Assembly (NCBI GenBank): GCA_951406725.2
Contig: OX597815.1
Span: 172,918,001 to 172,982,000, forward strand
Reading direction: 5' to 3'
DNA length: 64,000 nt
Source: Octopus vulgaris
Lineage: Eukaryota
The first letter of the stretch is position 1. The number at the start of each line of letters is the position of its first letter. The notes under the pieces are model-generated. The model was not told where the DNA came from. It did no database searches and saw only the letters and a program-made list of their open reading frames with translations. Both the position numbers and the translations under genes were made by a program. This document shows, one piece after another, positions 1 through 64,000 of this stretch.

Positions 1-1545
1 CCATGCTAGCATGGAAAGCGGACGTTAAATGATGATGATGATGATGATGATGAAACTGACTTCAAGAGACAGAGAATCAAATGTAGCAAAAATAAACTGG
101 ATAAAGCAAATGTGATAACAATAAGGAGATGCATGTGGCTTTCTTGCTAGATGCAAGGTTAAACTCACATTACACTTGTTCCTATAGACACATCTACAGT
201 AGCTAGTTACATCCATCGTATGAAGACGAAAACCTTAAGTAAGCTAAATCAAAGATAGATGGGCATAAAAGATCATGGATTTTAACAGGTATATTTGGAA
301 TCAACAGAAAGGTAGCAATAGTCTATCTGAAAGTTGTGCGCATGGCAAGAAATGAAGAGTAAATGAGGTTCCCAAAGTTTTAGGATATTGATAATTTTAC
401 AATAAAAGGTACAAATTTCAGAAAGTCAGCCACCAAAATAATCAACAAGTTCTGTGAACCAACCGGCCTTTGCCTTAAATGGGGAAAATGCTAATGATCA
501 TGAATATTAAACCTATTTCTGGTGAGTGACCAACACAGGCTACTGGTTTGTGAATTCAAGATGAAAAGCAGGAAAACAAGAATCATGATAAAGTGAAAGA
601 TTTTGTTGTTTGAATCCATATCAACTCTAATCAACTAGATCTATAAACAAAGGCACTTTGCAAAGCCTATCTCCAAAGATTCCTAAGGCACTTGTTGCTA
701 TTTCTAGCAGGTCAAGCGACTACATGGTAGCTACTTCATTGACTCAGAGTGATCTTCCAAAAAAGTACTAGCAGTTGGAAAGAGAGACTGGTGCAGAGAA
801 CTTCTCCAGAATTGAGGGGGCTTGAATGTTCCTATAGAACAACCTACAGAAAACTATTGACTAGGTAGCAGTTAACAGAATAGTGAAATACAAAATATAT
901 TTGAAGATAAAGTACCTACTTGTCAGTTAAAAAAAATTATTATCTTGCACCAAGAGAATGAATGAGAAACAAAGGATATGGAATTGAGAAATAGTGTATT
1001 CAAAATTATGAATAGAAGTGTGTTTGAATTGACATGGACACACTTAATACTGAAATGTCATTTTTTGGAGACTGTTGAATATAGATTATTATTGGAACAA
1101 CAATCAACTGCAAAGCTATTGATGAAAGCAATTCAAAACATAGGAACAGCTATGAATAAGCTGAAAGCATTATGTGGGGCTAATGTAACACTAATTGCTT
1201 GTTTAGTTAATTTGATAATAGGCGGGAGATATTAGCTCAATACCAGAAATGGGAAAACAGAAAATGAAGCAAGACTGGCAGAGAACCAAAGTTTAGAAGT
1301 TGCAGGTAGATTCATGGCATGACTGCACAATCTGTAACAAAATGAATATTTGAGATTGAAGCATGCACAAGATGTATTGTAACATTTAATATGTTTTCCA
1401 GTTAATAGACATAGGCATGGCTGAGCAGTTAAGAAAGGTCCTTCACTACTATGGACACCCAGCTGGTATTTTCTAGCATACCCACAAACTGACCAATGCC
1501 TTGTGAGGGAAACTCGGTTGATGGAAACTATATATACATATATAC

Positions 1546-1590
<45 letters not shown>

Positions 1591-2016
1591 TCAACTTGTG
1601 TGTCTGTGTGGGTATCTGTGTGTGTGTCTGTGTGTTTAACTTCCCGGCACATCTCCTCCTAGCTAACAAATTGTAGAACCACCAAAAATGGGTCACTTAA
1701 AGTTTAGGCGAATGAAAATTGAACTGCGCTATTTCTGTTCCGAAATTCATCTCGCAAGTGCAAAAATCAACAATATGTTTGTTTAGGCCTTATCCCATGC
1801 ATTGAATAGTGAAATTTACTCAGTCAGCTGTTTGACGTGAACTGTGTTCACCACGCATGCAAGCATGCGTAAATTGCATGAAAAATAAAAAATCAAGATA
1901 TAAAAATGAATCGCCGTAAACATTGTAGAAATTTGGCTAAGAAATGAATTTTTGGGATGTAGCCTGGAGGGATTTTTCGTATTAATCGTTTGGACTTTGT
2001 GAACACATACCAATTA

Positions 2017-2380
2017 TCTATATATATAAAGCTGAAGTTGTCTGTGTATGGCAGGTTTGGTAGCCTTCAACTAACACTCTCCTCCGAGACCCTGCGGCGC
2101 AAGTTGACCAAAATTAAGAGTATGATAGAAGAAGGCTTGCTCTTCCTTCCATAGAAGAAAAAATTCAAATCAGACTATGTTATCACCAAAAATTATTTAC
2201 ATCAAAAAGGTGCTTTTTTTCTATGAAAATCCCTATTTTTTACGATTTTTTTACTGTCGCCATTTTTCGTGTATTTCAACCAGAAAAATGTTCACTTAAA
2301 GAGAATAACAAGCTACATAATGCAAAATTTTTACTTTTCAAAAATTCCAATTCTAAAGCAATGCCGGGTGATACTGCTAG
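2017..2380 (+). mobile_element. Non-autonomous Helitron
   Basis: A|TC...CTAG|T boundaries with subterminal gcaatgccggg hairpin remnant. A second Helitron-like 5' segment lies at ~1580-2016. Confidence 0.65.
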
Positions 2381-2441
2381 TATATATATATAGAGAGAGA
2401 GAGAGAGAAATATTAAAATTACTAAGTCTCTCTACATATAC

Positions 2442-2478
<37 letters not shown>

Positions 2479-2929
2479 GATATATATATATACATATATA
2501 TATATGGAATTATCGCATTGCAAAGAGTGCCAAAAAAGCTTTGAGAATCCTTAAAACTATGCAGTCTCAGGGCTTCATTGCTCAACTGTCAAATGAAAAG
2601 ATGATGCAAGGATAACCTGGATAGATTGCTAATCAAGGTACATCTGTGATTCCATAATCAGCCATGCGTATCACGGCATGGCTGCAGATTATTGTTTCAA
2701 CTACTTGGCACCGAGTGTATGTGTATATATTTGCTTACTTTGTGTGTGTGTGTGTGTGTGTGGTGGAGAGTTTGGGTGCATGAGAGAGATAGAGAAACAA
2801 AGTTTAATTTGTATGTAAGAAGTAATCAAGGTTTAATGTCAGATAATGAGTAGTAAGTGTGTTTATGATATAATAATTATTTTTAATTTATGAGTGAATC
2901 TTTGCATTTTTCTGGGTAATGACATGGGA

Positions 2930-3306
2930 CGTTGGTAATGATCACGCTCAAATGGTGCCCTTTTATGTGTCACTGGTACTGAAGCCAGTACCTGTGGCAC
3001 GTAAAAGGGCACCATTCAAGCGTGATCGTTACCAACGTCGCTTCACTGGCACCTGTGCCGGTGGCACATGTAAAAGGATTCGAGCAAGGTCATTGCCAGT
3101 ACCGCCTGACTGGCCCCCCGTGCCGGTGGCACATAAAAAGCACCCACTGCACTCTCGGAGTGGTTGGCGTTAGGAAGGGCATCAAGCTGTAGAAACCCTG
3201 CCAGATCAAGATTGGAGCCTGGCGCAGCCATCTGGTTCGCCAGACCTCAGTCAAATCGTCCAACCCATGCTAGCATGGAAAGTGGACGTTAAACGATGAT
3301 GATGAT
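2930..3306 (+). mobile_element. RTE 3'-end or RTE-tail SINE
   Basis: Same tail family (ggttggcgttaggaagggcatc...ccatgctagcatggaaagtggacgttaaacgatgatg). Other copies at 1-52, 3850-4135, 34052-34300 (-), 43810-44010 and 49501-49650 (-). Confidence 0.75.
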
Positions 3307-3404
3307 ACATATATATATATACATATATACATATATATATATATACATATATATACATATATATATATACATATATATACATATATATATATACATATAT
3401 ATAC

Positions 3405-3449
<45 letters not shown>

Positions 3450-3581
3450 CATACATACATATATATATATATATACATACATACATATATATATATATAT
3501 ATCATACATACATATATATATATATAATATACATACATATATATATATATATATATGTGTTACTGGATACTATATATATAT

Positions 3582-3626
<45 letters not shown>

Positions 3627-3784
3627 CATACATAATATATATATATATATATATATACATACATACATATATATATATATATACATACATATATATATAT
3701 ATATATACATACATATATATATATATATATATAATCCATACATATATATATATATACATCCATACATATATATATATATACATC

Positions 3785-3845
<61 letters not shown>
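3307..3845. repeat. (TA)n/(TACA)n compound microsatellite, representative of dozens in the window
   Basis: Direct inspection. Other large tracts at 12625-12845, 24425-24795, 29105-29330, 49650-49850 and 61995-62245. Confidence 0.95.
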
Positions 3846-3846
<1 letters not shown>

Positions 3847-4144
3847 CATGATTGGAAGCATGCCAAAGTGGGCCTCACCAGTGCTGGCATTAAGAAGGTC
3901 ATCCAACCATGAAATCTAGGCCACACAGACCTCACCGGTGCTGGTGCTATATAAAAAGCACTCAGTCCACTATGTAAAGTGGTTGGCATTAGGAAGGACA
4001 TCCAGCTGCAAAAATTATGCTGAAGCAGATAATGGAGCTTGGTGCAGTCCTCTGGCTTGCAGGCTCCTGTCAAACCATCCAACCCATGCCAGCATAGAAA
4101 ATGGATGTTAAATGATGATGACGATGATGATGATGAATATATTT

Positions 4145-4226
<82 letters not shown>

Positions 4227-4304
4227 ATGATGATGATGATGATATATACATACATACATATATATATACATATATATATATATATACACACATATATATA
4301 TTAA

Positions 4305-5610
4305 TTAGTTCATCTATCATTGTCAACAATGAGAGAAGATGGGTTACGGTATGCTCAGCTGTGGCCAATCAGTCTGATGTGTGCTCTGAAGGCTCTGCCA
4401 CAAGTCAGGCAGCAGTGGCTTATAAGGAATGAAGGCAAGGAGTTGGCACTGGACTTGCATAGTTCATGGTTTTTTGTGCCCCTGCAATCCTGTTCTATTT
4501 GCAGGGCAGTCTTGTGCTTGTGCTTCCCAAGTGTGAAGGTTGATCTTTGAATGTGTCCTTGAAGTGCCTTATCTGTCCACCTTGTATGCATTGCCTTCCA
4601 CCAGTTTGCTTCCACAGTCTCTTAAGGAGCCGTGTATCAGGCATTTGAACATGTCCTACTCACCTGACTTGTGCTCTCTTCAGATGTGCGCAAATGTTTG
4701 GCAGATAAGCTTGAAAGAGACCCTCTGTGTCTGGGGGCCTAGTCTTGCCGCATATCTTTTGTATCTTTGTGGAGAGGTCTTTCACATAGGATAGACAGAC
4801 AGTGGACAGTTTATTGGTTTTATCCTCTCTTTTCTTCATAATTGGAGTAAAACTGTATCATACAACTTCAACTTGGTAGCCAGCCTAATACCTCACCTTT
4901 CCCACACTGATTCACATAGCCATTCAAATGCTCAGCTTCCCTAGGCAATGTGTATGTCAACTTCACCATCAATGTTCACAGATTTGGAGAGGGTTTTCTC
5001 TTTGACACTGATAGTTGATTCTACAAACTACTTCTGTGGGGTTGGTTAGTGCATGACCTCTGACTTCTGAGCACTGATTGTGAAGCCCATCTGGGCCTCT
5101 GTGACAGCATTGAGTACACAGTCATCTGTGAACAGGAAGTTGCACACTGAGTCCTCTTCCACCTTGGTCTTGGTCTGTAGCCTCCACAGGTTGAAGAGTT
5201 TGTCACCAGTCCTGAATCTGATTTTGATACTGGTTTCATTATCATTGCAGAAGGTATCAAACATCATAGCTGAGAACATCATGCTGAACAGTGTAGGTGT
5301 GAGTACACAGCCCTGCCTGACCCTGTTAGTAACTGGAAATGATTTGGAAGAATCTCCATTCTCCAGTACACGAGCAAGCATGCCATCATGAAACTGTTGC
5401 ACCATGCTGATAAATTTGTCTGGGCAGCCAAATTTACCCATGATCTTCCAAAGCTCCTCACAACTGATGGTGTCAAAGGTCTTGGCTAGGTCTACAAATG
5501 CTGTGCATAGGTCCCTGTTCTGTTCTTTGCACTTCTCCTGAAGTTGGCATGCAGTAGAGATCATATCAACTGTCCCACAGCCCTCTCTGAAGCCACAACG
5601 ACTAGAATGG
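4305..5610 (-). mobile_element. RTE/BovB-like LINE, 5'-truncated and decayed
   Basis: RT segment CGFREGCGTVDMI...AFVDLAKTFDT...VRQGCVLTPTLF...FTDD; C-terminal C2H2 finger [17 protein letters not shown] at ~4355-4420. Confidence 0.88.
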
Positions 5611-6300
5611 ATCATTGAACTATTAAAAGCTGAATTAATTAGTGTTTCATGGTGCCAATATTGAGTTCTTTAACACAAGATAATTACAACAGTATAGCTA
5701 CTATTTTTCCATAGTCATCCTTTATATGCTGAAAATAGTCTCTAAGAGATTAAGGACTCTAAAAATCATTTCAAACTCAAGCAGTGATGATCTTAAGATG
5801 ATAAGCAATACTATTCTTATATTAAGGTAGATTTGATCAACTATATATCAAACTCCACAACAAATTTGAAGCTGAAGAGTGAGAAGTTTAGCAGAATCAA
5901 TAAGTGCTGGAGCAAAATACTTTATAGTATTTGAGTTTCAATTAAAAGATTAAACCATCATCTGGTTTAATATCATTACTTTTATTGTCAGCATCTGGGC
6001 CAGGTTTCCAGTCTTAGAAAAACTTCCTCTCACTTGTCTTGAAACCTCAAAAAATTTCAGCCCCTGACACCTTCAGACTAGAGAAATCAGATCACTGACC
6101 TCTGTCCTTCCTTGGTGCACACAGCCATGTTTACTGTAACACAAGAAGGAAAACTGGAGTGATCAAGGTCAAACCTCAGTTACATAACCACAAGAGCACA
6201 TCTTTTTAGCATGCAAGTGCTGAAGTCAGTGCAACCAACATAAAGAAATTTTTGGCAAAAGTAAGGATAATCTTTGATACTCCCTCATGTGTATGTACAT

Positions 6301-6497
6301 AGAAGGGAGTTCTGAAAAGTTCCTGACTTTGGGTAAAAGAAAATACAGAAGGATCAGTTAATTATGATTTTATTCAACATATTCCCCTCTGAGATTCACA
6401 CACTTATTACAGCCCTGCAAATGAACTACAAAGGTTGGGCCTTCAACAAGGCCTTTTGCGATATCCTTAAAGCCAGAACTTTTCAGCACTTCCTTGT
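6301..6497. mobile_element. Mariner-derived MITE
   Basis: TIRs gggagttctgaaaagttcctgacttt / aaagccagaacttttcagcacttcc. Confidence 0.65.
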
Positions 6498-7163
6498 GTG
6501 TGTGTCTGAGAGAGAGTGAGTGTATGTATGTGTGTGTGTGAGTGTGCGTGTGTGTGTGTATGTGTCTGTGTGTGTGCATACACATACATACATAGATTGT
6601 GGGCACTGACCTTCTTCTTATTAAACCATACAAAATATTTTTTTTAAATAAAATAGCACTCATGTAATATAGTACCCATAATTACATCAGGGTATTTCTA
6701 TCTGATGTCATCCCAAGTATCAACTTCTTTTATGGAGGAGGATAAATGATAAAGAAATATGATGTAAAAGGCATAAAGCAATAAATAAGAAGTAATAAGG
6801 ATAAATGAATGACAAATTTGCTTATTATCCAAAATGGCAATTCATATTTAAGACCGAGTAAAAATAATACATGGTGGTCAAATGTTGGATTGACCCATTA
6901 GTTATATCGCTAAATTCTACCACAGGAATTTATATTTAGTTGCTTATTAATGCTTTGCACTTTACTTGCTACAGTGAATCTTTCCAAAAATAGTTATCGT
7001 TTTTTTATAGTTGTATGATAAGTACTGAAAAATTCATGATTATAAACACATACTACATCCAAATTTTTTTTTAAACCCTTGAAACATGCTAATAAGGATT
7101 AAGTATGAATTCTATATAAAATATTTAAGTAAACAATTATCCCATATATATACATGAACATGG

Positions 7164-7205
<42 letters not shown>

Positions 7206-7241
7206 CCATGTTCATGTATATGTATGAGATAATTGTTTACT

Positions 7242-7269
<28 letters not shown>

Positions 7270-7274
<5 letters not shown>

Positions 7275-7440
7275 GTCCCGGGTTGATTCGGGGTTAACCA
7301 CAGTAAGTAAGGTACTCAATACATAGCAGAGTAAAATTAATTTATTATATAGAAGGAGTTTACAGACTATACTGTTTCATTCAAGAGAAATCTTCAGGAA
7401 GCTTCTGAAGATTTCTCTTGAATGAAACAGTACTAGTATA
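7270..7440 (-). mobile_element. Penelope-like pLTR fragment with fold-back junction and hammerhead core
   Basis: Perfect 28-bp inverted repeat (7370-7397 / 7405-7432) containing CTGAAGA...GAAACAG, between (TA)n tracts. Confidence 0.5.
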
Positions 7441-7444
7441 TATA

Positions 7445-7494
<50 letters not shown>

Positions 7495-7562
7495 TGAAAG
7501 CTAGAAATTGTATATAAGCTCCTTCTGTTGGAACAAAATGTGAATGATGCTCTTCTTTTTCT

Positions 7563-7598
<36 letters not shown>

Positions 7599-9599
7599 CA
7601 TCATATATAAAATGAGAGTGTTTTTGTTCTTCACCCACATCACTCCATACATCTTTCTCTCTGCAGTTTCCACTGAAAATTCATTAAGTCAGGAAAATCT
7701 GTCATGTTGGCATCAGTGACGCCAGTACATAGTATATTTATCCCATATTTTCTCAAGAGAGCCATCTAAATTTCAGGTAAGTAAAACTATTATTTCTCAT
7801 TCTATCTTTGTTTCTCTTTCTATATTGTTATGGTCTTCTTCACTGCAAGAAATTCTAAATATACTCCCCATGTAGGGTTGATGTGAATATTATACACTAC
7901 AGGTGTCCTTATGTTCTATCCTTTCATTTCTGTATTTCTTCCCCCACCCCACCCCATCAACTGAAAATTTGTTAGGGTAGGTGAATCTGCAATTCCAGTA
8001 TTGGCATCTCCTATATATATAATATATATATATGGCTACTATATCTGAATGAAGTGCAAACAATGGTGGTAAAAAATCTGTACAGCGGAGACATGGACTC
8101 CAGAAACTGCAACAAAAGTAATCTACCTAGGTGAGCAACAGCTGTAAATCACAACTTCGATACAATAGTGTAGAAGGGACACTTTAGTCTTAACAAGCAA
8201 CCTCTTAACAAGCATGTATGATACAACAAAATGCATTCAATCCATACTGAAAAATGGTTTGAGCAACCAGTTATAAAAAATATACTAAAAACATGACATT
8301 CAAATCAATGAAAACCCTTAACTGTATATACAGGACTAAATCTTACCATATCAGTACAGTACATAGCAGAGGATGGCCAGGTTGGAACATCTGACCACAT
8401 ATGAGAAACTCTCAACCATCATCAACTGGTCTTACCATCAACCCCCTTTCCTTTCAATTCAGAAAACAGACATCAAGTAACACACTTATCACTGCCAGAA
8501 ACAGAAATTCTCTTCTTCCCTGCAGGTTCAAAACCTCAGGGATACCAACAGCAACACAGAGGTCTTGTGAGCAAAAACGAGGTCTTGTGATATTGTAGAG
8601 AAGCTAGAGCAGACATGAGTAGATGTGTATTGTGCATACAAGTTAAGTTGAAAGGAGCCTAAACAAGACACTTTGTGGGCAAGGAACACAAGAACAAATT
8701 TTCGTGAATTGGTAACAACATTGTGAAGGATGGAGTAGGAATATTAAGAGAGAAATGGATATATGAAATAATTAAGGTAGCCAGCATTGTGGTAGGATGA
8801 TTAAGCTTAGACTTCTCATACACAACACAACACCAATCTTTACATATGCATCACAATCAAGAGTAACAAACAAGCAAAATAAGTGTTCCTCTGACCTCCT
8901 TTTGCAAGCTTTAATAACTGTTAGCTCCCATTATCACTGCTTTAACTTATTAAAGTTACCAACATGTTGGACAAAATCATGGTTGCTGTCCCAACATATG
9001 TGAAGGATATGGTTAGGACACACAGAATGAACAGCAAGCAATGTTCTTGAAATTTTGTAATGCAGATGACCTAACCATTTGCAAAACAGATGACCAGAAA
9101 ACAGAGAGCCACTTGATCCCCTAACATTCAAGTGAATGTGCAAGACAAATATTATTTATACTCACCAGGAAATGGGATATCCAGATGGCTGTGAATACTA
9201 AATTTATCCACAATGAAAAATATACTTCTCCACATAGACTACTAAGTGATCTCAGGAAAGACCTAAACTACCTCAGAGATTTAAGACTAGAGAAGGAAAG
9301 TTATGGAAGCTGAAAGATCCTTTGGCCAAAAAAGGTTCAAAGAAGTACTAGGAGAAATATATTTCAAGGAGGGAATAGATACTTATAACGTAGAAGATAA
9401 CCAGGAGCTTCCACAAGATTTTCTGGAAATAGTGGTAGCTAAAAACACTATCAGATAGCTTGAAGAAAGGCTGGATATCAGGAATATTTGATAAAGAGAA
9501 AAACAGAGTTAGAGATTGCAAAGCAGTGTGTCAGTATGAATCAGATCATTGGTGAGAAATGTGTATGCAAAGATAACAATGTAATTAACCACATAAATG

Positions 9600-10695
9600 C
9601 CAAGATAAAAAGAGACAAAAGAAGGAAGGAAATGTTATTATGAGAGAGTGTTAAATAAACAAAGTGCATTGGAGAAAGTTCTGTTGTCTGGTGATTACTA
9701 AGAAAAGTTGGTGTAGATGAATGGCTGTCACTTAAGTGACAGTCAGCAACAAGTTTTCCAAAGAATAGTGTATTTCAACAAAAATATGGTAACAAAACGA
9801 TTAAGACTGGTTGTCTATGGGAACTTTTGCATGCTTAATTCTCAGAACTGACTCTATCAAAGAACTGCAGAGAAAATTTTTCAATTATGAAAGCAAAACC
9901 TAGAATCAAGATGTATTACAATAAAATCTAGTAAAGAGAGTCAGCAGAAAACAAATGGGAGTATTGTCTTCTGGGAAGTGACCATGCTCAATATGCAGAG
10001 AAACAGATAGGAATGCCTTGTGTCCTGAATATAAACTATGGGTGTATGACAGATGCAGTGGAATTGCAGGCAAGCTGACAGACGATTTCATATGTAGCAG
10101 ATGCATGAGGGTAATTAGTAACATGGCCACACATAAAATAAAAAAAAACTCCAGAAGCAGTTGATAGCTTCTGTTACCTAGGTGACCTAATTAGTAGTGA
10201 AGGGCATTTCAAAAGTAGAGTAGCCAAAATAGGAACAGGGTGGAAAAAGATCAAGCAGCTATTACCTCTGCTGAAAACACAGGGATTCTTTCAAAAAAGG
10301 AAGTGCAGAATTTATTAGATTTGTGTAAAAAGTGCAATACCTAATAGCTGTGAAATATGGGCACTGGATTCAGAGGATGGGCAAAGGTTAGAAATTAATG
10401 AAGCAAGCATGCTCCACTGGATGTGTAATGTTAATGTATATGAATGAGAGCTCAGATGATCTGAGAAAAGAATGGGTGTAAGAGGAATCATATGTAGTGT
10501 GCTAAAGAGAGTTAACTGGTATGGATTTGTGATGCATATGAAAGACGATACTTGAGTGTCAAATGATCAAAGTGGAAGAAATCTGAGGTAAAAGAAGACA
10601 GAAAAAATCATTTGTGCCATGATGCTGTCCTGGAGAAGGCCTATCTAACTAAAGCAAGCACAGAAAAAGGACATTAAATAATGATGATGGTGAAG
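9600..10695 (+). mobile_element. Highly decayed RTE LINE 3' region
   Basis: PCSICR...KLWV...CSGI zinc-finger remnant and FCYLGD motif (~10169), ending in a ggacattaaataatgatgatg tail. Confidence 0.6.
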
Positions 10696-11854
10696 ATACT
10701 ATAAAAGAATATGTAGAATAATATAATATACATAGAATAATTTGAAAATAGTAAGAGCTATTTGAACAAACATGGAAATGAATTCAAAATTTATGGTTGG
10801 AATTTAAAGATATTGTTAGTGATTTCTTATTTAGTTACAAAGGAGAAGAGATTCATCAGTGATCCAGTTTTTTGATTACTAACAGTATGTAACATTATCT
10901 AAAGATACAATTTCATGAAGGTCACAAGTTCTTGAAAATCAGTGCAAGTATGCTCTGCTACATAACTGGAACATATTCAGCAAAATTCTTCTCATAAAAT
11001 AAATGGTTTATTTCAACTAAAGATAAAATAAATACTATCAAATACAAAATATCAATATTTTATGTAACCATCTTATCTTTGGTTTCAAATTTTGGCACAA
11101 GAACAGCAAGTTCAGATGATAAGGTAAGTCAATTACATCGACCCTGGTACCCAACTAATACTTATTTTATCAACCCCAAAAGGATGAAAAACAGAATCGA
11201 CCCAGTGGAATTTGAACTCAGAACATAAAAACAGACAAAATGCTGCTAAGTATTTTGCCTGGCATGCTAACAATTCTGCCAGCTCACCACACCAATCAAC
11301 ATAGTAATAATAGCATTAATGGTATAAATAATTAATGCAAATTTTAGTTCAGTACCTTACCAATAAATGCAGTGCACTGTGCACAACACACAATAATACA
11401 AAAATATAGAAATACAGAAATAAAAAATCATTATATACTGCCTTTAAAATAATTAACTTCCTCAAAATAATTATTTTTAATGTAACCACAAAGTAGGAGA
11501 CTTTTAGTGTAGCAACATTAATGCATTTCCATATAGTTGTTCACTTAGAGTTTTTGTAAAGCTGTTACAATAGAAAATCAAAGATTCATCATTTGAATGT
11601 CCACTTTCTCATACTTGAATGGATTGGACAGAATTTGTTGAGGTAGATTTTCTATGGTTAGATGCCCCTCCTTTTCCCAACATTCACTTGTTTCCAAATA
11701 AGGTAATATTTTCCCATTACCAGATATGTTTTCATAGAAGGTTGGAAACAAAGGACATCACTTGTATGACAGTAATACTTATTTACAACTAACCACATTT
11801 TGTCATGACAAGATGACATAACATATACATGCATACATATATATTACATATTTT

Positions 11855-11899
<45 letters not shown>

Positions 11900-11932
11900 A
11901 ATAGCATTCTGCCTTTTTATAATTTTTCCTTG

Positions 11933-11980
<48 letters not shown>

Positions 11981-11982
<2 letters not shown>

Positions 11983-12530
11983 AGATAAGAAAATGGAGAA
12001 ATACATCTAAATCAAATATCAATTACCAGATAATACTCAATCACATACTTTATTATGTAGACTGAGTTATATTACATAATCTCCGAAGAGGCCTTATGAT
12101 ATTTTTGTAAATGTCTCATTTATATCTATATATTGACCAACCATAAAGGGCTAATATTGGTAAAATGAGACATACTTATCTACATGGCCGAAACAGCTGT
12201 AAGATGTAATCTATACTTATATTTATATTTACTTATATTTATATTCTCTTTTATATGTATTCTACTTATTATACAACATTACTCTTTTATGTACACTTTT
12301 TTATGTACATTCCTTCATGTACACTGATTTGTTTTGCTTTTTATATTTAACCCTACAGTCTCTTATGTGGTGGTTTAATAAAGTATGTGATTGAGTATTA
12401 TCTGGTAATTGATATTTGATTTAGATGTATTTCTCCATTTTCTTATCTTGTATTAGTAATTTGTGGTAAATCTTTTTACCTTTGCCCATATAATACAGTA
12501 AATGAATTGATTGCATCGCAATCATTAACA
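11981..12530 (+). mobile_element. Penelope-like pLTR remnant with inverted 5' copy
   Basis: Perfect 75-bp inverted repeat (11981-12055 / 12376-12450) with an internal hammerhead; preceded directly by a (TA)n tract. Confidence 0.7.
12071..12210 (+). ncRNA. Hammerhead ribozyme with extended stem II
   Basis: ATTACAtaaTCT-CCGAAGA-GGCC...GGCC-GAAA-CAGCTG-TA-AGATGTAAT: stems I and II, palindromic stem III, GUA cleavage triplet. Confidence 0.7.
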
Positions 12531-12622
12531 TTTATGTATTAACTTTGTTGGGTACTTCACTAGTAGTATATTGGATATATGTTATCCCATGGAGGGTTGC
12601 ATTTACAACCCCTATCTCAATT

Positions 12623-12741
<119 letters not shown>

Positions 12742-12793
12742 TATATAAAATATATATAAATATATATAAATATATATATAAATATATATATAA

Positions 12794-12848
<55 letters not shown>

Positions 12849-13009
12849 TGTGTGGCAAGTAGTTAGCTTTCCAAGCACATGGTTCAAGGTTCAGTCCCAC
12901 TGGATGGCATTTTGGGCAAGTGTCTTCTACTATAGCCTCAGGCCAACCAAAGCCTTGTGAGTGGATTGGTAGACAGAAACTGAAAGAAGCCTATCATATA
13001 TATATAAAT

Positions 13010-13613
13010 ATATAACAGAAGTCAGCATGGAGAAATGGGTGGAACATTACTCTGATCTCTACTCCAGACAGAACACAGTGTCCCACTCAGCTCTTGATGC
13101 CACTGAGTGGCATCATGGAAGAGCTTGACGCTGAGCCAACCCTGATCGAGTTCAGCAAGGCTATAGATGGCTTGGCCTCGAGCAAGGCTCCGGGCAGCAA
13201 TGGGATTCCCCCAGACCTGATCAAGCAATGCAAGACTACCCTACTGCAGCCACTTCATGGGGTCTTCTGTCAGTTCTAGCAAGAAAGTGCTATTCCACAG
13301 GATATGAGAGACACCAAGATTATCACCCTCTACAAGAACAAGGGTGAAAGAAGCAACTGCAACAACTTCAGGGGCATCTCCCTTCTCAGTGTTGTCGGCA
13401 TGGTATTCACATGGGTCATCGACCTCGGCTACAATACAGGAGATTTGACGGTCCTTGTCTTCAACGCAGAGAAATGGGACAGCCTCCAGCTGACCGGCCA
13501 ACATGGAGGAGCATCTTGAATGAACATTGCAAGTCAAGGGAAAAGAGGTTAATGAGCGCAGCAGCACACAAGCGATATATCGACCCCTCCACGGAACCAC
13601 AGAGATTACCCGC

Positions 13614-13620
<7 letters not shown>
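13010..13620 (+). mobile_element. RTE/BovB-like LINE with large internal deletion, nested in a SINE
   Basis: KAPGSNGIPPDL...IITLYKNKGERSNCNNFRGISLLS is fused at ~13420 to the 3' end (ADRPTWRS...). Sits in the (TA)n between a SINE head (12845-12995) and tail (13680-13900). Confidence 0.8.
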
Positions 13621-13671
<51 letters not shown>

Positions 13672-16600
13672 ATGTATATATATGTGTATGTGTGTCTGTG
13701 TCTGCCCTCTACCACTGCTTGACAACTGGTGTTGGTGTGTTTACATCCCCATAACTTAGCGGTTCGGCTAAAGTCACCAAGAAAATAAGTAAGAAGCTAT
13801 AAAAAAATTAGTACTGGGGTCGATTCTTTCGACTAGAATTCTTCAAGGCGGTGCCCCAGCATGGCCACAGTCTAATGACAGAAACAAGTAAAAGGTAAAA
13901 AGGTATGTGTGTGATATGTTAGTGTGTCTGTGTTTGTCCCCACCAACATCACTTGACACCCGATGCTGGTATGATTATGTCCCTTTAACTTAGCAGTTCA
14001 GCAAAAGAGACCAATAGAGTAAGTACTAGGCTTACAAAGAATAAGTCCTGGGGTCGATTTGCTCAACTAAAGGCAATACTCCAGCATGGCAGCAGTCAAA
14101 TGACTGGAACAAGTAAAAGAAAAGAAAGAAAAAATATACAATACACACACACACACATATACATACACACACATGCATATAAAAAAAATCTCCCTTGATG
14201 AATTCTGTCTCACCCATGCAAGCATGGAAATGTGGATGTTAAAATGATGATGATAACGATGATGATGAGAGCAATTTTATAAAGGATTCCCAAAGAAAAC
14301 TACATGACTTGTCATAGAAGCTATATCAATAGAAAATATAATACAAAAAATAACACACAAATCTTAAAATTAAAATACAAATATCAAATCACTTTTTAAT
14401 TGCTGCAGAAAACTTGATGTTAACAATTAGAAAATTTGAAATCCAATGGTTAACAATGAGAAACAATTATACCAGTGTTCCATTATTTTCAGTTACAAAT
14501 AAAAACAGCAATAACCACCACTGTTCAAATCATTTCAACACTGTCAGTAAGACTTTACATGTCTAGGACACCTTATCAGCGAAGTCAATGGATCAATAAA
14601 GGGCTTACAAGTAAGGTTGCCAAAGCCTGCGAGATTTCTGTTGATCTGAATGCAGTTTTAGGACTAAGGTTGGATTCTATACCATTAATGTCAAATCTGT
14701 CCTAATGTATGTTTCAGAATGCTGCTGGTGACTACTAGTAAAAGTAAAACATGAAAAGTTCAATACTTTCAACAATGGGTGCTTGAAGAAAATCTGCTGC
14801 AGCTCTGGATCAGCAAAGTGTCAAATAAGTTGCACTGTAAAATTAGTTGCAGTAGTGTGATCCTTGAAATAAAATGCTAGTCTATAGAAATTATAGTAGA
14901 GATAACTCTATATTATGGTTGCATAACAAAATACCGCATCCTTACAAGTCATTAATAAAATGCTAGTGGCTCAGATGGCTGGATTATGCATTCATAATAA
15001 GCTAGGAGAATATACCATAGATAGCATTAACATGGATACCATCAAGAAACCAAAAGCCTGGCCATCCAAAAGAACATCAGATGTACAGCCATTGAAGAGG
15101 AAGGCTGTGGGAAATGCATCATATATGGAACAATACACAGTGTTGCTAAAGACTAGGGTCAAGGGCTTCAAAAAGCTGAGGCCTAATCTTCCAGTTAGGA
15201 AGAAGATTAAGAACCAAAAACTAAAATGATTTCATTCAGAATATAAGATGGGAAAGTTGAAACAAGATATGAAGGATTGATACTACAAGAAATTGTGATT
15301 AAAAAAATTTCAGCCAGAGAATAGTCTCCAATAATGTGTTCAAAAGAAAAGGCTGCTTCCCATTCATACACACACACACACACACTGTCTGTTTGTATAT
15401 GTTCATGTGTATGTGTGCATGTGTGCGTGTATATGTGCGTGTGTGTATGTATAATCTTCAAATAATACATCAGTTTAGAGTAAATGTTATTTTAATTTGA
15501 TTGCAACAAGTTCAGAAACCTCTCTTTTTATAGAATCTCTCAAACTGAAAAATTATTAAACCCACAAAATCCAATATAAAAAAAGTGAAGCTTAACATTT
15601 TGTAAAGAAATTCAAGTTTAAAAATACTTTACTGGAATATTACTAAAGAGACATACTGTTCATTAAAACTACAAAATTGTTACACAGGCATATCAGAATC
15701 AACATACTGCTTTGTCAAACATCCAATGCAATGTCAAAATCTATAAGAACAACAGATACTGCCTTAAAAAAGTAATACAAGAATATAATTTTAATTACTA
15801 CATACTGTAGCAAAATATTCACACAAACTAATATACTGAATCTCAAATTCAGTAAAAAACATAAATACTTCAAGATATCTAAGCTTTTAGTAAACTCTCA
15901 CCATTTTTTAAAATCTATGATTGCATAAAAATGATTAAGACAAAATTTTTCCAAGACTATTATTTCACTAAAATAAAAACATGTTGACTTTACAACAATA
16001 AAAGTAATTGATCATTTAATCAAACATAATTTCCAAGATTGCTACACACCATTAGCAGGTAATATACCAGTTTACATTTCAATGACATCACCACCATACA
16101 TATTCTCTTAACTAAGAAATTGGTTAAGAAATTGTTTATACACAAGAGCACTAAATGCTTTTCCATTCCAGCATAAGACAGAGTTGATGGTTATAACCTC
16201 ACTATTTGGCATTACTTTTTTCAGTTATAGTCTAAACCAGATAGTGAACAAAGCATATTCTACTGTCAATAAACACAAATTTTATTGCCAATATATTGAT
16301 GGTGTTAAAAACTAGGAGACAATTTTGTTTGTTTGTGAAACAAGATTAACAAGACATACATTTCTAGATTTAGACGTGCAGTGTTTCTGCGATGAGATCA
16401 GAGCTACTGTTTATAGCCAAAATCAGACTTAACAACAAAAGAATATGCTTAGACAGGAAACATGGCAATTCATTTAGAATACCTTCCACATTTATAGACT
16501 TAAAAAAAAGATTTTCACTTTGTGGCACTTATGATAGTCTATCATTAAAAAATCTTTACATAAACATAGCAAACAATTATTTCAGTTACCTCACTAACAA

Positions 16601-17931
16601 AATAAATCTACTTATTTTTTAATAAGTAACATTAAAAACTACATACATATTAACAAACATATCGCAAAATTTAGTAACACATATAAGCAATAATTATAGT
16701 GTAGATGCAGTCAAAAATATACATCTTTCAAATAACAAGCATAACACCAATAAGAGAAAAGCAAAGATTTCATAAAAACACTCTTCTACAAAAACTAATT
16801 CTCCTAATCTTACTGAATTGATAAGTAAATTTCACATTTTGAAAAATAGCATATCTACAATATCTATCTCCAAAGGCTGTCATAAGTTATATGCAGCCAA
16901 TAGACTAATCATTTCCTTTCTTTTAAAGATGTTAGGCTGTAAAAATTTTGACAAAAATGCATTAGTCATAAACCTGTTCTACATAAATTCATTCAATTTA
17001 AATCCCTTCTCTCAAATTTCACAATAATTAGTATTAGCTCATATTCAATCTGAACTTCCAACCATTTTTTTAAAACTTTGGAACCCTTTAGTGCCAGTTT
17101 TACTCAAGTGGACTCTCATAGCCATTTGATGTTTAAAAAATCCTATTACATTTTTTTAATCAAGTATTATTAGGAATTGTATAAAAAAATGTCCAAGTAT
17201 TTTGTGTCGTATAGAAGTATAACCAATTTATGGGATGTAAACTTTTACAACAAAATCTTATACAGACTCCCAAGAGTCATATGGACTCTAGTTGAGAACC
17301 ATTGTTCTAGACTTTGCAAGATATTTCCTCCGAGAATTACATTACTTTTAGAACTCTTTTTATGTGCTCATTTCAACTCCAATCTTTAAAAATTCCAGCT
17401 TAGTGTTAACTACATTGGTTTATAGTTAACTCTATACTCTAGTTTACAGAGGGTTTTAAGAAAAGCTAGAGTCATTCACCATTTCCTCCTACTTATATTA
17501 ATGAATTAAATCAAATTAATTTGATCATGAGAGCCAGTATTTTTGCTTGAATTCTGCTATTAAAATTTCAACAAAGAATGAAAAGCAAAATATGTGAGAC
17601 TCCTACTTGAAATAACCAAGTTTGATATAATGGTTTCAAATTTTGGCACAAGGCTAGAAATTTTGGGTGATAGAAAAAGTTGTTTACATCAACTCCAATG
17701 CTCAACTGGTACTTATTTTAGTGACTTCAAAAAGGTTGAAAAACAAAGTCAATCTCAGCAGAATTTGAGCTCAGAATGCAAAGGGAGAGAAAATGCCACT
17801 AAGCACTTAGTCCAATGTGCTAACAATTCTGCCAGCTCACCACCTTATCAAGTTTAATATATTAGCTATATTTCCTTCATACATAAACTGAATAATTTTC
17901 ACAGGCAGTATCCATATTACTCATCAAACTA

Positions 17932-18847
17932 CAAGGTGGTATCAAAAAGTTGCTGGACCAGTGTAGCACACCAACAAATGTAAGTACATGGTTGCATTTG
18001 CAGTGAAAGCTAGCAGTGACCTTCATGAAGCAGTGTGCTGAGTGACATCACTGTGTTTACTTTGCAAGTTGTGAAATTTGTGCTTTTTGTGATCACATGT
18101 ATGCTGTAGTCTGCGATTTTGTCCCGGACAAACAAAGAGCCAACATGAAATTTTGCATTAAACTTAGGAAGTCTGCTACAGAGACATTAAGCATGCTTTG
18201 GCAAGCATACAGCCACCAGACAATGGGTCATACACAATGTTTCAAGTGGCATAGGCACTTCAAAAACAGAAGAATGTTCCTGAAGACGATGAACGATCTG
18301 GAAGACCTGCTATGAATGTCACCCCCAGAAATGTGGTGTTGTACATCAAGAATTTGTTCCCCAGGGCCAGACTGTCAATCGAGAGTTCTACTGCAATGTT
18401 TTGAAGCATTTGAAGGAGGACATTTGGCAAAAGCAACCAGATCTGTGGAGCACGAAGAATTGGATTCTTCACAATGACAATGCACCCTGTCACCAAGCTC
18501 TCCTCATTCAGGGGTTTCTCACCAAAAACAGCATGGTATCACTTCTGCGCCCACCCTATTCACCACATTTAGCACCTGCGGATTTCCATCTCTTCCCCAA
18601 GATAAAAATGCAGCTCATAGGTCACCATTTTAATACCAATGTCGAGATCCAGAGAGAATTGCAGAAGGTCCTCGACTCGCTTACAGAAAATGACTTCCAG
18701 ACCAGATTCCAAAAGTGGCAGGAAAGCTGGGACCAGTGTATTGCTGCACAAGGGAACTATTTCAAAGGAGATGATGTTAAAACTAAGGTAAATAAGTTAT
18801 TTTTTTATTAAACATAACTAGTTCAGGAATCTTTTGATACCACCTCA
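17932..18847 (+). mobile_element. Mariner (DD34D) transposon, internally deleted
   Basis: TIRs caaggtggtatcaaaaagttgctggaccag / ctagttcaggaatcttttgataccacctca with TA on both sides; HTH QRANMKFCIKL; LHNDNAPCH and YSPHLAPADFHLF motifs. Confidence 0.92.
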
Positions 18848-20830
18848 TACAGTGAGGTGAATGTTTCCACAGCACAAAAGGGCTCCAGCGACCAGCGTTA
18901 GTTCCAGTTTCATACCATGAAGCTGGATAGTCTACCAGTCTATAAAATTTCCACATGATCCTGAACCTATTCTTGACAGCTTTGTGAACTCAACAATCTA
19001 CCAACAGAAGATTTGAGATTAATAGCTTACCAACTAGCTATTTCCCCTCAACTAAACTGCAGAGGATAGAAGCCAGCCACATACCTTTCTAGCTTTTTAG
19101 GTGACAAAAATTACAAATGTAGAACTATAGCATACATAGGCATATCAAGACAGTTTGGATACAGGTATGTATGTATATTGTATATATATTTATAGATATG
19201 TATGTGTGCATGTGTGTTAATGCTTACATACTTCACTTCACATGAAAAGCATCAAGTTAAATAATGATGAAGTTTGTTAACATTCCTTGTCAACAAATTG
19301 TTCACTAACTGCACCTTCAAAGACATGTGGAAAAATTTCCCTGCCTTGAAAATCAGATATAGATTAGCAACAGTAAAGGTACCTGGCTGTAAAGCCAATG
19401 CCTCAATATATATGCATTCATCTCACCCATAGCAGCATGGAAAAGTTGGACATAAAAACAAACACAAATGATAATTTATCTGAACTCTCTCTCACAGTTA
19501 GTATCACGATGCATTCACATCCCTGAATGCACACAAAAAAAACTTTGCCAGTCTCTCCACTAAAAATCCCTCCTACAGCTTCAAAGCAACAAGGCTGCTA
19601 ACAATATTCCTTCTATTACAGTCAAATATTGTGCTCAGAGCTTACCCCTATTCTCTCAATAGTAGTAGTCTTTGGAAACTTTCCAGAGAGTGACCCATCA
19701 ATCCTCAAGAATCTTTCTTCCACCAGGACAGCTTCTGTAAAGCCAGATTAACTATGAACCTTTCTAGAAGTTTCTCACTTTTCAATGGCAATAAACATGA
19801 CATAAGAAAAGCATTTTACTATGTTTGGAACAGGAAACAACTAGCTAAGAAACCCTTTGACTTTATCCATTTCTCATCAAGCATAGTGCTATCACTCAAA
19901 CCCAATTGATATACCTGTTTCTCCTCTTCTCATCACAGTTACAGTCTAGGGGCCTTAGTGATCCCTATGACCAATCCTAACTTGCCAGAAAGTCAACAGT
20001 GTAATTTCCTTCATCAAATAACTGCATCTTAAAACATGAAGAAAAACTATCTTCTGTGCAAGCACACAAATGGGTAAAAAGTAGTCTTTAAAAAAATCAG
20101 TAATTGGTAGCAAAAGTAAAAGAAAGATGAAAGAACAGATATATAATGAGAAAGCTAGTTGGGGGAAACTTTTAAATGATCACTTAAGAGAATAAGACAG
20201 CTAGCAATGATTATCAATCAATGATCAGAAGGCCAATTATCACAGCTCCGAATCAATGCTTGCCAAGCATAAATTGCGGAAAAAATAACTTTTGGAAATT
20301 GGCGTTGAATGAAAGTGTATGATCACCAAGCCAGGAAAATATGCTCAAGCATTACTTAACTGATACTTTTTAAAATTGGTTAAAATCTGGTGAAAATGCT
20401 AAGGAAAAAGAAATGAGCAACTCAACTAAATATAACACTCTTTTTCCATACAAAAATAAGAAAAAAGAAAATCTTTGAAACAAGGAGCTGGAAGTAAATA
20501 AAATGGGAGTTGTGAAAACGAAAGCTGGCCAAATTATGGTAGCTTCACAAGGGTAGATAGATGGCGATATTTTTATCAACCACAAACAAATTATAGACTA
20601 GTACAATTTATAAGCTATATTCTTCAAATAATATTCACAATAAAAAATACAACACTTAACAGCAATATAAAACTAAGAGTAAAAAAGGACACGTTACGAG
20701 GATCTGTAATGAAAAATTTGACAGAGTGGAGGGAAAGATATTTATAAGAGTAACATAATGAAAATCCTTTTCAAATTGCGAAAAGTTTATATACTATCAA
20801 GTTTACATTCATGGAAGAATGGTGTATCTA

Positions 20831-21280
20831 CACAAGTGCCCCCATTCACACACCACCTCGACTTTGTTTCCTCATAACTTTCAGAAAAATGGATGTTTTT
20901 AAATGAAATTTTCTGGATACCTTTCAGACGATGAAGATTACGATTTATTGAAAATTCAATGTACAGTTATATATATATTGATTGCCATATATACTGGGTA
21001 AGTGCGCACATATATACACTGACACATCACACTAATATCTACAAAATGAAATTTTAAATTTTGAAAACAGTGATGTGTATCAGAATGTGCGCGCCTACCA
21101 GATTTTTTTTTTTTTTTTTTTTTGGCTTTTGTTTCCTCCTTCCCACCGCACATTAAATTCCAATATAATCATAATCTACATCATCTGAAAGGTATTTGTA
21201 GAAAATTTCATTCAAAAAAATATCTGGTTTTTTTTCGAGAGTTATGAGGAAACAAAGTTGAGGAGTAAGCCACACATGTG
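20831..21280. mobile_element. MITE with ~110-bp imperfect TIRs
   Basis: ctcgactttgtttcctcataac...cctttcagacgatg pairs with catcatctgaaagg...gttatgaggaaacaaagttgag; TA flanks. Confidence 0.7.
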
Positions 21281-22257
21281 TAGGTATGCCAAATAGAGTA
21301 GGTAGTCCAAGTAAATGACAATATTAAACTTTTCCATAGGTATATAATATTGACAAGCTTCAGAATAAGGAAATGTGATGAAATAATGTTACCACAAATC
21401 ATTCATAACTCTACAAGCTCATGTTATCAAATAAGCCAACATGATGAAACAAAAACAAAAATTGGTTGTAATTTTCATCAGTTGCACTAATTAGGCGTGT
21501 GGACAATCTATTCTGAGTTATTCAGAGGGGAAATTTAGAATAAGAAATGGAGATAAGAATTATAGGGTTAGATAAGTAAAATATTCCCTTTCCTTTTGGT
21601 TCATCTCAGAACTATAATTTTGATTTACAAACATTATAAAACATTGGTGACTACATTCTATATTAAATAAGATTACAAACTTACAGTATATCAATACAAA
21701 TAATATATACACGTATTAATACAATTAGATATCTACGTAGTCTTTATTCCTTAATCACATACTATGCGGGGAAAGGGTTTGCAGGGTACTAGAACATAAA
21801 TCAGAAAATGTTATTGGATGAAACGTTTTACTTTTGTAAATCAACACAGAAAAAAATGCCATTCTCATTATATATGTAAAAAAAACAATATATACTGCTT
21901 AATTAAAAAATGTAAAAAAAAATCTTTAAAAATTTGCAAATCAACTTTACACAATTCATGCAATTTTTTTCTTTTTTTTTTCTTTTTATTTTCTTTTTTT
22001 CTTTTTTTATCCATTTAATCATAGTTAATTCTAAACCATATGTCAAAGCTACTGTGAGATATTGAGTTAATATTCGTTATGACTTTACATATGTACGTGC
22101 GTATATTCATGCGTATTTGTCTTATTATTATTGTTGCATTTAGCTGTGCACGTATGTGTTTGCGTGTGAATGCGCGCGCATCTGTGACTACGGCAACAGA
22201 GAGATACACAATCGCCATCTTTTCCTGATTTGTTAGTGAACCAAAACATGAACTTAC

Positions 22258-22341
22258 CTGTCGGATAAAACTGTTCGAACTGTCGGAAAAACTGCCATCA
22301 GAACGCTTAAACTTCCCTCCTTTACGCTTTGATCCTTTTCC
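22258..22341 (-). CDS. CACNB: Voltage-gated calcium channel beta subunit, conserved N-terminal exon (GKGSKRKGGKFKRSDGSFSDSSNSFIRQ)
   Basis: 84-nt phase-0 exon with acceptor ttttaatag| and donor CAG|gtaagt. The peptide closely matches vertebrate Cav-beta1 [29 protein letters not shown], which precedes the GSAESYTS exon. Too short for the ORF track. Confidence 0.93.
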
Positions 22342-22429
22342 CTATTAAAAGGAAAGAAATGTATTAATGTATATGTTATCTCAGCAATGAGCAGAGTTTC
22401 AGCTTCTTTTAACTTTCATTCATGCTCAC

Positions 22430-22489
22430 CTGTTGTACATCACACACCATTTTGGTTATATTGTTTAACAGAATTGCTTTAATAAACAT
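22430..22489 (-). CDS. CACNB: Candidate proximal alternative first exon of CACNB (MFIKAILLNNITKMVCDVQQ, or MVCDVQQ from ATG 22450)
   Basis: Strong phase-0 donor CAG|gtgagc at 22429 and an 88-nt intron to the 22341 acceptor. In-frame ATGs at 22489 and 22450, with an upstream in-frame stop. Confidence 0.5.
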
Positions 22490-23554
22490 TAATATAATGG
22501 AACTCAATAGTTTTTTGTTTTCTTTTAACTCTTAAAGAAGACTAGTTGACTAATATTGATTAGGTATTACTGTTCAGTATTAATATTGCTAGCTATATCT
22601 AATGTGGCATCACCTCGCGAATCTTAACGAAGGAATACGAGAAAATATGGCGTTCATGCAACTCCTGATGACATTAAAGAATTTCTAACATAGTTACAAG
22701 ACTATATAGTTAGAATGAGAAGATGTAAATTATTTATTCGCTTCCATTTTGGTATTTATTCTATAAACTCCAAATGGAGAGCTGCAAAGTCAAATCTAGC
22801 GGGATTTGAACTCAAAATGTTGAAATTATAATAACTAAACACCACACCGCTTTTACTCTAGCACTTGACGAACTTCAATGTCATGATTGCTAACAAATGT
22901 TACCCAGACCAGAAAAATGGAAAATAGACATAATCGATTAAATCGACCTCACTACTTGTCTTTCAAAAGATGAAAGGCATGGTTAGGATTCGAACCCGGG
23001 TGTAATCGGGTATATAACTAAATGCCACAAGGCGTTTTTGTTTGGCAATCTAGTTAATAATAGCAATTTAAGGTACAATTTATTTCAAAGATGCTTTTGC
23101 CTTGGAATTAACTACAGTGGAATTCATTTATCATAATCACAGATAATGTTGTTAACGCCCTTTTGTTATCAAATGTAGCGGGTCCCAAACTTAAGATTAT
23201 CAGCTGATTATTGTTATCGACGAGACATCGTCCCCAAACTATCAGTCTGCTCTTTTACCGTATTTGTTAACTAGATATAGTTGTATAAATAAAACTAAGC
23301 AATAACGTTGGTTCACCAAATAAGGAAAGAACAATACAAGCTATAGAGTATATATTGCCTGAAAAGTATTAGCAGATGAGATTTTAAAACTTTGCATAAA
23401 TCCTTTATTTCCACCTTCAAAAGTTATGTATGCACACACATACACACGTGTGTTTTGGGTGCAAAAATGCTAAGTAGTCTTTGTGCATCAATTTAAAAAT
23501 GTATAATCTGTTAGACTTGCGTATCCAAAGAAAACCTTTATAATTTAGAGGTTT

Positions 23555-23789
23555 CAGTGATTCTCAACCATTTTTTTTTTTTTCCAATGGACCCCTTTGA
23601 ATCGTATCTTACGCTACTGGATCCCCACAGACATTCGATGCTTTAAAAAGCCACATATTTTTATAATTAAATATTAGGAACTGTATAAAAAAAATTGTTC
23701 AAATATTGTGTATTTTAGAGGTGTTACTGATTTACTGCACATAAATTTTAATAGCAAAATCTTATGTGGACCCCAGTTGAGGACCCCTG
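23555..23789. mobile_element. hAT (Charlie-like) MITE
   Basis: TIRs cagtgattctcaac / gttgaggacccctg; related copy at ~17050-17305. Confidence 0.65.
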
Positions 23790-23824
23790 CTTTAGATTTA
23801 AGAAAACAATGTTTTACAAACAAT

Positions 23825-23913
<89 letters not shown>
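23825..23913. repeat. (GATA)n tetranucleotide microsatellite
   Basis: Direct inspection; a similar tract lies at 63703-63765. Confidence 0.95.
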
Positions 23914-24497
23914 TAGTGTGTATCAAGACAAACGTTCATAATCTGGAAAGCCAGTTTGCTAAAGTGAGATTAAGAAACATAACTTCCATAACTGGTATCA
24001 GAAAATTTAAATGAAAAATGGTTTATATCTAAATTTTCTAAGTATATAGTTTACTTAAAAAGGACACAAGGCTACAAATATGTATGTGAGCGATATAGTT
24101 GATTGAATCGATGTTTGTAAATGGCTGGTAGTTATTCTACAGACCACCACCCCCAAAGATGAATTGCTAAGTTGGCAACGACAATACTTGAAGAATTGAA
24201 GTGTTGAAAAAGTACCCCTACAATTTCTGCTATTCCACCGCCTAAGTTACAAAAGAGATTCTAATATACACACATAAATACATAGACACACACGCACGCA
24301 CGCTCATACACACATATATACATAGGCGAGGGTAAAGAATACGCACACCACCCGTATTCAGCGTTTCGGGTGAGGGTTACTCCGAAAACGGGTGGTGTGC
24401 GTATTCTTTACCACCACCCGTGTAAATATATATATATGTGTGTATATGTATATATACATATATATATATATGTACATACATATATATATATACATAC

Positions 24498-24576
<79 letters not shown>

Positions 24577-24577
24577 C

Positions 24578-24624
<47 letters not shown>

Positions 24625-24667
24625 CATATATATATATATACATACATATATATATATATATACATAC

Positions 24668-24798
<131 letters not shown>

Positions 24799-25187
24799 TC
24801 TACACATAGATACATATACACATACACGCACGCATACTCACACATAAATCTGCACGCAAACCAATAAAGAGGAATTAATGTTTAAAATCTGTTGCTGATA
24901 AAAAAAAAATCTTATAGAATCAACGACATAATAATCTCACGAGATGAGAATTTTAATTTATAATCAAGAATTTATACTGAAGAAAAAAAAATTGCGACAT
25001 ATTCTTTGCGCAGACGTTGAGAAAATGTCACCTAAAAGTGTAATCGTTTGACAGAGAAGCCGCACACATCTGTCACTGCTTCTAAAGCTTGTGTTTGACA
25101 TTGCGATTCTGTTCAAAAGCAAATTATTAACGCACGCGCATATATATATCTATAAATGTTTCCGTGCGTGTCTGTATAAACTTCTCT

Positions 25188-25276
<89 letters not shown>

Positions 25277-25382
25277 TTCTCTCTTTCTATCTCTATCTAT
25301 CTATCTATCCATATATCTACCTAGCTACCAACCTATCTACCTACCTTATCGCTCACCCCATTCTTTCCATCCCCCTTCTCTT

Positions 25383-25435
<53 letters not shown>

Positions 25436-25438
<3 letters not shown>

Positions 25439-25567
25439 TAAGCACATAAATGTGAAACAAGGTGGAATAAAAAGAGTACTCAAATACCAGAGGTAGAGTA
25501 ATATGCTTTATTTAAAAGCAGCAGAAAACAAAAGCTGTTACTCAGAGTTTCACGTTCCCCTTCACCT

Positions 25568-25570
<3 letters not shown>
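25436..25570 (-). mobile_element. Penelope-like pLTR fragment with the 3' half of a hammerhead
   Basis: GGGAACGT-GAAA-CTCTGAG-TA-ACAGC followed by an AATAAA-containing tail, inside (TA)n. Confidence 0.45.
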
Positions 25571-25624
<54 letters not shown>

Positions 25625-27185
25625 ATCTTTTCCTTTATATAAGATTGTAAATAAAACGTGAAAATCAGACGAAGTAGGAATCTCTTTGAGTAATATATAT
25701 TTACCTACCTATCTACTTATCTATCTATTTATCTACCTATCTACCTACCTTATCTCTCTCCCTATTCTTTCCATTTCTCTTTCTCTCTCTCTCTCTCCCT
25801 CTCTATCTCTCTCTTTCATACACACATACAAACGGAAGGGAAGGAGAGAAATTTTGCATCTATCCACACACACGTACGATTTTTTTTTTTTTTTTCAAAA
25901 AAATATCAGTCACACGTATATGTGATGGAGTGGGAGAAAGGATGGATGACACTAATAAGACACCGTTTGTCAAGGCTGACTGGTGTGCCAATAAGAACTC
26001 ACAATAGAAAAGACACCTGTCTTCTGGAAATATGAACTAATTAGAAATGAACCCGGTTAATCAATAAAAATAACTTTGAATTATTTTTGATAACAATGTT
26101 GATTGTATGACAAGGAAATATACGCGTATATGGTTGTCGCCTTCATAAATGCTAATGTGACTAGCGATGCTATTCCAAAAGGGAATCGAAACCAGGTCGT
26201 AAATTCTATAAAGTCGGTAATAAAATTCGCAATATCATCAACACATGCTACAACAACAGCGATTTCTTCTGAGAAATTACAACGCGAATTTTGAAAGTGG
26301 AGGAGGGAATATAATCTATTAAATAGTCCTAATATCGATCCTCAGAAGAAATAATAGGGAAAATTTGAACCGTGCGAAATTCGAACTCGGGACTGCAAGG
26401 TGCTGAAGTCATACCGAAATTACTTTCTTAATTCAGCAACAAGCTAATTTCTGGGAATTTATTTATTTATTTTATCTTAGTTTAGCGAAAAGAGGAACGT
26501 TTTGTCTGAAAAAAGTACATTGCTTATTACCGGATGAAAATTAGCATAGAACGGCAATAGAATATATATATATATATTTATATATATATATATGCACACA
26601 CACAACATATATTATACACAAATATAAAATGCAAAATGGACACAGAGTGCGATTTCCTTATTGGAATAAAATGCTATACAACTGTCATCTTCTCTTACTA
26701 TTCCTTCACTTTTAGCACTACCACTTTAATCGTTTTAGAAATGTTGACTTTACCCATCAGTTCTTAATTTATAAACAGGAGTTCTTAAATTATAAGGAGA
26801 TATAAAGAAGGAAACGGGGAAATAAATACTTTTGGAATTTCAAAAGGAGAAAAAAATACATTTAGATATGAAGAAATAAGAAGTGACTGAGGAGAAAATA
26901 ATATATTTAGCAAGCAACAAGCTCTCTCATCCTAGACTAAGTAGTGGAGAGAGCCTGTTGTTTCAGTAATTCTCTTATTATTTGCTAATTCTCTGGAGTT
27001 GCGTCTGGAGATCAGCAACGAAAGGGTATTTGCGTAGGTATGGAAACGACTCGCTCCCCCATCTCTCTCTGTACATCTCATTCACTCCGTCTATCTATCA
27101 GATTGCAAGATTCAATATGCACACACGCAATATACATACATAGTCTCTCCTCTCGCTCTCTCATTCTCTCTCTCTCTCACTCACA

Positions 27186-27224
<39 letters not shown>

Positions 27225-27760
27225 TCGTGCTGAGATTACGAGTTGCTGCTCCAAGTGACGCGATTTTTCGCTGATCACGAAACAATTTGTGTAATCAGCG
27301 AATAATCGTTAAACTCGGAGTAGCAACATAGAAATATCAGTGCTATATATAATTAAATTCTACTTCAATATTTGAGTGTCTTTTCCTCTTGTTTGTGAAT
27401 TCAATGATGCGTGCGTGTAAGTCCGTACAAACTCAAACATGCGCATGTACGTAATATATATATATATATGCATGTACGTGTATAATGCACATACACCTGT
27501 TTCTTTCTATACAGCTGTGTATGATATACTGTAGATTGTACGTACATTCGTATATTGATAAGTATCTTTGAACATTTGTGTGGAAAAGCCTTGTCAAGAT
27601 GTTTGATCCAAGACTACAACTGCTAAAATTTTAGATCGCTAATATTTCTTTTACACCTTGCTTTTTCTTTCGCATCTTGCCTTACATATTACATACTCAC
27701 GTTTATGAGCTATCCACCCACACACTTAACACACATGTAGGTAAATATCTATCTACCAAT

Positions 27761-27791
<31 letters not shown>

Positions 27792-28988
27792 ATATTATAT
27801 TTATTATTATATATATATATATATACAACATACATACACATTTTATATATATGTATGTATAACACAAACACATCTTTATGCAAGTGTGTTTATATTCACA
27901 CATAAGAATGCGTGTGTCTGTGCTTGTGTGCAAGTGCGTGTGTATGTGTGATTGGCTTGGCTATAGTATCGCAACGACATAGTGCGAAGAGGCGGAAAAC
28001 TATGGAAATGATGACAAAAATTAAAGATTAAGAGAAAATAATTGGTTTAATATGTATATACACACACACACACAAAGAGACGCATATGCATGCATACACT
28101 AAGTTGCGAAAATATAAAAAGTTGTCACCAGTTTTAGGGGCAAGATATGTAATTAACTAGAATTGGTTTTAATCAGTGGTTATCTGTAAATCTAATGCTT
28201 TTCTTATTTCCTGTACATCTTTCATTTGATTCTGTGCTGCCGAACCAAAGAAATAAGATATTGTTCAAAGTACCATCATTTCAAAACCAATTAGATGGAG
28301 TACTTTAACTCGTAGAAAGAGGTGACAGAGATATTGAAACTACACACACACATCGCCATATATATGTGTGTGTGTGTATATTCTTGTGTTCTTTTACTTG
28401 TTTCAGTCATTTGACTGCGGCCATATATACATACATACATAGATACACACACACACACACACATACACACATACACACATACATACATACATACATACAT
28501 ACATACATACATACATACATACATACATACATACATACATACGTACGTACGTAAGTACATATAAATGCATGTGTGTAAACACACGCGTACAGGAAGAGAG
28601 AAATAAGGTGAAAGACTGAAGGAAGAGATAGACAGAGAGAGAGAGAGAGTGAGAGAGAAAGAAATCATAGAGGGAGCGATTCTTATAAACACGCACTCAG
28701 AAATAAAGTGAGAGAATGTGCGCGTGCTTTTTTTTTTACGCTATGAGCGATAGAATTAGAGATCAATTCTTTGACAAATATGAATACTAAGTTTTAAATA
28801 CACAAGCGCTTTGAGGTTTTTTTCAAGAAAGATACAGGGGAATAAACAAAACTTAGTGGATGACTTTCAGATTTAAAAGAAATAAAAAAGGAAGGACAAT
28901 TATTATTTTTTTTAATATTAAATGACAAATATTTAAAATATAGCCATCTGTTGACAGACAATTTAAACAAAAATGAAAATAGTAGTAG

Positions 28989-29051
<63 letters not shown>

Positions 29052-29132
29052 TAATAATAAAATGCGTACAAAATAAAAAATGAAACAACGGATCCAGTAT
29101 GTATATCCATATATATATATACATATACATAT

Positions 29133-29206
<74 letters not shown>

Positions 29207-29235
29207 ATATATATGTATATATATATATATGTATA

Positions 29236-29267
<32 letters not shown>

Positions 29268-29387
29268 GAGATATGTATATATGTATATATATATATACAC
29301 ACAAATGTATGTATGTATATATATATGTATATACACATACGCACACACATCCATCCACACACAAACACATACACACGTGTGTACTAC

Positions 29388-29447
29388 CTGTGTTACGGTG
29401 TGCATGTCACCATCTAACTCTCGATAATGAGATGAGGGTCGCGCCAT
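29388..29447 (-). CDS. CACNB: Probable distal first coding exon of CACNB ([20 protein letters not shown])
   Basis: ATG in good context (AACATGG), 20 codons, phase-0 donor CAG|gtagta that joins in frame to the 22341 exon. Lies in a CpG-retaining, promoter-like region. Confidence 0.7.
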
Positions 29448-30410
29448 GTTACACAGCAGCCGCCCTGCTCCATCAGACAAAACGGAGATGCAGGTTTTTC
29501 TTCCTTTACATGGCACACACCCACTTCCACTGGCAGCTGTCGGTGGTCCGCATTATAGCGAGTTGTACGAAAATAACCAGCCAGCAAGGAATAAGTGCAA
29601 GTGTAGATAAAAAAATATATATATATAAATTATATGTGTGGTTGTATCTATATATATGTATGTAGTATTATGTATGTATGTATGTATATATATATATAAA
29701 TATATATATATATACACACACACACACGTATATATATATGTGTATGTATGCGTGTGTTTTGCGTGTGAATATTTGTGTGCACGCACGTGTGCGTGCGTGT
29801 GTGCGTTTTGAATGAATATGTAAGGATATTATCTTATTCTTTGAGGAAGGTAGGAAAAAGACGTTAACTCGCACAGCCTAGGGTTACTCCACCCACGGAT
29901 AATGGAATTTTTTTTCGTTTCCCTTTAACATAGAGTATTTCTTGAACTTGGCTTTGTATATGATTTGCAGGAATAACCGAGGCACAACAAGAAGAAATGG
30001 TAAATTATCCGTGAGGTTGTTGGAGAGAAATAGCTGGAGAGAGAAAAACCATAAACTGGTTTCCTGGAAGTAAGAGAGATCTTGTAATGGAAAGAGGGAG
30101 GTACTCTTAAATGGAATCGAGAAGAAAAGAAGATCCAAGAGAGGGAAGGAATGAGGAGGAAAGACAGTCAAAGAGGAGAAGAAAGAGGAGCGTCTGTGAC
30201 GAGAGTGAAAGTATCAATCAAAGATATCACACAGAGAGAATCATTAATAGAATATGAATGGAAGGTGCACGCGCTAGAAAGTGCGAGCGAAGATAATTAT
30301 GGAAGTTCCTTCTGTTTTCGGTCATGCTATGGCAAAACCCCATGGTTTCGTTTTTTAGGTTGTTTTCTTTTTATTATTGTGTGTGTACTTGTATGTGTGT
30401 GTGTGTGTAA

Positions 30411-30456
<46 letters not shown>

Positions 30457-30659
30457 TATATTATATTATATTATATTATATTATATCATATCATATTATT
30501 TTTCTTGTAGTACACCACCTGCTTCTACGCCTGTATTCGCCACTTTAATCAGAACTGTTTATTTACATTCTCTTTATTTCAGTAATAGAATTCACTGTCA
30601 TTGGTAACAAGTGGGAAATTCAGTCAGAAAAAGAAAGGAGTAAGAAAATAAAACAAGTC

Positions 30660-30870
30660 TATTTTTCCCGGAAATAGTAACCACTGACGTCATAAGAATA
30701 ATGATTTTTAATTGGTTCTTTTCTCAGTCTTATCTTGTCTGAATTTTTTGTCGTTAGTCAATTTCCAAATCATTAGATATGTGGCCAGTGAAAAATACTC
30801 GTCGTTTTAAAGCTCATTTTTGCCATAGTATCTCAAATATACAAGAACAAATTTGTCAGTGGTAAGTTTT
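30660..30870 (+). promoter_or_regulatory. Putative divergent promoter and non-coding first exon
   Basis: ETS-type CCGGAAAT at 30668-30675, full CRE palindrome TGACGTCA at 30685-30692, and a plus-strand donor TG|gtaagt at 30861/30862. CpG becomes visibly scarce downstream. Confidence 0.4.
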
Positions 30871-31614
30871 CCTACTAGCCACCGGAAAAAAAAACCCATT
30901 TAATATTCTTCTCAGACTGTGGTGTCTTTTGGAGCCTATAAAGATTTTGTCATTTGGTGAGCTTTTGGCTAATAAAAAAACAACCATGTTGAGTGCTTTA
31001 TGAGTCAGAGAGCCTATTTTGTTGTAGGAGAACATAGTAGTTCATTTAACTTCCTACATTAATCTATTTATTAAAGCTGGGTAGACAAAACAGTGTTGAC
31101 TTTGTAGTATTTGAACTCGGATCAATTGGCTATCTTGTCTCCTTTCCTCAATTGTTCTACTATACCATTTGACTTAATAATGCTTTCTTATATTGTCACA
31201 AGTTTATGTTATAGGGACTATGGTCAACTGAATTGATGCCAGGACATATAAACTATTTTTTTACTAACCCTCAAAGAGATGAAATACAAGCAATCTTGGA
31301 AAGATTTGAACCCTTGGACATATGGGACAAAACTATTAAGTGTAATGCATTTAGTTATAATCCAACTATTTTTATTATCCAACAGCCCACCTTTGTAAAG
31401 ATAAGCCTTTAAATTGAGATGGCTCTAAGGTTAAAAAGCTTACTTTGCAACCACATGGTTTCAGGTTCAGTCTCACTGCACAGAACTAATGTCTTCTACT
31501 ATAGCTCCAATCCAACCAATGCCTTATAAGTGAATTTGGTAGATGGAAACCATATGAAAGCCTGCCAAATATATGTATTTGTGTGTGTGTATATATATAT
31601 ATATAGTCACAAGA

Positions 31615-32020
31615 GTAGCTGTGTGGTTAGTAGCTTGCTTACTAACCACATGGTTCTGGGTTCAGTCCCACTGTATGGCACCTTGGGCAACTGTCTTCTG
31701 CTATAGCCTCGGGCCAACCAAAGACTTGTGAGTGGATTTGGTAGACGGAAACTGAAAGAAGCCTGTCGTATTTATATATATATGTATATATATATATATG
31801 TGTGTGTTTGTGTGTGCATGTATGTGTGTATATGTTTGTGTGTCTGTTTGTTCCCCAACATCGCTTGACAACCTATGTTGGTGTGTTTACATCTCCATAA
31901 CTTAGCAGTTTGGCAAAAACGATTGATAGAATAAGTACTAAGTTTACAAAGAATAAGTCCTGTGGTCAATTTCCTTGACTAAAGGTGGTACTCCAGCATG
32001 GCCACAGTCAAATGACTGAA
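31615..32020 (+). mobile_element. tRNA-derived SINE family A, near-complete copy
   Basis: A/B-box head (gctgtgtggttag...gggttcagtccc), body accttgggcaa...ggaaactgaaagaagcc, microsatellite, then tail. Other copies at ~1417-1530, 12845-12995, 31420-31565, 33330-33490 (-), 35575-35710 (-), 39044-39295, 40100-40245 (-), 46461-46615 and 57608-57895. Confidence 0.8.
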
Positions 32021-32053
32021 TCTTATATATATATACATGTGTATATATATATA

Positions 32054-32091
<38 letters not shown>

Positions 32092-32191
32092 CACACATAT
32101 ATATACGAATGCAAGGCCAGCCTTAGAAGGTGCAGGGCCCAATTGGGAACAATATTGGTGGACCCCAGGTTCCTAGTCAACTCGCACCAAG

Positions 32192-32231
<40 letters not shown>

Positions 32232-32445
32232 TAGAGAAAAACCACTATTATGTAATTCAAACAATGATAGACGTAAATAACACCATATAGAAAAAATAAA
32301 ATATATAATAAAACATTTATCTAGATCACAATAAAGTACATAATAATAAATAAACAGTATATAATTAGTAAATAGATTATGTACTCCCTAATATTATTAT
32401 TATACACACACACACACATATATATGTATATATATATATATATAT

Positions 32446-32756
32446 ATGAAAACAGTTATGACAAAGGATGAATTATGGGTCTATAGCTCTACCCTGGAAA
32501 CCAAAGCAAAAATCAAATTCCACTTGAAGGGAACAAGATTTCAAGACCTGCAAAAATCCATGAGAATGTGTCAAGGCAGCTGCTTGCTATCCCAAACAAG
32601 GAGTTCCTGGAATGCTTCCATCAATGGAAATGATGCTGGATAAAGTGTGTAGCTTCAAAAGGCAACTACTTCAAAAGAAATTAAAAGCTGAATAGATATA
32701 TGTTGTAGTTTTCTTTTTATAGCACCAGTTCTGATATGTTTTGATCAGACATTATA
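32446..32756 (+). mobile_element. Mariner fragment (3' part)
   Basis: TKDELWVY and KIKFHLKGTRF motifs; TIR-like end ttttgatcagacattata. Confidence 0.65.
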
Positions 32757-33262
32757 CTTCAAACATCCGAGTTGCCAATGCTAGAGTGGATGGCTTAATT
32801 ATCATTATTGTAGAGTACATGTGGATGTCATAGACAGCATGAATAATAACTGAAGCAAATTCACGAGCATTTAACTTTGATATTTATTGCCAGACCTAAT
32901 ATATTTGGCGTTGGTTATTTACAATGAACAATATTAAAAATTGCTGACTAGGAAGAGAGAAAAACTGTTCTGTGGATGTAGAAAGCTATATGTGGTGTGC
33001 CTGAGTGCTGGGAATTGTCTACACAAAAGTCCAGAGCAGTCCATGGCATCAGCAGTCTGTCAGCCATCTGGACTCTGAGTCACGCACCAAACTGTTTTTA
33101 TAGGAGACAAAGAGTTAAATTTTAGAACTTGAGAAAAGCATATCGCACCACAACTTCACACTGATTGGTTGGTTTGTAGATCAATCATGTGAAACTGTGG
33201 TGGCTGAGCATCAACTGTTAGGGTTCAAATATCCATATATATATATTTCTATACACAGCTAG

Positions 33263-33296
<34 letters not shown>

Positions 33297-33508
33297 TACA
33301 TACAGAGAGAGAGGTACACATATATATACATGATGGGCTTTTTACAGTTGCTATCTACCAAATCCACTCCCAAGGCTTTGATTGACACAGGGCTGTAGTA
33401 GAAGACACTTGCCCAAAGCGCTCTTACAGTGGAACTGAACCTAAAACCATGTGGTTGGGAAGCAAGCTTCTTACCACACTGCCTAACATGCACCTATTTA
33501 TTTGAATA

Positions 33509-33693
33509 TTAAACAGATCCAGTCACATCACATCCATTAATCTGAGACAATATACTTTTGAATTAGCATCTGTCTTTAAATTATTCAACCTCTACATGCA
33601 TTCATCCATAATCAAGAAGCATGAAGTTATATGCACCGTTGCCATAAATGATACCAACATTTTTTCAACCTACAGCCTATTGCTCTTCTACAG
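33509..33693 (+). repeat. 185-bp sequence with a perfect inverted copy at 38787-38971
   Basis: Base-by-base reverse-complement comparison found no mismatch. Confidence 0.95.
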
Positions 33694-33992
33694 TTTCTAA
33701 AATAATAGATTCTAGAATTATTAAAGACATTCTAATATAATTTATGTCTTCCACTCCTTTTCTTGATTCTTAAGGATTTCCAGAAAAATATATCCACATT
33801 TTTCTATTTCTTACATAATCTGTTAATTCTTTCTGTTTCTAACCTTCACCTGTTTCCAAGTAAGGTAATATTTCCTCATGACAGGATACGTTTTCACAGA
33901 AGGATGGAAATGAAGGACGCCAGTTGTATGGTGGTGAGACATTTACAACAATCATACAAAACAAGGAGACAGTAACACACACACATACATAT

Positions 33993-35540
33993 ATGAGGGT
34001 TACTTGAAAAGTTCATAGGTTGACCAAGATATTTTCAGGGAATGTAACCAAATCATCATCATCGTTTAATGTCCGTTTTCCATGCTGGCATGGGTTGGAC
34101 AGTTCAACTGGAGTTTGTGAAGCCAGGAGGCTGCACCATGCCCCAATCAGATCTGGCAGTGTTTCTACAGCTGGATGCCCTTCCTAATGCCAACCACTCC
34201 AAGAGTTAGTGGGTGCTTTTTATGTGCCACCGGCACAGGGGCCAGACGAGCTAGCATTGACCATGATTGGATGGTGCTTTTTACATGCCACTGGCATGGA
34301 AGCCAGTCAAAGCAAGACAGACAGATATGAATAAACCGATAGAGATAAACAGATAGACAGAAAAATATTGGTGAAGTTTATTTTTCAACATTACCCCCAC
34401 CCCATGTGATCTATACAGTTCCTCCATCAGTGTTGCAGTGCTTGGATCCTATTGTTGAAGAAGCTTTTGTCCTGTTAGTAAAAAATTCATCAACAACAGA
34501 TATGACGTCATCACTGCAATATTGGTCTCCAGCTAAATGTTTTTTCATGTTGGAAAACAGAAGGTAGTCAGATGGGGGTCAAATCAAGAAAATAGGGAGG
34601 GAAAGTGATCAACCAGTTCAAAGCCACAGTCATGCACAGCAGCCATTGAAACCAAGGACTTGTGTGCTGGAACATTGTTCTGATGAAGCAAGACTCTTTT
34701 CATCAGTTTTCCTTGGTGTTTGATCATGACAGCCTTTTATAACTGCTTCATTGATGGTGTGGCCCTTTTGAAGATAGTCAATAAACGCGATGTTTTTTAC
34801 ATCCCAAAAAACTGAGGCCATCACCTTCCCTGCAGATGAAACAACTTGGGCCTCTTTGGAGCAGGTGAGGATGGTGTTTCCATTGCATGGGTTGTCTCTT
34901 TGTCTCTGGCTCAAAGTGATGAACCCAACACTTATCTTGGGTTAGGAAACCAGCTAGATCTGCCTCTTCTGTGATGTGACCAGCCTAGTGTACTTTTGAT
35001 CAGATGTCAGAAGATGTAACACCCACCAAGCAGAAAGCTTCATTATACCAAGTTCATTGTGCAGAATATTCTCAACTCTCTCAAGGGATATGCTAATAGC
35101 ATTGGTTATTTGATTTATAGTCAATTGCTAGTCATTCATCAGCATGTGATGAACACAATATTTTCCTCAGTGGCATCCAAACATTGGGTCATCTTCAAGA
35201 CTCTCCTTTCCCTTTCTAAATTCACCTGCCAATTTTTGCCCTGTTGATAAAGCTGGAGCATCAAATACTAATGTAGTAACTATGTCGGCATGACTGTCTA
35301 TGAGGGCTAAATCCTTTTTCTACAGGTGATTGATAACACCACAATACCATTTTGTTCATTTTCAAGAGAAGTAACTACTTGTTACTCTCCAAGTCTTCTT
35401 TGAAGAGCCAGATGTCAGTTTACCTGGAATGAAAAGAAACAATGCAATTATTAATAAGAAGAGTTGAAATTAACGCATGCAAGATTTCACAGCTCCAGTA
35501 TCACTCCTTCATAGTCAGCCTATGAACTTTTCAGCTTCTT
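33993..35540 (-). mobile_element. Decayed mariner transposon interrupted by an RTE tail
   Basis: TIRs tgaaaagttcataggttgac / gtcagcctatgaacttttcag; transposase motif SSAGKVMASVFWD...IDYLQKGHTIN. Confidence 0.85.
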
Positions 35541-37671
35541 TTAGTTACATTTTCTTTTAGTTTAGAACAAGCTTCTCTTAGTTTCTGTCTACCAAATCCA
35601 CTCACAAGGTTTTGGTTGGTCCAAGGTTGTATTAGAAGACACTTACCCAAGGTGTCACACAGTGGGACTCAACCCAAAACCATGTGGTTGGGAAGAAAAC
35701 TTTTAAGCACATCTGCAAAACCGCAGCTGCACCTAGCTTGCCTATGCCTGCATTTTACCATTAGTAATAATTACCTGGCACTAAAAACTCTCTCTGATTC
35801 AACAGTCAAATTATTTCATTTGTAATCTATTTACATTAACTTTTCAAAAACTTAAAAAAGAATGCAATGAACATTTAAATCCACTACAATCAATAACAGC
35901 CTAAATGATTCAAAAGCTTTTTTTTTTATTGCTATGATTATAAAATACAGATAGTTTGGTATAGAATAAAAACATAAGTATTTTTCCTTTAAGTCCAAGG
36001 TTTGATTGATTTTGTTGCAATTTCAGCAGTGACTGATAAGTGGATGATCATAACTGAAAATATACCTTATCAACATTATCTCACCAAACAAGTTTCTGGG
36101 GAAAATAATCCTTTCTACTATAGGCACAAGGCCTGAAATTTTGGGGGAGGTGGGGGCCTGTCGATTACATTGACTCCAGAATTCTTCATTCAAATCAAAC
36201 ATTGATGAATGTTGCAAGATGAATTGAGTTTCTAGGTCAATTTTTCAACAGTTGTGAAGCAATTCTCAAATGCAACTACATTAACTTATCAATTCTAGGT
36301 GTACTGTATCTGTCAAACATGAGTCACCAACCCTGAACTTTTCAAACTATCTTTGACATTTTCTCATGTGTGGAATATCTTTGCAGTAAACTTCTTGAAC
36401 TTTTCACATTATTTCAGTAGCATTATTCTCTTTACTGATCTCATAGAACATTATTTACCTAATGTTTTCTGATTCTGCCATGTTCTCTACATCTTAAAAT
36501 TAGCAAGATATGTTATACCTCATAAGTATAATCTCTGACAATTTCAAGGTTTAGACAACAACAATCACTTTTAAAATTTCACTATACGTAAAGGGTAAAC
36601 CTGGTATTTATGGATTTATCAATAGTGTCTGTGAGGATCAAAATTTTTCTTTCTTTCAATTATCTCTTCTCAATAAGCATCAATCCTATATTTTTAAATT
36701 CTCTGTATTCTGAAATCTTCTACCATTCCCATCAAATATCTAGGTTTTTGCCATCAATGAGAACCATATCCCAAGAAAATGCAGTAATCTGTCAGTGGGA
36801 ACCAATACAAAATAATCACAAATGGTGTTAGTTTAAAATTAAAAACATTAAGAATTACATCATATATATATTCTGAATTCCAAAGCTAACAAAAATTCCT
36901 TATGTAGTCTGTTGACTTCGAGGAAATAGCAACTGAATCTACTTGAAACCATACCCTACAATTAAAAAAAGAAAGAAAAGCATATTGGGATATTATAGTT
37001 CATATAAGCATTGAAAAAAATTATGGTCACATCTGGTACAGTTTTAATCATTTGTCTGCTCGTCCAGAGCTGACCAGAAGCTCAACAACAACTTAATTAC
37101 CATAAAAAGAATTCACTTCTTATGCTAGGATTGTCTTTAATTAACTTCCTGGAAAATATTACCAAAACTGCTTTATTTGATGAAGATGAGACAGAGCTTA
37201 CAAAAGCAGAAGTCAATGTAGTATCAGTGCAATTGACTGAGAAAAATAAAAGCAAATTGTCTGTGGTTAATGATCGTAGTATTTGCCAATCAGTTGGTTG
37301 GCATTTTATGGTTTACTCTAGGCTTAACATTAGTTGTGACTGAGGATTTAATCTGTTTTTAACATGTATAGAATGAGTCTTATAGAACATGATTTATCTT
37401 GGTGTTCTTGAAGTAGATTAGATTGTTATGTCCACCATCAGAGAATATTTTTATTGACTCTGTATCATTTCTCACAAATTTTATTAACTGACCTGCTTTT
37501 CTGTTTTTCATCACTATGCTTTGTTGAATATTCTTGATTCTACACCAAAGATTGTATGCTTCTTACTTTACAGCATACATATCTCTTTTATCTAACATAT
37601 CTTCTATATGCCACTTTCCTTATGGAAATCATATCTTCATCATGGGACATATATTTTCATCACAGAACACA

Positions 37672-37740
<69 letters not shown>

Positions 37741-38207
37741 TTACTATTTCCTGTAATATATAAACCCAAGCTCTTCAGATTTTTTCCCTGATCCTAAATA
37801 ATACCTTGGCTATACTACTTTTAGAGAGGCCTTATAAACACAACTACTACAAACATACCTATAAGTGTTTGTAATATTATGTAACCCTAAGGCAGTGAGC
37901 TGGTAGAATCGTTAACATGCCAGGTAAAATACTTAGCTTTGTTTCATCCCTCTTTATGTTCTGAGTTCAATTTCCACTGGAGTTGATTTTGCCTTTCATC
38001 ATTTCTGGGTCAATAAGATAAGTACCAGTTGAGCACTGGGATTAATGTAATTCACTTACTCCTCTGAAATTGCTGGCCTTGTGCCAAAATTTGGAACCAA
38101 TATTAAGCTACCCTTTCTGCCAACCGACAGTTAATTGATAATATTTTTAAATGCTGCTACACATAATGCTTGGTACTTTTAGACAAATTTAATTTATGCA
38201 TGTTTAA

Positions 38208-38428
38208 CCCTTTCATTACCAACCCAGCTGAAACCAGCTCTGGCTATGTAGTACAAATGTCTTGTTCTCATTAGTTTTGAATCAAAACCTTCCACCAATC
38301 CTTTGTTACAATTTATGTTCCTAACACTTGCTTAATGATAACTAAGTTATTTTACAAAATTCTTTGTTATATCTAAAATAATTCAGAGAAACACTGAGCA
38401 TCTCAAAATAAATACAGTAACGAAAGGG
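38208..38428. mobile_element. piggyBac-like MITE
   Basis: TTAA|ccctttcattac...gtaacgaaaggg|TTAA: TIRs with a TTAA target duplication. Confidence 0.8.
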
Positions 38429-38786
38429 TTAAAGGACACCAAATAGATACTAAAATTGATCTGTGACAATAATTCTTTAAAAAATTCAGCCTTAATTAAG
38501 CTTTCTAGTTTTTAATTATATTGCAGTATATGTTATGTAAAGAAGGCATATATCTGAAGAAGAGGAGTTTGTGAGACATTTTCTCATGATGACTTATCTA
38601 CTAATAATCACCATCTACCACTCAGTTATTATCTGTGTTTCCTAATATTAATTTGTATATTATAAGGACCACCAATGTTTAGCACCACCATCTTGCCCTT
38701 GAGTTCTTTCAATAAAACTCATGCTCTTGTAAGATTTTGGACATTTTTTCTTGTAAATGTTCAGGATGGACATCAGCCATATCAAT

Positions 38787-38971
38787 CTGTAGAAGAGCAA
38801 TAGGCTGTAGGTTGAAAAAATGTTGGTATCATTTATGGCAACGGTGCATATAACTTCATGCTTCTTGATTATGGATGAATGCATGTAGAGGTTGAATAAT
38901 TTAAAGACAGATGCTAATTCAAAAGTATATTGTCTCAGATTAATGGATGTGATGTGACTGGATCTGTTTAA
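38787..38971 (-). repeat. Inverted partner of 33509-33693
   Basis: Exact reverse complement of 33509-33693. Confidence 0.95.
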
Positions 38972-39299
38972 AAGAAAGCCATCAAAAGACATTAATATTG
39001 CTCCTCATCCCCTGAAAAGAAAAAATACAAGATAGGTGCTAGGGTGGCTGTGTGGTAAGAAGTTTGCTTCTAAATACAGGGTTTTGTATTCAGTCCCACT
39101 GCATGATATATTAGACTAGTGTCTTCTTCTATAGCCTTGGGCCAATCAAAACCTTGTGAGCGGATTGATTGACACAAACTGAAAGAAGTTAGTAGTGTGT
39201 GTGTGTGTGTGCTCATGTGCATGTGAACATGTGTGTGCATATGTGTGTATCTTTTTTTGTGTCTGTGTTTGTCTCCTAGCACACTTGACAAGTTGGTTT

Positions 39300-40082
39300 G
39301 TGGAATAATTTTTTTCCACAGTTTTTTCATGTGCAATCAACGTATCTGACCTCCAAACCTGCCATAAGTCACTTTTTTCCAGAAAAGAAAAGTGGGAAGA
39401 GTAGTGAGGACCTCGAAGTTTCCTACCAAGGGAGTTTTGTTTTGCAGGTCTCTTTTTCTTTTCCAGGTTATTTTGCATGCTTATGACATCGAATTCACGC
39501 GTAAACAGCTCCTTTCCCCAGAAAAGGAAAGATTTGGCTGTTATTTCTAGCATGCCCTGCCACCATGTAATAGCTATTTGCATTCACACTGAATATTTAC
39601 CAACTTTTTACCTTCCATTAATTTTTTGCACTTTATGGAAGTCAATATTTTCTCTATTAACATCCACCTCAATGAGGTCAAGGATCAAGTGGAAACACAT
39701 CAAGCACTGTTCCCTCTTGACCAGACAAAGAAATTTCCTGCTGTCTTTACAAACAACAAGCAGGTGGATTTGGTTTCAAATTTCAGCAGGGCCAAATGAG
39801 GTCCTACAAGTTATTTATAATAATAAGTAGCATTATATCGGGATTGAAAGAATGACGTGTACAATATTAAATGTGCTAAGACAATCTGAAAGCAATAAAA
39901 ACTTCTAAATGTTTACTGGTTTTTATGAAATTGTTAGGTTAGCGGACTTGAGTTAACAGAAGCTAAATGTAACGGAAGTTAATTAGTCTGATAATGATTT
40001 TTAAAGTTAACTTAAAAGTTAATGAAAATGTTAATTTTGTTAATTAATGATTAACAGAATTACAGACTTATGCCCAGCTCTG
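39300..40082 (-). mobile_element. Possible decayed hAT transposon 5' end
   Basis: Terminus cagagctgggcataag (40067-40082, minus strand) followed by ttaac-rich subterminal repeats and broken coding-like sequence. Confidence 0.35.
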
Positions 40083-41128
40083 TATATACATATATGACAG
40101 GCCGCTTTCAGTTTCTGTCTAGCAAATCAATACACAAGGCTTTGGTCAGCCCGAGGCCATAGTGGAAGATACTTGCACTAGGTTCCACATGGTGAGACTG
40201 AACCCGGAACCATGAGGTTGGGAAGCAAGCTTCTTACCACATAGTCAATCTAATATATTATTTACTTCTCATAAGTTAATCTGAATTTAATAATAGCAAC
40301 ACTTTGTGGGTGAATCTAAAATCAATCTCAGATAAAGTACTAGAAGTAAACTAAAAATGGAAAACAAAGAAAGAAAATGAAAGAAAAATAAGATAAATAT
40401 AATCCATAAAATGTATAGCCGAAATTTTAAATATATGACTGGATGTAAGAAAATAGTTAAATTGAATAAACCATGAGAATTTTTATAAGAAAACCAAAAA
40501 GGCATTGGTTACTCACTGAACAATGGCTGCCTATAGATTTGCATTAACTGGTAACCAGTGTGAAGGCATATTAAGAAAACCTTGGAATTATAAAATAAAA
40601 TGTGAAAGAAAAAGCAAGTTACGCAAACTTATTGATCAACAGAGGGAAAAAAGACAATATTACTTTCACTGTAAAATATAAAGTAAATTAATTGCTTGCA
40701 TTTCCAAAAGCAAAAGCTATAATGGCAATTTTAGTCATTGGATAAAATCCCACCTATTTTCAATTTGCTTGCTTCGTGTGTGGCATTTAAATTCAAACCT
40801 GAAATCAGTTTATGTATTTATATTCAACGACATTTAATCATCCTCAAACTTTTACTTCTTTAATGGTTTATTTTGCAATTTTAATATCTATTAATATTTA
40901 TTGATATTACGAGCAGAGAAAACATAATATTTGAGTCTAATATTATATTTGGATATTGACTCAACAAAATACAAATTTATTTAAGTGTACTATTTTAAAT
41001 ATCATCTTTGTACATGAAAAAAAAATCCTTAATTATTATTGTTTTCAAAAAAATTCTTTCGGCAAATCTGAAAAGATATAACTGTCAATATTTCGCTTGA
41101 GTTTTTTTCTTTTTTAAAAATATACATA

Positions 41129-41210
<82 letters not shown>

Positions 41211-43544
41211 TATTCATTCAACTAAAATATATATATATATATATGTAAATATGAAATCATTCAAAATAATTGTTGAAATGTTTGGCTCAATTAAGTTTAC
41301 AATAAATTTTCCTAATGTTGACATAAATTAATATACATTTGCTTCTTGTGAAACAAAGGTTCAATCAATGACTGCCTTTTTCTGCCAACTCAAACAAGAA
41401 GTGAGATATAATTATAGAAAATATACATCTTATAAATTGTGAGAAAAAGAAAATCTAAGATTATCGTAATAACATTCATTCTTGACATCCAAATGCCCAT
41501 TAATTTAATCTATTCAATTTATAAAAGAAGTAAAATAACAAAACAGTACAAGTTTCATGTCTTGGTAAATACATCAGCATTTATAAGAGCATTCAGCTAT
41601 AGATATGTACAAATATTCAATAATCAAAGAACAGGTGTAAAGCTGTAATCCAGTTGTCAGGTGATGGTGGTGGTGGTGGAGAGGGGACAAATACAAAGAC
41701 ACATGTATTTCTAACTGTGTTTGTCCCCAACAACCACTTCACAACCAGTGTTGGTATGTTTATGTCCCTGCAACTTAGCAGTTTGGTTTAAAGTAACTAA
41801 CAGAACAAGTACCAGGCTTAAAAAATAAGTACTGGGGTCAAGTCATTCAACTAAAATTTCTTCAGGGCCCAACAGCCTTCCATGTCTTATTTATTTGTAA
41901 ATAGAGATAAAGAATTTACATGGTTGATATGCAATGACTTCTCCATATTCTAACACAGTGGTTTTCAGACTTTTGTAGCTCAGTACCCACTTTCATTGAA
42001 AAAAAAAAGCCTATTATTTTAATTAAAAAGAAATTGATTTTGCACACTGGTTTATTGTACATATTTAGAACATATTAAAAAAAAATTGAAAATAAAAGTT
42101 GAAGAAACATAACTAAAACATGTTTTCATTTTAATAAATAATATTCATTCAAAAAGTTACAATTATTAAATTAGAATTTTTTTAAAGGGCTTATGAGCAC
42201 TGAACCTTGACACATCTTGAAAAAAATTAATTCTGCCCATTCCCAACCAATGAAACGTACATGTATGTAACATTATAGTTACAATTTACAGCAACAAGCT
42301 TGTTTTTACTGTGCAACATTTGTTTACTGTTAATTGAGCTAGATATTTCAAAATTAAATGTATAACCATATTTTCTGGCATACAAGTCAACATAGTATAC
42401 AGTGAAAAAGTGTAGTGTAAACATTCAGACATCATCACTATCTTTCCAAATCCTGCAGCATTTCACCAAGTTGTCTTGATGTATAAGTTGACCTACTTAT
42501 TTCAGCTGTAAATTGTGGTCTGAAAATTTTGACTTGTATGCTAGAAAATTCAGTAATCAAAACACAATGCCACACCTGTGGCAAAATATGACACTTTGAT
42601 ATTTTGGCAAAGAATCAAAAAACTTTATACCACACAGGTGCCAAAGTATGAAACTTTGATATTTTTGCACACAATAATTTCATAGTTAGCTTGCTTTGTC
42701 CGTTTACATCATATATCCATACCAGCTCAGTTATTTTTCATGCTCATAACAGACTATACTTTTATAACATATCTACTCACTCAGCTTACTTGTGCTTTGC
42801 TTTTCAGCATTTCTTTCCAGTATATGCAGATCTTCTGCTCCTACTGCATATAATTTTCCTTGCTAAAAGACAGTATCTCTCTAATGAACATAGCTTCATT
42901 CAACACACACTAGCATTTAACTGTTCTCTTTTCCCCCTCACAGTATCAGAACTCTTACACATACTTTAGACACTCTGACTTTTGTACACCAACAGAAAAA
43001 CTTTCTTGTAACTCTTAAACCCCAAGTCAGTCCTAATCTAGAAGGTGTTCTTGCAATGCACATCACATCTTTTTTTATATATCATAAACTAAAATGCCTA
43101 ATGTGTCCCTTCTACCTTCCCAATGATAGAATATGATTTGCAGGAAGACCCACTCCTGCTTCCTCCACCTTCCCTTCCAACTGATATTCATTAGTGCCTG
43201 TGCTTCCATCTGTGTTTACCACTCACTGCATTCCCCTCATCTGTCACTCTCCTTCCATATTCTCACAAACTCACTTGCCTACCCATTCACTCTTTCCATT
43301 TCTCTTATATCATTTCTTTTATATTCACCTTCCCGTAACTTCAGGGTACACTTTGAACATCTTCACCACCATCTCTTCACTATTTTCCAACTGGAGTAAC
43401 CATGTATCTCCTTTATAGCAAGACACCTTCACTTGTCTCTCTCTCATACTTTAATGTTTCATTACCAGGCATAAAGCCACCTCTTTCAATACTTCACCAC
43501 CTCAGTTGAGGGTTCTTGTTTTGCGAGTAACTTGGTAGTAAAGT

Positions 43545-43802
43545 AAAGGCAAAGTTACCTTCTCAAGTCATACCCACTCATAAGGGCAAATTTCCCGGTT
43601 TCATGACATACATATATTCCTCACCTGAATGGGACACCAGTCCATCACAGGATGATTCCTTTTTGCCAGCTGAGTGGACTGTAGCAGCATGAAATGAAGT
43701 GTTTTGCTCAAGAACACAATGTGTTGCCTGGTCCAGGAATCAAAAGCACAGTCTTACGATCATGATGCCAACACCCAAACCGCTAAGCCACATGCCTCCA
43801 CT
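43545..43802 (-). mobile_element. tRNA-derived SINE family C
   Basis: Head gtggaggcatgtggcttagcgg...gattcctggacc, body gtgttcttgagcaaaacacttca, tail aactttgcctttacttt. Confidence 0.65.
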
Positions 43803-44673
43803 GAGTAATTTGGTGACCTTACTGGTGCCAGTGCTACATAAAACACACCCAGTACACTCTGTAAAGTGATTGGCATTAGGAAGAGCATCCAGCTATAGTA
43901 ACCATGCTAAAACAGACACTGGAGCTTGGCACAGTCCTCTGGCTCAAAAGCACCTGTCAAACTGTTGAACCCATATCAGCTGGAAAATGTACATTAAATG
44001 ATGATGCTACCACCACTGCTGCTGACAATGACGACAACAATGTTGACAACAACGATGATGATGGCAACAACAATGATAACAGTCAAAAAATTATTTGTTG
44101 TTAATAAAAGCTCCAGATTCCAGAACTCCATCCATCATACAAGATGTTGTAGATCTAACTATAATCTCCTTCTGCACTAATTAGATTATTTAGGTGACAG
44201 AAGCTATCCATTATATCTAATGAGCTATCATAACAGGTCATGGTCTTTATTTCTTGCCTGTTAATACTCCTTTACAGCTAATGTATTCAAATGTAAGCAT
44301 GGCTACGTGGTTAAGAAGTTTGTTTTCCAACTATGTGCTTCTAGTTAAATTCTACTTTTCAGTGAATATCCTCAATAATGATCATAGGCTGAGTAGAATC
44401 TGAAACACAGAAACTGTGTGTATTGGCAGGTGAGATGTGCACATGCATATATACATGCACTCACATGTGTGTGTGTGTTAATATAATAAAACCACAAAAA
44501 ACCTTGTGAGATGCAGCAACCCAAGGCTTTTTGTGGTTTTTATTGTAATATCTTTATTTGCTTAACTGATTGAGTGCTATACTACTTGATGAACTTCATA
44601 CAATGCATATATATTTATATATATGTATACATACACACATACATGTGTGTGTGTATATGTGTGTATACATATA

Positions 44674-44726
<53 letters not shown>

Positions 44727-46106
44727 GAAAGAAGGTTTGAAAATGCAATTTAAAAGATGTTTATTTACTTAACCGGTTTCACTCTTTGGAAAAAGATTGT
44801 CAAAAGTAACATTGAATATTATGAATTCAAAAAAGTTTTTTGCATAATTGCCACATTGAATATTATGAATTCAAAAAGTTTTTTTACATAATTGTCACAT
44901 TACATGTATAAATATAGTGTTTGGTAACAGGGATATGTTAAGGGCATAAAGAAGTTCAACAGTGTGATGAGAATATTTGGAAAAATTGGCAGAAAAGAAT
45001 AAAACAAATATATTATTGGAAATTTGGTTGCGTTAATTATTGGTTGTTGCAAATTGTCACATTACATGTATATATATACAGTCTTTGGTAGAAAGGACAT
45101 GTTAAAGACATAAGGAAGTGCAATAGTATGGTGAGAATATTTGAAAAATTGACAGAAAAAATTAAAATGAATATTTTATACATCTCAGGGTCCGTACAGA
45201 ATATTATGAATTGAAGGCGAGAGTTTGTTTTAGCAGAAATGTTGAATTGAGAGAAATGTACCCAGTTTTGTTCTGATTATGGCTTCCCTTCAAGCATCAA
45301 TGATTTTGGGGTTATCATGATGTGAGTATGCGAGTGTGAATAGATGTGTCTGTGTGCCCGCAGTATCTGGTCAGACAGCGTCTGTTTGTCACACACATAC
45401 ACACACACAACACACACACATACAGAACACACACATACACAATGCACACACATATATAATATACACACACAGCACACAAATATAACATGTATTTATATAT
45501 AATACACACACATATAACACACACACACACACAACACACACACACACAACACACACACACATACACACAACACACGCACACATACACAGCATGTATATAA
45601 TATGCATACACACTATATACATACAATATACATACACAATACATACATATAATATATATATATATATATAGACAATGCATATACATATATACATATAAAT
45701 AGTGTTTACATACACATACATAAATATACCACATATACACACAATATACATACATACAATGTATACATATACACGTACACATACATATAACATATATATA
45801 CACACACACATAACATACACATACACAATGCATACATATATATACATGCAATGTATATACATGTATTCATGCATATATAACACACCTACAATATACATAT
45901 ATACAATGCACACATACACACACATATACACATAATTGTGCAATTATGTAAAAAACTTTTTTGAATTCATAATATTCAATGTTACTTTTGACAATCTTTT
46001 TCCAAAGAGTGAAACCGGTTAAGTAAATAAACATCTTTTAAATTGCATTTTCAAACCTTCTTTCATATATAATTCCACTCATGCGATACCCCACAACTCA
46101 ACTCTG

Positions 46107-46110
<4 letters not shown>
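44727..46110 (-). mobile_element. Penelope-like element remnant (GIY-YIG fragment, pLTR, inverted pLTR)
   Basis: 124-bp inverted repeat (44727-44850 / 45941-46064), each arm containing a degenerate hammerhead. A degraded GIY-YIG-like peptide (TNRRCLTRYCGH...REAII) lies at 45190-45390. Flanked by (TA)n. Confidence 0.65.
45982..46026 (+). ncRNA. Degenerate minimal hammerhead (mirror copy at 44765-44809, minus strand)
   Basis: TTACTT-TTGACAA-TCTTTttccAAAGAgt-GAAA-CCGG-TT-AAGTAA. Palindromic CCGG in stem III; core decayed from CTGACGA. Confidence 0.5.
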
Positions 46111-46140
<30 letters not shown>

Positions 46141-46160
46141 GCGCACATTTATAGATATAT

Positions 46161-46435
46161 ACAGGGTGCAGTGAATAAATTGTTGTCTAAATTACACAAA
46201 AATGAAAATAACACTGACATCTCATTTTAATAGATATATTTACCAAAATTACAAAACAATATCTTGAAATACTAAAGAGTAAATTTATTCTATAAAATTG
46301 CCATTGTCTTCAACCGCAGCCTCCAGACGAGTTCAGAGTCTCATGCAACTCTTCTGGATAGTCTCCTTGTTTAAGTTGGTGAATGCTGCCATAATCCTTG
46401 CCTTCAGTTCATCTTTGGTGTTACAAGGAGTTTGT
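46161..46435. mobile_element. Tc1-like fragment
   Basis: TA|cagggtg terminus and a transposase C-terminal remnant (NTKDELKARIM...IQKSCMR) on the minus strand. Confidence 0.5.
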
Positions 46436-48853
46436 GTGTGTGTGTGTGCAGATATATATATGGCTGTGTGGTAATAAGTTTGCATCTCAGCCACATGGCT
46501 CCAGGTTCAGTCCCACTGCATGGTATCTTGAGCAAGCATCTTCTGCTAAAGCAGCAGGATGACAAGAGCCTTGTATGTGGATTTGGTATATGAAAACTGA
46601 AAGAAGCTCATCGTATATCTGTGTGTATGAGTGTATGTAAGTTGTGTATGTGTACATGTGTGTGTTTGTGTCTCCTTAACACTGTGTGATAGTTTTAAAA
46701 GAGCTGACATGATTCTTTTCCCCCCCTAAAGGTCAAATGTCTATAGAAAAGCATTGTATACAGGTATGTATGATTGTATGTATACATGTGTGTGCATGTG
46801 TATGTGAATATATATATGTATATGTATTTTTATGTATGTGTGTATGAAAACTGAAAGTGATGGCCACCTAGCTGTTGTCACAGCACCCTTCTACAAGAGG
46901 GACACTCTGATGTAAAACCTGCAGTTTCACATGATTACTCATTATCTTACTTCAGCCTGTTATTAGGTACTCATCACTGAGACTCAGAATTTTCCACTAC
47001 AATCCAATGACATATAGATATTTCTTTGTAATGACCTCATTTGTCATTCCATTTACTAATGGTGATGGAAGAGAGGTGACGTGTGCAGGCCTAACCAGTG
47101 AGAAGGTTCGATTTCCAGTCAAAAATGTTTGAAACTTTAATCAGGAAACTTCTTATCCTGCAAAGTGATCAGATCAATCCAGTGGAAATTACAACGTTTG
47201 TATGCTTCTGCAGCTAGACTGTACAGTTATATGAGAGGTCATGAATGGAAAGTCAGAAATGCCATTAACAACAGTGAAGCACAAAGAGACAGCAATCAAC
47301 AGTCAAGTTGGAGCAATCACCCAATATGTGCATACACATATATGTGTGTGTGTGGGGTGTGTGTGTGTGTGTGTATGTTTCTTTTTAAGTATTTAGATTT
47401 TCCTTACAAGGAATATGTTAGTCTCTAACAAAGAAACTAAGTTTTATAACTGGAATTTTAATAACAAATATCTTAAATATTATATGTTGATCTTTAGAAA
47501 ACTCTCACATTTATTTACTGCACCATTTACAGACTGAATTTGTAATGCATCAGCAAGCTGATCACTGACTTTACCTTAAAATCCAAGCTTTTCAAGCTTT
47601 TACACTTAAATATTTATTAGCCTAGAAAAATGCACGAATAATAATTAGTATAAAAGTAAATTTACTTTCAGAATTCACAAGCTGCAGGTTTCAAAGCAAC
47701 TGTCCATAAATATTTTTTCGTTGTAAAAGATTTGATCAGAATATTCCACCAACATTCCTTGTGCTGATATGAATATATTTATTCAATAACAGGAGCACTG
47801 TTGGTATATATCCCATGATAGTCTTTGCTACTACAGCTGATACTGTATATTGCTCTACAACTACATTATGCCACAATGGAGAAAGTACTAAGATGACATT
47901 CTGGGGCAGCTGCTGACCATACATAGTATCCTCCACAAAAATGTGACAAAATTGACCTTTCAGGTGCATCTTGGATATTTAAGGGCATGGCTGTCTCTTT
48001 CATCCATTAGGTATGTTGTAGCTATCTCTTGTTGAATTTTCAAATGCCTAAGCTTCAAAATGTGATATAAGAGCCATGAATTCAAGAGAGGCTTCACTTC
48101 ATATTAATATTATCATTATCCTCAACTTTACTTATAACATACTCATATCTTTTTGGGGAATGAAGAGTATTTGCCTTTCAGATCTTCATTGAAATATTCA
48201 AGTCCAGCAAATCTGAGCTTGCATTAATGGTTGTCAGGAAATGATTAGTTCTTGAGGAGTTCACAAAGTTTGTATGTATGTATGTATGTATGTATGTATG
48301 TATGTATGTATGTATGTATGTATGTATGTATGTATGTATGTATGTATGTATGTATGCCTCATAACCTGTTCAGTAGTTGGTGGTATCATTATGATTCCCA
48401 TTGTATAGAATATATGAAGAACAAAATCAATCAAGTAAGTTCCACCCCTTTCCAAGCTACTGGCTATAACTAAATTCATTGATATATGAAATAGGAAATT
48501 GTTTTGTTCATGCTTTTTATAATTGTATTAGTAGAGAAAAGGCTTTTGTAGAGAATTGAAATTTCATCCTTGGATGTTGGGAAATTATCTCACTTCTACA
48601 GGACCCATGCAAGCAAATAATTATGATATACAAACATGTAATGCCAGTAAGATCCTACCTCCAAAATATAAACTGCACTTTATTCATGTTTGCACTAAAC
48701 ATATATTAAGCAAATTTTATAGGGTCCTGTTAACAATTAGTTATTATTTTAATGAAAGTATTACAGTATTCCATTTTCCTTACTAATAGTAGAATTAGTC
48801 AACTGGATATGAACAAAAGAATTTGAAACTTGATACCTCATAGGAGTAAAAAC

Positions 48854-48895
48854 ATTGATAATATTGATTTCTTTGGCCTATTACTTAACAAATAA
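48854..48895 (+). repeat. 42-bp sequence with an exact direct copy at 57118-57159
   Basis: attgataatattgatttctttggcctattacttaacaaataa occurs at both positions. Confidence 0.9.
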
Positions 48896-49662
48896 ACTGA
48901 CAATAAGACAAATGACATCAGTGTTTAAAAGCTTCTGTGTAGTTTTTTTTGGTTATTTTTATTTTCTTTTTGCTTTTTTCCATCTCAATAATACAAGCTA
49001 TATGCTTTGCTATTGCAATGTTTGCAAAGAGTGCTGCTTTCAGATGCTTATTGCACATGATCAAAAGTATACTTGCTTTCATTTGTAAGTGAAATCATTG
49101 ATTAAAGCACTTTGAAGCTGAAACGGTACATGAAGTGAACACAAATAATTAACTTGCACCGAGCAATTACTACAAAAGTTATGGGGGTCTGCATTTGTAA
49201 TTGACAAATATTAAAGGTGCATTGGACTTTATGACCTTTTCCAAATAGAATATTTCAGGTAAAATTGCTTCATTATTAAAGGGATAATTGCTATCAAATA
49301 TCACATTAGGTTGAAAAACTATGTTAAGATCATTAGTAATGGAATTGAGCAAACCATACCCTTCATTTCATTTAAATTATCATCTGTAATTTCATGTTAC
49401 CTATTTGGTTATAATGTTGGTGTTGAACAAATTATATTTTTTTATATTAAATTTTCTTATACTTGTTCAACCTTGGTCAACACAGCATATATATATATAT
49501 ATCATCATCATCATCGTTTAATGTCCGCTTTCCATGCTAGCATGGGTTGGATGATTTGGCTGAGGGCTGGTGAACCAGATGGCTGCACCAGGCTTCAATC
49601 TTGATCTGGCAGAGTTTCTACGGCTGGATGCCCTTCCTAATGCCAACCACATATATATATGT

Positions 49663-49771
<109 letters not shown>

Positions 49772-49817
49772 CATACATACATACATACATACATACATAC
49801 ATACATACATACATACA

Positions 49818-49853
<36 letters not shown>

Positions 49854-50637
49854 GTATATCAAATTATTAATTTCACTTAAAATTATTTCATATTGATTAG
49901 GGCTAAACTAATGTTAAGAGGAGTCATATTTTATATTTCATGCCTTCTTTAAAACAGTTGACCCTGGTCAGGTAGTGCCAAACAGCTAGTACCAAGTCGT
50001 TTTCTTGTTAATGATTTATTTTTCTATGGTTAACAACATTGAATATAGATTAAATCAGCCTTTGGTTGTTATGATTTTTCATTTAAGAAACTATTAACCA
50101 CTTATAACTTTATTTTTTGTCATGTAGTCATGACAAGAAAAACCAGAAAGAGACTACAACATATTTTAAGTAGTCAAGAACAATCACAAAAATTATTTCG
50201 TATTCAATATATACATATTATCATGTATTATTTTCTAGGGATCTAATATTCTTTATATTAACAAACTGAATCAAGCTGTCTAGGCATTATCTTCAGAGAC
50301 AAAAATTATCTTAGCTTTCAGCAGTTGCTGAGACAGTTGTAACATCTGGGTTTGTGGTGTTGTAGTTGTTCTTTTGTTCAGGTGGATAGAAAGATTTTAT
50401 CACCTTGAGTGAAAGAATAAATTAAGAATTTTTGTTATATAAACGTATTTATTTTCAAATGCTACATGATAATCTCCTGTAAAATCTCTACTAACCCTGT
50501 GAGGGTAAAAATAAATTTAGTTTGGCAGTGTCTATGTTATAATGTTTGGTTGTATCAATGATTTTACAGGTGGACCACCAAAACATTTGACATTTTTATT
50601 TATATTAAACAATAATAATAATAATGATGATAATAAC

Positions 50638-50676
<39 letters not shown>

Positions 50677-50683
50677 CATAATA

Positions 50684-50715
<32 letters not shown>

Positions 50716-53700
50716 TTTTTTCTTCTTCTTTCAAATTTGCTTCCATTTCTTGCCGAGTGTCTTCCCGACTCCTAGGGCAAAGAAACTCATAGTATACATT
50801 GGTAGGCCATTAAACCAAACTCAGTAGTTCGTTCATTTTTTTTAAATTTTTTTTTTTAAAGTTAAATTAAAATACAGGAGCAGCAACAGTTCTCACATCG
50901 ACAATGCTCTTCTCAATACGTGTGATGTACCAGTTAAGACAATCTTTTGCACTTCTTGCAGGGATGGTAAGCCAGGGATCATTCTCATATAATTTTCGGT
51001 TCCCTTCTTGATCATTCCTAGTGCTCCTACGATCACTGGTATTGTAACTGCCTTGAGATGCCACATTTTCTCAATTTCAATGAGTAGGTCTTTATATTTT
51101 CTGAGCTTGTCAAACTCTTTCGCTGAGATATTATGATCACAGGGGATGCTCATGTCGATCAATAAGCAAACTTTATTGTTTTGGTCTTTCACAACAATAT
51201 CTGGTTTATTGGCCTTGATGGTTCGGTCTGTATGTACTGGAAAGTCCCACAGAATGGTCACATTTTCTCCTTCAGTTACAGCCTCAGGGTGGTGATTATA
51301 CCACTTGTCGGCAGTTTTGATATTGTAATGCCGACTTATTAGCCAGTGGAGATATTGGCCAACTCTGTCATGTCTTAATTTATACTCCACTGGTGCTAAG
51401 ACTTTACACCCAGAGATTAGGTGGTCCACTATTTCAATCATGTCGTTGCAGAATCGGCATTTTGGGTCTGCTCCATTTTTCATCACATTGGCCTGGTAGT
51501 TCCGGGTTAATAGGCTTTGATCTTGAGCAGCCAGGATGAAACCTTCGCTCTCTGCTTTTAGCCCTGAGCTCCATAGCCACTGATGGGTTTACTTCTGGTC
51601 AACATCAGCTTGTTTGCTGCGGGTCACATATTTGCCGTGCAGAGGTTTCTCCTCCCACCTATCAGCCAATTGCTCGTGCGCTTTTTTCATTGCCATCATT
51701 TTCACCTTCTTTGCAACAATAGTTGCCGTACTTCCCTCGGGTTGTTCAGTTTGGGTATCCTGCACGAGATCAATAGCAAATTTTTTGCTTTCCTTTATGA
51801 TAGAATGAAGCTTCTTTCGTCTCTCATGATTTTCCACGAGCTTTAGCATCCAGTCATTCGATATTTCGAGATATTTGGCCAGTCCAATTGTGGTTGTTTT
51901 GTAAGCTAGTTCAAATTGGATCAGGCCTCGACCTCCTTGGGCTCTGGGAAGGTAAAGGCGATCTACGTCTGCCTTTGGGTGGTGCATCCTATTACAACTC
52001 AGCAGCTTGCGTATTTTTCTATCTATATTCTTTACTTCACTCATATTCCAGTTCAACACATTGTAGCTATAAGTAACAACTGGAACTGCTAAGGAATTTA
52101 TAGCTAACACCTTGTTACGTGCATTTAGTTCAGATTTCAGGACTGCACGAACTCTCCTATAACATTCCTTCCTGATTTTCTCTTTCATGCTTGCATGCTG
52201 AATACCAGAGCCTTCATTTATCCCAAAATATTTGTATGTTTGTTCTTGCTCAAGCTCTCTTATGACTGTGTCAACATCTAACACGACTGAATTTGTGGTC
52301 TTCATTTTCCCTTTCTGGAAAGTGGCCTTGGCACACTTCTCAAGTCCAAACTCCATCCCGATGTCATCGCTGAATGCTTTCACTGTGCGCAATAGGCCTT
52401 CAAGTTCATTATTGTCTTTACCATAAAGTTTTAAGTCATCCATATAAAATAGATGGCTTATTTTTTTATTGGCAATTTTATACCCATACCCTGTTCTGTT
52501 TAATTCACTTGTAAGGGGTATTAGGGCTATGCAGAATATTAAAGGTGAAAGTGAGTCACCTTGAAAAATTCCACAGTTGATGTTTATATTTTCTGAGGCA
52601 AGTACTCCATTAGAGTGGTATAATTGGAGATTCGTATTCCACAACGACATATTGTGCTTCAGGAAGTTTGAAATCACAGGGGAAATTTTGAAGATGTCCA
52701 GCGATCTCAAGATCCATGGATGCGGTATACTGTCGAAGGCCTTTTTGTAGTCAATCCATGCGGTGCTGAGATTTCTGCGCTTGTTGTGACAGTTCTCAAG
52801 GATCATACGATTGATTAGCAGTTGATCTTTGCATCCGTAAGAGCCTCGGCGGCACCCTTTTTGTTCAATGGGGAAAATATCGTTTTTCTCCATGAATGCA
52901 TGTTTTCTCCGCCAGGATAGATGTTAGGATTTTATACGTGGTGGATAGACAGGTTATAGGCCGATAGTTTTTTGGAAGGTTGGTTTCGTTATTCTTTGGG
53001 AGTAGGTAAGTAATGCCACTTGCTAACCATTCAGGTGTTTTCTTTGGGTCTCTCATAATTCCATTGAGCAGCTGAACTAGCTTACTGTGTGCGCATGGGA
53101 GCGATGCGAGCCAGAAATTCGGCACCCTATCTTTACCGGGGGATTTCCAATTATGGGCCTTCGTGAGTGCCTTTCTTAGGTCTGCTATTGTGATGTCTTC
53201 CCATGCTTGTTGTTGTAAATTTTGGTAGGATCCTTCAGTTTGTATAATCCAGTCTGCATTTATGTTGTACATCTTCTTGTCACTCCAAATCCTTTTCCAA
53301 AAGTTTTGAACTTCTTCCATGGGAGGGGGATCTTTAACGGTTACTTTCTCCTTCCCTATTTCTCTGTAGAATTTTTTGGCATTGGATGTGAACAGCTTAT
53401 TTTGCTTGTAAAACTTGTTTCTCTTCTCAAATCTTCGTATTCTTTGGGCTTTTGCTTGGACTTTTTGTTTTAGCGTTTCTTTTATTGATATCAGTTCTTC
53501 TCTTGGTGAGGATCCAAATTTTCTCTTCATCTTTCTTCCTGTTCTGGATCTTACATCATTTCCACATATTAGTTCATTTAATATTGATATTTCCCCTCTC
53601 ATAAATTCAATCTCTTTTTCAATTTTACTTCTCCAGGTTTGATTTCTTCCCAGGTTTTGTTTTCTTTGTTTTTTCGGGGGCATACAGCTGGTTTCAATTG

Positions 53701-54690
53701 CCCTAGCAGAAGCGTAAATAATTTCATTTAACTCAGTAAAATCAGGTTTTAATTCTCGTATTATTTTATTTGTTACATAGTTGCCAATTCGGATTTGTTT
53801 TTTATTTTGGTTTGTATTTGAGAGTTTATGAAGTGGTTCTCTATCATTCATACTTGTATGTCTTACAACTTCAAGCGTATTCAGGATTTTCTGCTTCATT
53901 TCTGCCATAGACTCTCTGTGTTCTTCAGCAAATGCGAGATCTTCAGTTACTGTTGTTTTTTCGTTTTCCTGGCTATCTTTAACAGGTACAATAGAATTTC
54001 TTGTATCTTCAGGCCTTTGCGTACTTTGGTCAGATGGCAGTCTTTCAATTAAGCCTCGTGGCGGGCTATACTGTTCATCTGATTCTTCATTTCCTTTGTG
54101 TCTTATATTTATGTCATTTTCCGTTGCGTGCTTGATCGCGCTTATTTCACTGTCTGTGAGTCTGTTATTTCTAAGGATATCCCTCCTCACATTTGCTAAT
54201 TTGTTCTCGTCCAAATAGGGCCTACTGTCTTGATTCCGTGTTCTCCATATACTGTAAGAGTTTGCGGTGTGTCTCTCTTGAGATGGCCTACCTAATGCAT
54301 AGTAATAAGCGTATATTACTTCTTTATACTCTTCTCGGGTCCATTTGTTCCGCTTACATTTTTCTTTCTGTGGTGGTGGTGGTGGTGAACTTGGAGGGCT
54401 CGAGTTGGGGGATTTCCCGTTCAAGTGACCATCCATGTCTGTATTCGGAGAAGAGTTTGTGCCAGTTGATGACTTTTCGATCCCAGGCTGGCTCTTCCCT
54501 GAGGGACGCGCTTCCAGATTAACCATAGGACAAGCGATTTGGTATACTGACTTAGTTTTCCTTTTAGTTTCCAAAAACATTTTGGTGCTACGATAATGTT
54601 ATCATTTTTTAGCTTTGATTGGCTCGTGGGGAGACGGCCATCATTGTCGTTACAATTATAATCGTACCATTATAGCAGCCGTAGTCGGCT
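50716..54690 (-). mobile_element. Near full-length R4/Dong-clade non-LTR retrotransposon (RT + CCHC + restriction-like endonuclease) inserted in (TAA)n
   Basis: Single-ORF layout with a short 5' UTR and a ~175-nt 3' UTR ending in AAAAAG(TAA)n. TAA-type repeats at both junctions. Dong elements are known to target TAA microsatellites. Confidence 0.85.
50893..54580 (-). pseudogene. RT-RLE polyprotein ORF (~1230 aa) with one frameshift (~52900) and one stop (51589-51591)
   Basis: RT motifs WIDYKKAFDSIPH, GIFQGDSLSP and FYMDDLKLY; zinc knuckle CRFC...HLISGC; RLE motifs RHD, KPDIV and LIDMSIP...KEFDKLRKY. ORFs 51589-52893 and 50893-51486 share a frame across DQK*THQWL. Confidence 0.92.
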
Positions 54691-55497
54691 TATTATTGTT
54701 ATTATCATCACCATTACCATCACTATCATCATTATCACCACCTCTGTAAACATCCTTTTTTTCTTTTTTTTCTTCTCTCTAAAAACATCACGCTTTTCTT
54801 TTTGTGGACTTACAAAACCCTAAAACTTTCTATGAAAATCTGACTTTTCTTTGCTTCCTCCCTGAATATTCAAATATAAATGTAAACATATACTTTTTAT
54901 TGTAAAAACACACCTGTTCTTCTAACTGGACATACAAACATCTCTAGAAAAGTCAACTTCAACCTCCACAATATTACCTTACAGGAAATATACAAACACG
55001 TTTTATTGCAATAACACAAACGCACATGGAAAAAAAAAAAAAAATGATGATGCTAAGATTCTCTCTGGTGGAACACAACTTCTCTATTCACAAACAATAC
55101 AGAACAACCCTTCCTTAATTTTTCTTTAGCCTAATAGTAGTAAACATCTGAACTTTTTTTGACAGATAGGACCCCACCTAAAAAAAAAAAAAAAAAAAAA
55201 AAAAAATATCACTGACGGTGATGGTGATGATGGTGATGATGATAATAATGATAGTAATAGTGCTGATAATCTATCTATCTATCTACACAAACACACTCAA
55301 AGAGTTCAACCAACACAAAGAAAGTATTATTTGACAGGCAAGAACTCTGGTGTTGAAGACAGTCAGCCAGCCAACCACCAAGCCAGCCAACGAGACAGAC
55401 AGACACTACTGTGATGGTGATAATGATAAAAAAACAAAAATAACAATAATAAGATACTGCTGTGACTACACATAAAACAATATCATTGATGATGATG

Positions 55498-55538
<41 letters not shown>

Positions 55539-55574
55539 CATCGTCATCATCGTCATCATTATTATTATTATTTA

Positions 55575-55790
55575 AGGTGACGAGCTTGCAGGATTATTAG
55601 CACACTGGGTAAAATGCTTATGGCATTTCATCCGATCTTACATTCTGAGTTCAAATTCCACCAAGGTCGACTTTGCTTTTTATCTTTTCTAGGTCAAGGA
55701 AATAAGTACCAGTTGAGCACTGGGATTGACTAGCCCCCTCCCCTAAATTTCGGACTTTGTGCCTATAGTAGAAAGGATTATTATTATTAT
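55575..55790 (+). mobile_element. tRNA-derived SINE family B with (ATT)n tail
   Basis: ggtgacgagcttgcag...gagttcaaattccacc...aataagtaccagttgagcactggg. Other copies at 11080-11290 (-), 17630-17845 (-), 37890-38100 (+) and a fragment at 36105-36180. Confidence 0.75.
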
Positions 55791-55801
55791 CATTATTATT
55801 A

Positions 55802-55854
<53 letters not shown>

Positions 55855-56044
55855 TTGTTCATTATGTACTAGTATATGTGTATTCATCCTTATTTTATTT
55901 ATTTTATTTAATTTATAAAAAATTGCTTTTAAAATATGCAAGATTTATATATATATATATTTATACATATATATATATGTATATATAAATGAGTTTCACT
56001 TTTGGAGTGTGACTTTTTGCCCACTCTGTATTGTGAGCAGTATA

Positions 56045-56902
56045 AGAGATGCATTCAAAGAGTATCCAACTTTATTTTTCCCTGCCAAAACTAATGCCAC
56101 ATGAGGAAAATCCTTTGGATGGGAGGTGATACCACCCTTTCAGCACATACAAGAAAATTATCACACCTGTAGGCTGTATTAGTTCCCAGCTGTCACACCT
56201 ACAGCAAAGACATGTAATGTGCACTCATTGGATTTTCATTTTCACTAAATGCATCAAGCAGAGATATTGCATCAAGTTCTATCAAAAGCTTAGTGATACT
56301 CCAGCTCAAACCATCCAGAAGATTCAGCAGGCCTTCGGTGATGATGCCATGGGAAAAACTCAGAGTAAGACATGTTCAGGTAGCCCATCCACAAGCTAAA
56401 AGAAGGAGCCAATTGGGAAGGTTTGGTGATTAGTCTTGGAAGATCATCATGTAACAATTTTTGTCAGGAAATTTCTGACAAAGTGGGAATAAGCTCAAGA
56501 TAAGTGCATTCATTTTAATAGTGGATTTGTGCATGCTGGGAGTGTCAGTGAAATCATCCCCAAAGTGTTAGCAGAGCAGCAGAAGCAACTTTTCATGGAA
56601 ATCACTCAGGATATGCTGGACTGTGCAAACTATGACCCAGACATCATGAAGACCATTATCATTGGTGATGAGACATGGGCTTATGGTCTCATTTGGTCAT
56701 CTTGCATGCAAATATAAATCCAATGAGCATGCACTACACATCTGTACTTTAGCTGTAACAGCTGAGAACTGACATAACCTACAGGCTTGTAAATTTTCAT
56801 GCATGCACTGAAAGAGTGATGTTACCTCCCACCCAAATGATTTACCCCATGCAACATTAGATTTGGTAGGAAAAAAGTCAGATATTTTTTGAATGCACCT
56901 TG
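56045..56902 (+). mobile_element. Decayed mariner transposon
   Basis: TIRs gatgcattcaaagagtatccaac / gtcagatattttttgaatgcacc; QRYCIKFYQKL HTH and IIIGDETWAYG motifs. Confidence 0.85.
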
Positions 56903-58924
56903 TATATGTGTGCTAGTGTGAGATTGGTGACAGGATAGCAGTTTCATTGCCTTGTAGGTGAGTTCAGTTGCTATAATGGCAGTATTAGTACCTGTTACTG
57001 TCAGCCACAGACCAAAAGTTGAGGGCTAAACCATGTTCTTGGTTTGGAAGCTAGGCTACAACTAACAGAGAAATGACATTTTATTATCTTTTTATATAAT
57101 TTAAGCCAACAGATAATATTGATAATATTGATTTCTTTGGCCTATTACTTAACAAATAAGTAAGGCTGAAAAAGATAGAGTTGGCACCTCTGATTGATTG
57201 AAAGAGGTCAAAATATGCAAAACAAAGCAACTGTCTTGTTCCTACACTAAAAAATTTGCAAATTTTAGAAATACAAGTTAGCAAAAAAGCCAAGATTTAT
57301 TATAGTGGTCAATGTACTTCAAATCATTCTGTGATGCATACACATCAAGCCTGAAGTATACACCCAAAGGAAAATCTTTTCTTTTCAAACTTTTAGGAAA
57401 AAAAAACAGCACTTGTTTAAGAGTCACTCCTTATCAACAACTGGCAACCATCACAAAATCTCTTGATGGCTCTGAACCTCCTTCAAAGGAAACTATTTGT
57501 TGCAAGATAAGGGAAATTCCTTGGATACAAATATGAAAATTAAAAACTTGATTTAGATATTACCTTTAAATTTCTATTTTTATTTTCGTTAAAAATTTCA
57601 GCAAGACATGATTGTGTAGTTAAGAAGCTCACTTTTCAACTATCTGGTTTCAGGTTCAATCCCACTATACAGTAACTTGGGCAAGTGTCTTCTACTATAG
57701 CTCTGAGCTGACCAATGCCTCTTGACAATCAGTATTCGTTTGTTTATGTCCCCTTGACTTAGTAGTTCAGTCAAGAGATTGACAGGATAAGTATGAGACA
57801 TAAAAATAAGTACTGGGGGTGATATGCTCAAGTAAAACCCTTCAAGGTGGTGCCCCTGCATGGCCACAGTCCAATGACTGAAACAAGTAAAAGATACGAG
57901 AGAAAAGAGAAAAATTCTCAAAAGCATGGAGAAAAGATTACAGAAATTAATCAGAAAGAAAAAAATAATCAACTTATAAAAACAGACTCTAACAATCAAA
58001 TTAACTTTTTTTCCATTCATATTTTCATTCTTGGAGAGACTAGAGAATTTTTAAAATTTGGATATTTGCATATAAATTGTATAAATTATAAGAAATAATT
58101 AAGCCATGATTATTTTCCTTTTTTATAATGTATAAATAAAAATGTTTATGGTGTATGAAATTAGTGCAAGTATTGTAGAGTTGGTGTAAATTCCTGACTA
58201 GTAGAGTCTGTAATTTAGCTTTGGTCCCCCATGGAAACACTTCACATTGAAATTTTTCCTAATCAACTTGGCCAGTCAAACTACATGAATTCAGAGCTTC
58301 CAGAAAGAACCCTCTTAAAGGTTATGAATGATTTGCATTTCATATAAATTTGTATCAAACAGGGAACAAATCTTTCATGCTTAATCTATTTCTTATTCAA
58401 AATCTCATAGAAATCATAAATCATCTTTATATTATTTGGTAATTTCAAGTAAGTAAAGCAAAAAATACTATTAATTGAAGAAAAATTGTAATGAAGCATT
58501 ATAAATAATACATTCTTTAAAAATAAGCTTTCAGTTTTTTATTGATGTTTTATAAAATGTCAAGTAGCAAGTCTCCTTGCAGATAAGGGCTTTTGTTGTA
58601 AATCATATAAATGAAAATTTTCAACTTCTTTTTCATTCAAAATATACTAGTTTGATTTTTGAATAATGTTTTTATAATAAAATAAATCTTGCTGAAATTC
58701 CAAATCAACTTCCCAAAATATTCAGTTACATTACATTATAAGCAAGTAATGTATTCTTCAAAAACAAACATTCAGTTTTCATTGTATTTGTTGGAAATAT
58801 AAATACTACAGAATATCTTTCAGTAATTTTGCCTTCAATCATGGTTTTGAGGTAGTAATGCAAAACAAAGGATAAAAATACAAAAGAATATGTATGTATG
58901 TATGCATGTATGTGTATATGTACG

Positions 58925-58971
<47 letters not shown>

Positions 58972-59365
58972 AGATATGTTTTAATTATAGTGTTTCTTAA
59001 TACATTTTAATATATGTATGTTAGTAACACATGGGTTCTAACTTATGAGTACATTTTATGACATATATATCTATTCTGTAACTAGTACATACATGATTCA
59101 TCTAGTTTTCCTATGTAGGTGGGATTTGTTTATTTGTTTTGGCTGTGTGTTATATATGTGGAGGTAAATTGGATTTATATATTGTTCTAAAAACTTGTTC
59201 AATTATCTATTGTTGAATAATTCTTTTCATTTTTTCTTTTTGAAGGGATTTTGCTACAAACATTAAATATTTATAAGGATATTCAAATTTCCTTAGACAC
59301 ATAAGATTTTGTTGGTGGTTTTACTTTATACTGATGACACAGAAGGAATATTTCTTATATTTATG

Positions 59366-59417
<52 letters not shown>

Positions 59418-59772
59418 TACATATATATTAATATTTATTTTACATATATTGGACATTAAATTATGATGATGATGATGATTGATGTACATTGATATGTGTA
59501 TGTGAGTGTTTGTGTACTAATATATATCAATATATATTAGTAATAGAAATATTAATATTTCTAAGTCTCTCTAAAGGAGACTATGGCAGCAGTACTGGAT
59601 ATTAATAGTTATCGCCAAGCTAATATGGCAGTCCAGAAATATAGGACGGATGCTGCCATTGATTAGCTCCAAGAGGCCATCGCCTCTAGCTAGCTATGTG
59701 ACACACACACACCTGTGTCCATTATAACCTTCGATCAGGGGAGGTCAGCTGCTTCCCCATGCTGGTCAGGCA

Positions 59773-59815
59773 TCTTCAGGCTAGTTTCAGGGTATTTGCC
59801 CCTTATCAATGCAGA
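59773..59815 (-). ncRNA. Degenerate minimal type I hammerhead ribozyme
   Basis: TCTGCA-TTGATAA-GGGGCAAATACCCT-GAAA-CTAG-CC-TGAAGA versus the ideal TCTGCA-CTGATGA-stem II-GAAA-CTAG-TC-TGCAGA. Stem III is palindromic. Confidence 0.55.
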
Positions 59816-60021
59816 GTAGCCGAACCCAACAAGCGTCGCTTTATCTTTATTATAGGCACAATGGCCCGAATGAAGAGGGGACATAACAATACAGGACATG
59901 GGGTACATATAATAAAAAAATACAAAAAGGATGGTATGACAATGAATTATTTGTAATGAATTAAATGGAATGTCTTACGAGCCCCCCAAAGCTCGCAGTT
60001 TCATTTACAATTACAATTGTG

Positions 60022-61071
60022 TTATTCAGGGCTCTCATCCGTAATGTACTCGAGTAACTTCTCCTGTTCTATAATACCTGGCAACCAGTCATACCGAATG
60101 CATTTCATTACGCATACAGCTGTAAACATATTTTTCAGTTTCATTACTGTCTCTCTTTCTACAATCGCCGCCTTCACTTGGTCATCAAATATCTTCGGGT
60201 TCAACTTCACTCTAATTAGACTTTTCATATTTGCCAACCTCTTCTCAATTTCCTTGTCCTTCTTGTACAATATTATAGCTTTAAGATTTCTTCCCTTTGG
60301 TCTTCCTCTTTCCTTACATATTTTCAGCTGTTCTTCCACTCTTCTATCCCATTCTTCCGTTACTTGACAATTTGAATCTTCACTCGCTTTCGTTTCTGTA
60401 GCTTTCTCTTCGTGCGTTCGATTCTCTATCTTGTCGGTAGACCTCTTTTTAGCTTTTTTCTTTTTTTGTGCTTTGGGTTGTGATTCCACCCGCGTTCTCT
60501 TTCTATCCTCTTTTTCTTCTGTTCTTTCCTTTTCTTTCTCCTTCACCAACTCGTCACCACTTTCCACATTATCTGTAGTCACGATTTCCTCTTCTACATT
60601 CGCCTTCTGTAACTCCTCTGTCAAAGCCTCCAGTGTTATCGTTTTCTCTTGTACTTCTCTTAGTGAACACATATCCTTCATGTGGCCTCTAATTTTACAT
60701 TTGTAACACACTGGGGGTCTCCCCTCCACCATGACTCTGAGACGTGTCTCGTCGGGAACCACCAACTCCTCTGGTATGTTATACAGGTCTGGCATGGTTA
60801 TGTGAACCAAAGCCTACACCGCATAACCCCACCACTTTACTTCTTTCGACTTTTCTACCTTCAATATGTCGACGCTCTCTTTGCAGTTGAATACTATTGT
60901 CGCTAAAATTCTTTCCATGTTCAGTTCTGGTGAAATTTTACTTATTCGTATTCTTACTGCCCTTTTTCCACAATAGCTAGGTAGTAACACCCATTTTTCA
61001 GTTTTCAATATTTTCGTGGCATTCCTCTTTGCTTCATCTTCGTTTTTAAAATGAACGATTACTCCAACAAT
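60022..61071 (-). pseudogene. L1/Tx1-type ORF1-like nucleic-acid chaperone (RRM-like + CCHC knuckle + charged tail) with one in-frame stop at 60814-60816
   Basis: ORFs 60814-61008 and 60022-60810 are in the same frame. VHFKNEDEAK...VRIRISKIS...IPEELVV...VEGRPPVCYKCKIRGHMKDMC matches the ORF1/ZCCHC3-like pattern G-x-P-x-x-C-x2-C-x3-GH-x4-C. Start codon not resolved. Confidence 0.7.
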
Positions 61072-61503
61072 TCACCTCGCCGTAACAGCTTCCACCAACG
61101 AATTCGAACTCACAACCGTAACACAAAATAACTGACACAAAAAACCAGCAGGCGTTGCTACTGACCATCTGTTCGAAGGATTATTTACCTAAATCCAGTG
61201 GAATACATCAACTAGTTTTCAAAAATAGAAATGTTAATATTTCTAAGTCTCTCTAAAGGAGACTACAGCAGTGTTACTGGATTTAATAGTTACCACCAAG
61301 CTAATATGGCAGTCCAGAAATATAGGACGAATGCTGCCATTGATTAACTCCAAGAGGCCATCTCCTCTAGCTATGTGACACACAAACCTTGGTCCATTAT
61401 AACCTTCGAACAGGAGAGGTCAGCCACTTCCCTTTGCTGGTCACATATTAGCTTGTGTTACATACCTAGCTAGAGGTGACGGCTTCTTAGAGCTAATTAA
61501 CAG

Positions 61504-61991
61504 CATGTGACGGAAGCTGTTTTCTGTGTATTTTCAGTGTTTATTGACCCTGAGCATTTGTCACATACAAAAACTATCTTCCCAGTTAGCCCTCCTTTGA
61601 TATTGTTGCACCTCTTATTTGTCCATAGCTTACACTGAGTACATCTTATGGGATTTCTACCTATGCCTTTTCTACAGATCAAGCAGGTCCATCTACCTGA
61701 ATGGATTTATGATTTGTCTGCCTTCCTACTTATTAAGACTTTGGTTTTTGCTAGATTGACTCTAAGGCCCTTGGATTCTAGACCTTCCTTCCACACCTGA
61801 AACTTCTCCTCTAGTTCTGATAGTAACTCAGCTATTAGAGCAAGGTCATTAGCATAGAGAAATTCCCAAGGGCATCCTGTCTTGAATTCCTCTGTTATTG
61901 CCTGGAAGACTATGATGAATAAAAGGGGCTGAGGACTGATCCTTGGTGGACCCCTACCCCAACCCAGAATTCTTCACTATACTTGTTTCCA

Positions 61992-61995
<4 letters not shown>
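61504..61995 (-). mobile_element. RTE LINE RT fragment with PHD-like finger
   Basis: [11 protein letters not shown] and LYANDL motifs, then CLICRKGIGRNPIRCTQCKLWTNKRC...CDKC. Confidence 0.8.
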
Positions 61996-62033
<38 letters not shown>

Positions 62034-62077
62034 TACATACATACATATATATATACACATATATACATATGTATATT

Positions 62078-62133
<56 letters not shown>

Positions 62134-62188
62134 AATATATATATGTATATATGTGTATATATATATATATATATGTATGTATGCATGA

Positions 62189-62244
<56 letters not shown>

Positions 62245-62359
62245 ATCAGCTGAAATTGCAAGGATGATCCGGTTCTTGACTGAAGATTGAAGGTTTTGAA
62301 TGACCCGTCCGTGTTTTTTGTATCGTCTTCTAAATGTTTTGCGTTCTTGCCCCAGTTTG

Positions 62360-62409
<50 letters not shown>

Positions 62410-62444
62410 GTGGCGTATGTACCCTCTCTCTCTTATATATATAA

Positions 62445-62955
62445 TAGAGGACCTGCCAAGCCAAGTGAAATCATAGCCATGGTAACCCAAGCTGGTGGCA
62501 TGTAAAGAACACCTATTGGCATTGGGCTTCATGGAGGCAAAGTAGCTGAGTTCTTTTCCAGTGTTGGGCCTCATGGAAGCAATGTTACTGAGTTCCTTTT
62601 GAGTGTTGGGCCTCAAGGAGGCAATGACCAAGACCTTTGGCATTATGTCATACTTGAGACGAAGACGCATCAAGTCGAGCAAAATTACAGTCATGGCAGA
62701 TACCAGTGTCATGCAAATGACACCCATGCCAGTGGTATGTAAAAGCACCCTGGGGTCACATAAATACCATCTATGCCAGTGGTATGTAAAAGCACCCATT
62801 ACATTCTCAGAGTGGTTGGCATTAGGAAGAGTATCCAGCCATAGAAAACGATGCCAAATTAGACTGGAGTCTGGTGCAGCCTTCCAGCATGCCAGCCCAG
62901 TCAAACTGACCAGCCCATGCCAGCATGGACAACAGACATTAAATGATGATGATGG

Positions 62956-62986
<31 letters not shown>

Positions 62987-63057
62987 GATGATGAAGATGA
63001 TGATGGTGACGACGACGATGACGACGATGACGATGACGACGACGACGACGATGATGA
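62445..63057 (+). mobile_element. RTE 3' UTR or RTE-derived SINE with ~41-bp internal tandem repeats and (GAT)n tail
   Basis: Units gggcctcatggaggcaa...gagtt at 62524-62625; shared tail ccatgccagcatggac...ttaaatgatgatg also seen at 1-52, 3265-3306 and 4083-4135. Confidence 0.7.
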
Positions 63058-63701
63058 TACAATTACACACACAGACACATGCACGCACATGCACACACAG
63101 AAACACACACAATCACATAGGTATATAGTCTGACTTATGTTCCAGTACATAACATTCTTGACCAGCTTGCATGAGTACATAATACACATAAATGATTGGC
63201 TTCATTTCACTATGGCAAGTCCTTGACGAACATGCTGTAAGTGAATTCAATTTTTCATTTCCCCTTGGAAACATATTCTCATATTGCTATTGCAAAAGTC
63301 ATGAACAACACAACCTTCTATTTCCTTTATTATACAATTGCTTTGAATATAATGGAGAACAGCTATAGTTATTTTATGCTTTGCTTGTCATTAGAATAGT
63401 ACAATTGCTTATGATTGCAATGTAGTATTTAATGCTATGCTATTATTTTTCTCCTTTTTCCACTGATATGTCTTAAGATCATATCAGCTGCAGTTTCTAG
63501 AGACAGACATCAACCTTAGTGACAGTACAAATAGCTGTGACAATAGACATACGCCTAGCTTAATGGTAGCTGCTTGTAGCTTTCTCTACTCTAATAAGAA
63601 TGTTACTAAACTCATGGTACTGTAAACAAAGTTGATTGCTATATATACATGCATACATACAGTATATATACATGTGTGTGTGTGTACATATGTAAATATT
63701 G

Positions 63702-63755
<54 letters not shown>

Positions 63756-64000
63756 TTAGATAGATATGCATATGTAATTGTATATAGGTGTGTATGTGTG
63801 TGTGTGTGTGTATGTATATACATACATATCTTCATCTTCATCATCATCATTATCAATATCATTTTTACATCCATTTTCCCATTATGTATTTACACACACA
63901 CATATGTACATATATGTATGTATGTATGTTTATATATATGCATGTAAGTATGTGTGTACATACATATGTATGTACATACACATGTACATACATATATTTA

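Follow-up and report, generated by a model that had tools for sequence, protein, structure and literature searches.

An ORF1-only LINE derivative that probably inserts at the predicted starts of hammerhead retrozymes in Octopus vulgaris

LINEs reduced to their first open reading frame (ORF1) are known from the L1, Jockey and CR1 groups (passages in PMC5786205 and PMC5753468), and transcription driven by flanking sequence has been proposed for SINEU and is known for R2 (passages in PMC4494074 and PMC4640811). Among hammerhead-bearing repeats, mussel retrozyme monomers measure 350–390 bp (excerpts of PMC7229834 and bioRxiv 10.64898/2026.07.22.740005). The U3-A8 core pair is a described hammerhead covariation that occurs in the ribozymes of Penelope-like elements (PLEs; excerpt of PMC4209133), and the variant has been reported to be active in vitro (excerpt of PMC3088659). 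Here we describe a locus in which an ORF1-only LINE derivative sits between two monomers of a hammerhead retrozyme. It lies in a window of 64,000 nucleotides of Octopus vulgaris DNA, the whole stretch that was analysed, and consists of the following features, given in the reading direction of the minus strand:

61497–61973, minus strand: decayed LINE RT fragment with a PHD-like C-terminus, outside the element (Pfam RVT_1, E = 1.5e-5; PHD, E = 0.007)
61454–61506, plus strand: left arm of the retrozyme insertion, an inverted body fragment (blastn, 82% identity to the 3′ monomer over 56 nt, E = 3.5e-9)
61145–61443, minus strand: upstream retrozyme monomer, 5′-truncated and without hammerhead, ending in predicted promoter and start (88% identity to the 3′ monomer)
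61210–61216, minus strand: PSE-like motif (family form ACCAGTG, changed twice here), 57 nt before the predicted +1; putative promoter element
61145–61159, minus strand: 5′ target-site duplication, covering the 15 nt with which the retrozyme transcript is predicted to begin (from the sequence; 12 of 15 bases agree with the 3′ copy)
59841–61144, minus strand: ORF1-only (HAL1-like) LINE derivative, putatively Tx1-type, 1304 bp in this copy
61064–61065, minus strand: junction of a 320–325-bp internal deletion (global alignment to L002, L003 and L004)
60022–61064, minus strand: ORF1 remnant with part of RRM1, RRM2, a CCHC knuckle, a charged linker and a C-terminal alpha/beta domain (from the model of the intact relative P0002)
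59843–59909, minus strand: 3′ tail ending in AATAAAGAT, resembling the tail of the autonomous LINE (local alignment)
59826–59840, minus strand: 3′ target-site duplication, corresponding to the positions +1 to +15 predicted for the downstream monomer
59542–59840, minus strand: downstream retrozyme monomer, reaching the usual 3′ end of its family
59773–59815, minus strand: type I hammerhead with the U3-A8 core variant (TTGATAA...GAAA) and a palindromic 2-bp stem III, its cleavage triplet mutated in this copy

An earlier note on this DNA had read the locus as a single Penelope-type element carrying a LINE ORF1-like protein. The parts that it listed are largely real: the inverted partial repeat, the two direct repeats of ~220 bp (59542–59768 and 61224–61443, 88% over 227 nt, E = 5e-77, blastn), and the lack of any RT, GIY-YIG or integrase within 59542–61506, confirmed by reading frames and Pfam. 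The 5′ repeat extends on to 61145, and the upstream monomer (61145–61443) shows the same continuity into the promoter region that is seen in ORF-free tandem copies. The minus-strand frame also stands (61071–60022, with one TAG at 60816–60814 and a CCHC knuckle of pattern GRPPVCx2Cx3GHx4C at 60708–60667), but its ~350 codons do not reflect the length of the family: full copies encode 434–463 aa in whole units of about 1.6–1.75 kb, and the deletion at 61065/61064 took the ATG and about 100 N-terminal codons from the window copy. With its internal deletion, stop codon and mutated cleavage site, this copy is dead. The RT fragment directly upstream (61973–61497), which we take to be RTE-type, is a separate, older element flanking the insertion. 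We favour, at a probability of roughly 0.8, a nested insertion in which a Tx1-type LINE derivative that has ORF1 alone entered a retrozyme at its predicted start, where the RT and endonuclease of an autonomous LINE likely placed it.

The host repeat is a retrozyme of non-coding tandem monomers with a period of 361 nt and one type I hammerhead each, within the 170–400-nt range of non-LTR retrozymes. A genome search with the 3′ repeat returned 2605 candidates, of which 40 were scored. The window ORF is absent from all 29 other retrozyme loci fetched, and the ORF-free copies are partial tandems with common inverted arms and one shared 3′ end. Groups within the retrozyme superfamily are 55–75% alike, their hammerhead stems covary across families, and the core pair 3–8 is C-G, U-A or U-G. 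The hammerhead motif reported earlier is therefore in place, but its supposed decay from a CTGATGA core is rejected: TTGATAA, found in 26 of the 28 scored ORF-free copies, is a family-fixed U3-A8 variant and takes the place of the intact CTGATGA that had been expected in other copies. Within the hammerhead, the window copy has private changes in just two places, the cleavage triplet (GTC>GCC at 59780) and one base of stem I; contigs from four public sequencing runs show the family base at 59780 and span the 3′ part of the element, giving neither start nor strand. Rfam over 58500–62500 found no hammerhead, even at E ≤ 10, and the motif folds no better than shuffled sequence (z = -0.79, two of the three tested stretches being off-frame and uninformative); we make the hammerhead call because of the core sequence and the stems that covary across families.

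Several lines of evidence show that the inserted unit is a LINE derivative separate from the retrozyme, with its own 5′ end, 3′ tail and target duplication. First, as the earlier note had proposed, the protein is a LINE ORF1 of the L1/Tx1 type; it has two RRM-like domains and a CCHC knuckle. In a model of P0002 (pLDDT 71) these are followed by a disordered linker and another alpha/beta domain (residues 332–443). Foldseek with this model matches tandem-RRM proteins (E about 2e-4), an Atlas comparison gives 0.90 to ZCCHC3 RBD clusters, and the family profile matches ORF1 of Keno-type loci (E = 1e-7 to 1e-9 in a small set). Pfam gives nothing beyond a sub-threshold zinc knuckle, and a word-seeded protein database search, insensitive to distant relatives, found no match to P0002, whole or as residues 55–250. 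Second, the predicted abundance and constraint are both borne out. Searching the genome with the protein gave at least 95 matches, many of them open, when 92 of 19799 candidates were scored, and among 19 distinct open ORF1s the median pairwise dN/dS is 0.13 for the RRM and CCHC part (105 pairs) and 0.34 for the C-terminal part, with no pair above 1, the pairs being non-independent. ORF1 is under purifying selection, and in all 19 open copies it runs straight into the 3′ tail with no ORF2. Third, each unit has a T-rich 5′ end, the same 3′ terminus as the window copy and a duplication of mostly 15–21 bp, and the family carries the footprint of target-primed reverse transcription, namely target duplications and 5′ truncation. 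We class it as a LINE derivative and not as cargo of PLE pseudo-LTRs (pLTRs) because of its own ends and duplications and its occurrence in four unlike retrozyme groups, at U2, in stacks and as truncated copies off the repeats.

Fourth, the units lie at one position of the retrozyme. All 74 matches of one tail pattern were sorted by hand: 57 tails abut a retrozyme start, 1 a U2 start and 16 lie elsewhere. Units flanked on each side by a retrozyme start, either whole or with an internal deletion, account for 41 of the 74 (one without the promoter motif, one without the downstream monomer) and truncated units with a duplication at a retrozyme start for 2; 3 are whole units away from retrozymes and U2, 13 are truncated units away from retrozymes (8 with a clear duplication), 11 tails at 9 loci have neither promoter nor duplication and are followed by a retrozyme, and 3 are of unclear class. 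By these hand counts, 42 of 45 whole units are on target against 2 of 15 LINE-type truncated units (Fisher p = 1e-8). An automatic survey places the hammerhead core 21–38 nt behind the tail at 59 of 87 junctions, against a hammerhead-like pattern in 177 of 20000 random 95-nt windows; its junction classes are wrong for a few rows (L020, L126, L127, L147 and L148), and in the survey of duplications the short matches include chance ones. Among the off-target cases, a whole unit with a 17-bp duplication occupies a non-retrozyme site without Rfam match (L009, C4:98705300–98706900), and a truncated unit adjoins a long (CCCTAA)n array inside a chromosome (L409:2460–2520, oriented).

Fifth, units occur in four retrozyme groups that are only 55–75% alike, and a tree of 49 units requires at least 13 changes of target group, where the minimum possible is 5 and shuffled labels give 21.6. 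The target group is thus clustered on the tree, and unit identity correlates with retrozyme identity (rho = 0.48 over 316 non-independent pairs); co-copying of unit and retrozyme would also produce both patterns. The window unit shares 94.7% identity with that of L005, whose retrozyme is of a different subtype (88%). It also shares 93% with units from a retrozyme group that matches the window body at just 63–70%, whereas ORF-free copies match the window repeat at 90–94%. Units 74–90% alike also stack head-to-tail with only the duplication between them. HeT-A also stacks head-to-tail.

An autonomous LINE has the same ends and the same landing site. It is 5.5 kb long, with an ORF2 of 1129 aa that contains APE, RT and zf-RVT domains and has L1 ORF2p as its closest solved relative, and alignments show a 5′ leader and a 3′ tail common to it and the ORF1-only unit. 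It alternates with the units in arrays L145, L150 and L158. Of its 25 tails, 24 stand at the start of a retrozyme or of U2: 16 precede a hammerhead, 3 precede another element, and 5 are at U2, 4 of them in one array; 1 tail lies elsewhere. The two ORF1s are only about 30% identical, so the true donor of the unit may be a sister family. The earlier note was thus right that the unit has no enzyme of its own, but the partner that it named, a PLE, gives way to this APE-RT LINE. One internally deleted LINE of the autonomous type, with the start of APE fused to the end of ORF2, sits at a window-type retrozyme start (L053:960–1500, oriented).

Partner and unit are probably of Tx1 type. An ORF2 with APE, RT of the L1 group and zf-RVT, together with an ORF1 of tandem RRM and CCHC that resembles ZCCHC3, is suggestive, and the RT of the partner forms the sister group of a clade containing Keno-type elements inserted in U2 (weakly supported, SH-aLRT 87), in a tree built without named reference Tx1 elements. 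The closest named homologue of the partner LINE is from Argonauta hians (64%). Metagenome relatives (80 loci at ~30% identity, 20 of them scanned with Rfam) are Keno-type or flanked by 5S, none of those scanned lying at a hammerhead; on six contigs (L236, L241, L243, L246, L249 and L250) Keno-type LINEs lie within U2, and one LINE precedes 5S rRNA.

A sister ORF1-only lineage with another tail was also seen, stacked ~30 nt downstream of TATAAA boxes that belong to other repeats (L061, L063–L066, L080–L084, L088 and L098). L061 contains five of its units, which are 99% alike, and the stacks also include other ORF1-only families (34% identity). An abundant short repeat (L068:5950–6401; L084 and L021; oriented) has a 3′ tail nearly identical to that of this lineage, and could thus be a SINE mobilised by that group of LINEs.

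A short motif lies upstream of the insertion site. Retrozyme monomers end with an ATCAGT-type motif 55–60 nt ahead of the insertion point, as do U1, U2 and U5 upstream regions ahead of +1. In 18 of 19 retrozyme targets, hand-picked starts from about five related groups, the motif, of only 6–7 nt, stands at this distance before the duplication. It lies at -57 to -59 in 15 of 15 U1 loci, at -57 to -61 in 24 of 30 U2 loci (4 others hold a LINE tail there) and at -56 to -59 in 17 of 20 U5 loci. By chance the strict form would appear in 0.2% of 7-nt windows, and the looser form used for scoring somewhat more frequently. It was found in none of 20 U6 upstream regions, most of which may be pseudogenes; one tandem U6 array (L349–L353) has a common upstream region that differs from those of U1, U2 and U5. 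Newt satellite 2 has an snRNA-type promoter. In vertebrate snRNA promoters the proximal element lies about 60 bp upstream (according to passages in PMC4494074). The placement of the site 55–60 nt behind a motif common to U1, U2 and U5 makes promoter capture by the LINE and its unit likely. As separate observations, the usual 3′ end of retrozyme insertions is a T run just before the promoter motif (for example 61217–61226 in the window), and LINE and unit 5′ ends open with a T run; such runs would suit Pol III termination and are a poor simple fit with a Pol II snRNA promoter.

We propose that the tandem layout would set a Pol II snRNA-type promoter ahead of the next monomer and that the LINE would borrow it, so that its RNA would begin with the first ~14 nt of the host. 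These host-derived ends would help to pick and join the target, so that new copies would stack at the same start. In LINE copies at U2 starts, the leader of 14 nt corresponds to a retrozyme start, which a source RNA initiated at such a start would explain. Selection keeps ORF1, which might help its own RNA into particles with the ORF2 protein of the partner.

For the targeting step alone, the strongest competitor to this account is that DNA sequence or RNA–DNA pairing suffices, through an ATC-like cut site and host-derived RNA ends, the promoter deciding only transcription. We hold this to be a serious possibility, at somewhat below even odds. U2, which starts with ATCGC as one retrozyme group does, is hit in 4 of 30 loci, while none of the 15 U1 and 20 U5 loci carrying the same promoter motif has a LINE or unit tail before it; several off-target sites, too, start with ATC or AAC, and leaders are carried between targets. 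The unhit U1 and U5 loci mean that the promoter alone does not set the target, and together with the far greater share of whole copies on target they suggest that pairing of host-derived RNA ends with the target likely contributes. Against sequence as the sole determinant, the starts of the retrozyme groups diverge after 2–3 bases while the distance from cut to motif stays constant, and the sister lineage behind TATAAA boxes points to start sites as such.

At nine loci, with 11 tails, promoter and duplication are missing and the unit runs into the retrozyme; L091 and L011 contribute two tails each, and L012 lies outside the 74-tail census. Six composite cases have an inverted arm 88–99% identical to the forward part. 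In L115, L393 and L011 the inverted left arm itself contains unit tail and retrozyme start; the inverted arm of L396, L390 and L012 is retrozyme sequence (94–99% to the downstream monomer) joined directly to the unit. TA runs flank both outer ends in five of the six, and L005, L113, L381 and L091 are truncated within the unit and have no duplication. This footprint matches that of ORF-free retrozymes of the same genome, and inverted arms with microsatellite targets are also published for PLEs (excerpt of PMC8557442). Later deletions could explain one-armed composites, though not easily arms that contain unit sequence. In these composites, unit and retrozyme were copied as one piece, as a secondary mode, presumably when read-through RNA of both took the Penelope-type route of ordinary retrozymes. 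The genome contains a young, intact Penelope-type family (781-aa frames in near-identical copies at L212, L217, L231 and many more matches) whose 3′ repeat carries a minimal hammerhead with a TTGATAA core. None of the 30 examined of 148 GIY-YIG loci carries retrozyme sequence as part of a PLE, so we infer the copying enzyme from the footprint; one of these loci adjoins a retrozyme on the opposite strand and looks like nesting.

The assignment of the repeats to retrozyme or Penelope-type sequence thus held, with partial tandems, inverted 5′ arms and microsatellite targets in retrozymes and composites alike, whereas the autonomous PLE sharing the pLTR that the earlier note foresaw did not turn up among the loci examined. 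Its protein-coding composite, presumably moved by a PLE, exists at the nine loci but is not the main mode, in which the unit has its own LINE ends and an APE-RT partner. It seems that the machinery of two different transposons serves a single element.

The nine loci, with their inverted arms and TA-repeat targets, raise the alternative that repeat, ORF, hammerhead and repeat together form the standard unit, which would be a coding retrozyme mobilised by PLE RT and endonuclease, and that a LINE-type insertion was only the founder. Some sister pairs are alike in both unit and body (L069/L093, 96.8/98.8%; L011/L017, 97.7/96.5%), and the 781-aa PLEs would be at hand. We judge this improbable: units changed targets at least 13 times, stacks of unlike units are parted by the duplication alone, copies at U2 and off the repeats carry duplications, and in several whole loci (for example L383, L392, L405 and L099) the inverted arm ends at or just past +1 and contains no unit tail. 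The nearest sisters of the window unit, moreover, lie in other retrozyme subtypes (body 88%, against 90–94% for ORF-free copies). The two repeats of the window copy are 91% alike, within the 87–96% of ORF-free tandems, so that either route fits this copy; its sisters make targeted insertion the likelier one. That an ordinary LINE fragment nested here by chance, or that the repeats are true Gypsy/Copia-type LTRs, is scarcely credible even in a genome dense in nested repeats and with the array adjoining an old LINE fragment, and is refuted by the census: 57 of 74 tails stand at one position of the retrozyme, ORF1 leads directly into the 3′ tail in every open copy, no TG...CA LTRs flank the coding part, and the repeats are tandem monomers, mostly ORF-free.

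Taken together with the nested insertion that we prefer, these observations allow a four-tier chain, which we offer tentatively and think somewhat less likely to hold than to fail. PLEs would move retrozymes that bring their own snRNA-type promoter; a Tx1 LINE would home there, its RNA ends steering and the hammerhead cutting its 3′ end; an ORF1-only rider would use the LINE; and the composite would be re-copied by a Penelope enzyme, so that one coding RNA would serve two reverse transcriptases and a coding circle of ~2 kb might arise.

With their many natural copies, the families allow a test of target choice and target switching in APE-type LINEs, by promoter capture or by RNA-guided joining, and the locus type indicates where animal retrozymes may have their promoter and start. 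The genomic footprints indicate that the retrozyme route can carry kilobase cargo upstream of a monomer, which bears on the PLE–retrozyme mechanism, still a proposal. For annotation, hammerhead-bearing repeat–ORF–repeat layouts may be nested targets, and Rfam misses TTGATAA cores. Our full-text search of the literature, with Repbase and Dfam outside its range, found no paper that describes LINE insertion at the start of a retrozyme or Tx1 elements reduced to ORF1. The available portions of bioRxiv 10.64898/2026.07.22.740005 mention neither promoter, snRNA nor Tx1, and the repeat library of PMC13282606, as given in an excerpt, has 13 recently active L1-Tx1 families, which may include the present ones unnamed. 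ORF1-only LINEs, target-specific Tx1 elements and PLE-dependent retrozymes are thus known separately; for their combination we found no precedent in the literature.

As far as the available portions of the cited papers describe them, each known system shares part of this arrangement. PLE pLTRs (PMC8557442, PMC4209133) resemble the retrozymes of this genome in their partial tandems, inverted 5′-truncated arm, microsatellite bias and palindromic-stem-III hammerhead with U3-A8. Unlike pLTRs, the retrozymes have no RT or GIY-YIG and, beyond the core type, no match to the pLTRs of 30 PLE loci; the PLE-type RT and GIY-YIG expected between pLTRs are absent from the element, which holds only the ORF1-like protein. 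Metazoan non-LTR retrozymes (PMC7229834; bioRxiv 10.64898/2026.07.22.740005) are alike in their ~360-nt tandem monomers, single type I hammerhead and proposed mobilisation by PLEs, and differ in that those described here have an snRNA-type promoter motif, a LINE landing site and up to ~1.6 kb of LINE cargo. Tx1L (in Tx1D), Tx1-Mar and Keno (U2) share with the partner an ORF2 of APE, RT and zinc finger, an RRM and CCHC ORF1, a fixed site in a transposon or U2, and tandem stacking (PMC4494074, PMC4640811). The partner, however, inserts at +1 to +15 of U2 and retrozymes, whereas Keno-type metagenome relatives cut U2 near nt 38, and unlike target-specific Tx1 LINEs it is a single lineage with several hosts united by a promoter motif. 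HAL1, HeT-A and Ag-Sponge (PMC5786205, PMC5753468) come closest to the unit itself, having ORF1 only, the ends of a partner LINE and an ORF under selection; the unit is set apart from them by its putative Tx1-type origin, its targeting of predicted starts and its occasional re-copying together with the host repeat.
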